Assembly (NCBI GenBank): GCA_965112155.1
Contig: OZ218108.1
Direction: 5' to 3' (one strand)
DNA: 64,000 nt
Source of the DNA: Podarcis liolepis
Lineage: Eukaryota
Of the stretch, positions 1 to 64,000 are shown in pieces. The position numbers and the translations under genes were made by a program. The notes under the pieces were generated by a model. It made no database searches. It was not told the origin of the DNA and worked only from the letters and a program-made list of their open reading frames with translations. Within the stretch, counting starts at the first letter, position 1; each line of letters opens with the position of its first letter.

Positions 1-673
1 CACCGTTCACCTCCCCCTGCTGCCATTTCTGCTGTTGTTGTTGTGAGGTAGTTTCCTCACCTCTCTTCAGAAGGGCATGTATGCGTACTGGAGTTCAAAG
101 CAATACTTTACTTTTACAAAAGAAACAGAGAATGCTCTCCCCTAATACCAATCAGTTCGTTTGAGTGAAGATTAAGAAGGCAGTCCAATAGCTAATTACC
201 TAAGATGAAAACTTATTATCCACACCACAACGCTTGCAATAAGTCACCTGAACTGGAGTGGCGGTGATCATAGGAGCCAACTGCTAGGGAGCAAGGCCCC
301 TTCACCCCCCATAAAATATTTGAGGGGTTGCCCCCCAAGTTGATGGGCATTGCCATTCAAATGGTGTGGGCGCACATTGTCATGTGACCAATTATGTGTG
401 ACGGAGCTTATCTGCCCCCCCCCCAAATATTTTATTCAAGTTGGCACCCCCTAGTGGTGATAGACAGAAAGGCAACCCAGGGCGGATCTACACTCATGGT
501 TTTTAACATTAAGGAAGGATTAAGGAATGGTTTGGACACATGACACCCTACTTTTATCATTCATAATACATTCATAAAATGTGACATCAGAGGGTGCAGC
601 AGAGCAACCAGCAGCAGGGAGACAGTGTTTTGATGGGGGGGAGGTAAAAAAATGTTTTAATTAACATGTTCTA

Positions 674-678
<5 letters not shown>

Positions 679-713
<35 letters not shown>

Positions 714-1008
714 TTATACCCCGCCCATCTGGCTGGGCTTCCCCAGCCACTCTGGGTGGCTTCCAAAAGAATATTAAAATACATCAAACATTAAAAGCTT
801 CCCTAAACAGGGCTGCCTTCAGATGTCTTCTAAAAGTCTGGTAGTTGTTCTCTTTGACATCTGGTGGGAGGGCGTTCCACAGGGAGGGTGCCACTACCGA
901 GAAGGCCCTCTGCCTGGTTCCCTGTAACTTGGCTTCTCACAGTGAGGGAACCGCCAGAAGGCCCTCAGCACTGGACCTCAGTGTCCGGGTAGAACAATGG
1001 GGTGGAGA
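679..1008 (-). mobile_element. L2-clade LINE 3' fragment with (TAA)n tail
   Basis: Nearly identical to 52998-53437. Encodes the L2 ORF2 C-terminus motif RAFSVVAPSLWNALP on the minus strand. Confidence 0.85.
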
Positions 1009-2068
1009 TGTTAAACAGGTTAAACAGGAGACGTTAAACACTGGTCCTTGTCCTTTTGCAAGGGGACATATCATTGTATTCTTGTGCTACCCTGAAGACC
1101 ATTGCATCGATGCTGTGAGCTCCTCCTTCAGCACACAGGAATTGACAAGTAGGCTGCAATCTTACGAACACTTAATTTAAGCGATAGTGTATTTTCTATG
1201 GCACCAGGGGGGCACATTTCTGAGATGCTACTTCAGTAGACAAGTTGAAGGTGAAAAGCTGCATTTCTATTATTTTAATTTCAGTTTTGAATCACTTCCC
1301 GTGAAACACCCCAAAGCATTTAAGGATTAAAAAACACACCATTAAAACACCAACAATAAAAACATATAAGAAGCAGTTTCAAGTCCATTACAGATGCAGA
1401 ATGGGATACAAAAATCTCCTCTTAGAACTATGCAAATTATACAGTTTAATTGTGCTTCAGATTTCTTGTTCCCCAGTTTTGCATGGTATGTATTCATATA
1501 GCCAACCAGGCCAGTGCTAGCACTGATGTCACTCTCTTATGTCTTTTCCAATTAGAGGAAAAACCTTTCAGTGTTTTAATTAATTTTTGTTCCATTCAGA
1601 AAATGCATGTTTTCTTTCCAACTGTTGGGTTGGAACCTCCCTGATGAATAGAAAGCCTTGCCAGAATATATTTTAATTATTCCCATGGCACTTTGTCAAG
1701 AGCTTTTTGGCTAATTAAAGTTTCAATAATGTAGCCTCTTTGGAACATAAGAATTGCCATGCTGGTCTAGGCCAACAATCTATTCAACCCAAACCTGTTG
1801 CCTCCAACTGTGGCCAGGCAGCAAACAGGCAGAGTGTGAAGATGGCAACCTTCCTCTTTTTGATCTTTGATCTTGTTCCTGGCAATCATAAAGATGGAAT
1901 TTCCATTATTAAGCTATCGCATGACTATCATACTAAAAGACACTGGTAGATCTCTCTCCCATTCATCTGCCTAACTCTTCCTGAAAAGCCATCGAGGCAT
2001 CTTATTGTGGCCTTCTCTTCCAATCAGTTAATTATACCCATTGCGAATCCTTTTGCACATCCCAAATA

Positions 2069-2418
2069 GGTAAAGGTAAAGGGACCCCTGACCATTAGGT
2101 CCAGTCATGGCCGACTCTGGGGTTGCGGCGCTCATCTCGGGTTTATTGGCCAAGGGAGCCAGCGTACAGCTTCCAGGTCATGTGGCCAGCACGACTAAGC
2201 CGCTTCTGGCGAACCAGAGCAGCACACGGAAACGCCGTTTACCTTCCCGCCGGAGTGGTACCTATTTATCTACTTGCACTTTGACGTGCTTTCGAACTGC
2301 TAGGTTGGCAGGAGCAGGGACCGAGCAACAAGAGCTCACCCATCCCAGGGATTTGAACCACTGACCTTCTGATCGGCAAGTCCTAGGCTCTGTGGTTTAA
2401 CCCTCAGCACCACCCATG
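2069..2418 (-). mobile_element. Sauria SINE (POM-like)
   Basis: (ACCTTT)n tail and tRNA-like head. 14-bp TSD acatcccaaatagg at 2057-2070 and 2419-2432. Confidence 0.9.
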
Positions 2419-2804
2419 ACATCCCAAATAGGGCTGGGCAATATCAGGTTTTCAACAACGTGATGTATCACCAGCTAAACATTGCGATATAGTGATGCAT
2501 CATGATGCTGAAAAGGAAGGAGCACTGGCCCCGGCCCCTATGAGGCACTGGGAGGAAGGAGGCAGCCTGCACACTTGGTTGGAGAAGGAAGTTAAGGTGC
2601 TGGCCAGCCGGCGAGCCCCATCTATGATATTGCCAGGCAGCAGTGCATCCAACCCCCATGGTAGACCGCCAGGAATGGATAAGACAAAGAAAAGTTCTTA
2701 CCAACTGTTTTTTATTCAATATTCACAGAGAGAGGTTTGGAAATTCAGCCTCTTGAAATAATGACATTGCCCCAAGTGAGTCTCCACCCCCTGCCTCACT
2801 CTCT

Positions 2805-3004
2805 NNNNNNNNNNNNNNNNNNNNNNNNNNNNNNNNNNNNNNNNNNNNNNNNNNNNNNNNNNNNNNNNNNNNNNNNNNNNNNNNNNNNNNNNNNNNNNNN
2901 NNNNNNNNNNNNNNNNNNNNNNNNNNNNNNNNNNNNNNNNNNNNNNNNNNNNNNNNNNNNNNNNNNNNNNNNNNNNNNNNNNNNNNNNNNNNNNNNNNNN
3001 NNNN
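2805..3004. other. Assembly gap (200 N)
   Basis: Run of N. Confidence 1.
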
Positions 3005-3520
3005 CACATCTTATCTTTATATATTGGCATTGCAGCACTTTATTTTTAAACAAACACGAATAATTAAACGGATTCTCAATCCCTTGCAAGCACAGTTCAG
3101 ACAGGGACATTGTTGTGTGCTAGGTCTTCCATTAACAGACCTTTGGGCAATTGATCTTTTCTCTTAATAGAGACATTAGGGCAGCATTTTACATTGACAG
3201 CAATGGACCAGAAGTATCTCATAAAAAATTCTCTCTTGGCAGTGAGCATATTCAAACGCTTCGAAATGCACACCACAACCATCAAAGGGCCTTGGCAGTA
3301 CCACTAATGAAAACTAATATAGACATCACTTATTTAAAAGGAGGCATGATTACAGCACATAATGCGCAGATGCACTCTTCCTGCCAGAAGATTCACACAT
3401 ATAAAACCCACAAAGGTCTACAAATCCCATAAGCTCAACCATACAGTCCCTGAATAGCTGCAGGTATTTGGTTCTAGGATAGGAGTCTTATTAAAAAACA
3501 CACACTGTGCACAATGCAAG

Positions 3521-3609
3521 CGCCACGTTGGGCAAAAGATTCCTGAATCACAGGGAGTTGGACTAGGTGACCCTCATGGTCTCTTCCAGTGATGCAGTCC
3601 TATGATTCG
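3521..3609 (+). mobile_element. 5'-truncated tRNA-Lys/CR1-tail SINE fragment
   Basis: ccacgttgggcaaaagattcctg...ctatgattc, same family as 10687-10822. Confidence 0.6.
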
Positions 3610-3746
3610 AACACTAGATAGACACAAATTGACCACAAGCTTGGCTACATAGGTTAACCATCAGTACACTGCTCAAATCTATTAACAAAACAATGCCTGG
3701 CATTGTGAAGTTAAACCTTGCCACCCCCAACTTAATGGGGGTATCT

Positions 3747-4776
3747 TTGCCACACCCTAACCCCCCCCCCCGAGTAGAAGAGTTGGGTTGGTATTGTCCG
3801 AGGAAAGAGTAGACAACAACTCGAAGGGCACAGGTGGGCCAGGAATGTAAAGGGAGTTAGCCTGGCTTAAATAACTGGCTCCACCCCATACTTTCCACTT
3901 TGCAAGATTCCTCTTCCCCTATGCTTTGCTAGTTACCCATTTACACATTCTGAGCATGATTTTTTTTTCCTGGGGGAGCCCTGTATTGGCCTCAGGATTC
4001 TCCTTACCTCATTCTGCTGGGAGTTCTGTGTTCTGGAGTGCCATTTTTGATTGGTTTAAATGGCTGTCAGCCCAAGCAGGAAAGCAAATCACAAGATGCG
4101 ATAAATGTCAAGTTACAAGGAAGGAGAGTCCAACTAAACATCAGGAAGAACTTTCTGACAGTAAAAGCTGCTCGACAGTGGAACAGACTCCCACGAGAGG
4201 TTGTGGACTCGCCTTCCTTGGAGGTTTGTAAGCAGAAGTTGGGTGGCCATCTGTCATGGATGCTTTAGCTGAGATCCCTGCATTGCAGGGGCTGGACCAG
4301 TTTGACCCTTACAGTCCCTTCCAACTTTACAATTCTGTGATTCTACGTGGTGTGGTAATATCTGTGGCATTACTGGACTGGGGCACTCTTGGGTCACCCA
4401 ATGCCAGCTTGGCTTTGAGACCCCGGGGTGCCCATTTAAGATTGGCCTGAACATCTGGGTGAGCACCGGACAGGCTGGGCTGTAGTATGCTGGTTAAGTT
4501 CCTTATCCAAGGCTCTCACTGTAAGGAGAAACAATTTCTTCCAACCATTTGCAGCAGTGCCATAGGATGAGTCTGTAGATGTACCCAGAAGTGGGTGAGG
4601 AAGCTGATTCCTCCTTTTTTAGGGACCTTTCCCACCCAGACTATGTCTCTCTCCTCCCTCCCCCCCCCCCGTTAATCTGTTTGATTTGAGCTACTCTAAT
4701 ACGTTATAAGTTGAATAAATATAACAATTTTCCCCATCGTTATGGTGTCCTGAGTCGTCTTTGGGTGTGATGGCAA
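3747..4776 (+). mobile_element. Unclassified element with short inverted termini, interrupted by CR1
   Basis: Starts ttgccacaccc and ends gggtgtgatggcaa. AATAAA at 4714. 3' motif tgtcctgagtcgt resembles the 32-33 kb element. Confidence 0.4.
4090..4345 (+). mobile_element. CR1 LINE 3' fragment
   Basis: ORF2 C-terminus LNIRKNFLTVKAARQWNRLPREVVDSPSLEV and attctgtgattct tail. Confidence 0.9.
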
Positions 4777-5082
4777 GATGCTAATATTTGCTTTAATATT
4801 TGCTTTCAGCAACATAACAGCACTCTTTCACCTTTATCTTATTTATTCATTACATTTCTATTCCATCTTTACTCTAAGCTCAAGGTGGCCTACATGGTTC
4901 TCCTTCCCCACCATAGCTGAGAGAGGTTTTGACCCCTGGTTTCCCAGGTCCTTGTCCAACACAGTAACCACTACACCTCATTGTCTCTCCTTTAAACTGC
5001 AGTGTGGGAAACAGCTCTGAGAATGAGAATCTAAGGGGGCTCGGTGCATATAAAATGATCAGAAGTGAGGTGCAGAGCTACA

Positions 5083-5083
5083 A

Positions 5084-5154
<71 letters not shown>
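5083..5154. repeat. (AAAG)n microsatellite
   Basis: Direct reading. Confidence 0.98.
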
Positions 5155-5156
<2 letters not shown>

Positions 5157-5744
5157 CCAGTCAGCATAATATCTGCTGCAATCACGATTCTTGGCTACAA
5201 TCACATCTCAAATTATGCTGAACTTTTAGGATCATGTAGCATGGCATTCATGTCACTTTGCGAATTTTGCCATTGTTTTCTGTTCCTTTCCTGTTTTGAA
5301 TAGCATCCATATTCAGCTACAAAGGACAGAAACAGACAAGTTTGTTGGCAGAACTGAGGAACAAATGAACAGGGAAAGGAAGCTGGGAGCTGCAGATTTT
5401 TATATAACGATAAATTACAAAGACTGATGTGATTGCAGACTATAGTGTTTCGGTTTTTTAAATGGGGGGAAAAAATCAAATACAGCATGCTTACCATGGC
5501 AACCTTTTGAATACACAGTTCACATTCTTCTGAGCTTCAAAGATACATTGCACTTGTTCAAGAGACTCCCACACACCCCTTTGCAATGTGACATTAACAT
5601 TTTGCTAACACGCACACACCTCTCAATTTTCTGGTATCCTGCCTTTAAAATTGTCTCTGTCTTCTTTCTTCTGATGCACATCTTGGAGCATGATATAAGG
5701 GCGCACACCATTGCAATCTGTGTACATTATGCATGCTGCATTTA

Positions 5745-5895
5745 TTTATTTAATTGCACTTATATGCCGCCTTCTCCCCAGGACGTTGAAGGTAGCAAAC
5801 ATGCTTCTCTTCCTCCCCATTTTATTGTCACAACAGCCCTGTAAAGCATGTTAGGTTAGAGATCAGTGACTGTCTGAAGGTCACCTAGTGAGTTG
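5745..5895 (-). mobile_element. Old MIR/CORE-like SINE fragment
   Basis: ccccattttattgtcacaacagccctgt...aaggtcacctagtgag resembles the CORE-SINE segment. A related piece lies at 4850-4985. Confidence 0.5.
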
Positions 5896-6002
5896 TACCC
5901 CTTACTTCTCCTTCCTTCTCAGCCTGGACCTTAGGGCAGTCTGGTCTCACCCCATCTGTATTTTCCATGGGCTGGATCTCTCCCTCCCATCTTGGACTAG
6001 CT

Positions 6003-6138
6003 CAGTGTTTCCCAAACTTGGGTCTCTAGCTGTTTTGGGACTACAGATCCCACCATCCCTAGCTAGCAGGACCAGTGGTCTAGGATGATGGGGGTTGTAG
6101 TCCAACAATAGCTGCAGACCCATGTTTGGGAAACCTGG
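6003..6138. mobile_element. Palindromic hAT-type MITE (cagtgtttcccaaac termini)
   Basis: Inverted termini and inner hairpin. Imperfect 8-bp TSD gactagct/aactagct. Confidence 0.8.
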
Positions 6139-6357
6139 AACTAGCTCAAGAAGAAGACCTGGAGAAGAGGAAGTGTTGAAGAAGAAACCATGCCTCCCAC
6201 GGGTCTTCCTCATGGCCCGTCCTTCCACTCTAGGCATGGTGTGTATGCATGAGAGAGATCTGAACACATTTACCTCCATTCTCTTAAGATAGGCTGATGC
6301 TCCACTTCTTCCCCATCACTTGGCTCTCAAGGAGTCAACAGGGTCCTCCCACTAGCC

Positions 6358-6493
6358 CAGTGTTTCCCAAACTCAGGTCTCCAGCTGTTTTTGGACTCCA
6401 CCTTCCATCATCCTTGACCACTGGTCCTGCTAGCTAGGTATGATGGAAGTTGTAGTCCCAAAACAGCTGGAGACCCAAGTTTGGAAAACACTG
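6358..6493. mobile_element. Palindromic hAT-type MITE (cagtgtttcccaaac termini)
   Basis: Same family as 6003-6138 in the opposite orientation. TSD cactagcc/tgctagcc. Confidence 0.8.
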
Positions 6494-7665
6494 TGCTAGC
6501 CCTTGACTTCTATTCCCAAGTGCTCACATTCTCATCCAACTAGACAGATGGGCACCACCTTCTGGTCTCCCTGTGAATCATGCAGATGGTGGCACAACAG
6601 CTCTGCCCACACTGGCCCCTCAGGAAATTGCCAGAGTACCCAGATGGTCTATCGACTATTGTTTATTTTCCCAGTACAGAAAGGCTACCACCTCCTTTGA
6701 TGATATATCATATGAGTAGTTCTGGGTTGTGGTATAATTCCAAGAGAAAGGTGTGTGTGTGTGTGTGTGTGTGATCATTTGGAAAGGCTCACAATGGATG
6801 GCTGACATCATGAGTATTTTCCAGGAGAGGACAAGAACTAAACTGAAATATCTCCTGGCAATTTTAATACAGTACTCTGTGACTGGGAGTTCCCAGCAAG
6901 CTGCAGTGAGCCATGCAAAAATGGAAGCCTTCCAACTTCATCTTGGCTGAATGTCATGCTTTTGGCAGAATGCTAGGACAGGGAGAGCCCTGCTTTTTGC
7001 TGTTCCGGCTCTCAGGTTTCAAAAGCTCAATGGGCCACAGACATTTGCTCCCCATCGGAGCCTCTCCACTGACACACTGTCTGCACACTGACTGCTGGCG
7101 GCACTTAACAAAAAACAGAGTGAGTGGTGGGGAGAAGCAAAGGTCGCTGGTGGTCAGGAGAAGGGGGGGAAATAAGGGTCTTAGAAGATAAACCTTACAG
7201 CAGCTAAAATGCCCACTGCTCTTTCAAATTAAAAAAGGAGTCTCAACAGGGCTGGCTCTACTGTTAGGCAGAGTGGATACAACTGCCTCAGGTAACTGAT
7301 GTTCAAGGGTGGCAGCAGCTCCTACCTGTTCCCTCTAAGCCCCCGAAACCTTGAAGGTATGACCACAAGGGAGAGAGAATTCAGGAAGCTGTCTCATTCC
7401 CCTTTTCTCCCTTTTGACTTTGAACTTCTAGACAGAAGTGTAGATTCAAGCACCATAAACCAGAGAGATATAAATATGCTGAAAACAATTCAACACCCTA
7501 TAAATGTCTAATGTCTTGACATGGAAATTTTTGCAACAGCAACACAAAGAAACTTGCAATATCCTATGACAGCAGTGCCTCATTGTTGTTTAATAATTGC
7601 CTTTCACATATGTCCCAAGACAATGTAACAAGAAAATCCATTGTTATTTTCTTGTTATTTATATA

Positions 7666-8042
7666 AGGTTAAAAGGTAAAGGTAAAGGACCCCTGGATGG
7701 TTAAGTCCAGTCAAAGACATCTGTGGGATGTGGCCCTCATCTCAATTTTCAGGCCAAGGGAGTTGGCATTTGTACATAGACAACTTTCCGGGTCATGTGG
7801 CCAGCATGGCTAAACTGCTATTGGCGCATGGAGGACTGTGACGGAAGCCAGTCATGGAAATGCCATTTACCTTCCTGCTGCAATGGTACCTATTTATCTA
7901 GTTGTGCTTTTGAACTGCTAGGTTGGCAGAATCTGGGACAGGGCAACGGGAGCTCACTCCGTCCTGCGGATTCGAACTGCCAACCTTCCGATCAGCAAGC
8001 TCAAGAAGCTCTGTGGTTTAGACCACAGCGCCACCCGCTCCC
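7666..8042 (-). mobile_element. Sauria SINE
   Basis: ggtaaaggtaaagg tail, conserved body, head ...cacagcgccacccgc. Confidence 0.88.
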
Positions 8043-9509
8043 TTCTTATTTACCATGTTATTTATATACCGCCCATCTGATTGGGTTGCCCCAGCCACTC
8101 TGGGCAGCTCCCAAAAAAATATTAGAAGAAGAAAGTTACAAAACTACACACACACACACACACACACACACCAGAGGAAGAATTTTAAAAACAATACAGA
8201 ATGGACACTTATAGCAGAGACTTCTTCATCAGATGGGAAAACTTGGTTAGCTTCTTCCATTTCAGCTGAGATATTGCTAGTCAGCTGAGATATTTCCCTA
8301 ACAATTCCTCACCTGCCTTTTTGGTCAATTTCCTTTTTTGCCCAGCATATGGGCAGAACTATGCTACTGAATCCTGATGACGTGCTCCGCTCTTTGAGGT
8401 GGCGTATGCCAGTCGAGGCAGCTCATACCAAAGCGAGTGCGACTTTGTACGTCATGTTTTGTATTGGGAAGTTGCCACTTGCTCATCTCCATGGCTCTGG
8501 CTAACCGGTTGTATTTCTTCCTTACTGAGTGATTAAGTTTTTCCACCTCTCATCTGTACCCCCTCCCAGGATGACATCAGAAACATTTGGCACTTTCTTT
8601 GAAAACAGGATGGCTCCATTGCCAAGAGAGGACTAAAATCACATGCCTGGGTTGACAAATGCGGAAATAATAAATGGGAGGGAGGGAGGGAATGATCAGC
8701 AGGAAGGAAAAGCTCCGCATACGTAGCGTTGGAAAAGATGCTAGGGCTTTACTCTCTCTGCCTGACGTATACAGTTTCACAAAAGGGGTGGTGGGAGGTA
8801 AAAAAATATCATTTCAGGAAAAGTCCTTCTGAGTAACAAGAAGGATTGAAACCCTGGGCGTTCTTTCTCAAGACTTGGAAACAGGCGGGACAATAACAAA
8901 GTCTCGTTGCCCCTGAAGCAGTAGCAGAATTCTATTTGCTACTTTGCATCATGGCCAAAATTAGCAACTCCTGTCCCACTTACTTCATGGGAGGCTGATT
9001 TGTATTATCCAAAAGCAGGGACTGCTGGGCAATAAGACAGAACAACTACTTGATTAGCCTCAGGCAGTCACTCCCAATTTCCTCCACCATCATCCTGGGC
9101 ATATAGTAAGAAAGCCCCGCCAGGCACCGTGAAGCACAGAGAGGTGATGGGTGCTAGGGGGAGGCTCCCTGTTTTCTAGTGATGGCAGCCTCTTTTCACT
9201 TCTGTAACTAGCAGGATATATTTGCACCAAATACCCCATTTTGTATTTAAAAAAAAAGAAAAACAGCAGAGAAACGGAGGGAACTTGAGTGTCTCCCTGT
9301 GCATGCAAGCTGGGATTAGAGCGAGGTAATATGAATATTATAAGTATTATTATTTTATAACATTATGAATCGCCTTTCACCTAAGCCCTCAAGGCAATTT
9401 ACAAGCATATTTAAAAATAAAATAGGTTTAATGCAATACAAAAAGCAGCAATTAATCTAGGAGTTTCCTGATTGTTAAACTGTTCTGTAAATTGTAGCTC
9501 TGGATAGAG

Positions 9510-9645
9510 CAGGCTTCCTCAACCTTGGCCCTCCAGATGTTTTGAGACTACAATTCCCATCGTCCCTGACCACTGGTTCTGCTAGCTAGGGATCATGGGA
9601 GTTGTAGGCCAAAAACATCTGGAGGGCAGAGGTTGAGGAAGCCTG
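9510..9645. mobile_element. Palindromic hAT-type MITE (caggcttcctcaacc termini)
   Basis: Perfect terminal inverted repeats (TIRs) and perfect 8-bp TSD ggatagag (9502-9509, 9646-9653). Confidence 0.9.
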
Positions 9646-10411
9646 GGATAGAGAATAGGGGTCTCCTAACAATTCTCAGCACCCTTTCACAAACTACAGC
9701 TCCCAGAATTCTTTGGGGGCTGTGACTGTTTAATGTGGTATCAAAGTACTTTAAATGTATGGTGTGAATATGGCCTTCATTTGCCCCCTCACTGGCCTTA
9801 GTTTCTAAAGTGGGCCCATGTCTGTTTCATTGAGAAACTCCACTTTTCTGCTCTCTGTGGTCACATGGTTACTTAGAATGTGCTAATGGAGCCCAGGCTG
9901 AATGTGGAATCTTGTAAATCCCATAGGTACATCCTGGGGTCATTCTGTGATTTACAAGTCTCTGTATCCACGGGAAAGGTTGCCCATGTAATGATATCCA
10001 CCAGGTTAAAAATAAAACCACATAGATATTGTTACATCTGAACTTGGTCTGGGAGGCAAGCTGGGACCTGTTAAGCCTATCACATGTTTGCTGTTACTTA
10101 AACTGATTGTGTAAATGGGCTCTGGTAATTTAATTTGGAGTGTGGGGGACTCATAGTGCTGATGTCTCAGCACATAGAAGTCTTTGGCTAGAGCTGGTTC
10201 TTGCTGTGAGGTGCTGCAAACCTCACTCCTGTGGGTGGTATGAGTTGAATAGTTACATGCAGTGCAGACAAAGTTTAAGGAGGTAAGGCAGCTAAGCTGG
10301 TGAGCACATGGTGTTTGAACTGGAAGATGTGTGTGTTTGAGTTGGTGATGAAGAATCTAGCTGCTCTATTTCCTTAGCTAGTTTTGCTCAACAACATGGT
10401 CTAGGCCTTGT

Positions 10412-10605
10412 TACAGGTAGGTCTGCCGTAGTCGAAACAAAATAAAAAAATTCCTTCCAGCAGCACCTTAGAGACCAACTAAGTTTGTTATTGGTATGAG
10501 CTTTCGTGTGTATCTGAAAAAGTGTGCATGCACACGAAAGCTCATACCAAGAACAAACTTAGTTGGTCTCTAAGGTGCTGCTGGAAGGGATTTTTTTTTA
10601 TTTTG
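10412..10605. mobile_element. Penelope-like element terminus in inverted arrangement
   Basis: ~70-bp inverted arms (10439-10510 / 10531-10605) around ctgaaaaagtgtgcatgcacacgaaagctc. Confidence 0.7.
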
Positions 10606-10686
10606 TATCGGTTAGGCCATCTTTGATGACCTTTAACCTCCAGGTTTTTGGGGATGCCTTGGGTGCAAGATGCTCTTAGAATAACA

Positions 10687-10822
10687 GAATCATAGAATTG
10701 TAGAGTTGGAAGTGACCATGAGGGTCATTGAATCCAAGCCCCTGTAATGCAGGAATATTTTGCCCAACATGGGGCTCGAACCCACGACCCTGTGATTAAG
10801 AGTCTCATGCTCTATCAACTGA
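10687..10822 (-). mobile_element. tRNA-Lys(CTT)-derived SINE with CR1-like 3' tail
   Basis: Minus strand tcagttgatagagcatgagactcttaatcacagggtcgtgggttcgagccccatgttgggc (tRNA-Lys-like) fused to ttccaactctacaattctatgattct (CR1 tail). Confidence 0.8.
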
Positions 10823-11255
10823 TGCGGCCCACTTTTTCCTTGCAACTGCCTATTTGCTTCCCTTCCTCTGGTTGTGACTCGCCCAAGAGGAGAGGACTAG
10901 GCAGGAGGGAAGACTTTGCTGTTCCTCACTTCTGACATGACTCACTGGACAGAATTTGAGATGAGAGAGAATTGGATTCATATCCTAGCCAGCAATGAGT
11001 TTACAGCATAACTTAAGTAAAGCCATTAGCTTTCAGACATTTCACGGGGAAAAAATAGCAACCTGTTGTTCTATGAGTGTTGCCAATTGGAGCAACCAGA
11101 GACATCACATGCACGGGCTACAATTCCCTCTATGAGGCACAAAACCTTCCACATGGAGTGGCATTATTTTCTACACATAAGATGTTTTGGTTCTTCTGGA
11201 AAAGGAGAAGCCCCTTTTGTTTGTGCTACTATTAGTTGGTCCATACCGTATAGAT

Positions 11256-11588
11256 CAGGGGTCTGCAACCTTTAAGACAAAAAGAGCCACTTGGACCTGT
11301 TTTCGAAGAAAAAAACAAACTGGGAGCCGCAAAACCATTGCGACATTTAAAACAAACATATCTCCGGAGCCGCGATCTGACAGTGGACGGGAAGGTGACG
11401 TCGGGACGGTGTGTGACTAACGCACGCACCGCCCCCATGTGACGTCACAGCCAGTACAGCGCCCGCCACAGTGGGGAGTGTCGGGGCGCACAATGCGCCT
11501 CCTCCCCTCGCTAGTATCTGCCCCGGAGCCGCAGCAAAGGTGTAAAAGAGCCACATGCGGCTCCGGAGCCGCGGGTTGCAGACCCCTG
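11256..11588. mobile_element. Non-autonomous hAT transposon
   Basis: 15-bp TIR caggggtctgcaacc/ggttgcagacccctg. TSD gtatagat/gtatagac. Confidence 0.9.
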
Positions 11589-12249
11589 GTATAGACTATA
11601 GAATCGGGGAAGTGTAATTTATTCTGAAAGCAGAGTGACATGCCACCCACCTCAGCTTTCTTCAGCATACATAATCCAGATATCAACAAACATGCAGCAC
11701 ATTGTGAAATAAAACAGTTCTGGAAATAATTACTTTTGGCACACTCCTTTCAAAGTGAAGTACTTTTAAAGTTCCCTGGATTTCAATAGGAAAGATGAAG
11801 CACATACATTGCTCTCCTACTGAAATCAATGGACTTAAAGGTTAAGAGAGGGATGGATGAGTGCTGCTTGGGCCATGGCCCTCTCTGAATGTTGGACATA
11901 TCAGCGGAGAGCAGTACAAGGCACTGTGAAACATGACAGGTTTGATAAGATCTGGTTCCCTTTTGTAAGCTACATGAGCAGCTCCACATCTACTTGAACT
12001 GCACCATATGGCAATATGAAGGGGTTACTCAGATATGAATCTGTGTGCATTGTGTTGCTTAGTTATCATTGTGTTGTAACAGGAAAATCTTGCTCACATT
12101 TGTATGAACATTACCTTTTACATCACATTGCAACTGTGTTTGGTTTGAATTGCTTTATTGTTAAAAACGCCACTACCTTTAATAAATACATTTGGGGGAA
12201 TGCTAAATTTTGACTGGTTCTTGCCTGGTGCTATAGATTCTGAGATGCC

Positions 12250-12267
12250 TGATGATGATGATGATGA

Positions 12268-12313
<46 letters not shown>
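12250..12313. repeat. (GAT)n(TAG)n compound microsatellite at a SINE tail
   Basis: Direct reading. Confidence 0.95.
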
Positions 12314-12314
<1 letters not shown>

Positions 12315-12681
12315 AAGGTAAAGGTAAAGGTACCCCTGCCTGTACGGGCCAGTCGTGTCTGACTCTGGGGTTGCGCGCCCATCTCGCTTAAGAGGCCAGG
12401 GGCCAGCGCTGTCTGGAGACACTTCCGGGTCATGTGGCCAGCGTGATGAAGCTGCTCTGGCGAGCCAGCACCAGCACAGCGCACAGAAACGCCGTTTACC
12501 TTCCCGCTATACAGTGGTACCTATTTATCTACTTGCACTTGGGGTGCTTTCGAACTGCTAGGTGGGCAGGAGCTGGGACCGAACAACGGGAGCTCACCCC
12601 GCCGCGGGGATTCGAACCGCCGACCATACGACTGGCAAGTCCTAGGCGCTGAGGTTTTACCCACAGCGCCACCCGCGTCCC
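12313..12681 (-). mobile_element. Sauria SINE (CpG-rich, distinct subfamily)
   Basis: gtaaaggtaaaggtaaagg tail, head ends cacagcgccacccgcgtccc. Confidence 0.9.
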
Positions 12682-15600
12682 TAATATTAGTGTGAATAGC
12701 CTTTTACGGAGTATAAGAGGTCAAGAACAAGAGGTGTTCCAAGCATCATATAATCTAAATTTGAGCACAGAGGAAACATAGAAAGGGGAGGGATATAAAA
12801 ATAAAGGTAAACAGGAGAGGAACATGAACTAGAATCAATTATACGTGCTTAGGCTTAGTAGCAATCTAAGGTACAGTAGGCATGGAAATGCTTCATATAA
12901 ACAGTGAGTTTTGAGGAGAGATTAATTATCTTGTTTTACTAACTGTAGTAATAGCAATAATAACAGATTCTCCAATTACTTTTCATCCCATGAAATTAAT
13001 TTGCAAACTTACTGACACACAAGAATTTTATGTGAGCTATCTTTTTGGTAGAGCGTCAACGTGCAATGGCAACGCACACACAACACAGCTAAGAACTTGG
13101 CAGTGGTTATTCTTTTCTATTTATGCCCCTGTTATTTATATTTGAAAGATTCCCTGGTGGCCCACAGAGAGGGGAGGCAGTGGAGAGCCGATGAGTCATT
13201 TGCATTGTAAACTAATCTTTGCTCTCAAGACAAAATGTCAAGGGCCATCAGGGATGGGGCTGGCGCTTGACTCCCTTACTCCACTACCCCGGAGGCATTC
13301 CTCCTAGCAACTGCACTGTGCATTAAATGAGCACGGCCGATAATAAATATCAATAGAAATGATAGGAGTGGTCTTAGTAACCAGGTGATGGGCTCGGAGG
13401 CCGATAACTCAGCTCACAGGCAACTGCAGACGTTTCAGGGTGGGTGGCACATTGTTTGGGACTGGCAAGGCAAGTCTCGGCAGCTCAAGCCCTGACATTA
13501 AGCCGTATTCACAGCTGCAATTCCTGGATGATTTTGTTTCAGAGTCTGGCCTGCACATTGGCTCAGGTTTCATGGTGATTTTAAGAAGCTTCTACAGACA
13601 GCTGCTGCAAACCTTGAGTTTCAGGCATCCACTGATTCTCTCGCTCTCTGGCAGAACTCTTAAGCCTCTGTATAACTGGAAGAGCACCAGCCTCTTATTG
13701 CCAGAGTATGATTTGAGGCCTAATGTAAATCAATTGAATTTCACTTCTCGCTGACATTGTGGCTGATTATATTGTGTCTAATTTAAGGTCCCGTTCGCTC
13801 AGGTGAGCAAGTTCCTTGTTGCTTTCAAGGAAGTACCCTGCAATTCACAAGGCAGATCGATTTCCTTGCCTCAAAGAACTATTGTTTTCTGATGGAGCAT
13901 TTTGACACTGTCTGCTGACCAAAGACAATTCCATCTGAAAGCCGGTGAAAATGCCATTACAGATTCATGCCATTTCTTTAAAGGAGGTTAATTGGAAACA
14001 TTCCGGTGTGGCTTTAATTAAATGTAAGCAATCCTATTGATCAAGGGGGAAATGAGCGGTGGTGTGTACTTAATAGTAAAGCTTTCAAGCTGAATAAAAT
14101 GAACTTTTGTGTGTGTGTTTTTGCGGGTTTGTCCTCCACACTTACCCACCCCACACTCCTCAAGAATCTCTCATTACTACAGGTGAAATTCAGTGTAAAT
14201 GTATGTTGAATATGTCCTCTGCACAAGCACATCAGGCAGAAGGATTCCCCCTACCTTCTCTTCCTCTGTGTGCTGTTTTGGGGATTCTCCTTAAATGCAC
14301 CCAGAGGGAGGTGAAGTGGGAAAGCCCCATTGTAGAAGCCCTTGCACAGGGCCCTGCTGACATGGTTTGCTAAGTTTTCCTGCCTCTCCCATAATACTAG
14401 AATTCAGGACCATCCAATGCAGCCGAATGAGGACCTGGCTATTTATGGCTACCAGCTGTGTTGGCTCTGCTCTGCCTCCAGTGTAAGAGTCAACATGGCT
14501 CTGAATGCCAATTGCTGAGAGTCATGAATGAGGACAGTCTTGCTGGCTGGCTTTCCGTAGACACCTGGTTGGCTGCTGTGAGAGCAGACCTCTGGGCCTT
14601 TGGTCTGATCCAGCAGGGATCTTTTAGATGTCCTAATGTTCTTACGACTTTAAGAACACGACTACAGAAAGAGTGGTACTGTCCCAATTTTTTGCTTCAT
14701 GGATGTGGGTGGGCACCCTTTGCTTTCGTCACCTACCTGCTCCTTCTTAATTACTGCAAAAATGTAAATATTTGCAGTGCTATAAAGTGGGCAGGGAGTA
14801 GCAACTTTGCAGCTGGACAAGACCAGTTAAGAGTGAGAGAGTACAAAGGGGGGGGGGAGGAAAGAAATGCCAGTTCCCTTCCCAGATCCTTTCACAACAT
14901 CCTGTTGGTCCCCAGAAATCAGAGAGGGTGCTAGGAGATGAGCAGAGAAGACATTTTCTGAAAAGGAAATCCTTCACTTGTTCCCAAGATGTGCCGTGAT
15001 ACAAGTCATTATTTCAGTGATGGGGGAACATGTGACTCTCCAGGCCTTGTTCCAGATCTCATCACCCTTGACAACTGGTCACATTGGCAGGGGCTAATGG
15101 AGCCCATCAACACTGAGAGACCCATGGGTTCCCTTGTCCCTACATGCTTTATTTTTGCATCCTCTCTGGCAAACTATGATTAAGAAGAATTCAGAAGGAC
15201 CATGGTGGGATATCCAGCTGGCTGAAGTGCTTTCTCCCCCACCTTCCACCATCAACTCTCTTTACCCCTGGCACCCCCACCATCCATTTTTTGTCATGGA
15301 AACATTGGCTGCCTTGAAAGACAGTTGATTTGTTCTTTTATGCATAACCTTGTCAGCAGATAAAGAAAACATTTCTTTTCAAGAGCTCTCATAGGTGGTT
15401 AGCTGAGATATTTTCTGTTTTATTTATTGGAATGCTTAGCAACCTAGCTTCCCGCATTTACCATTGTACTCAACCCACTTCTTAGAAAAAACAGCAATGT
15501 TCTTCTGTTTCTTAAATTCTCATAATTACGATTCCCTCTGCATTGGGTGGACTTTTGACTTAGATTTGAACCTACTTAGTGAAGATTCATTTAAGCATAC

Positions 15601-16667
15601 TCTTTTCACCTTAATTAAGGGTGTTAGCTGGTTGTTTTTTTTAAATGTGCATTCCTGTTTTAAAAATAGCAAGTAGCAATCCAAAACCAGGCTTAAATGT
15701 ACAGAGAAGCTTCAAAACAGAATATTTTAAAACTAGTGATAGATTGTTAACCTACCGCATATCTATGCATTTGCGCTAAAACAGGGGGATTTGTATACAA
15801 TTCAGAATCACAAGGATCTGTTGTTTTTAAACTAACTTTCTAGTCTGCTTGAATATAGAAAAGAGCATATGGAAACATGAGGAAAGTCCTGACAAAGGCT
15901 CAGAATTGGTGGTAGCTGCTAAGGACTTGCAGAATTGTGGGGTGAGGCTTCTGTGCTCAACTTCAAATGAATCTTTACAGTGGTGGCATACAAATCTGAA
16001 TGATTTATGCTGAAAATTGCCTTGGCACATAGCATGAAATGAATGGTGAAGGGGCAGCATGCCAAAATACGGTTCGACGGCACACACCTGTCTGACTGTA
16101 AGGTATTACAGATCCAGTCATCAAATTACTCACCAAGGTCTCGCTATTCGCTTTCATCATAGTTTGAGGAGAAAAAGAATGAAGGCCCACAAAAATAAGA
16201 CATTTGCAAATAGGTAGTGAAAGCAGTTATGTCATTTCTCACAAGCTGCTTGTCATGTTGCTGTTTGTATAGCTGAAATCTACCTCCATTTCTATCAGGG
16301 TGAAATACTGTTCCTTCTGATATGAAAAGAAAGGAAGGAAAAAGGTTTTTCTCACGATACAGTAAGATATATAAAAATCTTAATGGCAAAGAATGGCAAA
16401 GAGAAGAAGGAAAAAAAATGGGGAAATGGATAGTTGGAGTTGCAGGACTAGGAGCAGTGAGTCCGGGCCATTAGGGAATGGGGTGTACGAAGGAGAAATA
16501 ACGACAAGACAAACAGCTTGGGGGGTCAAAGGACCACAACTTTAGTTAATTACCGATGTCAGTAGGTTTTGGCATAGGCATTGGGTGTGTAATCCTGAAT
16601 CACCCAACCCAGCTGCTGGATTATGTCAGTGTTTGTAAAAAAAAAAAAAAAGGTTCTGACCTCCCTT

Positions 16668-17192
16668 TGTCGCCTCAGCCTGGTCCTCGGACCCTTGTCG
16701 GCATAAAAGAGTCCACGAGAAAAGTATCCTTGCAGAGTACTTTCTGCTTTTATTCTTAAAAGTCTTTCTGCAAAAGCGACTGACCAACTGTACACACATC
16801 AACACTACCAGCTTTCACCAACCAACCCAACATCAAACTAACATTTCTCACTCTATATATCCAACTCGGTGCAGGCCGCTGACTCATGCTGACCCAGCTT
16901 TTTTAAGCATTAAAGAAATAGCGGCCAATTTTCAACCGTGACAGATTATTATTCTTTCAGGGTTAATCCTGGGTTTTAGGATCACCCTGTGACATGAATC
17001 AATTCTGGGTAATCCCTCCCAGATGCCATCCTGGGGAGTTCTGTGGCCTGTTAACCCCCGTCTGGCCATTCAGACAGAATATGTCTCCCTGCTTTAATTG
17101 GATACCCTGAAAATCTGACTGATGTACTGAGAGTGCTATTCCAAGCCATCCCCTCTGCCAGACTACGGGTCCAACTCAAGGCCTTTTTCTGC
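16668..17192 (-). mobile_element. Possible solo LTR / LTR-like element
   Basis: Imperfect subterminal inverted repeat ggacccttgtcggca / tgccagactacgggtcc. Minus-strand AATAAA ~16750 and TATA-like ~16855. No clear TSD. Confidence 0.35.
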
Positions 17193-17864
17193 CACCCAAG
17201 TCAGCCCCACCATGCCAGCTTGCTGCCAAACCACTCACATCTGCGACCAATGACACAGGCCTCAGTAAATGTCCAACAGCCAATCCTCATTGCCCGGTGG
17301 AGATAGGTGCATGCCACTTTCTCACGTGTGATGCCAAGGTGCCAAATCGCCCATCCTTCCAGCTGCAATGCCTTGTGCAACATTGCCCTGTTCATTTCCC
17401 GCCCCCGGGGCATGGTTAATGTGTGCAGGGTCCATGGCCCCTTGCCATAGCTGTTGTTCCAGAAGCTCCGAACACAAGATACTCATACGTGGATGTGCTG
17501 TATGCAAGGCCTCTAGGTCCATGGCAGTCACAAGGGTGAGGTTGAGATGAGGTTGAGATGCCCTCTCTGCCAACCAGATCATTCTCCCCAGTTGAACCAC
17601 CAGCGAATCTGTCAGCCCATGCAGTGCAAATCATGAAACAAGCCATGGCAGCAAGCTATCCCAGCACATGCTCCTCCTACCCATCCAGGTGATCTGAGCG
17701 CTGGCATACAGTCCAAGGTGTTGGCCCCAGGATGTTGTCATTGTGTACACCTGGGCCCAGGGCACGATGTTGTGGCCACAGAGCCACACTTTCCTGAGGC
17801 CTATACCTGTAAGAAACAACCAACAAGAAAAGGTAAGAGCAGCTGGTCTGATGTGCACCTAATG

Positions 17865-18000
17865 CAGGCATAGGCAAGCTCGGCCCTCCAGATGTCTTGG
17901 GACTACAACTCCCATGAGCCCTAGCTAACAGGACCAGTGGTCAGAGATGATAGGAATTGTAGTCTCAAAACACCTGGAGGGCTGAGTTTGCCTATGCTTG
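17865..18000. mobile_element. Palindromic hAT-type MITE (caggcataggcaa termini)
   Basis: Perfect 8-bp TSD acctaatg. Confidence 0.9.
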
Positions 18001-18167
18001 ACCTAATGCTTGTAGGCAGAGGAACGTCAGCAACCCAAGGATTTTATGTGAGCAGGAGGAAGGCCACAGGAAAAAGGCATGGTAGCTGCCCAATTTGGAA
18101 AGAATGGGTGAGATACTCACATAGAGATGCAACCTTTCTTTATGGGCATATTTCCTGTGGACAAATG

Positions 18168-18261
18168 CCAGCTCCCTCAGCCTGAAGCGAGATGAGTGCT
18201 GCACCCCATAGTTGCCTTTGCCTGGACTTAACCGTCCAGGGGTCCTTTACCTTTACCTTTT
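18168..18261 (+). mobile_element. Sauria SINE 3' fragment
   Basis: gcgagatgagtgc...cctttacctttaccttt. Confidence 0.8.
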
Positions 18262-19807
18262 ATCTGTTTCCTGATGGGTGTCCATCATCCGTAGAGTATT
18301 TTTGCTAGCTAAGTATATTACACAGGAGAATTTATACAAATTATAGGCTGATGTAATATCAACAGTAATTACTAAGATGACCCCCCCACCCCAGATTTTC
18401 TATTTCAGTGTTTCGCATGAGAAAGACAACCTGCTAAGCACAAAAGCTGGAACTCTGAACAGAAGCAGCCACAGCAGCAGTTCCTGTTAACAAAGTAATA
18501 ATAAAAAGAAAAGCTTATGGATTATTATTATTACTATTACTATTATTGTTGGCTTATTTATGAACCAGTAACATTTTGTTTCATTTTCTTTTCTTTTTCT
18601 AATTATTTTGCACATGGCCCCATCTTGTCAGAGCTGTTTCATGTTTGTTTGTAGAGATGGAAAGCAGAAGTCTGAAACAGATATGTGTTTCAGTTTCTGT
18701 GAACTGACCCTTTCAGTAAAAAAAAAAGTTCTGAAGGTGAGAAACTCCAGGGAAAATGTGCCAAAGGGGAACTGCCTTCAGAGTCAAAGAGCAATTATAC
18801 AATTTCAAGTCAGCTACAGTATGTAAAGTTGGTATGTGTGTGTAATGTTGATTTTATTTATATATCTTTCTGACTTTTAATGAAAAATTTAATGTGAACG
18901 TATTTTATATAAACCATGTAAAGGTTTTTACAATTAAACAGTGTGCGAATTCAGTCACTGCTGTTCTTGCAGAAGACCTCACAGAGTTTTTCTTCACAGA
19001 TTTTTTAAATGCAGAGAAACCAAAAGATTTGGAGATTGGTTTTATCTATAAAGAAAATGTAGGGAAGCACAGTTCTGACAGAACCTTTGTATGTGCATTT
19101 GAATTTTTTTGCATCGGTTGGGTGATGATAGTCAATAAATGTTATTCATTCATTAAGAGCAGCAAGGGTTGTTCTGTAAATAAGGAACAAGCCCTATTTC
19201 AGTCTTCAACCTGATGCCCCAGATGCTTCAAACTGCAGATCCCATCATCCCTGTTCATTAGCTGTGCTGGCTGAGACTGATTAGATTTGTGGTTCAAAAC
19301 AGCTGTAGGGAAACAGGTTGATGAAGACCGGTCTACTCTCAGGGCTTTTGGGAAATCCTTGCAACTGTCCTTACCATAACACCCTAGAAGCCACGTGATA
19401 AATTAAATTAGATGACGTCTATTTACTCCAGCTTTATCTCTAGTACTAATTTTACTGTAAAATATGCTAAAAATCTGTAGCTGTTACCATCTACTGAGAG
19501 AGCAATGATTCTTACTAGCATGAGTAGGTACACCAGTAAAAAGATCTAGCTAGGGTACCACCAATCTCTAAACACCCAACTCCTTCCAAAAGGTTATCTT
19601 ATCCCATTTATAATAATGGCTGATAAGGCAGAGGCATTATTAATGTGTGGGGGAGATAAGCTTAATTGGAATCCCCACCAGCCCACACAGGCTTAATTAG
19701 GCAAGAAGTTAGTTTTTTGAACACCCAAAAGGCTGCGTTTAGAAAAATAAAACAGTAAAATGTAGTTTCTAGCTTAAAGCTCTCTCCTCTTCTCCTATTC
19801 ATAGTGT

Positions 19808-20195
19808 TGGGAGTGGGTGGCCCTGTGGTCTAAACCACTGAGTCTCTTGGGCTTGCTGATTGGAAGATCAGCGGTTCGAATCCCCGCGACGGAGTGAGCT
19901 CCTGTTGCTCTGTCCCAGCTCCTGCCAACCTAGAAGTTTGAAAGCATGCCAGTGCAAGTACATAAATAGGTACCGCTGTGGTGGGAAGGTAAACAGCATT
20001 TCCATGCGCTCTGGTTTCCATCACAGTGTCCTGTTGCTCCAGAAGCAATTTAGTCATGCTGACCACATGACCCAGAAAAGCTGTCTGTAGACAAACGCTG
20101 GCTTCCTCAGCCTGAAAGCAAGATGAGCACCACAACGCCAGTCACCTTTGACTGGACTTAACCTTTCGGGGGTCCTTTACCTTTTATCTTTACCT
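19808..20195 (+). mobile_element. Sauria SINE
   Basis: Head with B-box ggttcgaatcc and acctt tail. Flanking direct repeat cctattcatag. Confidence 0.9.
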
Positions 20196-20669
20196 ATTCA
20201 TAGCAGGCTAAACTGTAGCATAGACCTAAGCTGGCTACATGAACAAATATTGCAAATCCTAAACAGTGCACCAAAGCCAACCAACATTAGGCTTTTGATT
20301 TAAACTATTTTATTAATAAGCCACTAGATAATAATTAGGAAAAATGGCAGGTAGCAAAAAACCAAAAAAGCCTTAAACAGGTTTCTGTCTAATGCTGGTC
20401 CAGGATACTCTTTGGAGAAGATTTAGTAACTTACGAGTAGAATATGATGTGCCATCAGCCTGGGACCTGGTTCAAATGGGAATGGCAGAGAACCCCCAGG
20501 TGAATGAAGACAAAGACCAAAACATGTTCAGAACTAGCAACTCTGATGTTCTGCCCCCAAAGTGGGGTACGACTGGCATAGGGGAAAGTCAAGACCCAAT
20601 CAAATTGATGTCTGCCTTTTTCACATTCAGCACATACAGAGGAATGGCATTACATGGCTGACTCCACAG

Positions 20670-20672
<3 letters not shown>

Positions 20673-20722
<50 letters not shown>
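20673..20722. repeat. (TA)n microsatellite
   Basis: Direct reading. Confidence 0.98.
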
Positions 20723-20724
<2 letters not shown>

Positions 20725-21999
20725 TTCTAGAAATGCCTTCCATCCTCCTTGCTGGACAGGAGGTAAAAACAAAGCTTTGTTCAGTTAAGCAAAGAACACC
20801 TCAGTGCTGTGGGGATCATGGATAAGAAGAGTATGTGGGAAGAAACGGGAATTATTTTTATCTCATCATGTATCATTTCCCAAAATACCCTTGCTTCCTT
20901 GCAAATCCACCACACATGTGGTGGAAGTTCAACTATTTTTTAGTGGAATTGCCCGAAAAGCATTCCTCAATGGGGTTTAACTCCAAGCTGCCTAAGACCT
21001 TCTCCTAAAAGTGACGGAGCCCTCTTTCAATAATGTTCATGCTGAATATTACTCACTGGAAACAACTGCAGAAAAAAATGTTGTTTTCAATATTTTTTAA
21101 AACTAGCTCACTGCCTGAACACTCAGCAATGATCACTGCTTTGTGTTTTGAGATTAGGTGCTTGAGAAGCACATCACAACATGTACTTGGTTGCTGTATT
21201 ATTCTATTCCACCTTTCTCGCAAACATAGCATACTTCATTCAGCCAAGCCTTTTCTTTAATTTCATTACTGCAAAGAGAGGGGAAACAACATTTCCCTGC
21301 AATTTAGCAATAATACATTGGGAAGAGTTGTCGGCAGTAAATAGACAGGATGCTGTGTTTCTTTACAAGTTGACGTAATCGTGCCTGAAATTGTGTTGAC
21401 ATGTCTTTTTTTAATGTCTGCCATCGAGAAAGCTTTCCTGCAAGTGGCAAAAGCAAGCAAACAAACAAACACACTGTCCAACAATCATTTCTCTGAATTA
21501 ACTGTTCCTTTTACACCGCACCAGGTAGCCAAAACATTTCCCAACATTTTAATTGTTTCCCCACCAGGGCATGGCTGCTAATTGGCAATCGTCGTGTTTT
21601 TCAGTCCTTGCTGTTATTGCTAAAGTGCCTTTTGTCTTGGAATCTTAATTGAGAGCTCTGCTGGTTTCTCTGCGTGCAAAATGGTGCCAACAATGCAAGG
21701 CTCTAAAGGGTTTGTGTGTTTCCAAGCAGAAGTTTTAAAGGCAAAGCCGGGTCTGGTAAGAGTTCAAAAGCGAGACTGAAAAGAAAAATCAAGTACAAGT
21801 GTGTAGAGGGCAAGTGAACATTGGAAGTTGCTTCAGAAAATGAATAGAGAAAACAGCAGGTAGCAAAAAACAAACAAACCAAAAAGCCGTCAACAAAAGT
21901 TTCTGTCTGATGTTGGACCAGGATACTCTTTGGAGAAAATTTAGTAACTTACAAGCAGAATATGATGTGCCATCAGCATGGTACCTGGTTCAAAGGGGA

Positions 22000-22385
22000 G
22001 TAAGGTAGAAGGTAAAGGACTTCTGGATGGTTAAGTCCAGTCAAAGGCAACTATGGGGTTGTGACGCTCATCTTGCTTTCAGGCCGAGGAAGCACGCGTT
22101 TGTCCACAGACAGCTTTCCAGGTCATGTGGCCAGCATGACTAAACCACTTCTGGCGCAACGGGACACCATGACAGAAACCAGAGCACACAAAAACGTTGT
22201 TTACCTTCCCACCACAGCGGTATCTATTTATCTATTGGCACTGGTGTGCTTTCGAACTGCTAGGTTGGCAGGAGCAGGGACCGAGCAACAGGAGCTCACC
22301 CCATCGCGGGGATTCGAACCGCTGACCTCCCGATTGGCAACCCCAAGAGGCTCAATGGTTTAGACCACAGCGCCACCTGCGTCCC
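22000..22385 (-). mobile_element. Sauria SINE inserted in a local duplication
   Basis: Full SINE. Its flanks rejoin to match 20347-20557. Confidence 0.9.
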
Positions 22386-23530
22386 TAAAGGTGAATAGCA
22401 GAGAACCCCAGGTGAATGAAGGCAAAGACCAAATCATGTTAAAAAACTAGCCATTGTTATGTTCTGTCCCAATCTCACCAACCCACAAGAAGATTTCATT
22501 GCATTCCTAACTGTGGAGATTACTCCTGGATCTGCAAAGCTGTCATATCCAAGACCACCCTGATTTCAGATAATAAATGTGGTGTCTGAACTGCAGAATT
22601 TTAAGAGTCTGAACATTTCATACCCTAACATTTCATACAGTCTGAACATTTCATACCCTCTCTCCCTATCCTGAATGTTTCTCTTCCACCATGCTGTACT
22701 TAGGCAGCTCAACTCTTACACATGCCTAACCAGGCTATGGAAGATAAGTGCCTTGTTAGGGAATAAAGGAAGGACGCACACACATAGACATAGAGGTCTG
22801 TCACATGACAGAGTGTAGGTGATTAGCAAGTACTGAAGAATCTCAAGGACAGACGCTCACAATAGTTATGTACAAATGCACGGTGCAGCCACTGACATCT
22901 GAAGCCAAATGAGTCATGCTGTTCAGAGCCCTGCTGGGAGATGCTAGAGCTGATGCAGCCCACCTGTGTAGAAAACAAGATATGGTGTGGGATCTGTAGC
23001 AGGGCTGAGGAGGAGAAAGCTAGGATGAGAGAAGGGGGATCTAGTCTACTTTTCCATAAGGGTGCAGTAGACATGCTGTTGCTTAGAGCGTGGAAAGGCA
23101 TTGGCTAATGGCCGAAAGCAGGTGATTCAATGCATCTGTTCAGATCCGATGCTGATGTCTGCAACATTCCAAATGGTTTGGGTTCTGCTCCAGGGTAGAA
23201 AAGTCACTGAATGAGGCACAAGAACCTCCACTGCAATGTGACCAGAACTCCAATGCTGCTATTAAAGGTGGTGCAATAAGGGGCAAGTCATTTAGCAACA
23301 GAGTTTTTAATTAAAATAATGTTTCTGGATGATGTTAAGAAATAGAAAGAACATTGCAATTTGAAAATGTCAGTCTGGTTTTCTTAAAAACAAAACAAAA
23401 CAAATTCTCTGTGCCTATGATTTAATTTTATTACATTATTATCTTAACCCTCACACTGGTGTACATGGTCCCCACATTTTATCCTCAAAACAATCCTAGG
23501 ATGTAAATTAGGTGGAAAGAGAGTGACCTA

Positions 23531-24476
23531 CATTGGTTCCCAGTATGTTTCTGAGCACAATTCAAAGTGTTGGTGCTGACCTTTAAAGCCCTAAATGCCC
23601 TCAGCCCAGTATACCTGAAGGAGCATCTCCACCCCCATCGTTCAGCCCAGACCAGGGGTCTGCAACCTTTAAGACAAAAAGAGCCACTTGGACCCATTTC
23701 CGAAGAAAAAAAAACTGGGAGCCGCAAAACTCGTCATTATAAAAATAACTTTTTTGTCACTTTTTTATTATTTCTTTGTTTGACCCCTCAGAATTACTCC
23801 TCCTCATAGAAATAAACGTTAAATTAACAAGTTACCTTTTTTGTGTGTGTGTTCTTCACTCCCCTTCAAAACAGTGACCAGTGTACATGCCCCCTTTCAA
23901 TGCAGTGACCAGCGTACATGCCCCTTACAATGTAGCGGGCTGGCGGGACGGTGACGTCGGGAGAGTGCGTGACTAACGCATGCACCACCCCCATGCGATG
24001 TCACAGCCAGTACAGCGCCCGCCACAGTGGGGAGTGTCGGGGCGCACAATGCGCCTCCTCCCCTCGCTAGTATCCGCCCTGGAGCCGCGGCAAAGGTGTA
24101 AAAGAGCCACATGCGGCTCCGGAGCCGCGGGTTGCAGACCCCTGGCCCAGACACTGGGGTCCAGCGCTGAGGGCCTTCTGGTGGTTCCCTCACTGCAAGA
24201 AGTGAGGTTACAGGGAACCAGGCAGAGGGCCTTCTCGGTAGTGGCGCCTGCCCTGTGGAATGCCTTCCCATAAGATGTCAAGGAAATAAACCACTATCTG
24301 ACTTTTAGAAGATATCTGAAAGCAGCCCTGTTTGGGGAAGTTTTTAATGTTTGATGTTTAATTGCATTTTTAATATTTTGTTGGGAACCACCCAGAGTGT
24401 CTGGGGAAACCCAGCCAGATGGGCAGGGTATGTATGTATGTATGTATGTATGTATGTATGTATGTATGTATGTATA
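23531..24476 (+). mobile_element. L2-clade LINE 3' fragment with (TATG)n tail, interrupted by a hAT element
   Basis: LVLTFKALNALSPVYLKEHLHPH...RAFSVVAPALWNAFP on the two sides of the insertion. Confidence 0.85.
23653..24144. mobile_element. Non-autonomous hAT transposon nested in L2
   Basis: Same TIRs as 11256-11588. Perfect 8-bp TSD gcccagac (23645-23652, 24145-24152). Confidence 0.92.
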
Positions 24477-25475
24477 TTATTCCTAGCTCAAGGTCATCTA
24501 ATGAGCTTCAAACCTTGGTCTGTCAGGTTTTGTCTGGATTTTAGCCATGCCATCTGTTGCCCATGTGGACTATTAGCTGCCCCATATTCATACTTTTAAA
24601 AATAAAATAAAAGTCTTGAGCCCCTAGAGAACAAGAGACAGAATGCAAAATTATATTTGGAAAACAGTGATAGTCAAGAGAGGCAAAACACGGCTAGAAT
24701 GACATACCCATTGTCTAAAGAAAATCTTTCCTGGTTCATTTTGAAACCACATTTGGGGGTCTTCCCTGGGGCTCAGATGATACATGCTCACGAAAATAAT
24801 AGAGAGAGCCAAGATTTTAGTGTAGTGTCCCTCATAGTTCCAATCCAGCGCCTGACTGCATACAGAGGCCTGACCTTCCATTAACAGGTGCAGATGTTTT
24901 AGAACTCAGCAATTATATTTTTGTTCTCAAAAATCAGAGTAAGATTTGAATTAGCAAACCATTTGCATAATATATAAATTAGGCTACCTTGATTTGAGCA
25001 ACTGGAATTTGACATGCTTAACTAAATCTGCCACTCTAACCACCACACTGCATTGGCTACAGCTAATGAGATTCTCAGAATTCATTAGTTCCTTTGTTTC
25101 AGAGAAAGAACATTGCTCTTAGGCTTCAAGACTTGAATATAAAAATAATTTCAAAGGATAAACATTAGCAAAATTGAAGCCCCTAGGATTGTTCCTAGTA
25201 GGAGAAAATGAAGTGCAGAACTTGTTGTTGGTTGTCTGTGAAAAGATGATGTACATAACTCAGGCAACATATATGAGAAAGAGGGAGCACTAATTTAACT
25301 GTCATGAGTCCTGGGATTTCTTAAAGATAAAATAATTATCATGGCATCAATCTTTGTGGACTAGGACTAGGACTAGAATGAAGTCACCTTGTGAAAAAGT
25401 GTTGTTCCACACAGCTCAAAATATATTGGCAGTGCCATCCTTTACCATACTTAACTACTAAATTCAATAGGCTTA

Positions 25476-25825
25476 AGGTAAAGAAAAGGGACCCCTGACC
25501 ATTAGGTCCAGTCGTGGCCAACTCTGGGGTTGCGGCGCTCATCTCGCTTTATTGGCCGAGGGAGCTGGCATACAGCTTCCGGGTCATGTGGCCACCATGA
25601 CTAAGCTGCTTCTGGCGAACCAGAGCAGCGCACGGAAACGCCGTTTACCTTCCCGCTGGAGTGGTACCTATTTATCTACTTGCACTTTCACGTGCTTTCG
25701 AACTGCTAGGTTGGCAGGAGCCGGGACCGAGCAATGGGAGCTCACCCTGTCATGGGGATTTGAACCGCCATTCTTCTGATCGGCAAGCCCTAGGCTCTGT
25801 GGTTTAACCCACAGCGCCACCCGCT
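25476..25825 (-). mobile_element. Sauria SINE (POM-like)
   Basis: Close match to 2069-2418 and 42059-42392. Confidence 0.9.
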
Positions 25826-25886
25826 TACTTCCAGGTAAATCAGCAGTGGGGAGCCTGTGGCTCTTCATGTGTTGTTGGATTCCAAC

Positions 25887-26018
25887 CAGTGCTATTTTAC
25901 TAGAAAAAGATGCCAGAACTCACCATAAACACCACCCTCATTCTCTTAGAATGATAATGGCACCCACCTGAGGTGCCAGAACTGAGTTCCTCCAGGTTCC
26001 AACTGGAAAAAAGGCCTG
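25887..26018. mobile_element. Small hAT-type MITE nested in an older palindromic MITE (~25841-26102)
   Basis: Termini cagtgctatttt/aaaaaaggcctg. Perfect 8-bp TSD attccaac. Confidence 0.75.
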
Positions 26019-26142
26019 ATTCCAACTCCCATCAGTCTCAGTCAGCAGGAGTCAGGGATGATGGGAGTTCCAGCATCTGGAGGGCCACAGTTTCCCCACC
26101 CTCATGGTAGCTAGCTGCAGTCTGAGTCTGTTTCTAGAAATA

Positions 26143-26566
26143 CAGTGGTGCCCCGCAAGACGAATGCCTCGCAAGACGAAAAACTCGCTAGATGAAAGGG
26201 TTTTTCAGTTTTGTGTTGCTTCGCTAGACGAATTTCCCTATGGGCTTGCTTCGCAAGACGAAAACGTCTTGTGCTTTTTAAAAAAAGCCGCTTGAAGAGG
26301 CGTAGTTGCGACGGACCGTGCTTTGCAAGACGCAAAACATTGCAAGACGAAAAGACTCGCGGAACGAATTACCGTATTTTTTGCACCATAACACTCACTT
26401 TTTTCCTCCTAGAAAGTAAGGGGAAATGTCTGTGCGTGTTATGGAGGAAATGCCTACGGGTGGCATGCCTACGGATTTTCCTCCTCTAAAAACTATGTGC
26501 GTGTTATGGTCGGGTGCGTGTTATAGAGCGAAAAATACGGTATTTTCGTCTTGCAAGGCACCACTG
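26143..26566. mobile_element. Tigger/pogo-like (Tc1-mariner) MITE
   Basis: TA TSD. TIR cagtggtgccccgcaagacgaa / ttcgtcttgcaaggcaccactg. Internal cgcaagacgaa repeats. Confidence 0.85.
26372..26540. mobile_element. Tc1-mariner-type MITE (ccgtattt termini) nested in the previous element
   Basis: TA TSD. Termini ccgtattttttgc / gcgaaaaatacgg, shared with 60776-62027. Confidence 0.85.
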
Positions 26567-27192
26567 TAAAGGGTGCGGTCCTGTGCCTGCTTACATGGAG
26601 GTAAGTAAGTCCTACTGAGCTTCTGAGTGAAAGTCACCATTGCTTCTTTCCCACTGATTGCTGCTGCTTTTGACTCTCTCCCTGGTGTTTCCCTGGTATC
26701 AAAGTGCAAATACTGTGCACATCATGCAGCTGCGTTTAGTTCTCCATAGCAGTGTGCATGGAGGACAAGACTGGGAAAGCCCAGAGATCTTCTCCTCCGC
26801 ATGGACTTCATGAACATCTCTCCCAGGCCATGAAATAACTTAAGCACCATGCAAATCAGCTCTTATTCTGAAGCCGCTGGTAACTTTAATGGGATTGCAT
26901 CAGTGTGACTTGGGGATTAAGGCCTTTGAGCCTTAAGGATGGGTTTGCAACCGATGGCTATGTTCATGCTGTCATGGTATGATTTGTTCCACAACAGAAT
27001 AGAACCGTCTCAAAGCTTAGTCACTGCTCTTAATGTTGAACCAACCCCACAACTGTTCTGGTAATTGCAGTTGTTTGCAATATGCGAACCACCTTTTAAA
27101 TTCACACCTATCTGAATTTTGCAATGCAGTTCTCCAACCAATGTTTACAAAAATGCAGATATTAGGGGAAAGTGTGCATAAAAAGGAATATA

Positions 27193-27428
27193 CAGTGCTA
27201 CCTCGGGTTAAGAACTTCATTCGTTCTGGAGGTCCATTCTTAACCTGAAACTGTTATTAACCTGAGGTACCACTTTAGCTAATGGGGCTTCCCGCTGCGC
27301 TGCCGCCACGCGATTTCTGTTCTCATCCTGAAGCAAAGTTCTTAACCCGAGGTACTATTTCTGGGTTAGCGGAGTCTGTAACCTTAAGTGTCTGTAACCT
27401 GAAGCGTCTGTAACCTGAGGTACCACTG
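27193..27428. mobile_element. Tigger/pogo-like MITE inserted in an older repeat (~27090-27620, related to 57670-58110)
   Basis: TA TSD and cagtg(g)tacctc TIRs. Same family as 53668 and 58974. Confidence 0.88.
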
Positions 27429-28410
27429 TATTACTGAAAATAACATACCAAATATTGGGGTAAATTGCATGCGGAAAGGGAGTACCAGGACGAAGTCACA
27501 CCAAAATGCTGGTGAATTTTCATCAGGATTTAAAAATAAAAAAATGCTGCAGGTACTGTATGTGGAGTGCTGAATTTAAGATAGGAAAAATGAGAAACTG
27601 AGAACCAAACCTGACTGATCCTTCTTTCCCTATCACCCAGCAATAATCACCCAAACTTAGCAGCAAAGCTCCAACATTAGCCATGGGAGGAACCAAACAA
27701 TGCAGCAACGGAAAGAATGCAATTGTTTGGTTGACCTTCTCTTGCATACAAAGCACAAACATACTGCCATGACTAGCTGACAACTGCAGAACCTAGAAAC
27801 AAGCTCCCCGGGAGAAGGGTTGAGTCCCATTGCGCTACCAGTGTGTTCCCACAGGCAATGCTTGTAACACAACATGTTTATACTGTTGTCTATGTAAGCG
27901 GAACAAGCAAAAGCAGGGGAGCCATATGGACAACAGCAAGGTCACAGGAGAGACCGATATTAGGTGTTCATTTGGAAAGAGCAATGTAACGGGAAACTGG
28001 AGGGGTAGGCTTGTTTCCTGTCCCTGGAAGATGTTGATAGGGCCTCTGTTCAAATGGAAAAGGACGACGCAGTGGGATTAGACTTCTGGTCTCCTGCTTC
28101 AGCAACCAACAACAAAGCTACAGAGTCCCAGAAGAGACACACACAACCGGGCCTTCATAGTCTCCCAAGGGGTCTGACTGATAAATGATTCATTGCTTCC
28201 AAATCCCCATGAATAAGAAATGGGAATCTCAGCAGTGTAAGGGTCCTTCTTGGAATCAAGAGTTCGGTGGGAGGGCATGAGTTTAGCATGTAAGGCTCAA
28301 CCACTGACTACTGGATCCCAGGAAAAGGGCTGAGAAAATACACACGCATGACCTGAAAAAGCGCAGCGCAGTAGTCAATAAAGTGTCCTGCTGAGGTCGT
28401 GGTCTAATCT

Positions 28411-28837
28411 TTTTTTTTAATATAATTTTTATTAGCTTTTTTAACATATCATTTTCAACAGTAATTAAACATACTTTTACATCTTATTCAAATTTTTGAC
28501 TTCCATCAATCCTGTCTGAAAACTTTCCAGTCTAAATCTCTGAGTATTCATTTCTTATCTTCCCTATTACATTTCAAACTCATAACCAATATCTGTATCT
28601 TTTTCTACTTTGTAACACTTCGTATATTTCTCCTTACAAAACTTCTTGTAGTCCTACTAGCTTAATTTGTTGATTACAGTTGCTCTTCAAATAATTCATA
28701 CACTTCTTCCAATCTTCTGTAAATCTCTGGTCCCGCAGGTTTCGAATCCTTCCTGTCATTTTGTCCAACTGCATAGTCCATTAATTTCGTCTGCCATTCT
28801 TCTTGTTTCCATTTCTGGGCTAACAATACTCTTGCCG
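28411..28837 (-). mobile_element. L1-clade LINE 3' fragment
   Basis: Poly-A tail (plus-strand poly-T) and remnant LLAQKWK..EWQTKLMDYA. 18-bp TSD gaggtcRtggtctaatct (28393-28410, 28838-28855). Confidence 0.8.
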
Positions 28838-29849
28838 GAGGTCATGGTCTAATCTAATCCAGGATTCCCCAACCTGCTGTCTTACAGTTGGACTTTGATT
28901 CCCATCACCCCTGAACATTGGCCATGCTGGAGGACATCAAGCTGGGAACGGCTTGTTTAACCCCATCGCAGTACCCCAGGATACCTTTGATATTGACCAA
29001 CCTCCTTCACCCCTCCAAGTTATGCTCCCCCCATTTTCATCAGGTTGATTTCCTGGGCCTGCTGGTTACTCAACAGACCTTGTTATTTACTGCTCCCCAC
29101 CCTGCACACTTCATGCAGATTTCGGCTTTATCGCATGCAGTATGGGGCATTCAGGAGAACATTGGGCTTTGGGGGGCCTTCCACCCCACCTTTGATTGGT
29201 GCTCCACAGATGCACTCCCTCAGATCTTGTATGGTGTGACAATGAAGAACCTCCTGATCCATGCAAAGCTGCCACTGTGAGTCCTCTCAGGTGAGCAGTC
29301 AGGGGGAAGGATTTCAATCTGCTAACCACTAGAATAAGAGACACAGCTGAAACACTGGGGTTGTTTTTTTATTATTATTGAACGATCAGTTGTGGAGCAA
29401 GTCCTGGATGTCAATCTTTTTTCTTCTTGCAGAGTCACTGTGCCTTTTGAAACTGTGTAACAGGATAGGAGGGTGCCATCTTTCCCTGTGATGAATGTAA
29501 CTGTTTGCCATGCATTTCTCGATGGGCACATGACCCCTGGGAAGAAAACCCCCGCATCTGAACATCTGACTTCTTGCTAGCCACCGCTTCTGCTGCATCA
29601 CTTGTGGTCTTCCTGGCACTGGTGAGGGAACATCATCTCCTGTGGAGAGATGAGAAAGGCCTGGTAAGTTTAGATAGAATGGGGTAGGAGCTGAAACCAG
29701 GGGTTTGTTGAAAATGCATAACTGAGAAAGGATGTCCTCACACGGGTGCTTTTCTATTGCCTCAGTCAAACTCACTACTCTTTCATTGCCCGGGCACTCA
29801 CCTAGTTGTTGGAATAGCTGGAGTACAGCATTTTGTGTTCAGAAGAAGA

Positions 29850-30176
29850 GGACTCTTTATTTGCATCAGCCACTAGCCATAGAAATAAAATGAAATAACA
29901 TGTACAGAAGAAAGAGGTAAAAACTTAACTATGCAAAATACATTTTGGAGGTTCACATCAGTAATCAAACAACAGATCTTATTCTAATTGCCCCTGCTAA
30001 AAAAATTGCAGGAGAAGAATCTTTATTTGCATCAGCCACTAGCCATAGCAATAAAATAAAATAAATGTACTGAAGATAGAGGTAAAAACTTAACCAAGAG
30101 AAAATACATTTTGGGGCTTTACATCAATAAGCAAATAATACATCTTATTCTAATTGCCCCCACTAAAAACCTTGAA
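29850..30176. repeat. Diverged tandem duplication, period ~166 bp
   Basis: tctttatttgcatcagccactagccatag...tcttattctaattgccc occurs twice. Confidence 0.9.
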
Positions 30177-30563
30177 GTTTTTGCTGTCACCTGATCATCT
30201 TGATCTGCTGGAAGAAAGGACACAGTAGCAATGGTTGAGCGACCTGGCATGGACACTAATAGAGGGGTGATAACTTCACTCCTCAAATCTTCATAAAGAG
30301 TGCAAGCCAGAAGCACATGAGCTACTGACTATATACTGCCATCTCCACAGGGACATAACCATTTTCCCCAGTGGAATTTTTAGCATTTTGTCTTCATTCA
30401 CAGGGGTGCTTCTTGCTGCCTTTCCCACTCCATGGCAGAAGCTCAGGGAGTTGTGGGGGCAGCACCTTTTTCAGGAAGCACTGCTGCTGATTGTTGCGTA
30501 AGGGACAGTTGTTTAGTCCGTATAATTTCAAGACATTTAAGTGGAAGGAGAAACACTCTAGGG

Positions 30564-30700
30564 CAGGCATAGGCAAACTCGGCCCTCCAGGTGTTTGGGG
30601 ACTACAGCTCCCATCATCCTTAGCTAACAGGACCAGTGGCCAGGGATGATGGGAGTTGTAGTCCCAAAACATCTGAGGGGGGTGAGTTTGCCTGTGCCTG
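30564..30700. mobile_element. Palindromic hAT-type MITE (caggcataggcaaac termini)
   Basis: Perfect 8-bp TSD ctctaggg. Confidence 0.9.
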
Positions 30701-32278
30701 CTCTAGGGCAGTTTCAGCCAACATGGCGGGGCAGGGTTGCAGAGCTGCCTTCCTGGCACTAGTGTCATGGCAGATCACCTGGATGGGCTAGAGTGGATAA
30801 GGGCAGCTGCGAGATTGGGGGTTGTGTGGGTGCACAGGTGGAGCCAATCTGATGCTCATGCTGGTGTGCCTACACAACCCCAACCTCACTGCCACTGTGC
30901 ATGCTGTCCCAGCCCCAGCCAGGTAAGCTGCATTGGTGCTGGTGTTGGCCAACACTGTATCCCTTGTTTGGGGGAAGAAGAGAGGATGTTTAGAAGTCAT
31001 GCTTGGAAGCATGATGAGCCCTTCTTGCTTACCTATATGGCTGTGTTGTTCTTGCAGCGCCTTTGTGGAGCTGATGTTCCAAGGGGATGTTTAATCATGG
31101 ATTTCTGAGGAAGAGTTCTCAAAAGGAAGTCTTCGGGTTAGGTCAGGTTTCAGCAGTGTCCCCTTCCTCTCTGACCTTTCCCACTGTGGATCGCCTCGTT
31201 TATTTCCACGTGCTGGGAGGGTGTTCCACTTTCTCTGACTGCAGGCCAAGACTCCTATGCAGGACCCCTGGGTGAGGCAAGTGTAACAGAGTCAAAAATG
31301 AGAAAACTCTGCCCATACCAACTGGCGACTTTCCCCAGCCATTCCTTACCTTTGACGGTCCAGATCTAATGTTACTTTGGACACCGATACACTTCTTTGA
31401 TTCTCATACTTTCAGGATTCTGTGCAGCTTGTCAATTCGTAACGGGTGATCTTTGCCTATAAACCTGTGCCTTTTCATTTACTTAAGACATCAAGGATCA
31501 AAGGAGAAAAGGGCAGTAAAACATTGCTTTCCCACCAATCTGCTTGTCATTTAGATATAGATTATTGTATAAATGTCATGGAAACAAGCTGTTCCCTGCT
31601 TTTTTTTTTTAAAGGAAACTTGCTTTGCAGTTTTCTTCCTCTTGATGAAAGGCTAAACAAAGCAAATGTGTTTACCAGGTAAAAGCTCTTTGTGATTCTC
31701 TCCCTCCCCTCCACTACTCAGTGAGTATGCATGATTCATTTCCACAACAGGATCCTTGAGCCTCCCAAATTAAATATTAGCATAGATTAAGGGCCAATAT
31801 AGATGTGGCATTAAACATGCCCTTGCATTTAATGTGCTCATTTCAAAAAATGCAAATAGCAGTCACTGGATTTGATAATTATTAGGAACGCAGCAGGTGG
31901 AGAGGGAGAGTTTAATTCTTCCTTCTTCTTTTTCTGCGCTGCAAATGAAAATTGCTCCTCCAAAGCTAATAGCCATTGACAAGACACATGCCCCTTCCAG
32001 GAATTTGTATAACGCCCCTTAAAATTGTCTAATCCAGAGGCCATCAGTATGACATCTTGTGGCAGCTGTTGAAAAGAGCACTTTAATGCAGGACAGGTAT
32101 CTGAAGTGCCAGAAGAGGATCAGAGATCACAGGGAAGTGATGCTGCCAGTGAGGGAGTGACTGCCAGTGCCCACTAGCAATGCAAATAGCAGCTTCACAG
32201 GTTTTCAGGATGTGAGAATACACAGGGAGGCTATAGGTTCCTGGACAATGCTTTGAAGGATGGAAGAGAGGCCACTCG

Positions 32279-33752
32279 CAATGACTGCTCCCCACATTAA
32301 ATGGGGGGCACCCTTTGCGTGGTCACACGCAGCCCCCTGGACCCTATGCGGCACCATTAACACAGGCTTGGCTTTGCCTTCCCCAGGTGGGATACCTGGA
32401 GGTGTCTGCCTACCTTAGGCAATCGGCCAATCCCACCTGGGGAGGTGTTGCCAAGGTGATCAGGCCAGGTAGGGGGAGGGACCACCCTGCCCACACAATA
32501 GGGGGAGGATCTTACCTGGGAATTATAAGTTGGCTCCAGAGCTTCTCCCACCCTACCCACCCTCAGTTAAGACTTCTTTTGCAGGTTAACCTTTTCTCCA
32601 CAGGTACACGGGCGCTGCTACGTCAAGGTCGCTGTTGAAGGGCTGGAAAGGAATTCTCCTGCATTGGCAGGTTTGTCTTTCCCGTAGCAAAACGTCACAA
32701 CTTTGGTGGTATCAGGCCTTGGGCGGAATCCTTTAGTCTATGTTCCCTAAATTGGGGGGGGGGCATGTAGCGGTGACTCATGCCCCCCTTCTCTTTGCGG
32801 CAGCGATACCAGGGTTCCCTGTTAAAGGGGTTGTTTTGAGGGGAGGCTTTGGCCGTACACCAAGAGGTTGTCATTGCTCTCCCCTGCGACGGTGGAATAA
32901 CGGGGGCGGGCTCCCTCTGCTTGAACATATGTTCTCCAGAGCCAGCCCATCCCCCCCACACACTCTGGATAACCCTGATGTTTCCCAGATCCCTGGTGGG
33001 GGACTGGGAGGGATAAACGCCCAATGCCTGAGCCAAGGTCTACCCACATCTGAAATATAATAAAGTTGTGGCCAATTTTAATCCCATAGCACGTTGTCTT
33101 GAGTTGTTATTCTACACGGGGGCTGCCCAGGGTTGGCGGGGACTCTGTCTGTCCACGCACAAACCCCTTGCACCCTTGTTAACGATCCTTTAATATATAT
33201 ATATATATTTAAAGAAACAGAAGCAGTGGTAAAAAATAAGGTAGGCACAACAATGACCGCTCCCCGCTTAAAATGGGGGGCGCCCTTTGCGTGGACGCGT
33301 GCAGCCCCTAGATCTGGAGCGGCCCCAACAGCATAGGCTTGGCTTTACCTTCCCTCAGGTGGGATACCTGGAGGTCTCTGCCTACCTCAGTCAGTTGTCC
33401 AATCCCACCTGGGGGAAGCGTTGCCAAGGAGACCAGGCCAGGTAGGGGAGGGATTACCTGCCCACACAATAGAGGGAGGATCTTACCTAGGAATCCTCAC
33501 TTGGCTCCAGAGCCAGCCCATCCCCCCCCCCCACACACACTGGATAACCCTGATGCTCCCTAGGTCCCTGGCTGGGGACTGGGGAGGGAGAACGCCCAAT
33601 GCCTGAGCCAAGGTCTACCCACATTGGAAATTTAATAAAGTTGTGGCCAATTTAATCCCATAGCACGTTGTCTTGAGTCGTTATTCCACATGACGGGGGG
33701 ACCATGCAGGATCTGGGGACTCCGCCTGTCCACGCAAAAAACCCTGCACTCC
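32279..33752 (+). mobile_element. ORF-less element with A-x-B-A-B repeat structure (DIRS/Ngaro-like, tentative)
   Basis: A ~32279-32542 matches 33251-33513 and B ~32934-33175 matches 33505-33752. aataaagttgtggcc occurs in each B. 11-bp inverted repeat tttgcgtggac/gtccacgcaaa. Confidence 0.55.
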
Positions 33753-35784
33753 ACCCCTGAGAATTTCATTTAAAAAAAATTCTCCCCTTTTATAATTTTC
33801 AAGTGCAGTTTGTTTTCTCATTGATTGATGGAGAACGGCAAAAGGAAAAAAACACAGTAGAGAAATTGTCAGCTAGGTGTAGGGAAGACAGGCACAAATG
33901 ACAGTGGTTAGGAAAATAGTCAAATGAATTTGGGGAGAAAGAGGAAAATGCTACATATGCTGCAGATTGATCTAGCAGAGCATGACATATGGCTGCTTAA
34001 ATGATTCTTGAATGCTTTATAAAACTCTGTCCTTTAACTGCGCCAATGAAGAATGACTGAAAAGCATGCTGCTGACAGGCCCTTAAATGTTAAGGTGCCA
34101 AGAGAACATGGCAGCCCATTCTGGATGTTTCAATATTCCCTGGCTTCACCTTAGACATCCTGTGCAGAAGTACTAAGTGTGGCTATCAGGTGCCGGTCAT
34201 TCATGAACGCTCGCCATTCAAAGAGGTTGTTTTAAGTCCAACCAATGCAAATGTGCTGGCATTTAAAATCTGAAAGCTGGGGTGGGGGAGGAATAGTGAC
34301 AATTCTCTAACACAACAATGGATTCTGTACCACGAAAAGCTGAATTCTGAGACTTTAAGGAATTATGCTAACTAAGCACATTTATTTAATTGTACCTCCT
34401 CTGTAGCTTGCAGCATTTCATCAAGCTTTGCCAGGACATTTGAAGCCTATTTGTTTACCATTAAGGGATAGAATTTTGCTTTTTTGGAAATGAGAATTCT
34501 GCTTTTCCCAGGATACTAATTCTGAGCTAGATAGTAATCCACATGCTTACATAGTGTAATCACAGAATTACAGGGTTTCATAGTGCCTTGATTAACACAG
34601 CATCCGCATTTGGTGACATGAATTCATTTACTTTCATATAGACGGTAGATGGGTTACTTTTTCCACAGTGGACAATCATCACTTCCTGTCATGACTACTA
34701 GCCATTGACAGACACACACCCCTTCCAGGAATTTGCAGAACTCCCCTTTAAACTACCTAAGTTAGTGGCCATTACGACAGCACCCACTCAAATGAGCAGC
34801 TTAATGCAGGTCAGGTATATGAAGTGCAGAAACACCTGAGATTTCTTATGTCAAAGAAGCACCAGCGATCACAGGAAATTGATGCAGCCAAGAGCTTATT
34901 TCTGGAGAAAGAGGAAAGTTTTTCAAGTAGTGAGTGGAAAGAGAAAAGTCACCCAATTAATTGTTGGGACAAAAGGTTACCTGTCATCGTCCAGTTTAAG
35001 CCATGCTATACAAGCAGAGGAAGTAAAAAGTGTAATATACTTACATGTTTCCAGATCCTGTTGGAGTAAAAGGAAGAAAGGTTAGTCCAGAAATCAAGAC
35101 ATGTGCATATTTCCATCAGCAAACATAATTCAGTTTAGATTCTCATTACAAGGAAGACTAAGGACTGACTTTGGGTTTGGTCACATTTCTGCTATTCCTG
35201 CCACTCCCCCCTGCTGTTTACCACTGAATCACAACAAATGTCAACTGGTTTTTTGCTGCGGATTGTCATTTGTTCCAACGCAGTGGTAAACGGTGGGTTT
35301 TCCTGGGGAAAGTGGTGGAACAAATGAAAAACCACTCGGACCCATGCTTTCAAGGCACAGGGCAAGCAGTATGGGCAAGCCCTTATTACAGCACATTATA
35401 AAAATATTAACAGATATCTATCTATTTGGTGCTTTAATTATGATGGATGATAAAAGGGAAAGATCCAATCTGGAAGCTTTAGGTTAGATAGCCTCACAGT
35501 AATTTGGAGCACTGGATCAAATCTAGAATGCGCCCTGCAACCAGCTTCTGTTTGAGCACCACCCGACATTTGCATGGAGGTTGTCACCTGGATCCTGTTA
35601 TGACCCATAGATGTTCAGGAGTAAACATTTGTGTTTAACTCTGGCTGGGCATGCATTAGTGTGCACTCAGCCCATGGCACTCCTTCCTTACCCACCTGCT
35701 GGAGATTCACTTGCTGAATCCTGTTTAACAATTGAAAACCTGCCCATCAACTGCTTGGGAAAGGGAGAATCAGGCTGAATCTGG

Positions 35785-36480
35785 TCATAGAAACATAGAA
35801 TCATAGAACTGTAGAGTTGGAAGGGATCTCAAGGGTCATCTAATCCAACCCCCTGCAATGCAGGAATCTCAGCTAAAGCATCCATGACAGATGACCATTC
35901 AACTTCTGCATCAAAAGTGAAGGAGAGTCCACAACCTTCCGAGAGAGTCTGTTCCACTGTCAAACAGCTCTTACTGTCAGAAAGTTCTTCCTGACGTGTA
36001 GTTGGAATCTTCTTTCTTGTAACTTCAATCCATTGGTTTGAGTCCTACCCTCCTGTTGCTTCTTCCAACTTTTGTGAAATGAAATGGTCAGCGAGGCAAC
36101 TGAGGAATTGGTTGGACTTTACATTCGTGGCAGAGTTTGAGTTCCAACAGATATCAGAATAGTTGAAGTCTCCCATGGCTACTACATCTCTCCTCATTGA
36201 ATGCTTGGTAATCTGCTCTAGGAAGTCATCAACCAAGCCTTTAGTTTGGCTTGGAGGTCTACAGCAGGCACTCCCAGTATGGTTACTGCTGTTTTGCTCT
36301 CCTACAATTTTTACCAATGTACTCTGAATCTACCTTCCGTTCTCCAAGTTTTGGATCTCTTCACAAGTGTACATATCCTTTACATATGATGCTACTCTTC
36401 CTCCCTTACCGTTTGATCTATTTGTTTTGAGCAGGTTATACCCCTCAATTTCTACATTCCAATTGAGTCCCATTCCATTG
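35785..36480 (-). mobile_element. Internally deleted CR1 LINE (endonuclease remnant fused to the 3' end)
   Basis: WNVEIEGYNL and [13 protein letters not shown]...LADHFISQ (endonuclease), followed directly by the CR1 3' end with an ttctatgattctatg tail. Confidence 0.85.
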
Positions 36481-37775
36481 GGTTTCAGCAATTTGGTCTG
36501 ATTTGTTTCTGACCCCAAACACACAATGCATGCACATGTAAATGGCAACCCAACTAAATGCAGTGCAATAGTGCTAGAAATACTCACTTTACTCGTTGAT
36601 CTAGATTTATACTTCACTTTGTGATCCACTCTGTGCTTAGGCGGCATGAACTTACAGATGAAAATGAGACTTGGAATATTTTATCAAGCAGACCTCAAAA
36701 GATGATTGCATGATGCTTTGACTAGGGCTGGAGTGAGTGTTCCAAGCAGTGACGTTGACTACTTTTGCCCAGGTTAGTTACCATAATCGATGTGGGCACC
36801 TCTCACCTGAAGCATGGCCCTGATTTCAATTCTGTCCACTAATATCCTGCCCACATCTGCATGCTATCACCTCTCCCTCCTCTAATGTAAATAAGGCCTA
36901 ACCTTGGGGAAGAGGAAATGGGTAGCATCCTTTGCGAGACATGCAGTAAGATAACCTGTGCTTGTTATCTGTGTAGTTTCCAGCAGCAATGAAATTTTTG
37001 CCACCTTAACATAGGGTTTCTCTACACAGTGAAAAGGCCTTAGCTATATAGAAGAGACCTCCAAAAAGAGGTAAAGAAAATTCAGTTTAATAAAATACCC
37101 AAAAATGACTGAAAAGGGCATTCAGTTTCTCATCTGGAAATGCACGTACCACAGCCAGAAAGTACTTTTATAAATGATTTTTTTTTAATTAATTGTGTTT
37201 TCCCCCCTTGCTGCATTTTATGTTCTGCGTTTGATAAGCTATTTGTATGTGTGTGCTTGGCCAAATACTCAGGTGAGGAAAACAGCCAAATGCAATAAAT
37301 TGTTTTACTGCATTTGGGTCTTTCTAGAGCTGCACAGTTGGACACATGGTAATTTGCTCCAGGTCAATCCAGTAATTCATTATTTGCATTCCTTTTTATC
37401 AAGAAAAATGTCCTAAGAGAGACATGCTATTGTCTATGCACGTTCAGGTACATCCATTTTTTAGGACTCGCTTGTAATGCTGCAGGCTAGTCCCAAATAT
37501 GGTCATAACTGGGGCCAGACAAAACTAGAAACACTTGCTTGGGAGGCAGGGGTTTGTCTTTCATTACATCATTACATGACTAAAGACAGCAGGCATTTCT
37601 AAGAAATAGAGGTGTTCAAATTCATCACCCTGTTTGCCTGAATGGAACACTGTGAACAGATTTGGATTAACTTTTGCTAAATGGGAGGATTTACAGAGGA
37701 TCCCATTGACACACAAGAGACACACAATATTTTGAGATGCCAATACATTTTGGTCAATGGAGACTTTCTCTTACA

Positions 37776-37778
<3 letters not shown>

Positions 37779-37825
<47 letters not shown>

Positions 37826-37936
37826 GGTTTTGGTGTCTTCGGGTGTCTTCCCGTGTAAGAGTTGGGGTGTCTAGGCGGGAAGACACCCGAAGACACCAAA
37901 ACCTGCATTCCTGTACCCGTGAAAATCTACGAAAGC

Positions 37937-37967
<31 letters not shown>

Positions 37968-38115
37968 TTCGTAGATTTTCACGGGTACAGGAATGCAGGT
38001 TTTGGTGTCCTCGGGTGTCTTCCCGTGTAAAAGTTGGGGTGTCTAGGCGACGTTTCGACGAGGTCTCACTCGTCATCTTCAGGCTGGTGCTTTCGGCTTC
38101 TTGTTACTATATATA
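37779..38115 (-). mobile_element. Penelope-like element termini (direct and inverted copies) embedded in (TA)n
   Basis: 37821-37877 repeats ~37993-38048, and 37876-37936 is an inverted copy of ~37963-38023. (TA)n at 37779-37821 and 37937-37962. Confidence 0.75.
38047..38085 (-). ncRNA. Minimal hammerhead ribozyme motif (Penelope type)
   Basis: Minus strand CUGAAGA-U-[GACGAG ugagac CUCGUC]-GAAA-CG-UC: intact core boxes, 6-bp stem II and palindromic ACGU stem III. Stem I is weak. Confidence 0.6.
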
Positions 38116-38699
38116 CGCTAACCCCACCCGCTTTCATTTAAACACATTTGAAGACTTCTTAAATGGTTTAGAGTAGTATATCAACAGCCCTTTCCCCAGT
38201 TTTTAGTAAACAGCTATTTGTCATATATAATCTAGAAGAGCATATAGCATGCAATCCTATGGGATTTTGGAATGGGATGGGTGGGCATTGGACAGCTGTT
38301 CTCACCGACGTGCTTCAAAGCCATTACTTTAACAAGTGACTTGGCCAGTTCTTGAGCTGGCATCATGAAAAATGGACATGCAGATTTGGTATAAGTGTTC
38401 TAGGGTGTGTGCAAACAGTCTGGAATCCTGCACCAATCACGGACATGTGATTAACCGGCATGTAAACTAGCACAGGATTACAGTCAAGGAAAATTAAACT
38501 TCAGTACACTCTGTTAAATTAACATTTCATATACTCTCCCCCCCCCCTTTTGCTGCATAGATAGCATGTGAAATTAGATCTTATTGGAACGACAATACAA
38601 AATGAGCTCAGTTTCCAATAACTGAAGCATTTTCAGCATTGGGATAAAAAAAAGTATTAAGAGTTAGGAATGTTAACATCAAAGTGATCAAGCAACTAT

Positions 38700-39017
38700 G
38701 TGCAGAAATTAACCCTTTTATTATATTGTATATTGTAGTAGTAAAGTTTGTTGGAAGTGCATGAATAAAAAGTTAGTGAAATTACAGGAGGAACAATCTA
38801 TATAGCAATAATAGGTGCATTCACTGTGCATCTGAAAGGAAAAAAGAGAGAGAGAGTTTTCACTCATTTTGGCCTAAAACTTTGTGTTCAGGTTTCCAGA
38901 ATTCTGACATCAGAACCCAGATAACACTGATTAGAACCATAAGGCTTTACAATAAAAGCTAAAATATTGACCATATGATGGCAAAAAGTCTTTATTTTGT
39001 GGTTATATTATTCTCTT
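38700..39017 (-). other. KCNN2: KCNN2 3' UTR (approximate end)
   Basis: TE-free AU-rich stretch after the stop codon, with AATAAA on the minus strand at 38717-38722. Cleavage site inferred ~15-25 nt downstream. Confidence 0.7.
38717..38722 (-). promoter_or_regulatory. Candidate polyadenylation signal AATAAA for KCNN2
   Basis: Plus-strand tttatt about 300 nt after the stop codon. Confidence 0.65.
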
Positions 39018-39305
39018 CTAGCTACTCTCTGATGAGGTGGGTGGTGCTGTGGAGGATGACCTCCTTCTCCGAGACAAGGACCTCGATCGTTCTGCACTGT
39101 AGGTCACATGCTTATCATAGTTTTGTATCTGAGCTTCAAGGAAATCCCTTTGTTGTTGGCTGATTGTTTGGCTAATCAGTCCGGGGAGAGCTTGAATGCT
39201 ACCAATTAATGTTTCCAATTTTGTTTCCAAAGTAACAATCCTCTTCTCAAAGTCTTCGCTTCTTTCGTTTAAGTCAGAAATCATATCATACATGATGTTT
39301 TGAGT
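39018..39305 (-). CDS. KCNN2: KCNN2 last coding exon ([31 protein letters not shown]...[17 protein letters not shown])
   Basis: Acceptor ctctttcag, 288 nt including TAG. Coiled-coil followed by the SK2-specific tail [17 protein letters not shown]. Confidence 0.98.
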
Positions 39306-40305
39306 CTGAAAGAGAAAGGGAAAGGGAGACGCGTTTGAGCAAGCAAGGTTGTTCCGCAGCAATTCAAACACTCATTGCTTAGAAACAGAAAAATAGCAAC
39401 AGAAACTGTGACTTCATAAACCAGCAGCTTCACAAACAACTAGCACGAACCAGCTTCAGAAAGTGTTTTTATTCCAAGCTTTATTGCACAGGTGCAATTC
39501 AGCTGGAGCTTGTGATCCCTTAGTGGCGCACTTTTGAGATTTCAAGCAAACAATGAGGTGGGTTGGAAAACCCTTCAGAAATCCGGAGATGCAGAAATGT
39601 GACTCAGTTCAACAAATACTCTTTGTAGCAGAAGCTGAAAAGCTTCTCTATCCACAAATGGGTTCTGTTAGACCAGTTATATGCTTTCAATTTCCCTCAA
39701 CATTTACAGTAAAGAGAGTTTCATCTTTCTAAGGAGCACTGCGCACATTATGTAGTGGCAAATGTGCTTCGCGCAATGTGTGTCAATCCAGTGTCAAGCT
39801 GAGGCATATCCCAGGTCCCTGAGATGCTTAAATCAGGAGATATGTGGCTGAAAATGTGCATAGCCTCTCCACTGCATAGGCAGAGCATTTTAGTTGCAAA
39901 CCATACAACTTTAATGTGTAAAGTGGCCCTGAGACTCCACTCCATTTTGGCAATTTGGATGGGAACAAGGAAGGCAGCATTCAAAAGCCACTTATAAAAT
40001 CTAGTCCCATTTATTTGTACACTCTCTTCTGTTCCTTGTCACCTGCTCAAAGAGCATCTCCTGTCCCAAGGCCATGTGAGTAGTTTCCCACAGCTAGACT
40101 GAGCTTTTGCTTTCCTCAAAGAAGCTAAACCATTTGTGAATGTTGACTTGTCCCCTATGATAACAGAAGGAAGTTCACTGGAATAGGCTTATAGAGCTTG
40201 AGTTGGCTTTTTACCTTAAACCTTAGCAAAACGATGAATGTCAGTATACAAAAGCAAAATGCCAGTACAGTATACAAAAGCAGAAGCCGGTGTTGTTACA
40301 CTGAC

Positions 40306-40375
40306 CTTTGCCAAGTCCACCAAAGTGTTTGCCTGATCGTTCAATTTCCTCTGTTCCATTTTAACACTTCTTAAT
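40306..40375 (-). CDS. KCNN2: KCNN2 penultimate coding exon ([23 protein letters not shown])
   Basis: 70 nt = 1 nt + 23 codons, acceptor tttag, donor GTCAGT. Phase fits both neighbouring exons. Confidence 0.97.
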
Positions 40376-42058
40376 CTAAAAGATTGAAAATCCAAGTCAG
40401 ATAACAATTTTTTTTGCCAGCTCCTCAAACTTGAATACAGCATGCATCTAAACAGATAACTGCATGGACAATGTCTTGAATACTTTGTGTACAGTCATAA
40501 CTGGTTATGTGTCTGGTACAATGAAAAAAAAAGCATGCTTCCTTAACACCGCAAAAAAGAAAGAAGAGAGCAAGAAAATGTGATGTCCCCGAGACTACTA
40601 ATTGCCATGGTTAACGCTGAATTCAAAGTGGGAGGTAAGGATTTATTCATAGTGTATGAAAGAAAGCCAAAACATTCCTTAAAGCTCCAGTATCCTGGCA
40701 AGTAGGCATAGGAAGTAATGAACGACAATTCAATCTCCTTATTATTGCCTGAGCAATCATTCGGCTTCTTCCATATGCCTACATGATTAGATACAGGTAT
40801 AAGCCCTCTTCAGTCTGAAATGGATTAGGTTAGGAGGTGTTTGAACCTGATGAAAATACAGTGATAAGTGAGTTCCTTGTTAATTTTTAAAAGCTTTTAT
40901 CTGACCAGCAGCTAAATAAAGAGCATCATTGTTAATATATTAGTTTCACAGTCCTCCGTGTTGCTGACCTGGAATACTTTTAATTGTTTTCAATGTGCAC
41001 AACAGTTTTCCTTGTTAATTTATTACTTTCACAGTCCTCAATGTCTCTGACTTGGAATACTTTTGTACATATGTGCATAGCAATTTTCCTAGTAGGTTTG
41101 GTTGGCCAGTTTATCTGTCCGTGATTAAACCAGAACACTATGAAGTATTGTATCTGTATAAAAGAGCCTCATGGTGCCCAAGTAATTCCATTCATGTTAA
41201 TCAGCTGAGCAGGGTAAGAAAGAGAAAAACAAGATGTATTATTCTGAACTGTAGTATGAAAATGTGTGTTGGTTTAAGGGTATATGGCCAGTGACTGTTA
41301 AGGGTATATGGCCAAAAGACTGTTAATCTTTTCCCCCTCTCCAAATATATGAGAACAGAAAAGTTTTAAATCTGTAGTACTATCCATGTAAAGTCTTGAT
41401 GCAAATTGTGAATCGGCTATATTGGTGTAAGTGGCTTCCTTCCTCTTCTTCTTTTCTTAAGGGTTATGTGCTTCAAGGAATAAAACAGTCCAATGCAAAC
41501 TTCTCTATTTATACCAAAGCACACACCCACACCAAGAGCTCCATAATAGCTTTCCCATTCATTTCAAGGGAAGAGGCAGCTCTCCATGGTTTTTCTTTTG
41601 TACAGTTAAATCTGTTTTGCTGAACTAAATGTAGAGGCCTTACAGGCTGGGGTTGCTCTCTGTGTATTTTGGACATGGATACTGCCCCCCAGGGATGTAG
41701 GCTTGTCTCCTTTATAAAGGCAGTCTATCATCATCAAGTTACAAAGGCAATGAAGGACTTTGTGTGTCTAAGCCAGCAGGGTGTTGTGTGGTCAACTAAG
41801 TGTGTGAGAACGTTATTCAGTTCACAACATGCCCATGATCTCATTCAAGAAATGAAGCTACCCTGAATTTAGGCATTAATCTCATGTGGTTCCTCTTTCC
41901 AGGTCATTGTCCTAAACCTCATTAATAATTGGAATCCGTTTATTTATTTAATTTTTTGTGTTTGTCCTGTATCAGCGCCATTGTACCCATTGTCTTATTC
42001 ACCACTGATAACTCGTGAATTTATTCTCACAGTTTATTTTAAAAGATAAAATAAACTG

Positions 42059-42392
42059 TGAGACGCGGGTGGCACTGTGGGTTAAACCACAGAGCCTAGG
42101 ACTTGCCAATCAGAAGGTCGGTGGTTCGAATCCCCGCGACAGGGTGAGCTCCCGTTGCTGCCAACCTAGCAATTCGAAAGCATGTCAAAGTGCAAGTAGA
42201 TGAATAGGTACCGTTCCGGCGGGAAGGTAAACGGCATTTCTGTACTCTGCTCTGGTTCACCAGAAGCGGCTTAGTCATGCTGGCCACATGACCCAGAAAC
42301 TACGCCGGCTCCCTCGGCCAATAAAGCGAGATGAGTGCCGCAACCCCAGAGTCGGCCATGACTGGACCTAATGGTCATTTGCCTTTACCTTT
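42059..42392 (+). mobile_element. Sauria SINE in KCNN2 intron (antisense to the gene)
   Basis: Head gacgcgggtggcactgtgg, B-box and cctttaccttt tail. Confidence 0.9.
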
Positions 42393-43763
42393 ATTTTAAA
42401 AGAAACTAAAGGTGGTTTCTTCACAATCCCAGAATCCAGTTGTTTCAGGATTCCCTCTTAAAGCCCACCCCTTCAGCACTGTGCATTCAATTTGATGGGG
42501 TGAATGAGAATGAATGGGCTTACAGCTGCAGTCACACAAGTTCAGCATTGTTGTGGGAGATATGAGGTGCACTCAAGCTCACCTTTTCAAGAGGAGGAAT
42601 AATGTATGTCCAGAAACACATAAAATTATTAAGTGATACTGTGACCCAGTTCTCTTAGCCAAACCATGACTAAGTGTAAATGAGCTGTCCTGTTGCTGTT
42701 CCACTACCCAGAGCTAAGCCATGGTTTGGCTTAGCATTATGCCTGATTCTGGGCTCATGGTTTTGCTCAATCACACAAACTATGATTTGTAGCCAAGGTT
42801 TAGATTTGGCTTATCATTTGTCAGTGCCGGATTTAGGACAGTGTGGGCGGTTCCCCTGCACAAGTTGCCAAGCCATGGGGATTAATAATAATAATAGTAA
42901 TAATAATAATTCCTATATTTATACAGGTACCTATTGAGAAGATTGATTTAAAAAAGGAACTGTACCAAAAGGAATTATTGTGAAAATAAGAAATATTTTT
43001 TGGGGGGTGCCAAATCTTGTCCTTGCTCAGGGGACCATATTACCAAAGTTTGCCCTTGCATTTCTAGTTTGTCTTGGAAGCAAACCTTGGGCCTAGCTTT
43101 AGATGTACTGCTAAGCCAATCAATGGCATAATGCTTGCTAGCATGGCAGCAGCAAGAGTGGGGAGGGGTGAAGTGCCAGTGATTTTTCCTCTAAGGACAC
43201 ACATGTTCACTCATTCATGCTTAGCCATGGCTTGGCTTACTGTTATGTGTAAAGAGGGTCTATAAGGGACAACGCTGAAAGAAATCAAACAAGAGTGCTG
43301 GTCTGTATAAGCTTTTGAAAGTATATTTTAGGTCATCAGTTATCTTTGGAAGAGGGAAAGCCAATTAGCAACATTTTAGGTTGAGCTTTCTATCCTCCTT
43401 TCCCTCCCTATATGAACATTTCGAGAAATATGGTAAATAAATGGTATAATTTTTATGCTGATTATTTACCTCTCTTGCAAATGTATGTTGATAAAGAGAG
43501 ATTTGCATCTTCAAGATGTGTATATCAGCCTTGGTTGTGACTTAGGTGGAGCAAACCTTTTTATAAAGTGATCATTTCTTAGCTGCGACAGTCAGATTAA
43601 AAATGATACTAGCCAGATCTTTCTCTGAAAATTAAGAAATATTGATACTCTGATTCCTTCCTTCCGAACTTCACTTATCACAGAAGAAATTCATGACTTT
43701 GGATTGCAGTTCCACAGTAGCAACCAGACTATTGAAATTCACAAATAAAGTATCCATTTGTTG

Positions 43764-43769
43764 CATGCA
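43764..43769 (-). promoter_or_regulatory. Candidate RBFOX site (UGCAUG) downstream of the ARK microexon
   Basis: Plus-strand catgca = minus-strand TGCATG, ~50 nt after the microexon donor. Confidence 0.5.
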
Positions 43770-43818
43770 GACAGTGGTAAATTCTGCAAATTTGAAAGGA
43801 ACAGCTCACACAACTTAC

Positions 43819-43827
43819 TTCCGAGCT
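43819..43827 (-). CDS. KCNN2: KCNN2 alternative 9-nt microexon inserting Ala-Arg-Lys (SK2-ARK / SK2-b type isoform)
   Basis: Minus strand reads ...aaaatag|AGCTCGGAA|gtaagt. Phase-2 splicing gives CA|A GCT CGG AA|A TTA = Q-A-R-K-L, the position and residues of the known ARK insertion in vertebrate SK2. Confidence 0.9.
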
Positions 43828-46800
43828 CTATTTTCATTGTTGAAATAAAAAGACAAAACAAAAGAAAAGAAACTGTAAAATTGACTAAAACAAATTAACA
43901 CAAGGGATGGTCTTCAGGTGAGCGCAATGTGCTCTGTTATGGAGCTTGTAGTTCATACATTTTCTCCATAGAACTCTCTGGGCCAGCAATTAACAACTTA
44001 AATGCAGGACAGCTTTATACTCTCAGTTTCTATACCACATTTCACCATGTTCTGAAAGTAAGCAGCGACGTTTCATACGTTGTGGTGCAAGCAGACATTA
44101 GCTGCGTTCACACATCACATTAAACCATGCTTAATTTTTAACTATGGCTTAATGCGAACAAGCAGCATGCTGGTGGAAGTCCCTGCTTAACTCCTCCCCT
44201 GCTCTTGGGTGTGCTATATTTGGGGGAATAAAAAGTCGAGTCTTGGCTAGTCATATTATCCAAACCTAGGCTTGTGGTTTGTTTCTCCCAAACAAACCAT
44301 GAGCAGTAAGCCAATAACAAACTTTGGCTACCACTTGCGGTGTGTTTAGAGCCACAAACCTTGACTCGACACATATTCTGAATTCAGACACGTGTGTTGA
44401 GCCAAGGTTTGTGGCTTGTTTCTCCTGGCAGAGCGTGGCCAAGAGAAGGGGAGAAATGACAGATGGACCTTTGAGCACTGTGCACTAGAATGCTGCTTGT
44501 TTATGTTAAACATTTAACGTCACATGTTATTCTGGCCGGAGGGATATCAGTGGCACCTAAATACCTCAGCCCCCTTCCCACATGCCATCCATACATGGGA
44601 AGAATTGATAGCTGAAATATTACCAGGATTCTCAAAAGTTAAGAGACTTAGTATTGGTACATTTTATTTCCATCTTTCCTCCCAACATCAAGTGTTGAGT
44701 AGGCTAGAATTAACCTTTAAAGGGGGTCATTAAGGGGAGTTAAAGGAAAACATATGAATATGTGAATGAAGACTATCACCATGAATCAAAAAGGAGAACT
44801 ACACAGTTCAGCTAGAAATAGAAAATCAAACTTATCATTCTGAATGTTAGCATCCAACAGGATATGACTGGTTCCATTCCCCTATTTTGCTAGAATACAA
44901 TTTAACCCCCTTTGTTTGACTTGGGAGGTCAAATGACGCAGGACAAATGAAAATTCAGAAGTAAAACAGAAACCTGACTCTGCATAACAAGGAAAGGTAG
45001 CCACTATGGGAATTACTTCATATAGTTTCTTACTCAATAGTAGGTGATAAACAAATATTTGCAGTTCTTTTTGAAACTAAAGGGATAAAATTGCATCACT
45101 TCCTTTGAGAACAAAGCTCTAGCACATCAATTGGCAAATCCACACATATTTTTGAAAGTCTGAATACTTCTAGCAAGGGACACATAGAAAGTAAGGTCAG
45201 AAGACAAAGCTAAATCACATATTAAATTAAAATGAAGACAAGCACCTGGTAGATAATAGCTACCCTGCCCCATGCTTATTAGAAGCCATATTAATGTGAA
45301 AAAGGACTATTCCATGAAGACTGATGTGATGCCAGATCACAGTAGGGCAGGGTGGGAAACCTGTGGCGTTCTAGGAGCTTTTGGAATCTAATTCTCATCA
45401 GCCACAGCAAGCATGGCCAATGGTCAAAGGGTATGGGAATTGTAGTACATAAGCTCCCTATCCCTGTTGCAGAGGTTGCAGTCCAATCCTGAACATGTAC
45501 ACTCAGAAGTAAGAATCCCACTAAATCACAATATTGTAATACCTGGTTTCAGCTCATTTTGTAATTCACTATCTCAGGAACCCACCCACACGCCCCCCCC
45601 CCCTTTTTGGTAGAATCAGCTTTTCTATAGACAGCAGCATTTAACCTCACATCTTTGCTAAACTGAACTAATACTCATTGTGTACATTTTATTTTATAAC
45701 TTAAGCATAGTATGTAACCATTAATGAGTTAGCCCTTAATGAGTTAGCCCTTTTCAGATCCCTCCTCTGAAGCAGAAAATGAAATAACATTACTGCCATT
45801 TAATGCGTTCAAATCAACAGCGAAAGAAGAGAAGCACGGTTAATTTATGAAACTTATTTCCTCCTCACTTTTGGTGTAATGGGTGACTACAGACTCTATA
45901 AAATGAAATTCACGACCCTTGGGCTCTGTACACAGACCTCTGTGCAGGGAACAACCAGAGATTCCACGTCTTGTGTTAATATCAGGTGTGGAAAATAAGA
46001 AAGTAGGAAGAAAAACGAATTGCTCACAATGAGCCTTGTTTGGACATGATACTAAACCATGGTTGAATGAGCTACAGTGAACCTTGGGACTGTTATCCCT
46101 CTTTCTCTTTCTCTAAGCTTTCACTTCTAGCTGTTTGTCATGTTGGAATTCAGATGATACAAACTGTTAATCTTAACCATGGTTTGTTGAAACAAGCCAA
46201 CTTCAAACCACAGTTCACAAAGTTCGCTTGTTTTAACTAACCATGGTTAAGATTGACCACAGTTTGGGGTTAATATAGAATGAAAGCAGAGATTTTTTAA
46301 TATACTCCCTGCATCTGTGCTGGAGTGGAGAGCACATAAACCAGATGCTTGCTGCAGTTCATAATGCTAAGCCATATTTATTTTGCAACTTCTTGGAACT
46401 GGCTCTGAAGTCTTTTTCTTGTTATTATAGTATTGGGTCTGTCAAGATGATCTAACTTTACTGATTCCCCACTGTAGAATGATTAAAAGCAATATACACC
46501 ATGTGTATTTCAACTCAGATTCTGAGATTCTGATCTACACTTCTGAGAAAGGACCTCTTTCACGGAAGTGGACCTCTGCTCCCATTTTCATTACACTATA
46601 TCTCTACTGCTAGTTCACCAAGCTCCATACTCTTTGGCCATTTCCTCCTCCCAATAACTCTCTATGTGCTGCAGAGGAAGGGTGTGAAGAAGAGAAACCT
46701 GCAGCAATTAATATCTGCCACTAGTTTTATGTAGCCCAATTTGTGGCGAGCTCTTCCTGCTCTAACATAACAGTAACTGAGCACTCTCCAAAGTCAAGTA

Positions 46801-47765
46801 TGAATGAGGAATCAGCAATGCTTCCATTATATCTGCAAGGAGCCTGCGGTTTCCAAAGATTAGCTCGTATCAGGAACTAATTCCCCCACATACCCTAAAG
46901 GAATAGACCATAAGGTGGCTAATTTCTTGGGGTGCCAAAATGAAGACAACTATCCCACCATTATCTTTTCACCAAGTGTAAATTTGCTGCAGCAATAACA
47001 TTGATTTTAAAATGAACCAATCATTTCAATAGGAAATGATTACATTCTTTACCCATTACCTAAAATTGGCACAGTAGTAGAACCTACTGCTTGCAATCAT
47101 TTTAAACAATGGTAAAAAATATTATATTAAACTTATATATCACATAATAAAATAAGGGGCTATTGACTGATGGTGAATATAGTAAAATATTCTTTTGTCA
47201 GCGGTTTGCACCTGCCAGAAAAATCACAAGAGGATGTTATTGATATTCAAATCTATTTTGCAATACGTACTAGATTCATTCTTATTCCAAAATATCATGT
47301 GTAGGACGCTTTAGCAAAGAAAATCTATATTCAAGGAAGGGTGGTTGGATCACACATGAAGAGTCAGGGATGTGAAAAACTTGTTCATTTGTTTCCACAA
47401 CGTTTCTGCTTTCTCTTCCCCTGGCCTTGGAAATCCACGGAAACTTCATGAAGAGTCTAAGATGTCTTTCCTTCTAAAAACTGTATGTATAATCTGTATG
47501 TGAATTAGATTGTGCATCACATTTCATATCCATCTCGAATGCTATTGTTTCCCATCAATGAGATGGAGATTCAGGGACACACTGAGATACATACAATGTT
47601 TTCCTCCCACACCCTTGAGATAAAGTGAACAGAATCAGGCAGAAGGTGGATTTGGGACAGCTGCCTGTATTGGCAGAACAGCAACATCCACACTAGAAAC
47701 TGAACCTGCCAGATTACCACAGCATCCTGGATAAGGGGGAAATAGACAAGCCAAAATGGTACTTA

Positions 47766-47945
<180 letters not shown>

Positions 47946-48746
47946 CTATGAGTATTTACAGGAATGTCTCCTTCTGAGACCAGATGCTGTAGAGAGCTAA
48001 TGTAATAAGAGCACAACTGTCTAAATTCTGTGCCTCTGCTGGGCACTTGAATTAGTGACTATCCACACCTAGCATCTTGGGATTTCTGGTTCATACATTA
48101 TGACACAGTAGGTCTGATTAACATGCTGACCCCCTTCTCTTCCCCGGTGCCCATGCAGGAATTGCCCTTCTCTCCTGCCTTGTCATGGAACATCTTTTTC
48201 ATAGGCAAGAAGAGGAAACATACTTGACATTTTGGATCATGGCTTTATATAGCAGGGTTGCCAAAAGTTGTTAAGCTTTTTTGCTAAATCTTTTTTTTAA
48301 AAAGGTGAAGTTTTTGAGCTATCTTTAAGGAAATTTGCAAAAATCCTGACTTGCCATACGGACAGATTTTCCTGGGTATATATATAATATTTTTTTTTTT
48401 TTTAAAGCATGTGGTTAGGATAAAACTGGAATGCCAAATAGACAAGCATTGCTTCTCACAAGATCATTTTATCTGATCAGCACTCTGAGAGTACATTTCC
48501 ACCACAGCATCAGGAATTGTTAGACACTGAATGCGAGTTATGTTTTGTTTTGTTTTAAGTAGATGAGCAGTTGGGTTGAAGGACAACTAGTCAGACTAAC
48601 CTGGCTGCTAGTTTGGCACTACAATCATATCTCATTTTTCTTCCATGATGGAATCAAGGCAGAAAACGTAACACTTCCTCCGAAGTTTCACTTCCAGGCA
48701 CTGATCAGTCCCATACCTACTTAGATTTACTAAGATTGGTTTATCA

Positions 48747-48882
48747 CAGACATAGGCAAACTCGGCCCTCCAGATGTTTTGAGACTACAGTTCCCTTCAT
48801 CCCTGGCCACTGGTCCTGTTAGCTAGGGATGATGGGAACTGTAGTCCCAAAACATCTGGAGGGCTGAGTTTGCCTATGCCTG
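48747..48882. mobile_element. Palindromic hAT-type MITE
   Basis: Same family as 17865 and 30564. TSD gtttatca/gttgatca. Confidence 0.88.
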
Positions 48883-49059
48883 GTTGATCATGTGCCTTCA
48901 GCTCATGTTCCAGGACCTATTCCACATATTTGCTTCTGTTTTGCTATTCCTTAAGAGAGACCTCACATCTACCACCAGTGGACAAAACACTTAAAGCTGA
49001 CATGAAACTTAGAGATTCAATAATTCAGTAGCATCTTTCAAGATCTATCCCTAGAACTA

Positions 49060-49299
<240 letters not shown>

Positions 49300-50829
49300 T
49301 TATTCAATAATGGTCACACTATTGACGAAACAGGAAAAGAAAACAGTATGGTTACACAAAAGAAGTACATTTGTTTAGTGCAAAATGATATAATTTGATT
49401 TTATCAGTGTCTCTGCAGTTGGGAAGAAATTCAGTGTCATGTTAAGGCAGTCATTCAGTCAATGCGAGCTTTTCAGTTTCCCAGATGGAATTATCTCCTC
49501 TCTTCTCCTTCCACATGCTATTCTGAGGGTTCTCGCAAACCCCCCAGAGCCAATTTTGGGTGGCACAGAGGGTAGCAGGGAGAAAAGCTGTGTTGCACAA
49601 TAAAAAATAAAAAATATTCCAGACAAGACTCATCAGGTGAATCCCACCCTCAGTAATATCACACTTTAAGTGTTACTTTAATGGCACGTTCAATTGCTTC
49701 CAGATCATCTGCAATTCTTCACCCTCCTTCCCTCCACAATGGCCTGATTTGCATAGTACATTAAGTGAAACCTTGGTTAAGCGTGAATGCACAGACTCCC
49801 GTAGAGGCGCTTGTAGCTACTTCACTCTTCCCCATCTCTTTTTGCTGCCACACCATGTTATGCCTTAGTATGTCATCCCAACCCATCTGGTTAACTTCTA
49901 TCCAGACTAGCCATGAGTTGTAACCAAGAACAAACCATGGTTTGTTGGAGCCTGTATGTTCACGCTTTTGCACTAAGCCAAGGTTTGATGTGCAAACCAG
50001 GCCACTTGGTCTCACAGGAAGAGAATCTTCTTACTCCAGGAACAAAGGAGGATAAAGCTGAAAGCACTGTCAATATGTTAAACAGCTCCCCACTAGTTCT
50101 CCACAGGCATTAATATTCTTTAGTTGGGAAACTAAGGACTGCAAGTTACAGATATCCTGTTGAGGGCAAAAGAAGTTGGGACTTTATAGGCCATAGACAA
50201 AGGGTAGTATAAGAGATGTGATTCTTTGAGCAGCCGATACATGCAATGGGGTTTTGGCACTGACACATAAACATCAGTTCCTTATTTGATATTATAAGTT
50301 TTCAGTTTTCTCTGCTAGTTACGAAAACAAACTAGGGAGACTTAAACAAGTTGCATCATTAATATCAGTGTTAAAACACTACTTAACATTTACATTATAG
50401 CAATAATGAGCTTAACTAAGCCAATTTATAGTGAACTGATCAGTGTGTCTATTAAGGAGGGCAGTATAATTATATTAGGAACAAATCTAATAAAAACAGA
50501 AGCCTGTTTAAACTTTATCTTTGGACTTTAATAAAAGTCTTACCTAAAATCTAATTAACCCATGGAAAGTGAAATATTGTACAATCTGCCCTTTGCTCTA
50601 CCCACAAGGGGGGAAAGCTTACATTCCATTAGTAACAGTTTATAGGGATTCTATACATTAAACATTTATTGACATTAATATTTGATCTGTATTGAAATAC
50701 ATTGCAGCTCTACAAATCCTTGTAAAGATGAATATTTGGGATGCTCTTCACAAGACTTTAATGAACTTTTCCTCTATAAGGTAAATTTATCTCATGCACA
50801 CCCTCACAAATACATTTATAAAAACGCGA

Positions 50830-51035
50830 ACAGTAGAGAGGGCCCAGGATAGAACCCTGTGGCACCCCACTTGAGAATTCCCTCAAGGCTGACACAGTCA
50901 TTATTGAGCACCCAATGGGTATGGTTCTTCAACCAGTTGTAGATCCACCTATCTGGAGTAGTATCCAGCCACTTTTTACCACTTTGTCAGCAAGGAAGAC
51001 TGTCAACTGCCGAAATCAAGATATATTATGTCCAC
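50830..51035 (-). mobile_element. Old CR1 reverse-transcriptase fragment
   Basis: Minus strand agtggggtgccacagggttctatcctgggccc = SGVPQGSILGP motif. Confidence 0.75.
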
Positions 51036-51230
51036 GATATATTATGTCTAACCCCTTTTCAGAGCCTGAATGAAACCATGTGAAATAAAACAGCCTAGAA
51101 CATCTAGGAGAGTCTGTCATGGCAAGAAGATGTGCATAACAAAATACTGTAAGTCTTTCATCAGGATCATATACTTACACTAAGGGATTCTCAGCACCTG
51201 CAGTAGCAGAGATCTCAGCCTTTGGAACCT

Positions 51231-51232
<2 letters not shown>

Positions 51233-51296
<64 letters not shown>
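51233..51296. repeat. (CT)n(CA)n compound microsatellite
   Basis: Direct reading. Confidence 0.97.
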
Positions 51297-51298
<2 letters not shown>

Positions 51299-51971
51299 GT
51301 TTTTCTAGAAACCACCTACTTTTCTTTCAGGGACTGAATCCACCTCCTGTTTCCTGGCTGAACAATGTTGCATAGAAACTAGTTTCGGGAAAGAAGGGAT
51401 TGGCACGAAGCATTATGTAGCTCTTTTTTAAAAGACAAATGAATAGCTGCACTTTTGCTTCCTGAACTATTGTGTTCCCATTTTCCCAGCAATACAAGCT
51501 CTATTCTGTCTTCCGTATACTCTGCTTTCCTTTTCAAGTCTACCCTCTCATTATTAATAGGGGGAATCATACCTATTAGTACTGGATCAGAGTCAGGGCA
51601 AGTATAAATCCATTTTTTTTCTGGAAAAGCTTAGAACAAACTGTGATTCATGATATAAAGAGGTTTCTTTTTTAAAAAAGAAAAAAGTCAGGCCTCCATA
51701 AATGTACAAAAGAGCTTCAAAAACACGTAAATTATTTTTGAACTCCACGGCTCCTCCCTGCTATACACGGTCTGTGCAGCATATTCTCCAGAAGCTTAAC
51801 CATTTCCAACAAATGATTATATGCTACAGCTGGTACTTCAATGACTAATTAACCTTCGGAGAAAGAAAGCAAGAAAGCCTTTGTTAAAATGTCACCAAGC
51901 TCACAATGAATAGAGGGAACATCTTGAGATGTCTAGGCAAAGACCAGTAGCTAGGAGTCCTTTAACAAAAC

Positions 51972-51974
<3 letters not shown>

Positions 51975-52019
<45 letters not shown>
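51975..52019. repeat. (TA)n microsatellite
   Basis: Direct reading. Confidence 0.97.
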
Positions 52020-52023
<4 letters not shown>

Positions 52024-52996
52024 CAAGGTACAAGATTTGGTTAAGCATGGAGATTTGGCTTAAGACGATTCATTTGTCCACATGCTAGTGTAAGACAAAT
52101 CAGGGAGCCACACTGCTTAGGTCCAGAACTAAAAAGTACAGCCGACTGAATTCAAAGCAGGAGGAAAACAAACACAACTGCCTGCAGAAAATCTCACACT
52201 TCTATAGCAGTTTGGTTCTACAGCTGTTCTCATGCTGCTGCTTCCACAGCACATTGTGCAAGAAGCAGAGCATATCCAAATTTACTTGCACTTTCCTCGT
52301 GAAATGACACAAAACACCCCTTCTTCTGTGGCTTCTAACTGTGGAAGGGCACTGCTGCATCCAACTCAAAATTTGGATTCAGAGTTGTGGTTCAGTTTCA
52401 TTTTTATGTGAGGCACGGAATAGTTCTGATATTTACTAAATCCTACTTTCCCCCTTGAAAATCCAACACAGGGATTATCTACATAGGCACACATAAGCTC
52501 ACAGGTATTCCCTGGTTCCCACAGGGTAAACCCCCACTACACACACTGAAGTTTGACTTGACAGAAGTATTATGTTGCACCCAATAGAACAAGCTGCAAC
52601 GTCTGCTTGGTTGTGTGTGTGGAGGGGCAACAGTTTCTCCAGTTTGCAGATGGGCCCAAAATGGTTGGCAGCCCCTGATCTAATGGAACATATAAAATAC
52701 GGCGACAGGAGTTAGCCACTTGCACAGAATTCAAGACACAACAAAGGACGACAGAACTAGTTTAACTGAGAGAATATATCTGTCTGATATACATGAACAT
52801 GAACCCATAATCCTAGTTGTGATCTGGAATTGCCATTCAAACAGAGTTGTGGAGAATAGCTTTGGCTATTCTTCTACAGTTCTTCATGTCAAATTGTTGT
52901 GAGCAGGGATTTTCAACCTGATGGATATGAAAGAAAAGAAAGAGGCTTCTTTGTGTTTATGAAGAGTTTGTTTGTCTCAGATTAGTTCTGTCCTAT

Positions 52997-52997
<1 letters not shown>

Positions 52998-53046
<49 letters not shown>

Positions 53047-53437
53047 TTATTTATACCCCGCCCATCTGGCTGGGCTTCCCCAGCCACTCTGGGCGGCTTC
53101 CAAAAGAATATTAAAATACTATAATACATCAAACATTAAAAGCTTCCCTAAACAGGGCTGCCTTCAGATGTCTTCTAAAAGCCTGGTAGTTGTTGTTCTC
53201 TTTGACATCTGGTGGGAGGGTGTTCCACAGGGAAGGCACCACTACCGAGAAGGCCCTCTGCCTGGTTCCCTGTAATTTGGCTTCTCGCAGTGAGGGAACC
53301 GCCAGAAGGCCCTCGGTGCTGGACCTCAGTATCCGGGTAGAACGATGGGGGTGGAGACGCTCCTTCAGATATACTGGACCAAGGCCGTTTAGGGCTTTAA
53401 AGGTCAGCACCAACACTTTGAATTGTGCTCGGAAACG
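52998..53437 (-). mobile_element. L2-clade LINE 3' fragment with intact ORF2 C-terminus and (TAA)n tail
   Basis: ORF 53129-53452: FKVLVLTFKALNGLGPVYL...RAFSVVVPSLWNTLP...FRRHLKAALF. Confidence 0.9.
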
Positions 53438-53667
53438 AATGTTATAAATCAAGCACTGCTAGGAGTTGTTTCTTTTTGTTTTGCAATGTATTTCTTATCA
53501 ATAAAAACTTTGGTGTGGCGTGAGCACATTTTTATCCTGAAGGTGTGGCCCAGAGAAGAGTTTGAGAACCAGTGCCATAATACAAGTGACAGATCTGATT
53601 CTTTGGCTTGGCTTGCATGTCTCATTTATGTATAGCTCTTTGCTACTGTATATTGCTCATTTACATA

Positions 53668-53893
53668 CAGTGGTACCTCAGGTTACATACGCTTCAGGTT
53701 ACAGACTCCGCTAACCCAGAAATAGTACCTCGGGTTAAGAACATTGCTTCAGGATGAGAAGAGAAATCGTGCTCCGGCGGCGCGGCAGCAGCGGGAGGCC
53801 CCATTAGCTAAAGTGGTGCTTCAGGTTAAGAACAGTTTCAGGTTAAGAACTGACCTCCGGAACGAATTAAGCATGTAACCAGAGGTACCACTG
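53668..53893. mobile_element. Tigger/pogo-like MITE
   Basis: TA TSD. TIR cagtggtacctc/gaggtaccactg. Confidence 0.9.
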
Positions 53894-54992
53894 TATATAA
53901 AATCAGTGAATGCATTTCAATGTATGCAACTTGAGAATGAGTAACATGAAATATCATTTTCCATATCCTGAGTGAAAAAAGCATTTGGGTTTTCAATAAC
54001 TCTGCCCAGCAAACTCCTTAAAGACTGCAACAATTTGGACAAATTTTAATTCTTAGATATTCTTTTAATGCATTTTTTATTACAGGCCAACACAGCTAGT
54101 TTTCCTTTTTGAATGACTTGGAGAGTATTGAATTCAGCCATTCAAAAACAGTATCCTAAACTGGAGGAAGTGGATTTTATAGCATAGGGAGACGGGGCTT
54201 TATTTTCTGAAGGTAATTCCCTTCCAGCCACTAGGAAAAGCTACTTAATTTGACTTCAGTTTACTCTTTTTTAACCTAGTACACTACCTAAAATTAATCT
54301 CCAGCTGTGAAAATATAAAAATTACCATATTTCCCTATGTGTGTTTTGCTTAAAGCTACAGAACTGCTGGATTTTATATCTGTTAAAAAATTGGGAATTG
54401 GCCAATGTCTATTTGTCTATTTCTTCCTCTTAGGATCTCTAGGTGCAATCTAAAAACAGCAAAGCACCTAGAAGAACCTTATATGATAAAACTGCTATCT
54501 TGTCCTACACTTCAGCTAAAGACCAATACCAATGTAAACTTTATGGTTTCAACGAAAAGGCAGCCTTCCTCCCCCCCAAAAATTCCTTAACACCTAAGCC
54601 TGATAAAGGGCTTTGAAGAACTCAAAAGTTTGATCACTAATTTGTGGCATTTTGCTGAGATAATAAAGGCATTTCCCTACTATGATTTGTTTTTCTTATG
54701 GCCCAACACAGCTGCCTTTGCTTCTCTTCTTCCTGATAGTTTTTTTTAATCCTCCAAAAGATATCTGTTTTTCAAATGTTTTGCTTTAACTGTAGTCCCC
54801 ACCCTCTTCCTTTATTTATATTATATTATTTATAGTTATCGATAATTTTAAAAACCTTAATAAATTAGCAATAAGGAGGAGATACATTTTTTTTTTTTGC
54901 AAACATCTGTTGCCTATCAGTAAGACACACACTTCCAGAGAGCAAAATGAGAGAGCAGTCAAGTTTGAAAGTCAACTGGCTACACGTTAGGT

Positions 54993-55311
54993 CAGGGGTA
55001 GGCAACCTAAGGCCCGTTGGCCAGATGTGGCCCAATCGCCTTCTCATTCCGGCCTGCGGATGGTCAGGGAATCAGCATTTTTCTTTACATGAGTAGAATG
55101 TGTCCTTTAAAAAAAAATGCATCTCTGGATTATTTGTGGGGCCTGTCTGGTATTTTTACATGAGTAGAATGTGTGCTTTTATTTAAAATGCATGTCTGGG
55201 TTATTTGTGGGGCATAGGAATTCATTCATTCCCCCACCATATAGTCTGGCCCACCACATGGTCTGAGGGACAGTGGACCGGCCCACGGCTGAAAAAGGTT
55301 GCTGACCCCTG
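54993..55311. mobile_element. Non-autonomous hAT transposon
   Basis: TIR caggggtaggcaacct/aggttgctgacccctg. Perfect 8-bp TSD cgttaggt. Internal ~75-bp duplication. Confidence 0.9.
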
Positions 55312-56705
55312 CGTTAGGTACTCTCCATTATGACTCTCAGGAAAACACCACTGAACTCTCCCGCTCCTTCTAGATATCTCAAGCAGTTTTGAGTTCAGCC
55401 AAATAAGAGGCGGATTGCTGTCTTTGCCCACAAAATACTCTTCTATACTTGCCTGTGCCTGGGAGAAGATAGCTGACCCATTTCTTGCTCATTTCCCTTG
55501 GGATCCAAAGAAGAAGAAAGTAGGTCCGCTTTACAGACAATGATGGGAAATTTAGTTCTCACCAGAAAATGCACAACAATCCGCCTTCTCCTCTGAATAA
55601 AATGAAAGGCCTGTAAGAATTTAAATAGACATTCCATTCATTCTGGGATCCCTAGGTGGAGAGCCAACCGAATGGGCCAGTTAAAAAAAGCGCTGCGGCT
55701 AAAAAATTTTTTAAAAAAAATCCAAAAGAAGCAATTATTGGAGGAATGAGAGCAAAATCCATTCCTGAGATAGGTTTTAAGACAAGTAAGTCCACCTGCA
55801 ACAAGAAGCTGCAGCCTGGAAGTAACAAACAGAAATGCATTCCATTAGGGGGAAATGTGTCACAAAAAATGTGTATATTAGACAGAACTGGATACAAAAA
55901 AAATTGGGCATTTTAGGTGCGGGAGCATGCAATATCTAAACGTGCTTGGGTCTTGCTGACTTGCTGTTCCAGGGGCAGAGGTGTCATAGTAACAAGGGTA
56001 CCACTACAGCAGATAGAAATCTGAAATCCGGTATACAACATGGGTATAATGCAGTGCAAACTACTTTTTAATTCTCTTGCTTAGGGAAGTCTGTGGCATG
56101 GCAATGACTAGCACAAGTAGTGCCTTAGTTTGCTCAGAGGTTGTTATGCTGCACAATCACCCATGAGCAGGGAAGGCATAGACAGGTCAGAAAGTTGGGG
56201 AATTCTCCACTCCCATGCTCAAAGCAGCCTCCGACTGAGAGTGAGAGAGACTTTCAACAGTGAATCACATCTGACTGGAATATTTCTATCTACGATCTTT
56301 TTAGACTTCTAAGGCAGTGGAAATGCTGCTATATTGTTTATGTTTCACTGGTATCTACTACTTTCCCTTTCCCTTTTCAATTATTCAAGTTTTTATTACA
56401 TCAGAAATTTTCAATTGGCCTTTTCTGAACCTTCCTAAAAGAAACGTATAATTCAATCCCTTATTAGCAAAGCTAATTATGTTGTTGATACCAAAATAAT
56501 TTACATAGCTCTAAGAATTGAACATCCCCTTCCCAGAAAAAATGGCAGCCATTAAGCATTTTTTCTCAGTCGTCAAAAAACCACAAAGGTATATAATAAG
56601 TTTTTAATTTCTCCACAATACAGAACTTGGTCGAAGTCACTGAAGCTTCAATGCTACGGTACCTGGGAGAAAGTCTCAGGGACACGGGATACCTTGGGTC
56701 CTACT

Positions 56706-57077
56706 TGTTAGGATATAGTTCCGTACCACCTTAAAAGGGAACAGGCTGTTGTGTGTCACATGCCTGTTTACTTCCAGCTTCTTGCTGGGAACCTCTGTTT
56801 GTATGTAGCTTGTTTTCTGGCTGTTTTTTCCTGGACATGGAGGAGAGCAGTCATGTTTTTCCTTTCTTCTGAACAACGTTGAATAAAGTTGTAAATATGC
56901 TCTCCTGTATGCATCTTTCATCATGGAGACTCTGCTGAAAGGGTGTGCACGGGTCTTGGAATGTCTCTGAGGCTCGTGTCGCTAATTGATTGATGCTGTT
57001 CCCCAAGAGACCTGTGATCGTCCGGAGATAACTGGGGGCCTGCCTGATGCCTCCGTCTCCCTGGCAGTATCCCAACA
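56706..57077 (+). mobile_element. Solo LTR (372 bp)
   Basis: TG...CA termini tgttaggata/tatcccaaca. 5-bp TSD ctact (56701-56705, 57078-57082). AATAAA at 56882. Confidence 0.8.
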
Positions 57078-57446
57078 CTACTCTCTGACACTGGAGACAG
57101 AGCTATGAAAGTGAAAGTGATGCCGGGTCCCCACTCTGAGCCCAAACAACATCAGAGCTCCGGTGTCAGCATGGGGCATGTGGAGAGGATGTTCAGGGAC
57201 AGCTCTGGGGCAATAGGGGGCATGTGGTGAAGGGCACTTATGCAGAGGCACCAGCTTCTCCGGAGGATTGGGGGCCCTAACGTGATGCCATGCAACGGCC
57301 TCTGAATATTGAGGGGGCCCATCCCCTTAAAAAATATATATATTGGGGACCGAAACTGCCTTGGTCCCTAGGAGTTGGTGTGCTTGCACTTATGGAAAGG
57401 AGGCAAATTCTCTGGGTTCCCCAGCATCCCCAAAGTAGGGAAAGAC

Positions 57447-57574
57447 CAGCGGTTCTCAACCTGTGGGTCCCCAGATGTTGTTGGACATCATCCCTGAGCT
57501 CTGGCCTTGCTAGTTAGGGATGATGGGAGTTGTAGTCCAACAACATCTGGGGACCCACAGGTTGAGAACCGCTG
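57447..57574. mobile_element. Palindromic hAT-type MITE (cagcggttctcaacc termini)
   Basis: Perfect ~35-bp inverted arms and the shared inner gatgatgggagttgtagtcc core. Confidence 0.85.
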
Positions 57575-58973
57575 ATTTAGACCATCTGTGTGTGGAAGAC
57601 TGCAAAACACTATCATTTGCAGGAAGTCATCACATCAGTTCATTATAAGGCATGTCGGTGTGTACTAAGGGTGGGTGAGTCTGTCAATTTCTGTTTCTTT
57701 CCATCGCTCATTTTTTCCAGTCTTGAGTTCAGTTTTCCACATCAGTTTGCAATTTATTGATTTTTTAAAAAGGCCTCATGAAAATTCACCAGCATTTTCA
57801 TGTGACTGTCTCCTAACAGGCATGTTTGTGTATGCAATTTTGCTTTATACACACATTTTGCAAAGCAAACTCTCCCTAATGTAGTGCATTTGATAGGCTT
57901 TCTCCCCCCCTCACAGCAATATTTGCATTTTCATGTACACTTTGAACCAAAATATTTATTTTGGGAGACATTTCTCACCTTCAGAATTGCACTGCGAAAT
58001 TCCGAAAAGTGTGAATTTTCATAAGCTGTGTTTTGGTTTGCAGATTGTTTTGGAAAGTGAAAATTGGGTATGTTTTAAATGTCAAGTGAATCAAACTGCT
58101 CCCCCATCCCTGGTATGTAGTAAGGGCATGTACAAGATTCAGCCTGGATACAATTTTGGCATACTTTTCAGCCACTTTCATTACTGCATCAAAAACCAAT
58201 CAGGCACAATCTTGCATCTGCTGTTTGTGTGGCATCTATGTGACTGTCTCATTATATGTCAAATGGGCAGGATTCAACCAGTGAGTTCTGCCAGTGAAAG
58301 CCGCACAAGGACATCCACTTGCGGGTGATGAAAGAACTCTAGGAACATTGTGCGGGGAGAGAACAGGGATTGTTCTGCCCGGCAAGCCAAAATTCTTGCC
58401 CTGACGTAACAATTGCCTCTGGGTGACGCTTAATTTCTCCCAGTGTTCTCCTGTGGCTACAATGGATGGGGTTGTCAAGAGAAGAGACCCTCACTTTAAG
58501 CTACAGTAAGATAAAATATTCAGATATTAAGGGAACTGTGACCTGCCAGTGACAATTTGTCTTATGCTATCTATATTCAATTCTTCAGTGAACATCAGTA
58601 TGTTTAATCTACTTCTCTGGAATGCTACAAGCAAGAGAAAATCAAGTCTGCCATCCATTGTTGTATTCGATATCTCATAATCAAAGATATATGATCCCTG
58701 AAGATGGAAGTTCTATTCCAAGTTATGACATTTAAGCTATTAATAGGCCAATTCTCTATGAAACGGGGAACGTTCATTCGAAAGCCACTAATATTAGAGG
58801 CTATGACAATATCATGTTGATATAAACTTATTATGCACTGCACAAATCATTGCTTCCATTTGTTCATGTCACGGTATCTGAGCTGAACTACCCACATAGT
58901 GGTAACATTTATGGATGCCTTCTCCTCGGGAATTGGTAAATCTTGCTTCCTCTCCACATGCCGTTGTTCATTA

Positions 58974-59188
58974 CAGTGGTACCTCAGGCTACAGATGCTT
59001 CAGGTTACAGACTGCACTAACCCAGAAATAGTACCTCGGGTTAAAAACTTTGCTTCAGGATGAGAACAGAAATCGTGCGGTGGCGGCAAGAGGCCCCATT
59101 AGCTAAAGTGGTGCTTCAGGTTAAGAACAGTTTCAGGTTAAGAACGGACCTCCGGAACGAATTAACTTCTTAACCCGAGGTACCACTG
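58974..59188. mobile_element. Tigger/pogo-like MITE
   Basis: TA TSD. Same family as 53668-53893. Confidence 0.9.
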
Positions 59189-59631
59189 TACTGAACACAG
59201 CTCTTTTGTCCCCTTTAGTAAGTATCCCTTTGGGAGCAGCCAGCAGGGAGCGCTGTTTGCACACACCTCGCCTCCTGGCACCAGCATCTTAAGAGGGGGA
59301 GAAGCAAAGCGGCAGGGAGGTTGGTGCTGTGTGGATGCACCAAAAGCAGTGCTGGACTTCCTCCACCATAGTGCCTGCATGTGCCTGACTTTCTCACCAT
59401 CTGGCCCTCACCTTCCAGTTATGCCCCATTGTGGGCAGTATTGAGAAGTGTGTTGCATACTGTCAGCCCTCCCCGTAAGCTGACCCTGATCCTGTTTATT
59501 TTGCATTAATGGAAGATGGGCCCATGGTGTTGCACAATTGCTCTCTGTTTCATCGATGTCGTTGTGACTTAGTATATTGCACATTTCCAGGTAGAAGCTC
59601 CCCATACTCCTGGATGATGATGATAATGCTG

Positions 59632-59688
<57 letters not shown>

Positions 59689-59693
59689 TATTT

Positions 59694-60031
59694 AGTATAC
59701 CTGAAGGAGCATCTCCACCCCCATCATTCTGCCCAGATGCTGAGGTCAGTGCTGAGGGCCTTCTGGCAGTTCCCTCACTGCAAGAAGCAAAGCTACAGGG
59801 AACCAGGCAGAGGGCCTTCTCGGTAGTGGCACCCGCCCTGTGGAACGCCCTCCCATCAGATGTCAAGGAAATAAACAACTCTCTGACTTTTAGATGACAT
59901 TGAAGGCAGCCCTGTTTAGGGAAGTTTTCAATGTGTGACATTTTGATGTATTTTTAATCTTTGTTGGAAGCCACCCAGAGTGGCTGGGGAAGCCCAGCCA
60001 GATGGGCGGGGGTACAAATAATAAATCATTA

Positions 60032-60080
<49 letters not shown>
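59694..60080 (+). mobile_element. L2-clade LINE 3' fragment with (TAT)n tail
   Basis: Matches the other L2 copies. Preceded by (TAA)n at 59631-59688. Confidence 0.85.
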
Positions 60081-60081
<1 letters not shown>

Positions 60082-60775
60082 GCTGCCCATCTGACCGGGT
60101 TGCCTCAGCTACTCTTGGTGGCTTTAATGCTCAAGTAGGACTGCTGAAAGTACTCTAAGGAAAGGTAACAGGCACCCTTTTCTTCAACAGGAAGTGAACC
60201 ATATAAAGAGCATAGCGCAAGATGATCCTTATGAGCTCCGCTGAATGCCCCCAGTCAGCATGGTTTGAAGTATCTCACATTCATGGATAATTCAGAATGC
60301 TGAAGCGATCCAATCCCCAACGTTAATGCCATCTCAGAATGCCCTTTGTCTTGAGCCTATCCAGGGAACCATCATCCCCCAGTGCAGAAAATACATGGCC
60401 GTATTATGTCACCCCAAATAATAACGGTGGCAAATATAAGGCTACAATATTTTCCATGGAACGTGTTTAGAAGCGGGGGCGAGCACTGACCACAAGATTT
60501 GGTTCAGCATTTTGGAAAACAGCCGGCATCAATCTGAAGGGCTATGTACATTGTTTGGTTTGCCTCAAGGTCCATCCAAATCGGTTTCGTTTTCCCCCTT
60601 CCCCCCATTTCATTACTGGAAAAACAAAACAACCCTTTATCCCTTCTGGCAGAAGTAGATGGTATTTGCAAGCATGCTAACCCCTACAGAGTGGATAAAG
60701 TCTGCCAAATGACAAATAGATGCAGGGAAGTTCTGCCAGGTACCTTAAAAAAAAAAGTTTTGATTTTAGCAGATA

Positions 60776-62027
60776 CCGTATTTTTCGCTCTATAACACGC
60801 ACCTGACCATAACACGCACATCGTTTTTAGAGGAGGAAAACAAGGGAAAAAATATTCTGAATGAAACAGTGGACGTATCATTTTTGTGCTTCATGCTGTG
60901 GCCACAGACATGTGATCTGATGGTGAATTTGGGGTGACCCAATGCAAAAATCCTGAGAATCCCTGTGGATCCATGCTTTGTAACCACGTTTTTGCACCAT
61001 TGCAGCCCCAGGCAACAGTGGGTGCGTGATTTGGGGGGGGGCAGGCTGTAGCCATGGACATGCTATGTGCTCTGATGGTGAATTTTGGCTGACCCAATGC
61101 AAAGATCCTGAGGATCCATGTGGACCCATACTTTTTAACCACGTTTTTGCACCATTGCAGCCCCAGGCAACAGTGGGTGCGTGATTTTTTTTGGGGGGGA
61201 CAGGCTGTAGCCATGGACATGCTATGTGCTCTGATGGTGAATTTTGGCTGACCCAATGCAAAGATCCTGAGGATCCATGTGGATCCATGCTTTGTAACCA
61301 CGTTTTTGCACCATTGCAGCCCCAGGCAACAATGGGTGTGTGATTTTGGGGGGGGGGGCAGGCTGTAGCCATGGACATGCTGTGTGCTCTGATGGTGAAT
61401 TTGGGGTGACCCAATGCAAAGATCCTGAGGATCCATGTGGATCCATGCTTTGTAACCACATTTTAAGTGGGGAGGGAAGGAAAAGCACAGAAGGCTAAGA
61501 ATGCAGGAGAGGGCTATAACGTGAGGAAAGGAAGGCAAAAGTTTCCCCCCACCCACCCACACAAGCCAGCCACTGTTTAAGGATTTCATCCTTTTAAATG
61601 GAAGAAAGCATATTTGAATGCTGTGTGTCTCCAAAAACAAAAAGCAGGAAGTCAAATCAGAATTTTAAGCCGAACCTGTAATCTCTCTTCCCTTCACAAA
61701 CATTGTTCCCTCCGGAGCAGGGACAGGATAGAGCGACGCTCTGCTTTCCTCTCTTCTTGCCTGGAGGGGAGGGGCTTTCCCTGCTCTTTGTTCCGTTTGA
61801 GCAAACACAGCAACGAAACAGAGCAGGGTGGGCAGTAAGACCCTGAGGCAGAATGCAGGAAAGCAACAGCTTCCTCTCTCACGGAGCTCCCTTCTCCCTG
61901 AAGCACGGTTTGATTTTTGCCTTATTTTTCGGCTCCAGGGACCACACATTCGCTGCATAACACGCACAGACATTTCCCCTTCCTTTTTAGGAGAAAAAAA
62001 CTGCGTGTTATAGAGTGAAAAATACGG
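60776..62027. mobile_element. Tc1-mariner-type non-autonomous element with an internal ~158-bp tandem array
   Basis: TA TSD. TIR ccgtatttttcgctctataacacgca / tgcgtgttatagagtgaaaaatacgg. Confidence 0.85.
60896..61460. repeat. ~158-bp tandem repeat, ~3.6 units
   Basis: Units start at ~60896, 61046, 61205 and 61363. Confidence 0.95.
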
Positions 62028-62504
62028 TACTTCTCTGCAACCTTCTTTTTTTTTGACATCTGGATTGCTAAGGCGCCCCAGGGACTCTGATTTGTGCTAC
62101 CTCATACAATTCCTACTTTGCTTTTGACAAGCCCAACATTCCTTTGAGGCACTCCATTTTGGCTCAGGATTCAAATCTCACGCACACCTCTCTATAATAC
62201 TAGCTAACTCATAAAGTACACTAGAGACACGATACAATTGAAGAGTACAATTCCTTACTCCTGAGCATTTTTAAGCTTCAGGGTTTCAGATGGATATATT
62301 TCAGTATGTGTGTACCTCTCCCACTGAAAATAAATGGGGCCTAAAGTGCTTATGTTTCCTTGGATCATGTGCAATATTACCATTATTACTACAGTATTTA
62401 CTCATATGCTCTAGTGTAATTGCTCCATAACTTCTCTTCACAGTATTCGGTCCTCAACAGCTGTGTTCTGCTACATCCTGTGTGTGAGCCTACACCATAG
62501 AGAT

Positions 62505-63172
62505 AGAGAAAGGAAGAGACATGGCAAAAATGTATAGGACAAGTACAAATATATGCTGGAAATGCAAAGAAAAAGAAGGTACCTTTTATCATATGTGGTG
62601 GACTTGTAAGGTAATAAAAGCTTTCTGGGAGATGATATATAATGAAATGAAAAAAATGTTTAAAATAACCTTTGTTAAAAAAAAAAACCCCTAAGTTTTC
62701 TTATTAGGAATTATAGGTACTGACATTCCAAAGGATCAGAAAAGACTTTTTATGTATGGAACAACAGCCGCCTGGATGTTTCTAGCCCAGAGATGGAAAG
62801 AAGACAAGGTCCCTACCAGAGAGGAATGGCAAACCAATCTGTTGGACTATGCTGAAATGGCAAAACTTGAAAACTCAGAAACCAAGAGGACAAAAACTTT
62901 ATTAAAAAAATGGGGAAAATTTACAAGTTATTTAGGAGACCACTGTAAGCGGACTGGCAGGATTTTGATTTCACTTGTAGTGTAACAAATACCATGGACA
63001 ATATGGATTGATATAAAAGTTAGTGTATTGAAGAATATGCAGTTGTAAATCTTCTAAATAGGACCCCATGGAAGGGGTGGAGGGAAGTCTTGAGATTCAA
63101 AGGAATCTCTGTAGATGGACATATATTTGGATTTTTATAACTTTGTACTTGTAAAACCAAATAAAAATGATT
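62505..63172 (+). mobile_element. L1-clade LINE 3' fragment (antisense in the KCNN2 intron)
   Basis: CWKCKEKEGTFYHMWWTC zinc-knuckle, then FMYGTTAA..LAQRWK..PTREEWQTNLLDYAEMAKL. 3' AATAAA. Confidence 0.85.
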
Positions 63173-64000
63173 TCCAGAAAGAGAGAGAGAGAAAGAGAGA
63201 GAAGGCTAGATATATTACATTCCCCACTCCACTGTATTTGGGCGTCTTTAATCTGGACAGTTTATGACTGATTCAGACATCTTGGTTTTGTGGATGTGGG
63301 AATTACTGCAGTGTCCTCGGGATTCTACAGTAGGGCTATCACATTATCTACCACATCAGATCCTTCAGAGTTTTTGTATATTGCTTTTTCGACCATTTAA
63401 GGAAATTGGCAACAGGCCAGAACAAACCCTCTTCAAACAGGGGCAAGAAGTCCTGTGAGGGATTCCCAGAGGCTCCATGTAGAGAGGTGGGTACAATTTG
63501 TCACATAGAGAAATATATGTGTAGTTAAACAGAAAGTAGCTGTAGCCACATACTGATTTGTATGAATCAGCTAACACTGACAGGCTTTCCATCCACCCAC
63601 CCATTTGGTGGCCAGTAGAAGACCAGCTTAACCAGTAGAAGAAAGTGGAGGGACACCTCAGATCAATCCAGTGCCCCTCACCCAGCCCAGCAGAAGGGGG
63701 TCTGGATTGCAGTCTAAGTCTTTCTCCATAAAGTAGGCCACTATATCAAATCACTATTTCAGCTGGCCTTTCCTTTCCTTTCTTCAGTTCCACTATATTC
63801 GTTGAGGAAATTAGGGCCCCCAAATGGAGAGGGCATTATTCAGAATTCCCTTTACACAATTTTCTGGGGTGCCCCTTCCCAGCAAAGTCATCCCTCGCCA
63901 TGGTCAGTCATATCCTAATGCTCCCTAGGCAAAACTACCATTACGTACTCCATGTGTGACAGCTCTTAAAAAGTGTTCAGAAACTCCAGCTACCACTGGA

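What the first reader, a model, noticed from the sequence alone, without database searches (positions are those of the whole stretch)
43819..43827. Hidden 9-nt ARK microexon in the SK2 calmodulin-binding domain
Seen: ag|AGCTCGGAA|gtaagt in the middle of the 7.4-kb intron between the IHQ and LRSV exons. It is frame-neutral and gives IHQ-ARK-LRSV. Known: an ARK-insertion isoform of SK2 is described in rat (SK2-b) and chicken (SK2-ARK) and changes CaM binding and Ca2+ sensitivity. Inference: the switch is conserved in squamates, and gene predictors are likely to miss it.
Basis: partly seen in the sequence, partly recalled or inferred. Interest (0 to 1): 0.75.

Follow-up and report, generated by a model that had tools for sequence, protein, structure and literature searches.

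The report
Known SK2 channel microexon, lizard copy
A nine-letter optional exon in a potassium channel gene (KCNN2/SK2), likely from a lizard, is the same one already known from mouse, chicken and human, where it adds three residues that lower the channel's calcium sensitivity; it likely does the same here, so it is ordinary.

Summary
Confirmed and already known. The minus strand reads tag|AGCTCGGAA|gtaagt at 43827-43819, within a 7,391-nt intron between KCNN2 exons 47767-47894 and 40306-40375; inclusion keeps the frame and gives IHQ-ARK-LRSV. Chance expectation is about 0.003. The nine bases equal those in a published mouse SK2-ARK primer, the peptide matches PDB 3SJQ, a human table lists a 9-nt cassette before a 70-nt exon in KCNN2 and KCNN1, and a bird/crocodile-type ortholog keeps a 232-nt island at 87% identity while the nearby intron does not align. 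ARK (SK2) or AQK (SK1) is annotated from cartilaginous fish to mammals, including a gecko SK2, so conservation in squamates is not new and RNA-guided annotation does catch it. Splicing in this species was not tested. Published effect: Ca2+ half-activation 0.48 to 0.61 uM and lower surface levels. One side inference: the insert would put Arg at HB-helix position 467, as in SK4, which predicts weaker response to CyPPA/rimtuzalcap.

The parts
43819..43827 (-). 9-nt cassette microexon AGCTCGGAA, phase 2 on both sides, adds Ala-Arg-Lys after IHQ
   Evidence: same nine bases in the mouse SK2-ARK primer and in L001
43828..43830 (-). 3' splice site TAG of the microexon
   Evidence: kept in L001
43842..43872 (-). 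U-rich polypyrimidine tract inside a 43-nt AG-free zone before the acceptor
   Evidence: L001 has the same tract and a 46-nt AG-free zone
43813..43818 (-). consensus 5' splice site GTAAGT; read-through would give AAG TAA (QARK-stop)
43764..43769 (-). TGCATG, 50 nt into the downstream intron; RBFOX-type element (motif meaning recalled, binding untested)
   Evidence: kept in L001
43666..43893 (-). conserved intronic island around the microexon
   Evidence: 86.6% over 232 nt to L001, E 2e-73; 98% at 43800-43849 falling to about 50% (alignment background) beyond 43550 and 44050
47767..47894 (-). KCNN2 exon, 128 nt, HA and start of HB helix ([13 protein letters not shown]...KFLQAIH)
40306..40375 (-). 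KCNN2 exon, 70 nt ([23 protein letters not shown])
49147..49257 (-). KCNN2 exon, 111 nt, end of S6 to MMDTQLTKR
38700..39305 (-). KCNN2 last exon: coding 39305-39021, stop 39020-39018, 3' UTR with AATAAA at 38722-38717 (3' end approximate)

Best explanation
This is the nine-base ARK exon of the SK2 potassium channel gene KCNN2, with intact splice sites and the same sequence as in mouse, and it is likely spliced in or out here as in other vertebrates, where inclusion adds Ala-Arg-Lys to the calmodulin-binding helix and lowers calcium sensitivity. Shown here: sequence, frame, orthology, conservation of the flanks. Taken from papers on chicken, rat and mouse: cassette splicing that rises with maturation of hair cells and forebrain, a right-shifted and steeper Ca2+ curve, more apo-calmodulin binding, lower surface levels. 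Inferred: (a) inclusion is helped by the long U-rich tract, the consensus donor and probably RBFOX on the downstream TGCATG rather than by a classic SRRM4 element, since no TGC lies within 80 nt upstream of the acceptor; (b) in the full channel the three residues shift the register of the HB helix, so that Arg464 is kept and Arg replaces Lys at position 467, the residue that salt-bridges the calmodulin C-lobe.
For: Sequence and frame; chance 0.003. Mouse primer holds CATCA+AGCTCGGAA+A (PMC4048344 section 19). Rat 87-aa construct P0007 with IHQARKLRSVK equals PDB 3SJQ chain C, while 1QX7, 1KKD and 1G4Y show a 3-residue gap there. Mouse retina RNA-seq shows both isoforms of a 9-nt Kcnn2 exon in a long conserved stretch (PMC3664805 section 23). 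Human table: KCNN2 9-nt ORF-preserving cassette before a 70-nt exon, KCNN1 9-nt cassette between 128-nt and 70-nt exons, the same sizes as here (PMC13078869 supplement 5). Ortholog L001 keeps acceptor, exon, donor, tract and TGCATG, with no alignable intron on either side. Among 221 fetched proteins 47 have ARK, 49 AQK, 2 GQK, 80 no insert, 2 ARK followed by something else, 41 end or diverge there (the second search used an ARK query, so these are not frequencies). Function: KD 0.48 vs 0.61 uM, Hill 4.9 vs 10.1, surface level 29%, 23% to 37% of chick cochlear clones. K467-CaM E83/E87 salt bridges in full-length SK2 (PMC12804778 passages); register count.
Against: No transcript of this species was examined, so inclusion, tissue and level are unknown here. 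Only one non-window genomic ortholog was obtained (1 of 2 loci; the other is a chance match). The RBFOX link rests on one conserved hexamer; searches for KCNN2 with Rbfox or SRRM4 returned 3 and 7 listings whose titles do not address this exon. The calmodulin rearrangement in 3SJQ comes from an isolated peptide crystallised at acid pH and may not reflect the full channel. SK1 with AQK was reported to have SK2-like Ca2+ sensitivity, so a three-residue register shift alone does not explain the ARK effect. The AlphaFold model keeps a helix through ARK but also misses the known HB/HC break (pTM 0.37), so it carries little weight.
Confidence: 0.93

Rival explanations
1. The exon is constitutive or nearly so in this lineage, so it is no switch.
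For: The insertion is described as constitutive in trout SK2 (PMC4048344); donor and tract are strong.
Against: 7 of 8 squamate SK2 representatives fetched lack ARK and 1 has it; both forms occur in chicken and mouse.
Confidence: 0.03
2. The exon is a silent relic here: present in the DNA but no longer spliced.
For: No RNA of this species was examined.
Against: Splice sites and exon are unchanged against a bird/crocodile-type ortholog, 49 of 50 identical around the exon, against about 50% background; a gecko model includes it (P0102).
Confidence: 0.02
3. The site mainly serves as a truncating exon: reading past the donor, or using GTGAGC nine bases further on, gives QARK-stop and a channel without the coiled-coil tail (or a decayed mRNA).
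For: Read-through translates QARK*; a shark model ends in QARK (P0060); an 18-nt candidate shares the acceptor.
Against: The second donor is ATGAGC in L001, so it is not conserved; the stop is a by-product of any GTAAGT donor in this phase; 1 of 49 ARK-bearing proteins ends there.
Confidence: 0.02
4. Chance motif, or conservation owed to a non-coding RNA or fold at this place.
For: Short AG...GT candidates are common (12 in this intron).
Against: Expectation 0.003; Rfam gives one sub-threshold match off the exon (24 bits vs cut-off 60, E 0.46); folding z = +0.96; no long frame on either strand (longest 74 codons stop to stop).
Confidence: 0.003

Closest known systems
SK2-ARK (chicken, mouse) / SK2-b or KCa2.2b (rat), KCNN2 9-nt cassette exon; PDB 3SJQ
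   Same: Same gene, same position after IHQ, same three residues, same nine bases as the mouse primer, same 70-nt downstream exon as human.
   Different: Only species and intron lengths (3,939/3,443 nt here; 3,513/2,703 by the human coordinates; 2,035 downstream in L001). Splicing and function are not measured in this species.
SK1 (KCNN1) AQK exon
   Same: 9-nt cassette between 128-nt and 70-nt exons; same position in the helix; present from cartilaginous fish to mammals, including a lizard. Points to an exon older than the KCNN1/KCNN2 split (inference).
   Different: Gln for Arg in the middle; last exon of the window matches SK2, not SK1; AQK is reported not to shift Ca2+ sensitivity.
Neural microexons of the SRRM4 programme (recalled class)
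   Same: Under 27 nt, multiple of three, conserved flanks, long pyrimidine tract, rises with neuronal maturation.
   Different: No TGC close upstream of the acceptor (nearest at -99 here, -80 in L001); a conserved downstream TGCATG suggests RBFOX instead. Not tested.

Membership tests
KCNN2 ARK microexon (SK2-ARK / SK2-b) | Host gene is KCNN2, not KCNN1 or KCNN3 | tested here: met
   Four exons match SK2 at 96-100%; last exon identical to four lizard SK2 proteins; SK1 tails differ
KCNN2 ARK microexon (SK2-ARK / SK2-b) | 9-nt exon with AG/GT ends between the IHQ and LRSV exons, frame kept, encoding ARK | tested here: met
KCNN2 ARK microexon (SK2-ARK / SK2-b) | Exon sequence and flanks conserved with other vertebrates | tested here: met
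   Identical to mouse primer bases; 86.6% over 232 nt to L001
KCNN2 ARK microexon (SK2-ARK / SK2-b) | Both inclusion and skipping occur in transcripts of this species | not tested
   No reads were laid; shown only for chicken, mouse and human in papers
KCNN2 ARK microexon (SK2-ARK / SK2-b) | Inclusion lowers Ca2+ sensitivity and alters calmodulin binding | not testable with these tools
   Published for chicken and rat; the calmodulin-binding region here is identical in sequence
SRRM4-dependent neural microexons | UGC motif a few bases upstream of the 3' splice site (recalled) | tested here: not met
   Nearest upstream TGC at -99 (window) and -80 (L001)
SRRM4-dependent neural microexons | Inclusion drops on SRRM3/4 loss | not testable with these tools
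   No such data seen in 7 listings
RBFOX-enhanced cassette exons | Conserved (T)GCATG in the proximal downstream intron (recalled) | tested here: met
   43769-43764 and the same place in L001
RBFOX-enhanced cassette exons | RBFOX binding and loss of inclusion on RBFOX knockdown | not testable with these tools
   No such data seen in 3 listings

The most novel reading that the evidence does not exclude
The microexon is a built-in subtype switch: by shifting the HB helix three residues it puts Arg at position 467, as in SK4 (R355) and in AQK-bearing SK1, so SK2-ARK channels grip the calmodulin C-lobe like SK4 and respond poorly to the SK2-selective activators CyPPA and rimtuzalcap; since ARK rises with age in cortex and hippocampus, an RBFOX-driven splice choice would set drug response in adult brain. 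Not found in the held literature, but the most relevant paper was not held and, as I recall, reports that deleting AQK makes SK1 CyPPA-sensitive, so part of this may be in print. It concerns all vertebrate SK2, not this window in particular.
Probability: 0.35. Interest if true: 0.4.

Novelty: already known. Interest (0 to 1): 0.13.

Why it matters
Little beyond annotation: gene models for this genome should carry the ARK isoform. It adds one more species to an exon already characterised by electrophysiology, crystal structure and RNA-seq, and already annotated in a gecko. The comparison does show that the exon is invariant at the base level between this genome, a bird/crocodile-type ortholog and mouse, and that its flanks hold a conserved candidate RBFOX site. 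The only idea of wider use is the testable prediction that SK2-ARK differs in sensitivity to SK2-selective activators.

Tried and rejected
Whole genome: none is held for this window. Expression: the run search on the last exon and UTR listed 24 runs, 20 holding the stretch, no RNA holder listed on record; no reads were laid on the locus (one search gave no result), so there is no evidence either way on splicing here. Cluster members of the squamate SK2 proteins could not be looked up, so how many squamate annotations hold ARK is open. L002 is a chance 18-mer match: 54% G+C, no blastn or tblastn match to KCNN2; dropped. Non-coding RNA, fold and hidden ORF explanations rejected. Second donor GTGAGC rejected as unconserved. 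AlphaFold of a tortoise ARK isoform (P0014, 31-sequence alignment) was uninformative on register. Papers not held: PMC3372094 (3SJQ structure) and PMC8799485 (CyPPA and HA/HB helices). OLego supplements: 3 files searched, no Kcnn hits, file 1 not searchable, so the mouse coordinates were not seen. Literature search KCNN2+lizard+splicing gave 0 papers. Two look-ups of earlier scan findings returned nothing. PMC7940285 and PMC8209339 passages added nothing new.

Full report
Observation. On the minus strand the window reads ...ATGAAAATAG|AGCTCGGAA|GTAAGTTG..., the nine bases lying at 43827-43819. The upstream exon 47767-47894 (128 nt) ends in CAC CA and the downstream exon 40306-40375 (70 nt) begins A TTA AGA. 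Skipping gives IHQLRSVK, inclusion IHQARKLRSVK; the intron is 7,391 nt, split 3,939/9/3,443. The expected number of AG-9mer-GT sites coding QARK in this phase is 0.0033 per intron, shuffles give 0.004, and the window has exactly one on either strand.

The gene. tblastn with six squamate SK2 proteins places four exons in the window: 49147-49257, 47767-47894, 40306-40375 and the last exon from 39305; the earlier exons lie outside. The last-exon peptide is identical to 4 of 72 equal-length comparators, all lizards, and one residue away from most birds and a crocodile. The gene is KCNN2 and the source is probably a squamate; that last point rests on one residue.

Orthology. The mouse SK2-ARK qPCR primer in PMC4048344 (sections 18, 19, 11 part 1, 4 part 2, outline and passages read) contains the same nine bases between CATCA and A. 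The rat construct P0007 with ARK is identical to PDB 3SJQ chain C, and the other three alignments shown have a three-residue gap at this place. PMC3664805 (section 23 and passages) uses a 9-nt Kcnn2 cassette as its example microexon, both isoforms abundant in mouse retina, in a long conserved stretch, absent from RefSeq at the time; that it is this exon is inferred from gene and size. Supplement 5 of PMC13078869 lists a human KCNN2 9-nt ORF-preserving cassette before a 70-nt exon and a KCNN1 9-nt cassette between 128-nt and 70-nt exons. An 18-base scan of metagenome contigs gave 2 loci: L002 is a chance match; L001 is a KCNN2 piece whose last exon equals 14 of 72 comparators (12 birds, 1 crocodile, 1 unnamed). 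L001 aligns at 86.6% over 232 nt around the microexon, 49 of 50 at its centre, with no blastn match in the adjoining intron parts tested.

Spread. Of 221 proteins fetched in two searches, 47 carry ARK, 49 AQK, 2 GQK, 80 no insert, 2 ARK followed by something else and 41 end or diverge at the junction; the second query held ARK, so these are not frequencies. ARK goes with SK2-type tails in skate, teleosts, frogs, a caecilian, tortoise, ducks, vole and the gecko Sphaerodactylus; AQK with SK1-type tails, including Sceloporus. Among 8 squamate SK2 representatives 1 has ARK. So squamate conservation is already on record, and the exon likely predates the KCNN1/KCNN2 duplication (inference from equal exon sizes and position).

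How it likely works. Splicing: a U-rich tract in a 43-nt AG-free zone, a TAG acceptor and a consensus donor define the exon; a TGCATG 50 nt downstream is conserved in L001, and no TGC lies near the acceptor. From recalled motif rules this favours RBFOX enhancement over SRRM4 control; it is untested and two searches showed no paper on it (listings only). Protein: in chicken SK2 the insert shifts half-activation from 0.48 to 0.61 uM Ca2+, steepens the curve, raises apo-calmodulin binding to 142%, lowers surface level to 29% and raises association with alpha9/10 receptors; inclusion rises from 23% to 37% in the cochlea and about fourfold in mouse forebrain. Rat SK2-b also has lower Ca2+ sensitivity (PMC6048120 passage). 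In the peptide crystal all four EF hands are loaded and calmodulin changes shape (PMC3691446, PMC9803350 passages), but those papers and PMC12804778 (passages) caution that peptide crystals differ from the full channel. In full-length SK2, K467 of the HB helix bridges calmodulin E83/E87, and K467 versus SK4 R355 decides CyPPA and rimtuzalcap selectivity. Counting from the N-terminal side, ARK keeps Arg at 464 and puts Arg at 467; AQK gives Gln464 and Arg467. I therefore infer a register shift in HB as the mechanism. Against a simple version of this, AQK is reported not to change Ca2+ sensitivity, and the AlphaFold model is too crude to test register.

Rivals. Constitutive inclusion, a silent relic, a truncating exon (QARK-stop, seen in one shark model; second donor not conserved) and a chance or ncRNA explanation are each unlikely. 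One OLego supplement and two key papers could not be seen and may bear on the mouse coordinates and on the drug prediction.

Verdict. A real, conserved, already characterised microexon; ordinary as a finding (interest 0.13). The boldest reading left, a splice-set change in activator sensitivity, has about one chance in three of being true and not yet in print, and is not specific to this genome.

Noticed in passing
window 40300-40919 (minus strand); L001 3131-3741: A second conserved block: 77% identity over 631 nt, most of it intron just upstream of the 70-nt exon, unusually long for a constitutive exon's flank. Could hold splicing elements or another small exon.
   Followed up: no
window 38671-39316; L001 5620-6279: Last exon and about 350 nt of 3' UTR are 88.6% identical to L001 up to the AATAAA at 38722-38717, so the UTR is conserved.
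   Followed up: no
window 43804-43809 (minus strand): GTGAGC nine bases past the donor would give an 18-nt exon ending in a stop (QARK*); it is ATGAGC in L001. A shark SK2 model (P0060) ends in QARK.
   Followed up: partly
window 43241-43259 (minus strand): A 19-nt YAG...GTAAGC candidate with a 70% pyrimidine tract; frame-shifting and outside the aligned island, probably chance.
   Followed up: no
human table: Human KCNN1 has a second 9-nt cassette further upstream (between 419-nt and 142-nt exons); the matching KCNN2 region lies outside this window.
   Followed up: no
P0121: A Toxocara SK protein model holds the calmodulin-binding segment twice, probably mutually exclusive exons joined by the annotation.
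   Followed up: no
window 37779-38070: Two (AT)n tracts flanked by inverted and repeated segments downstream of the gene, resembling a decayed mobile element.
   Followed up: no
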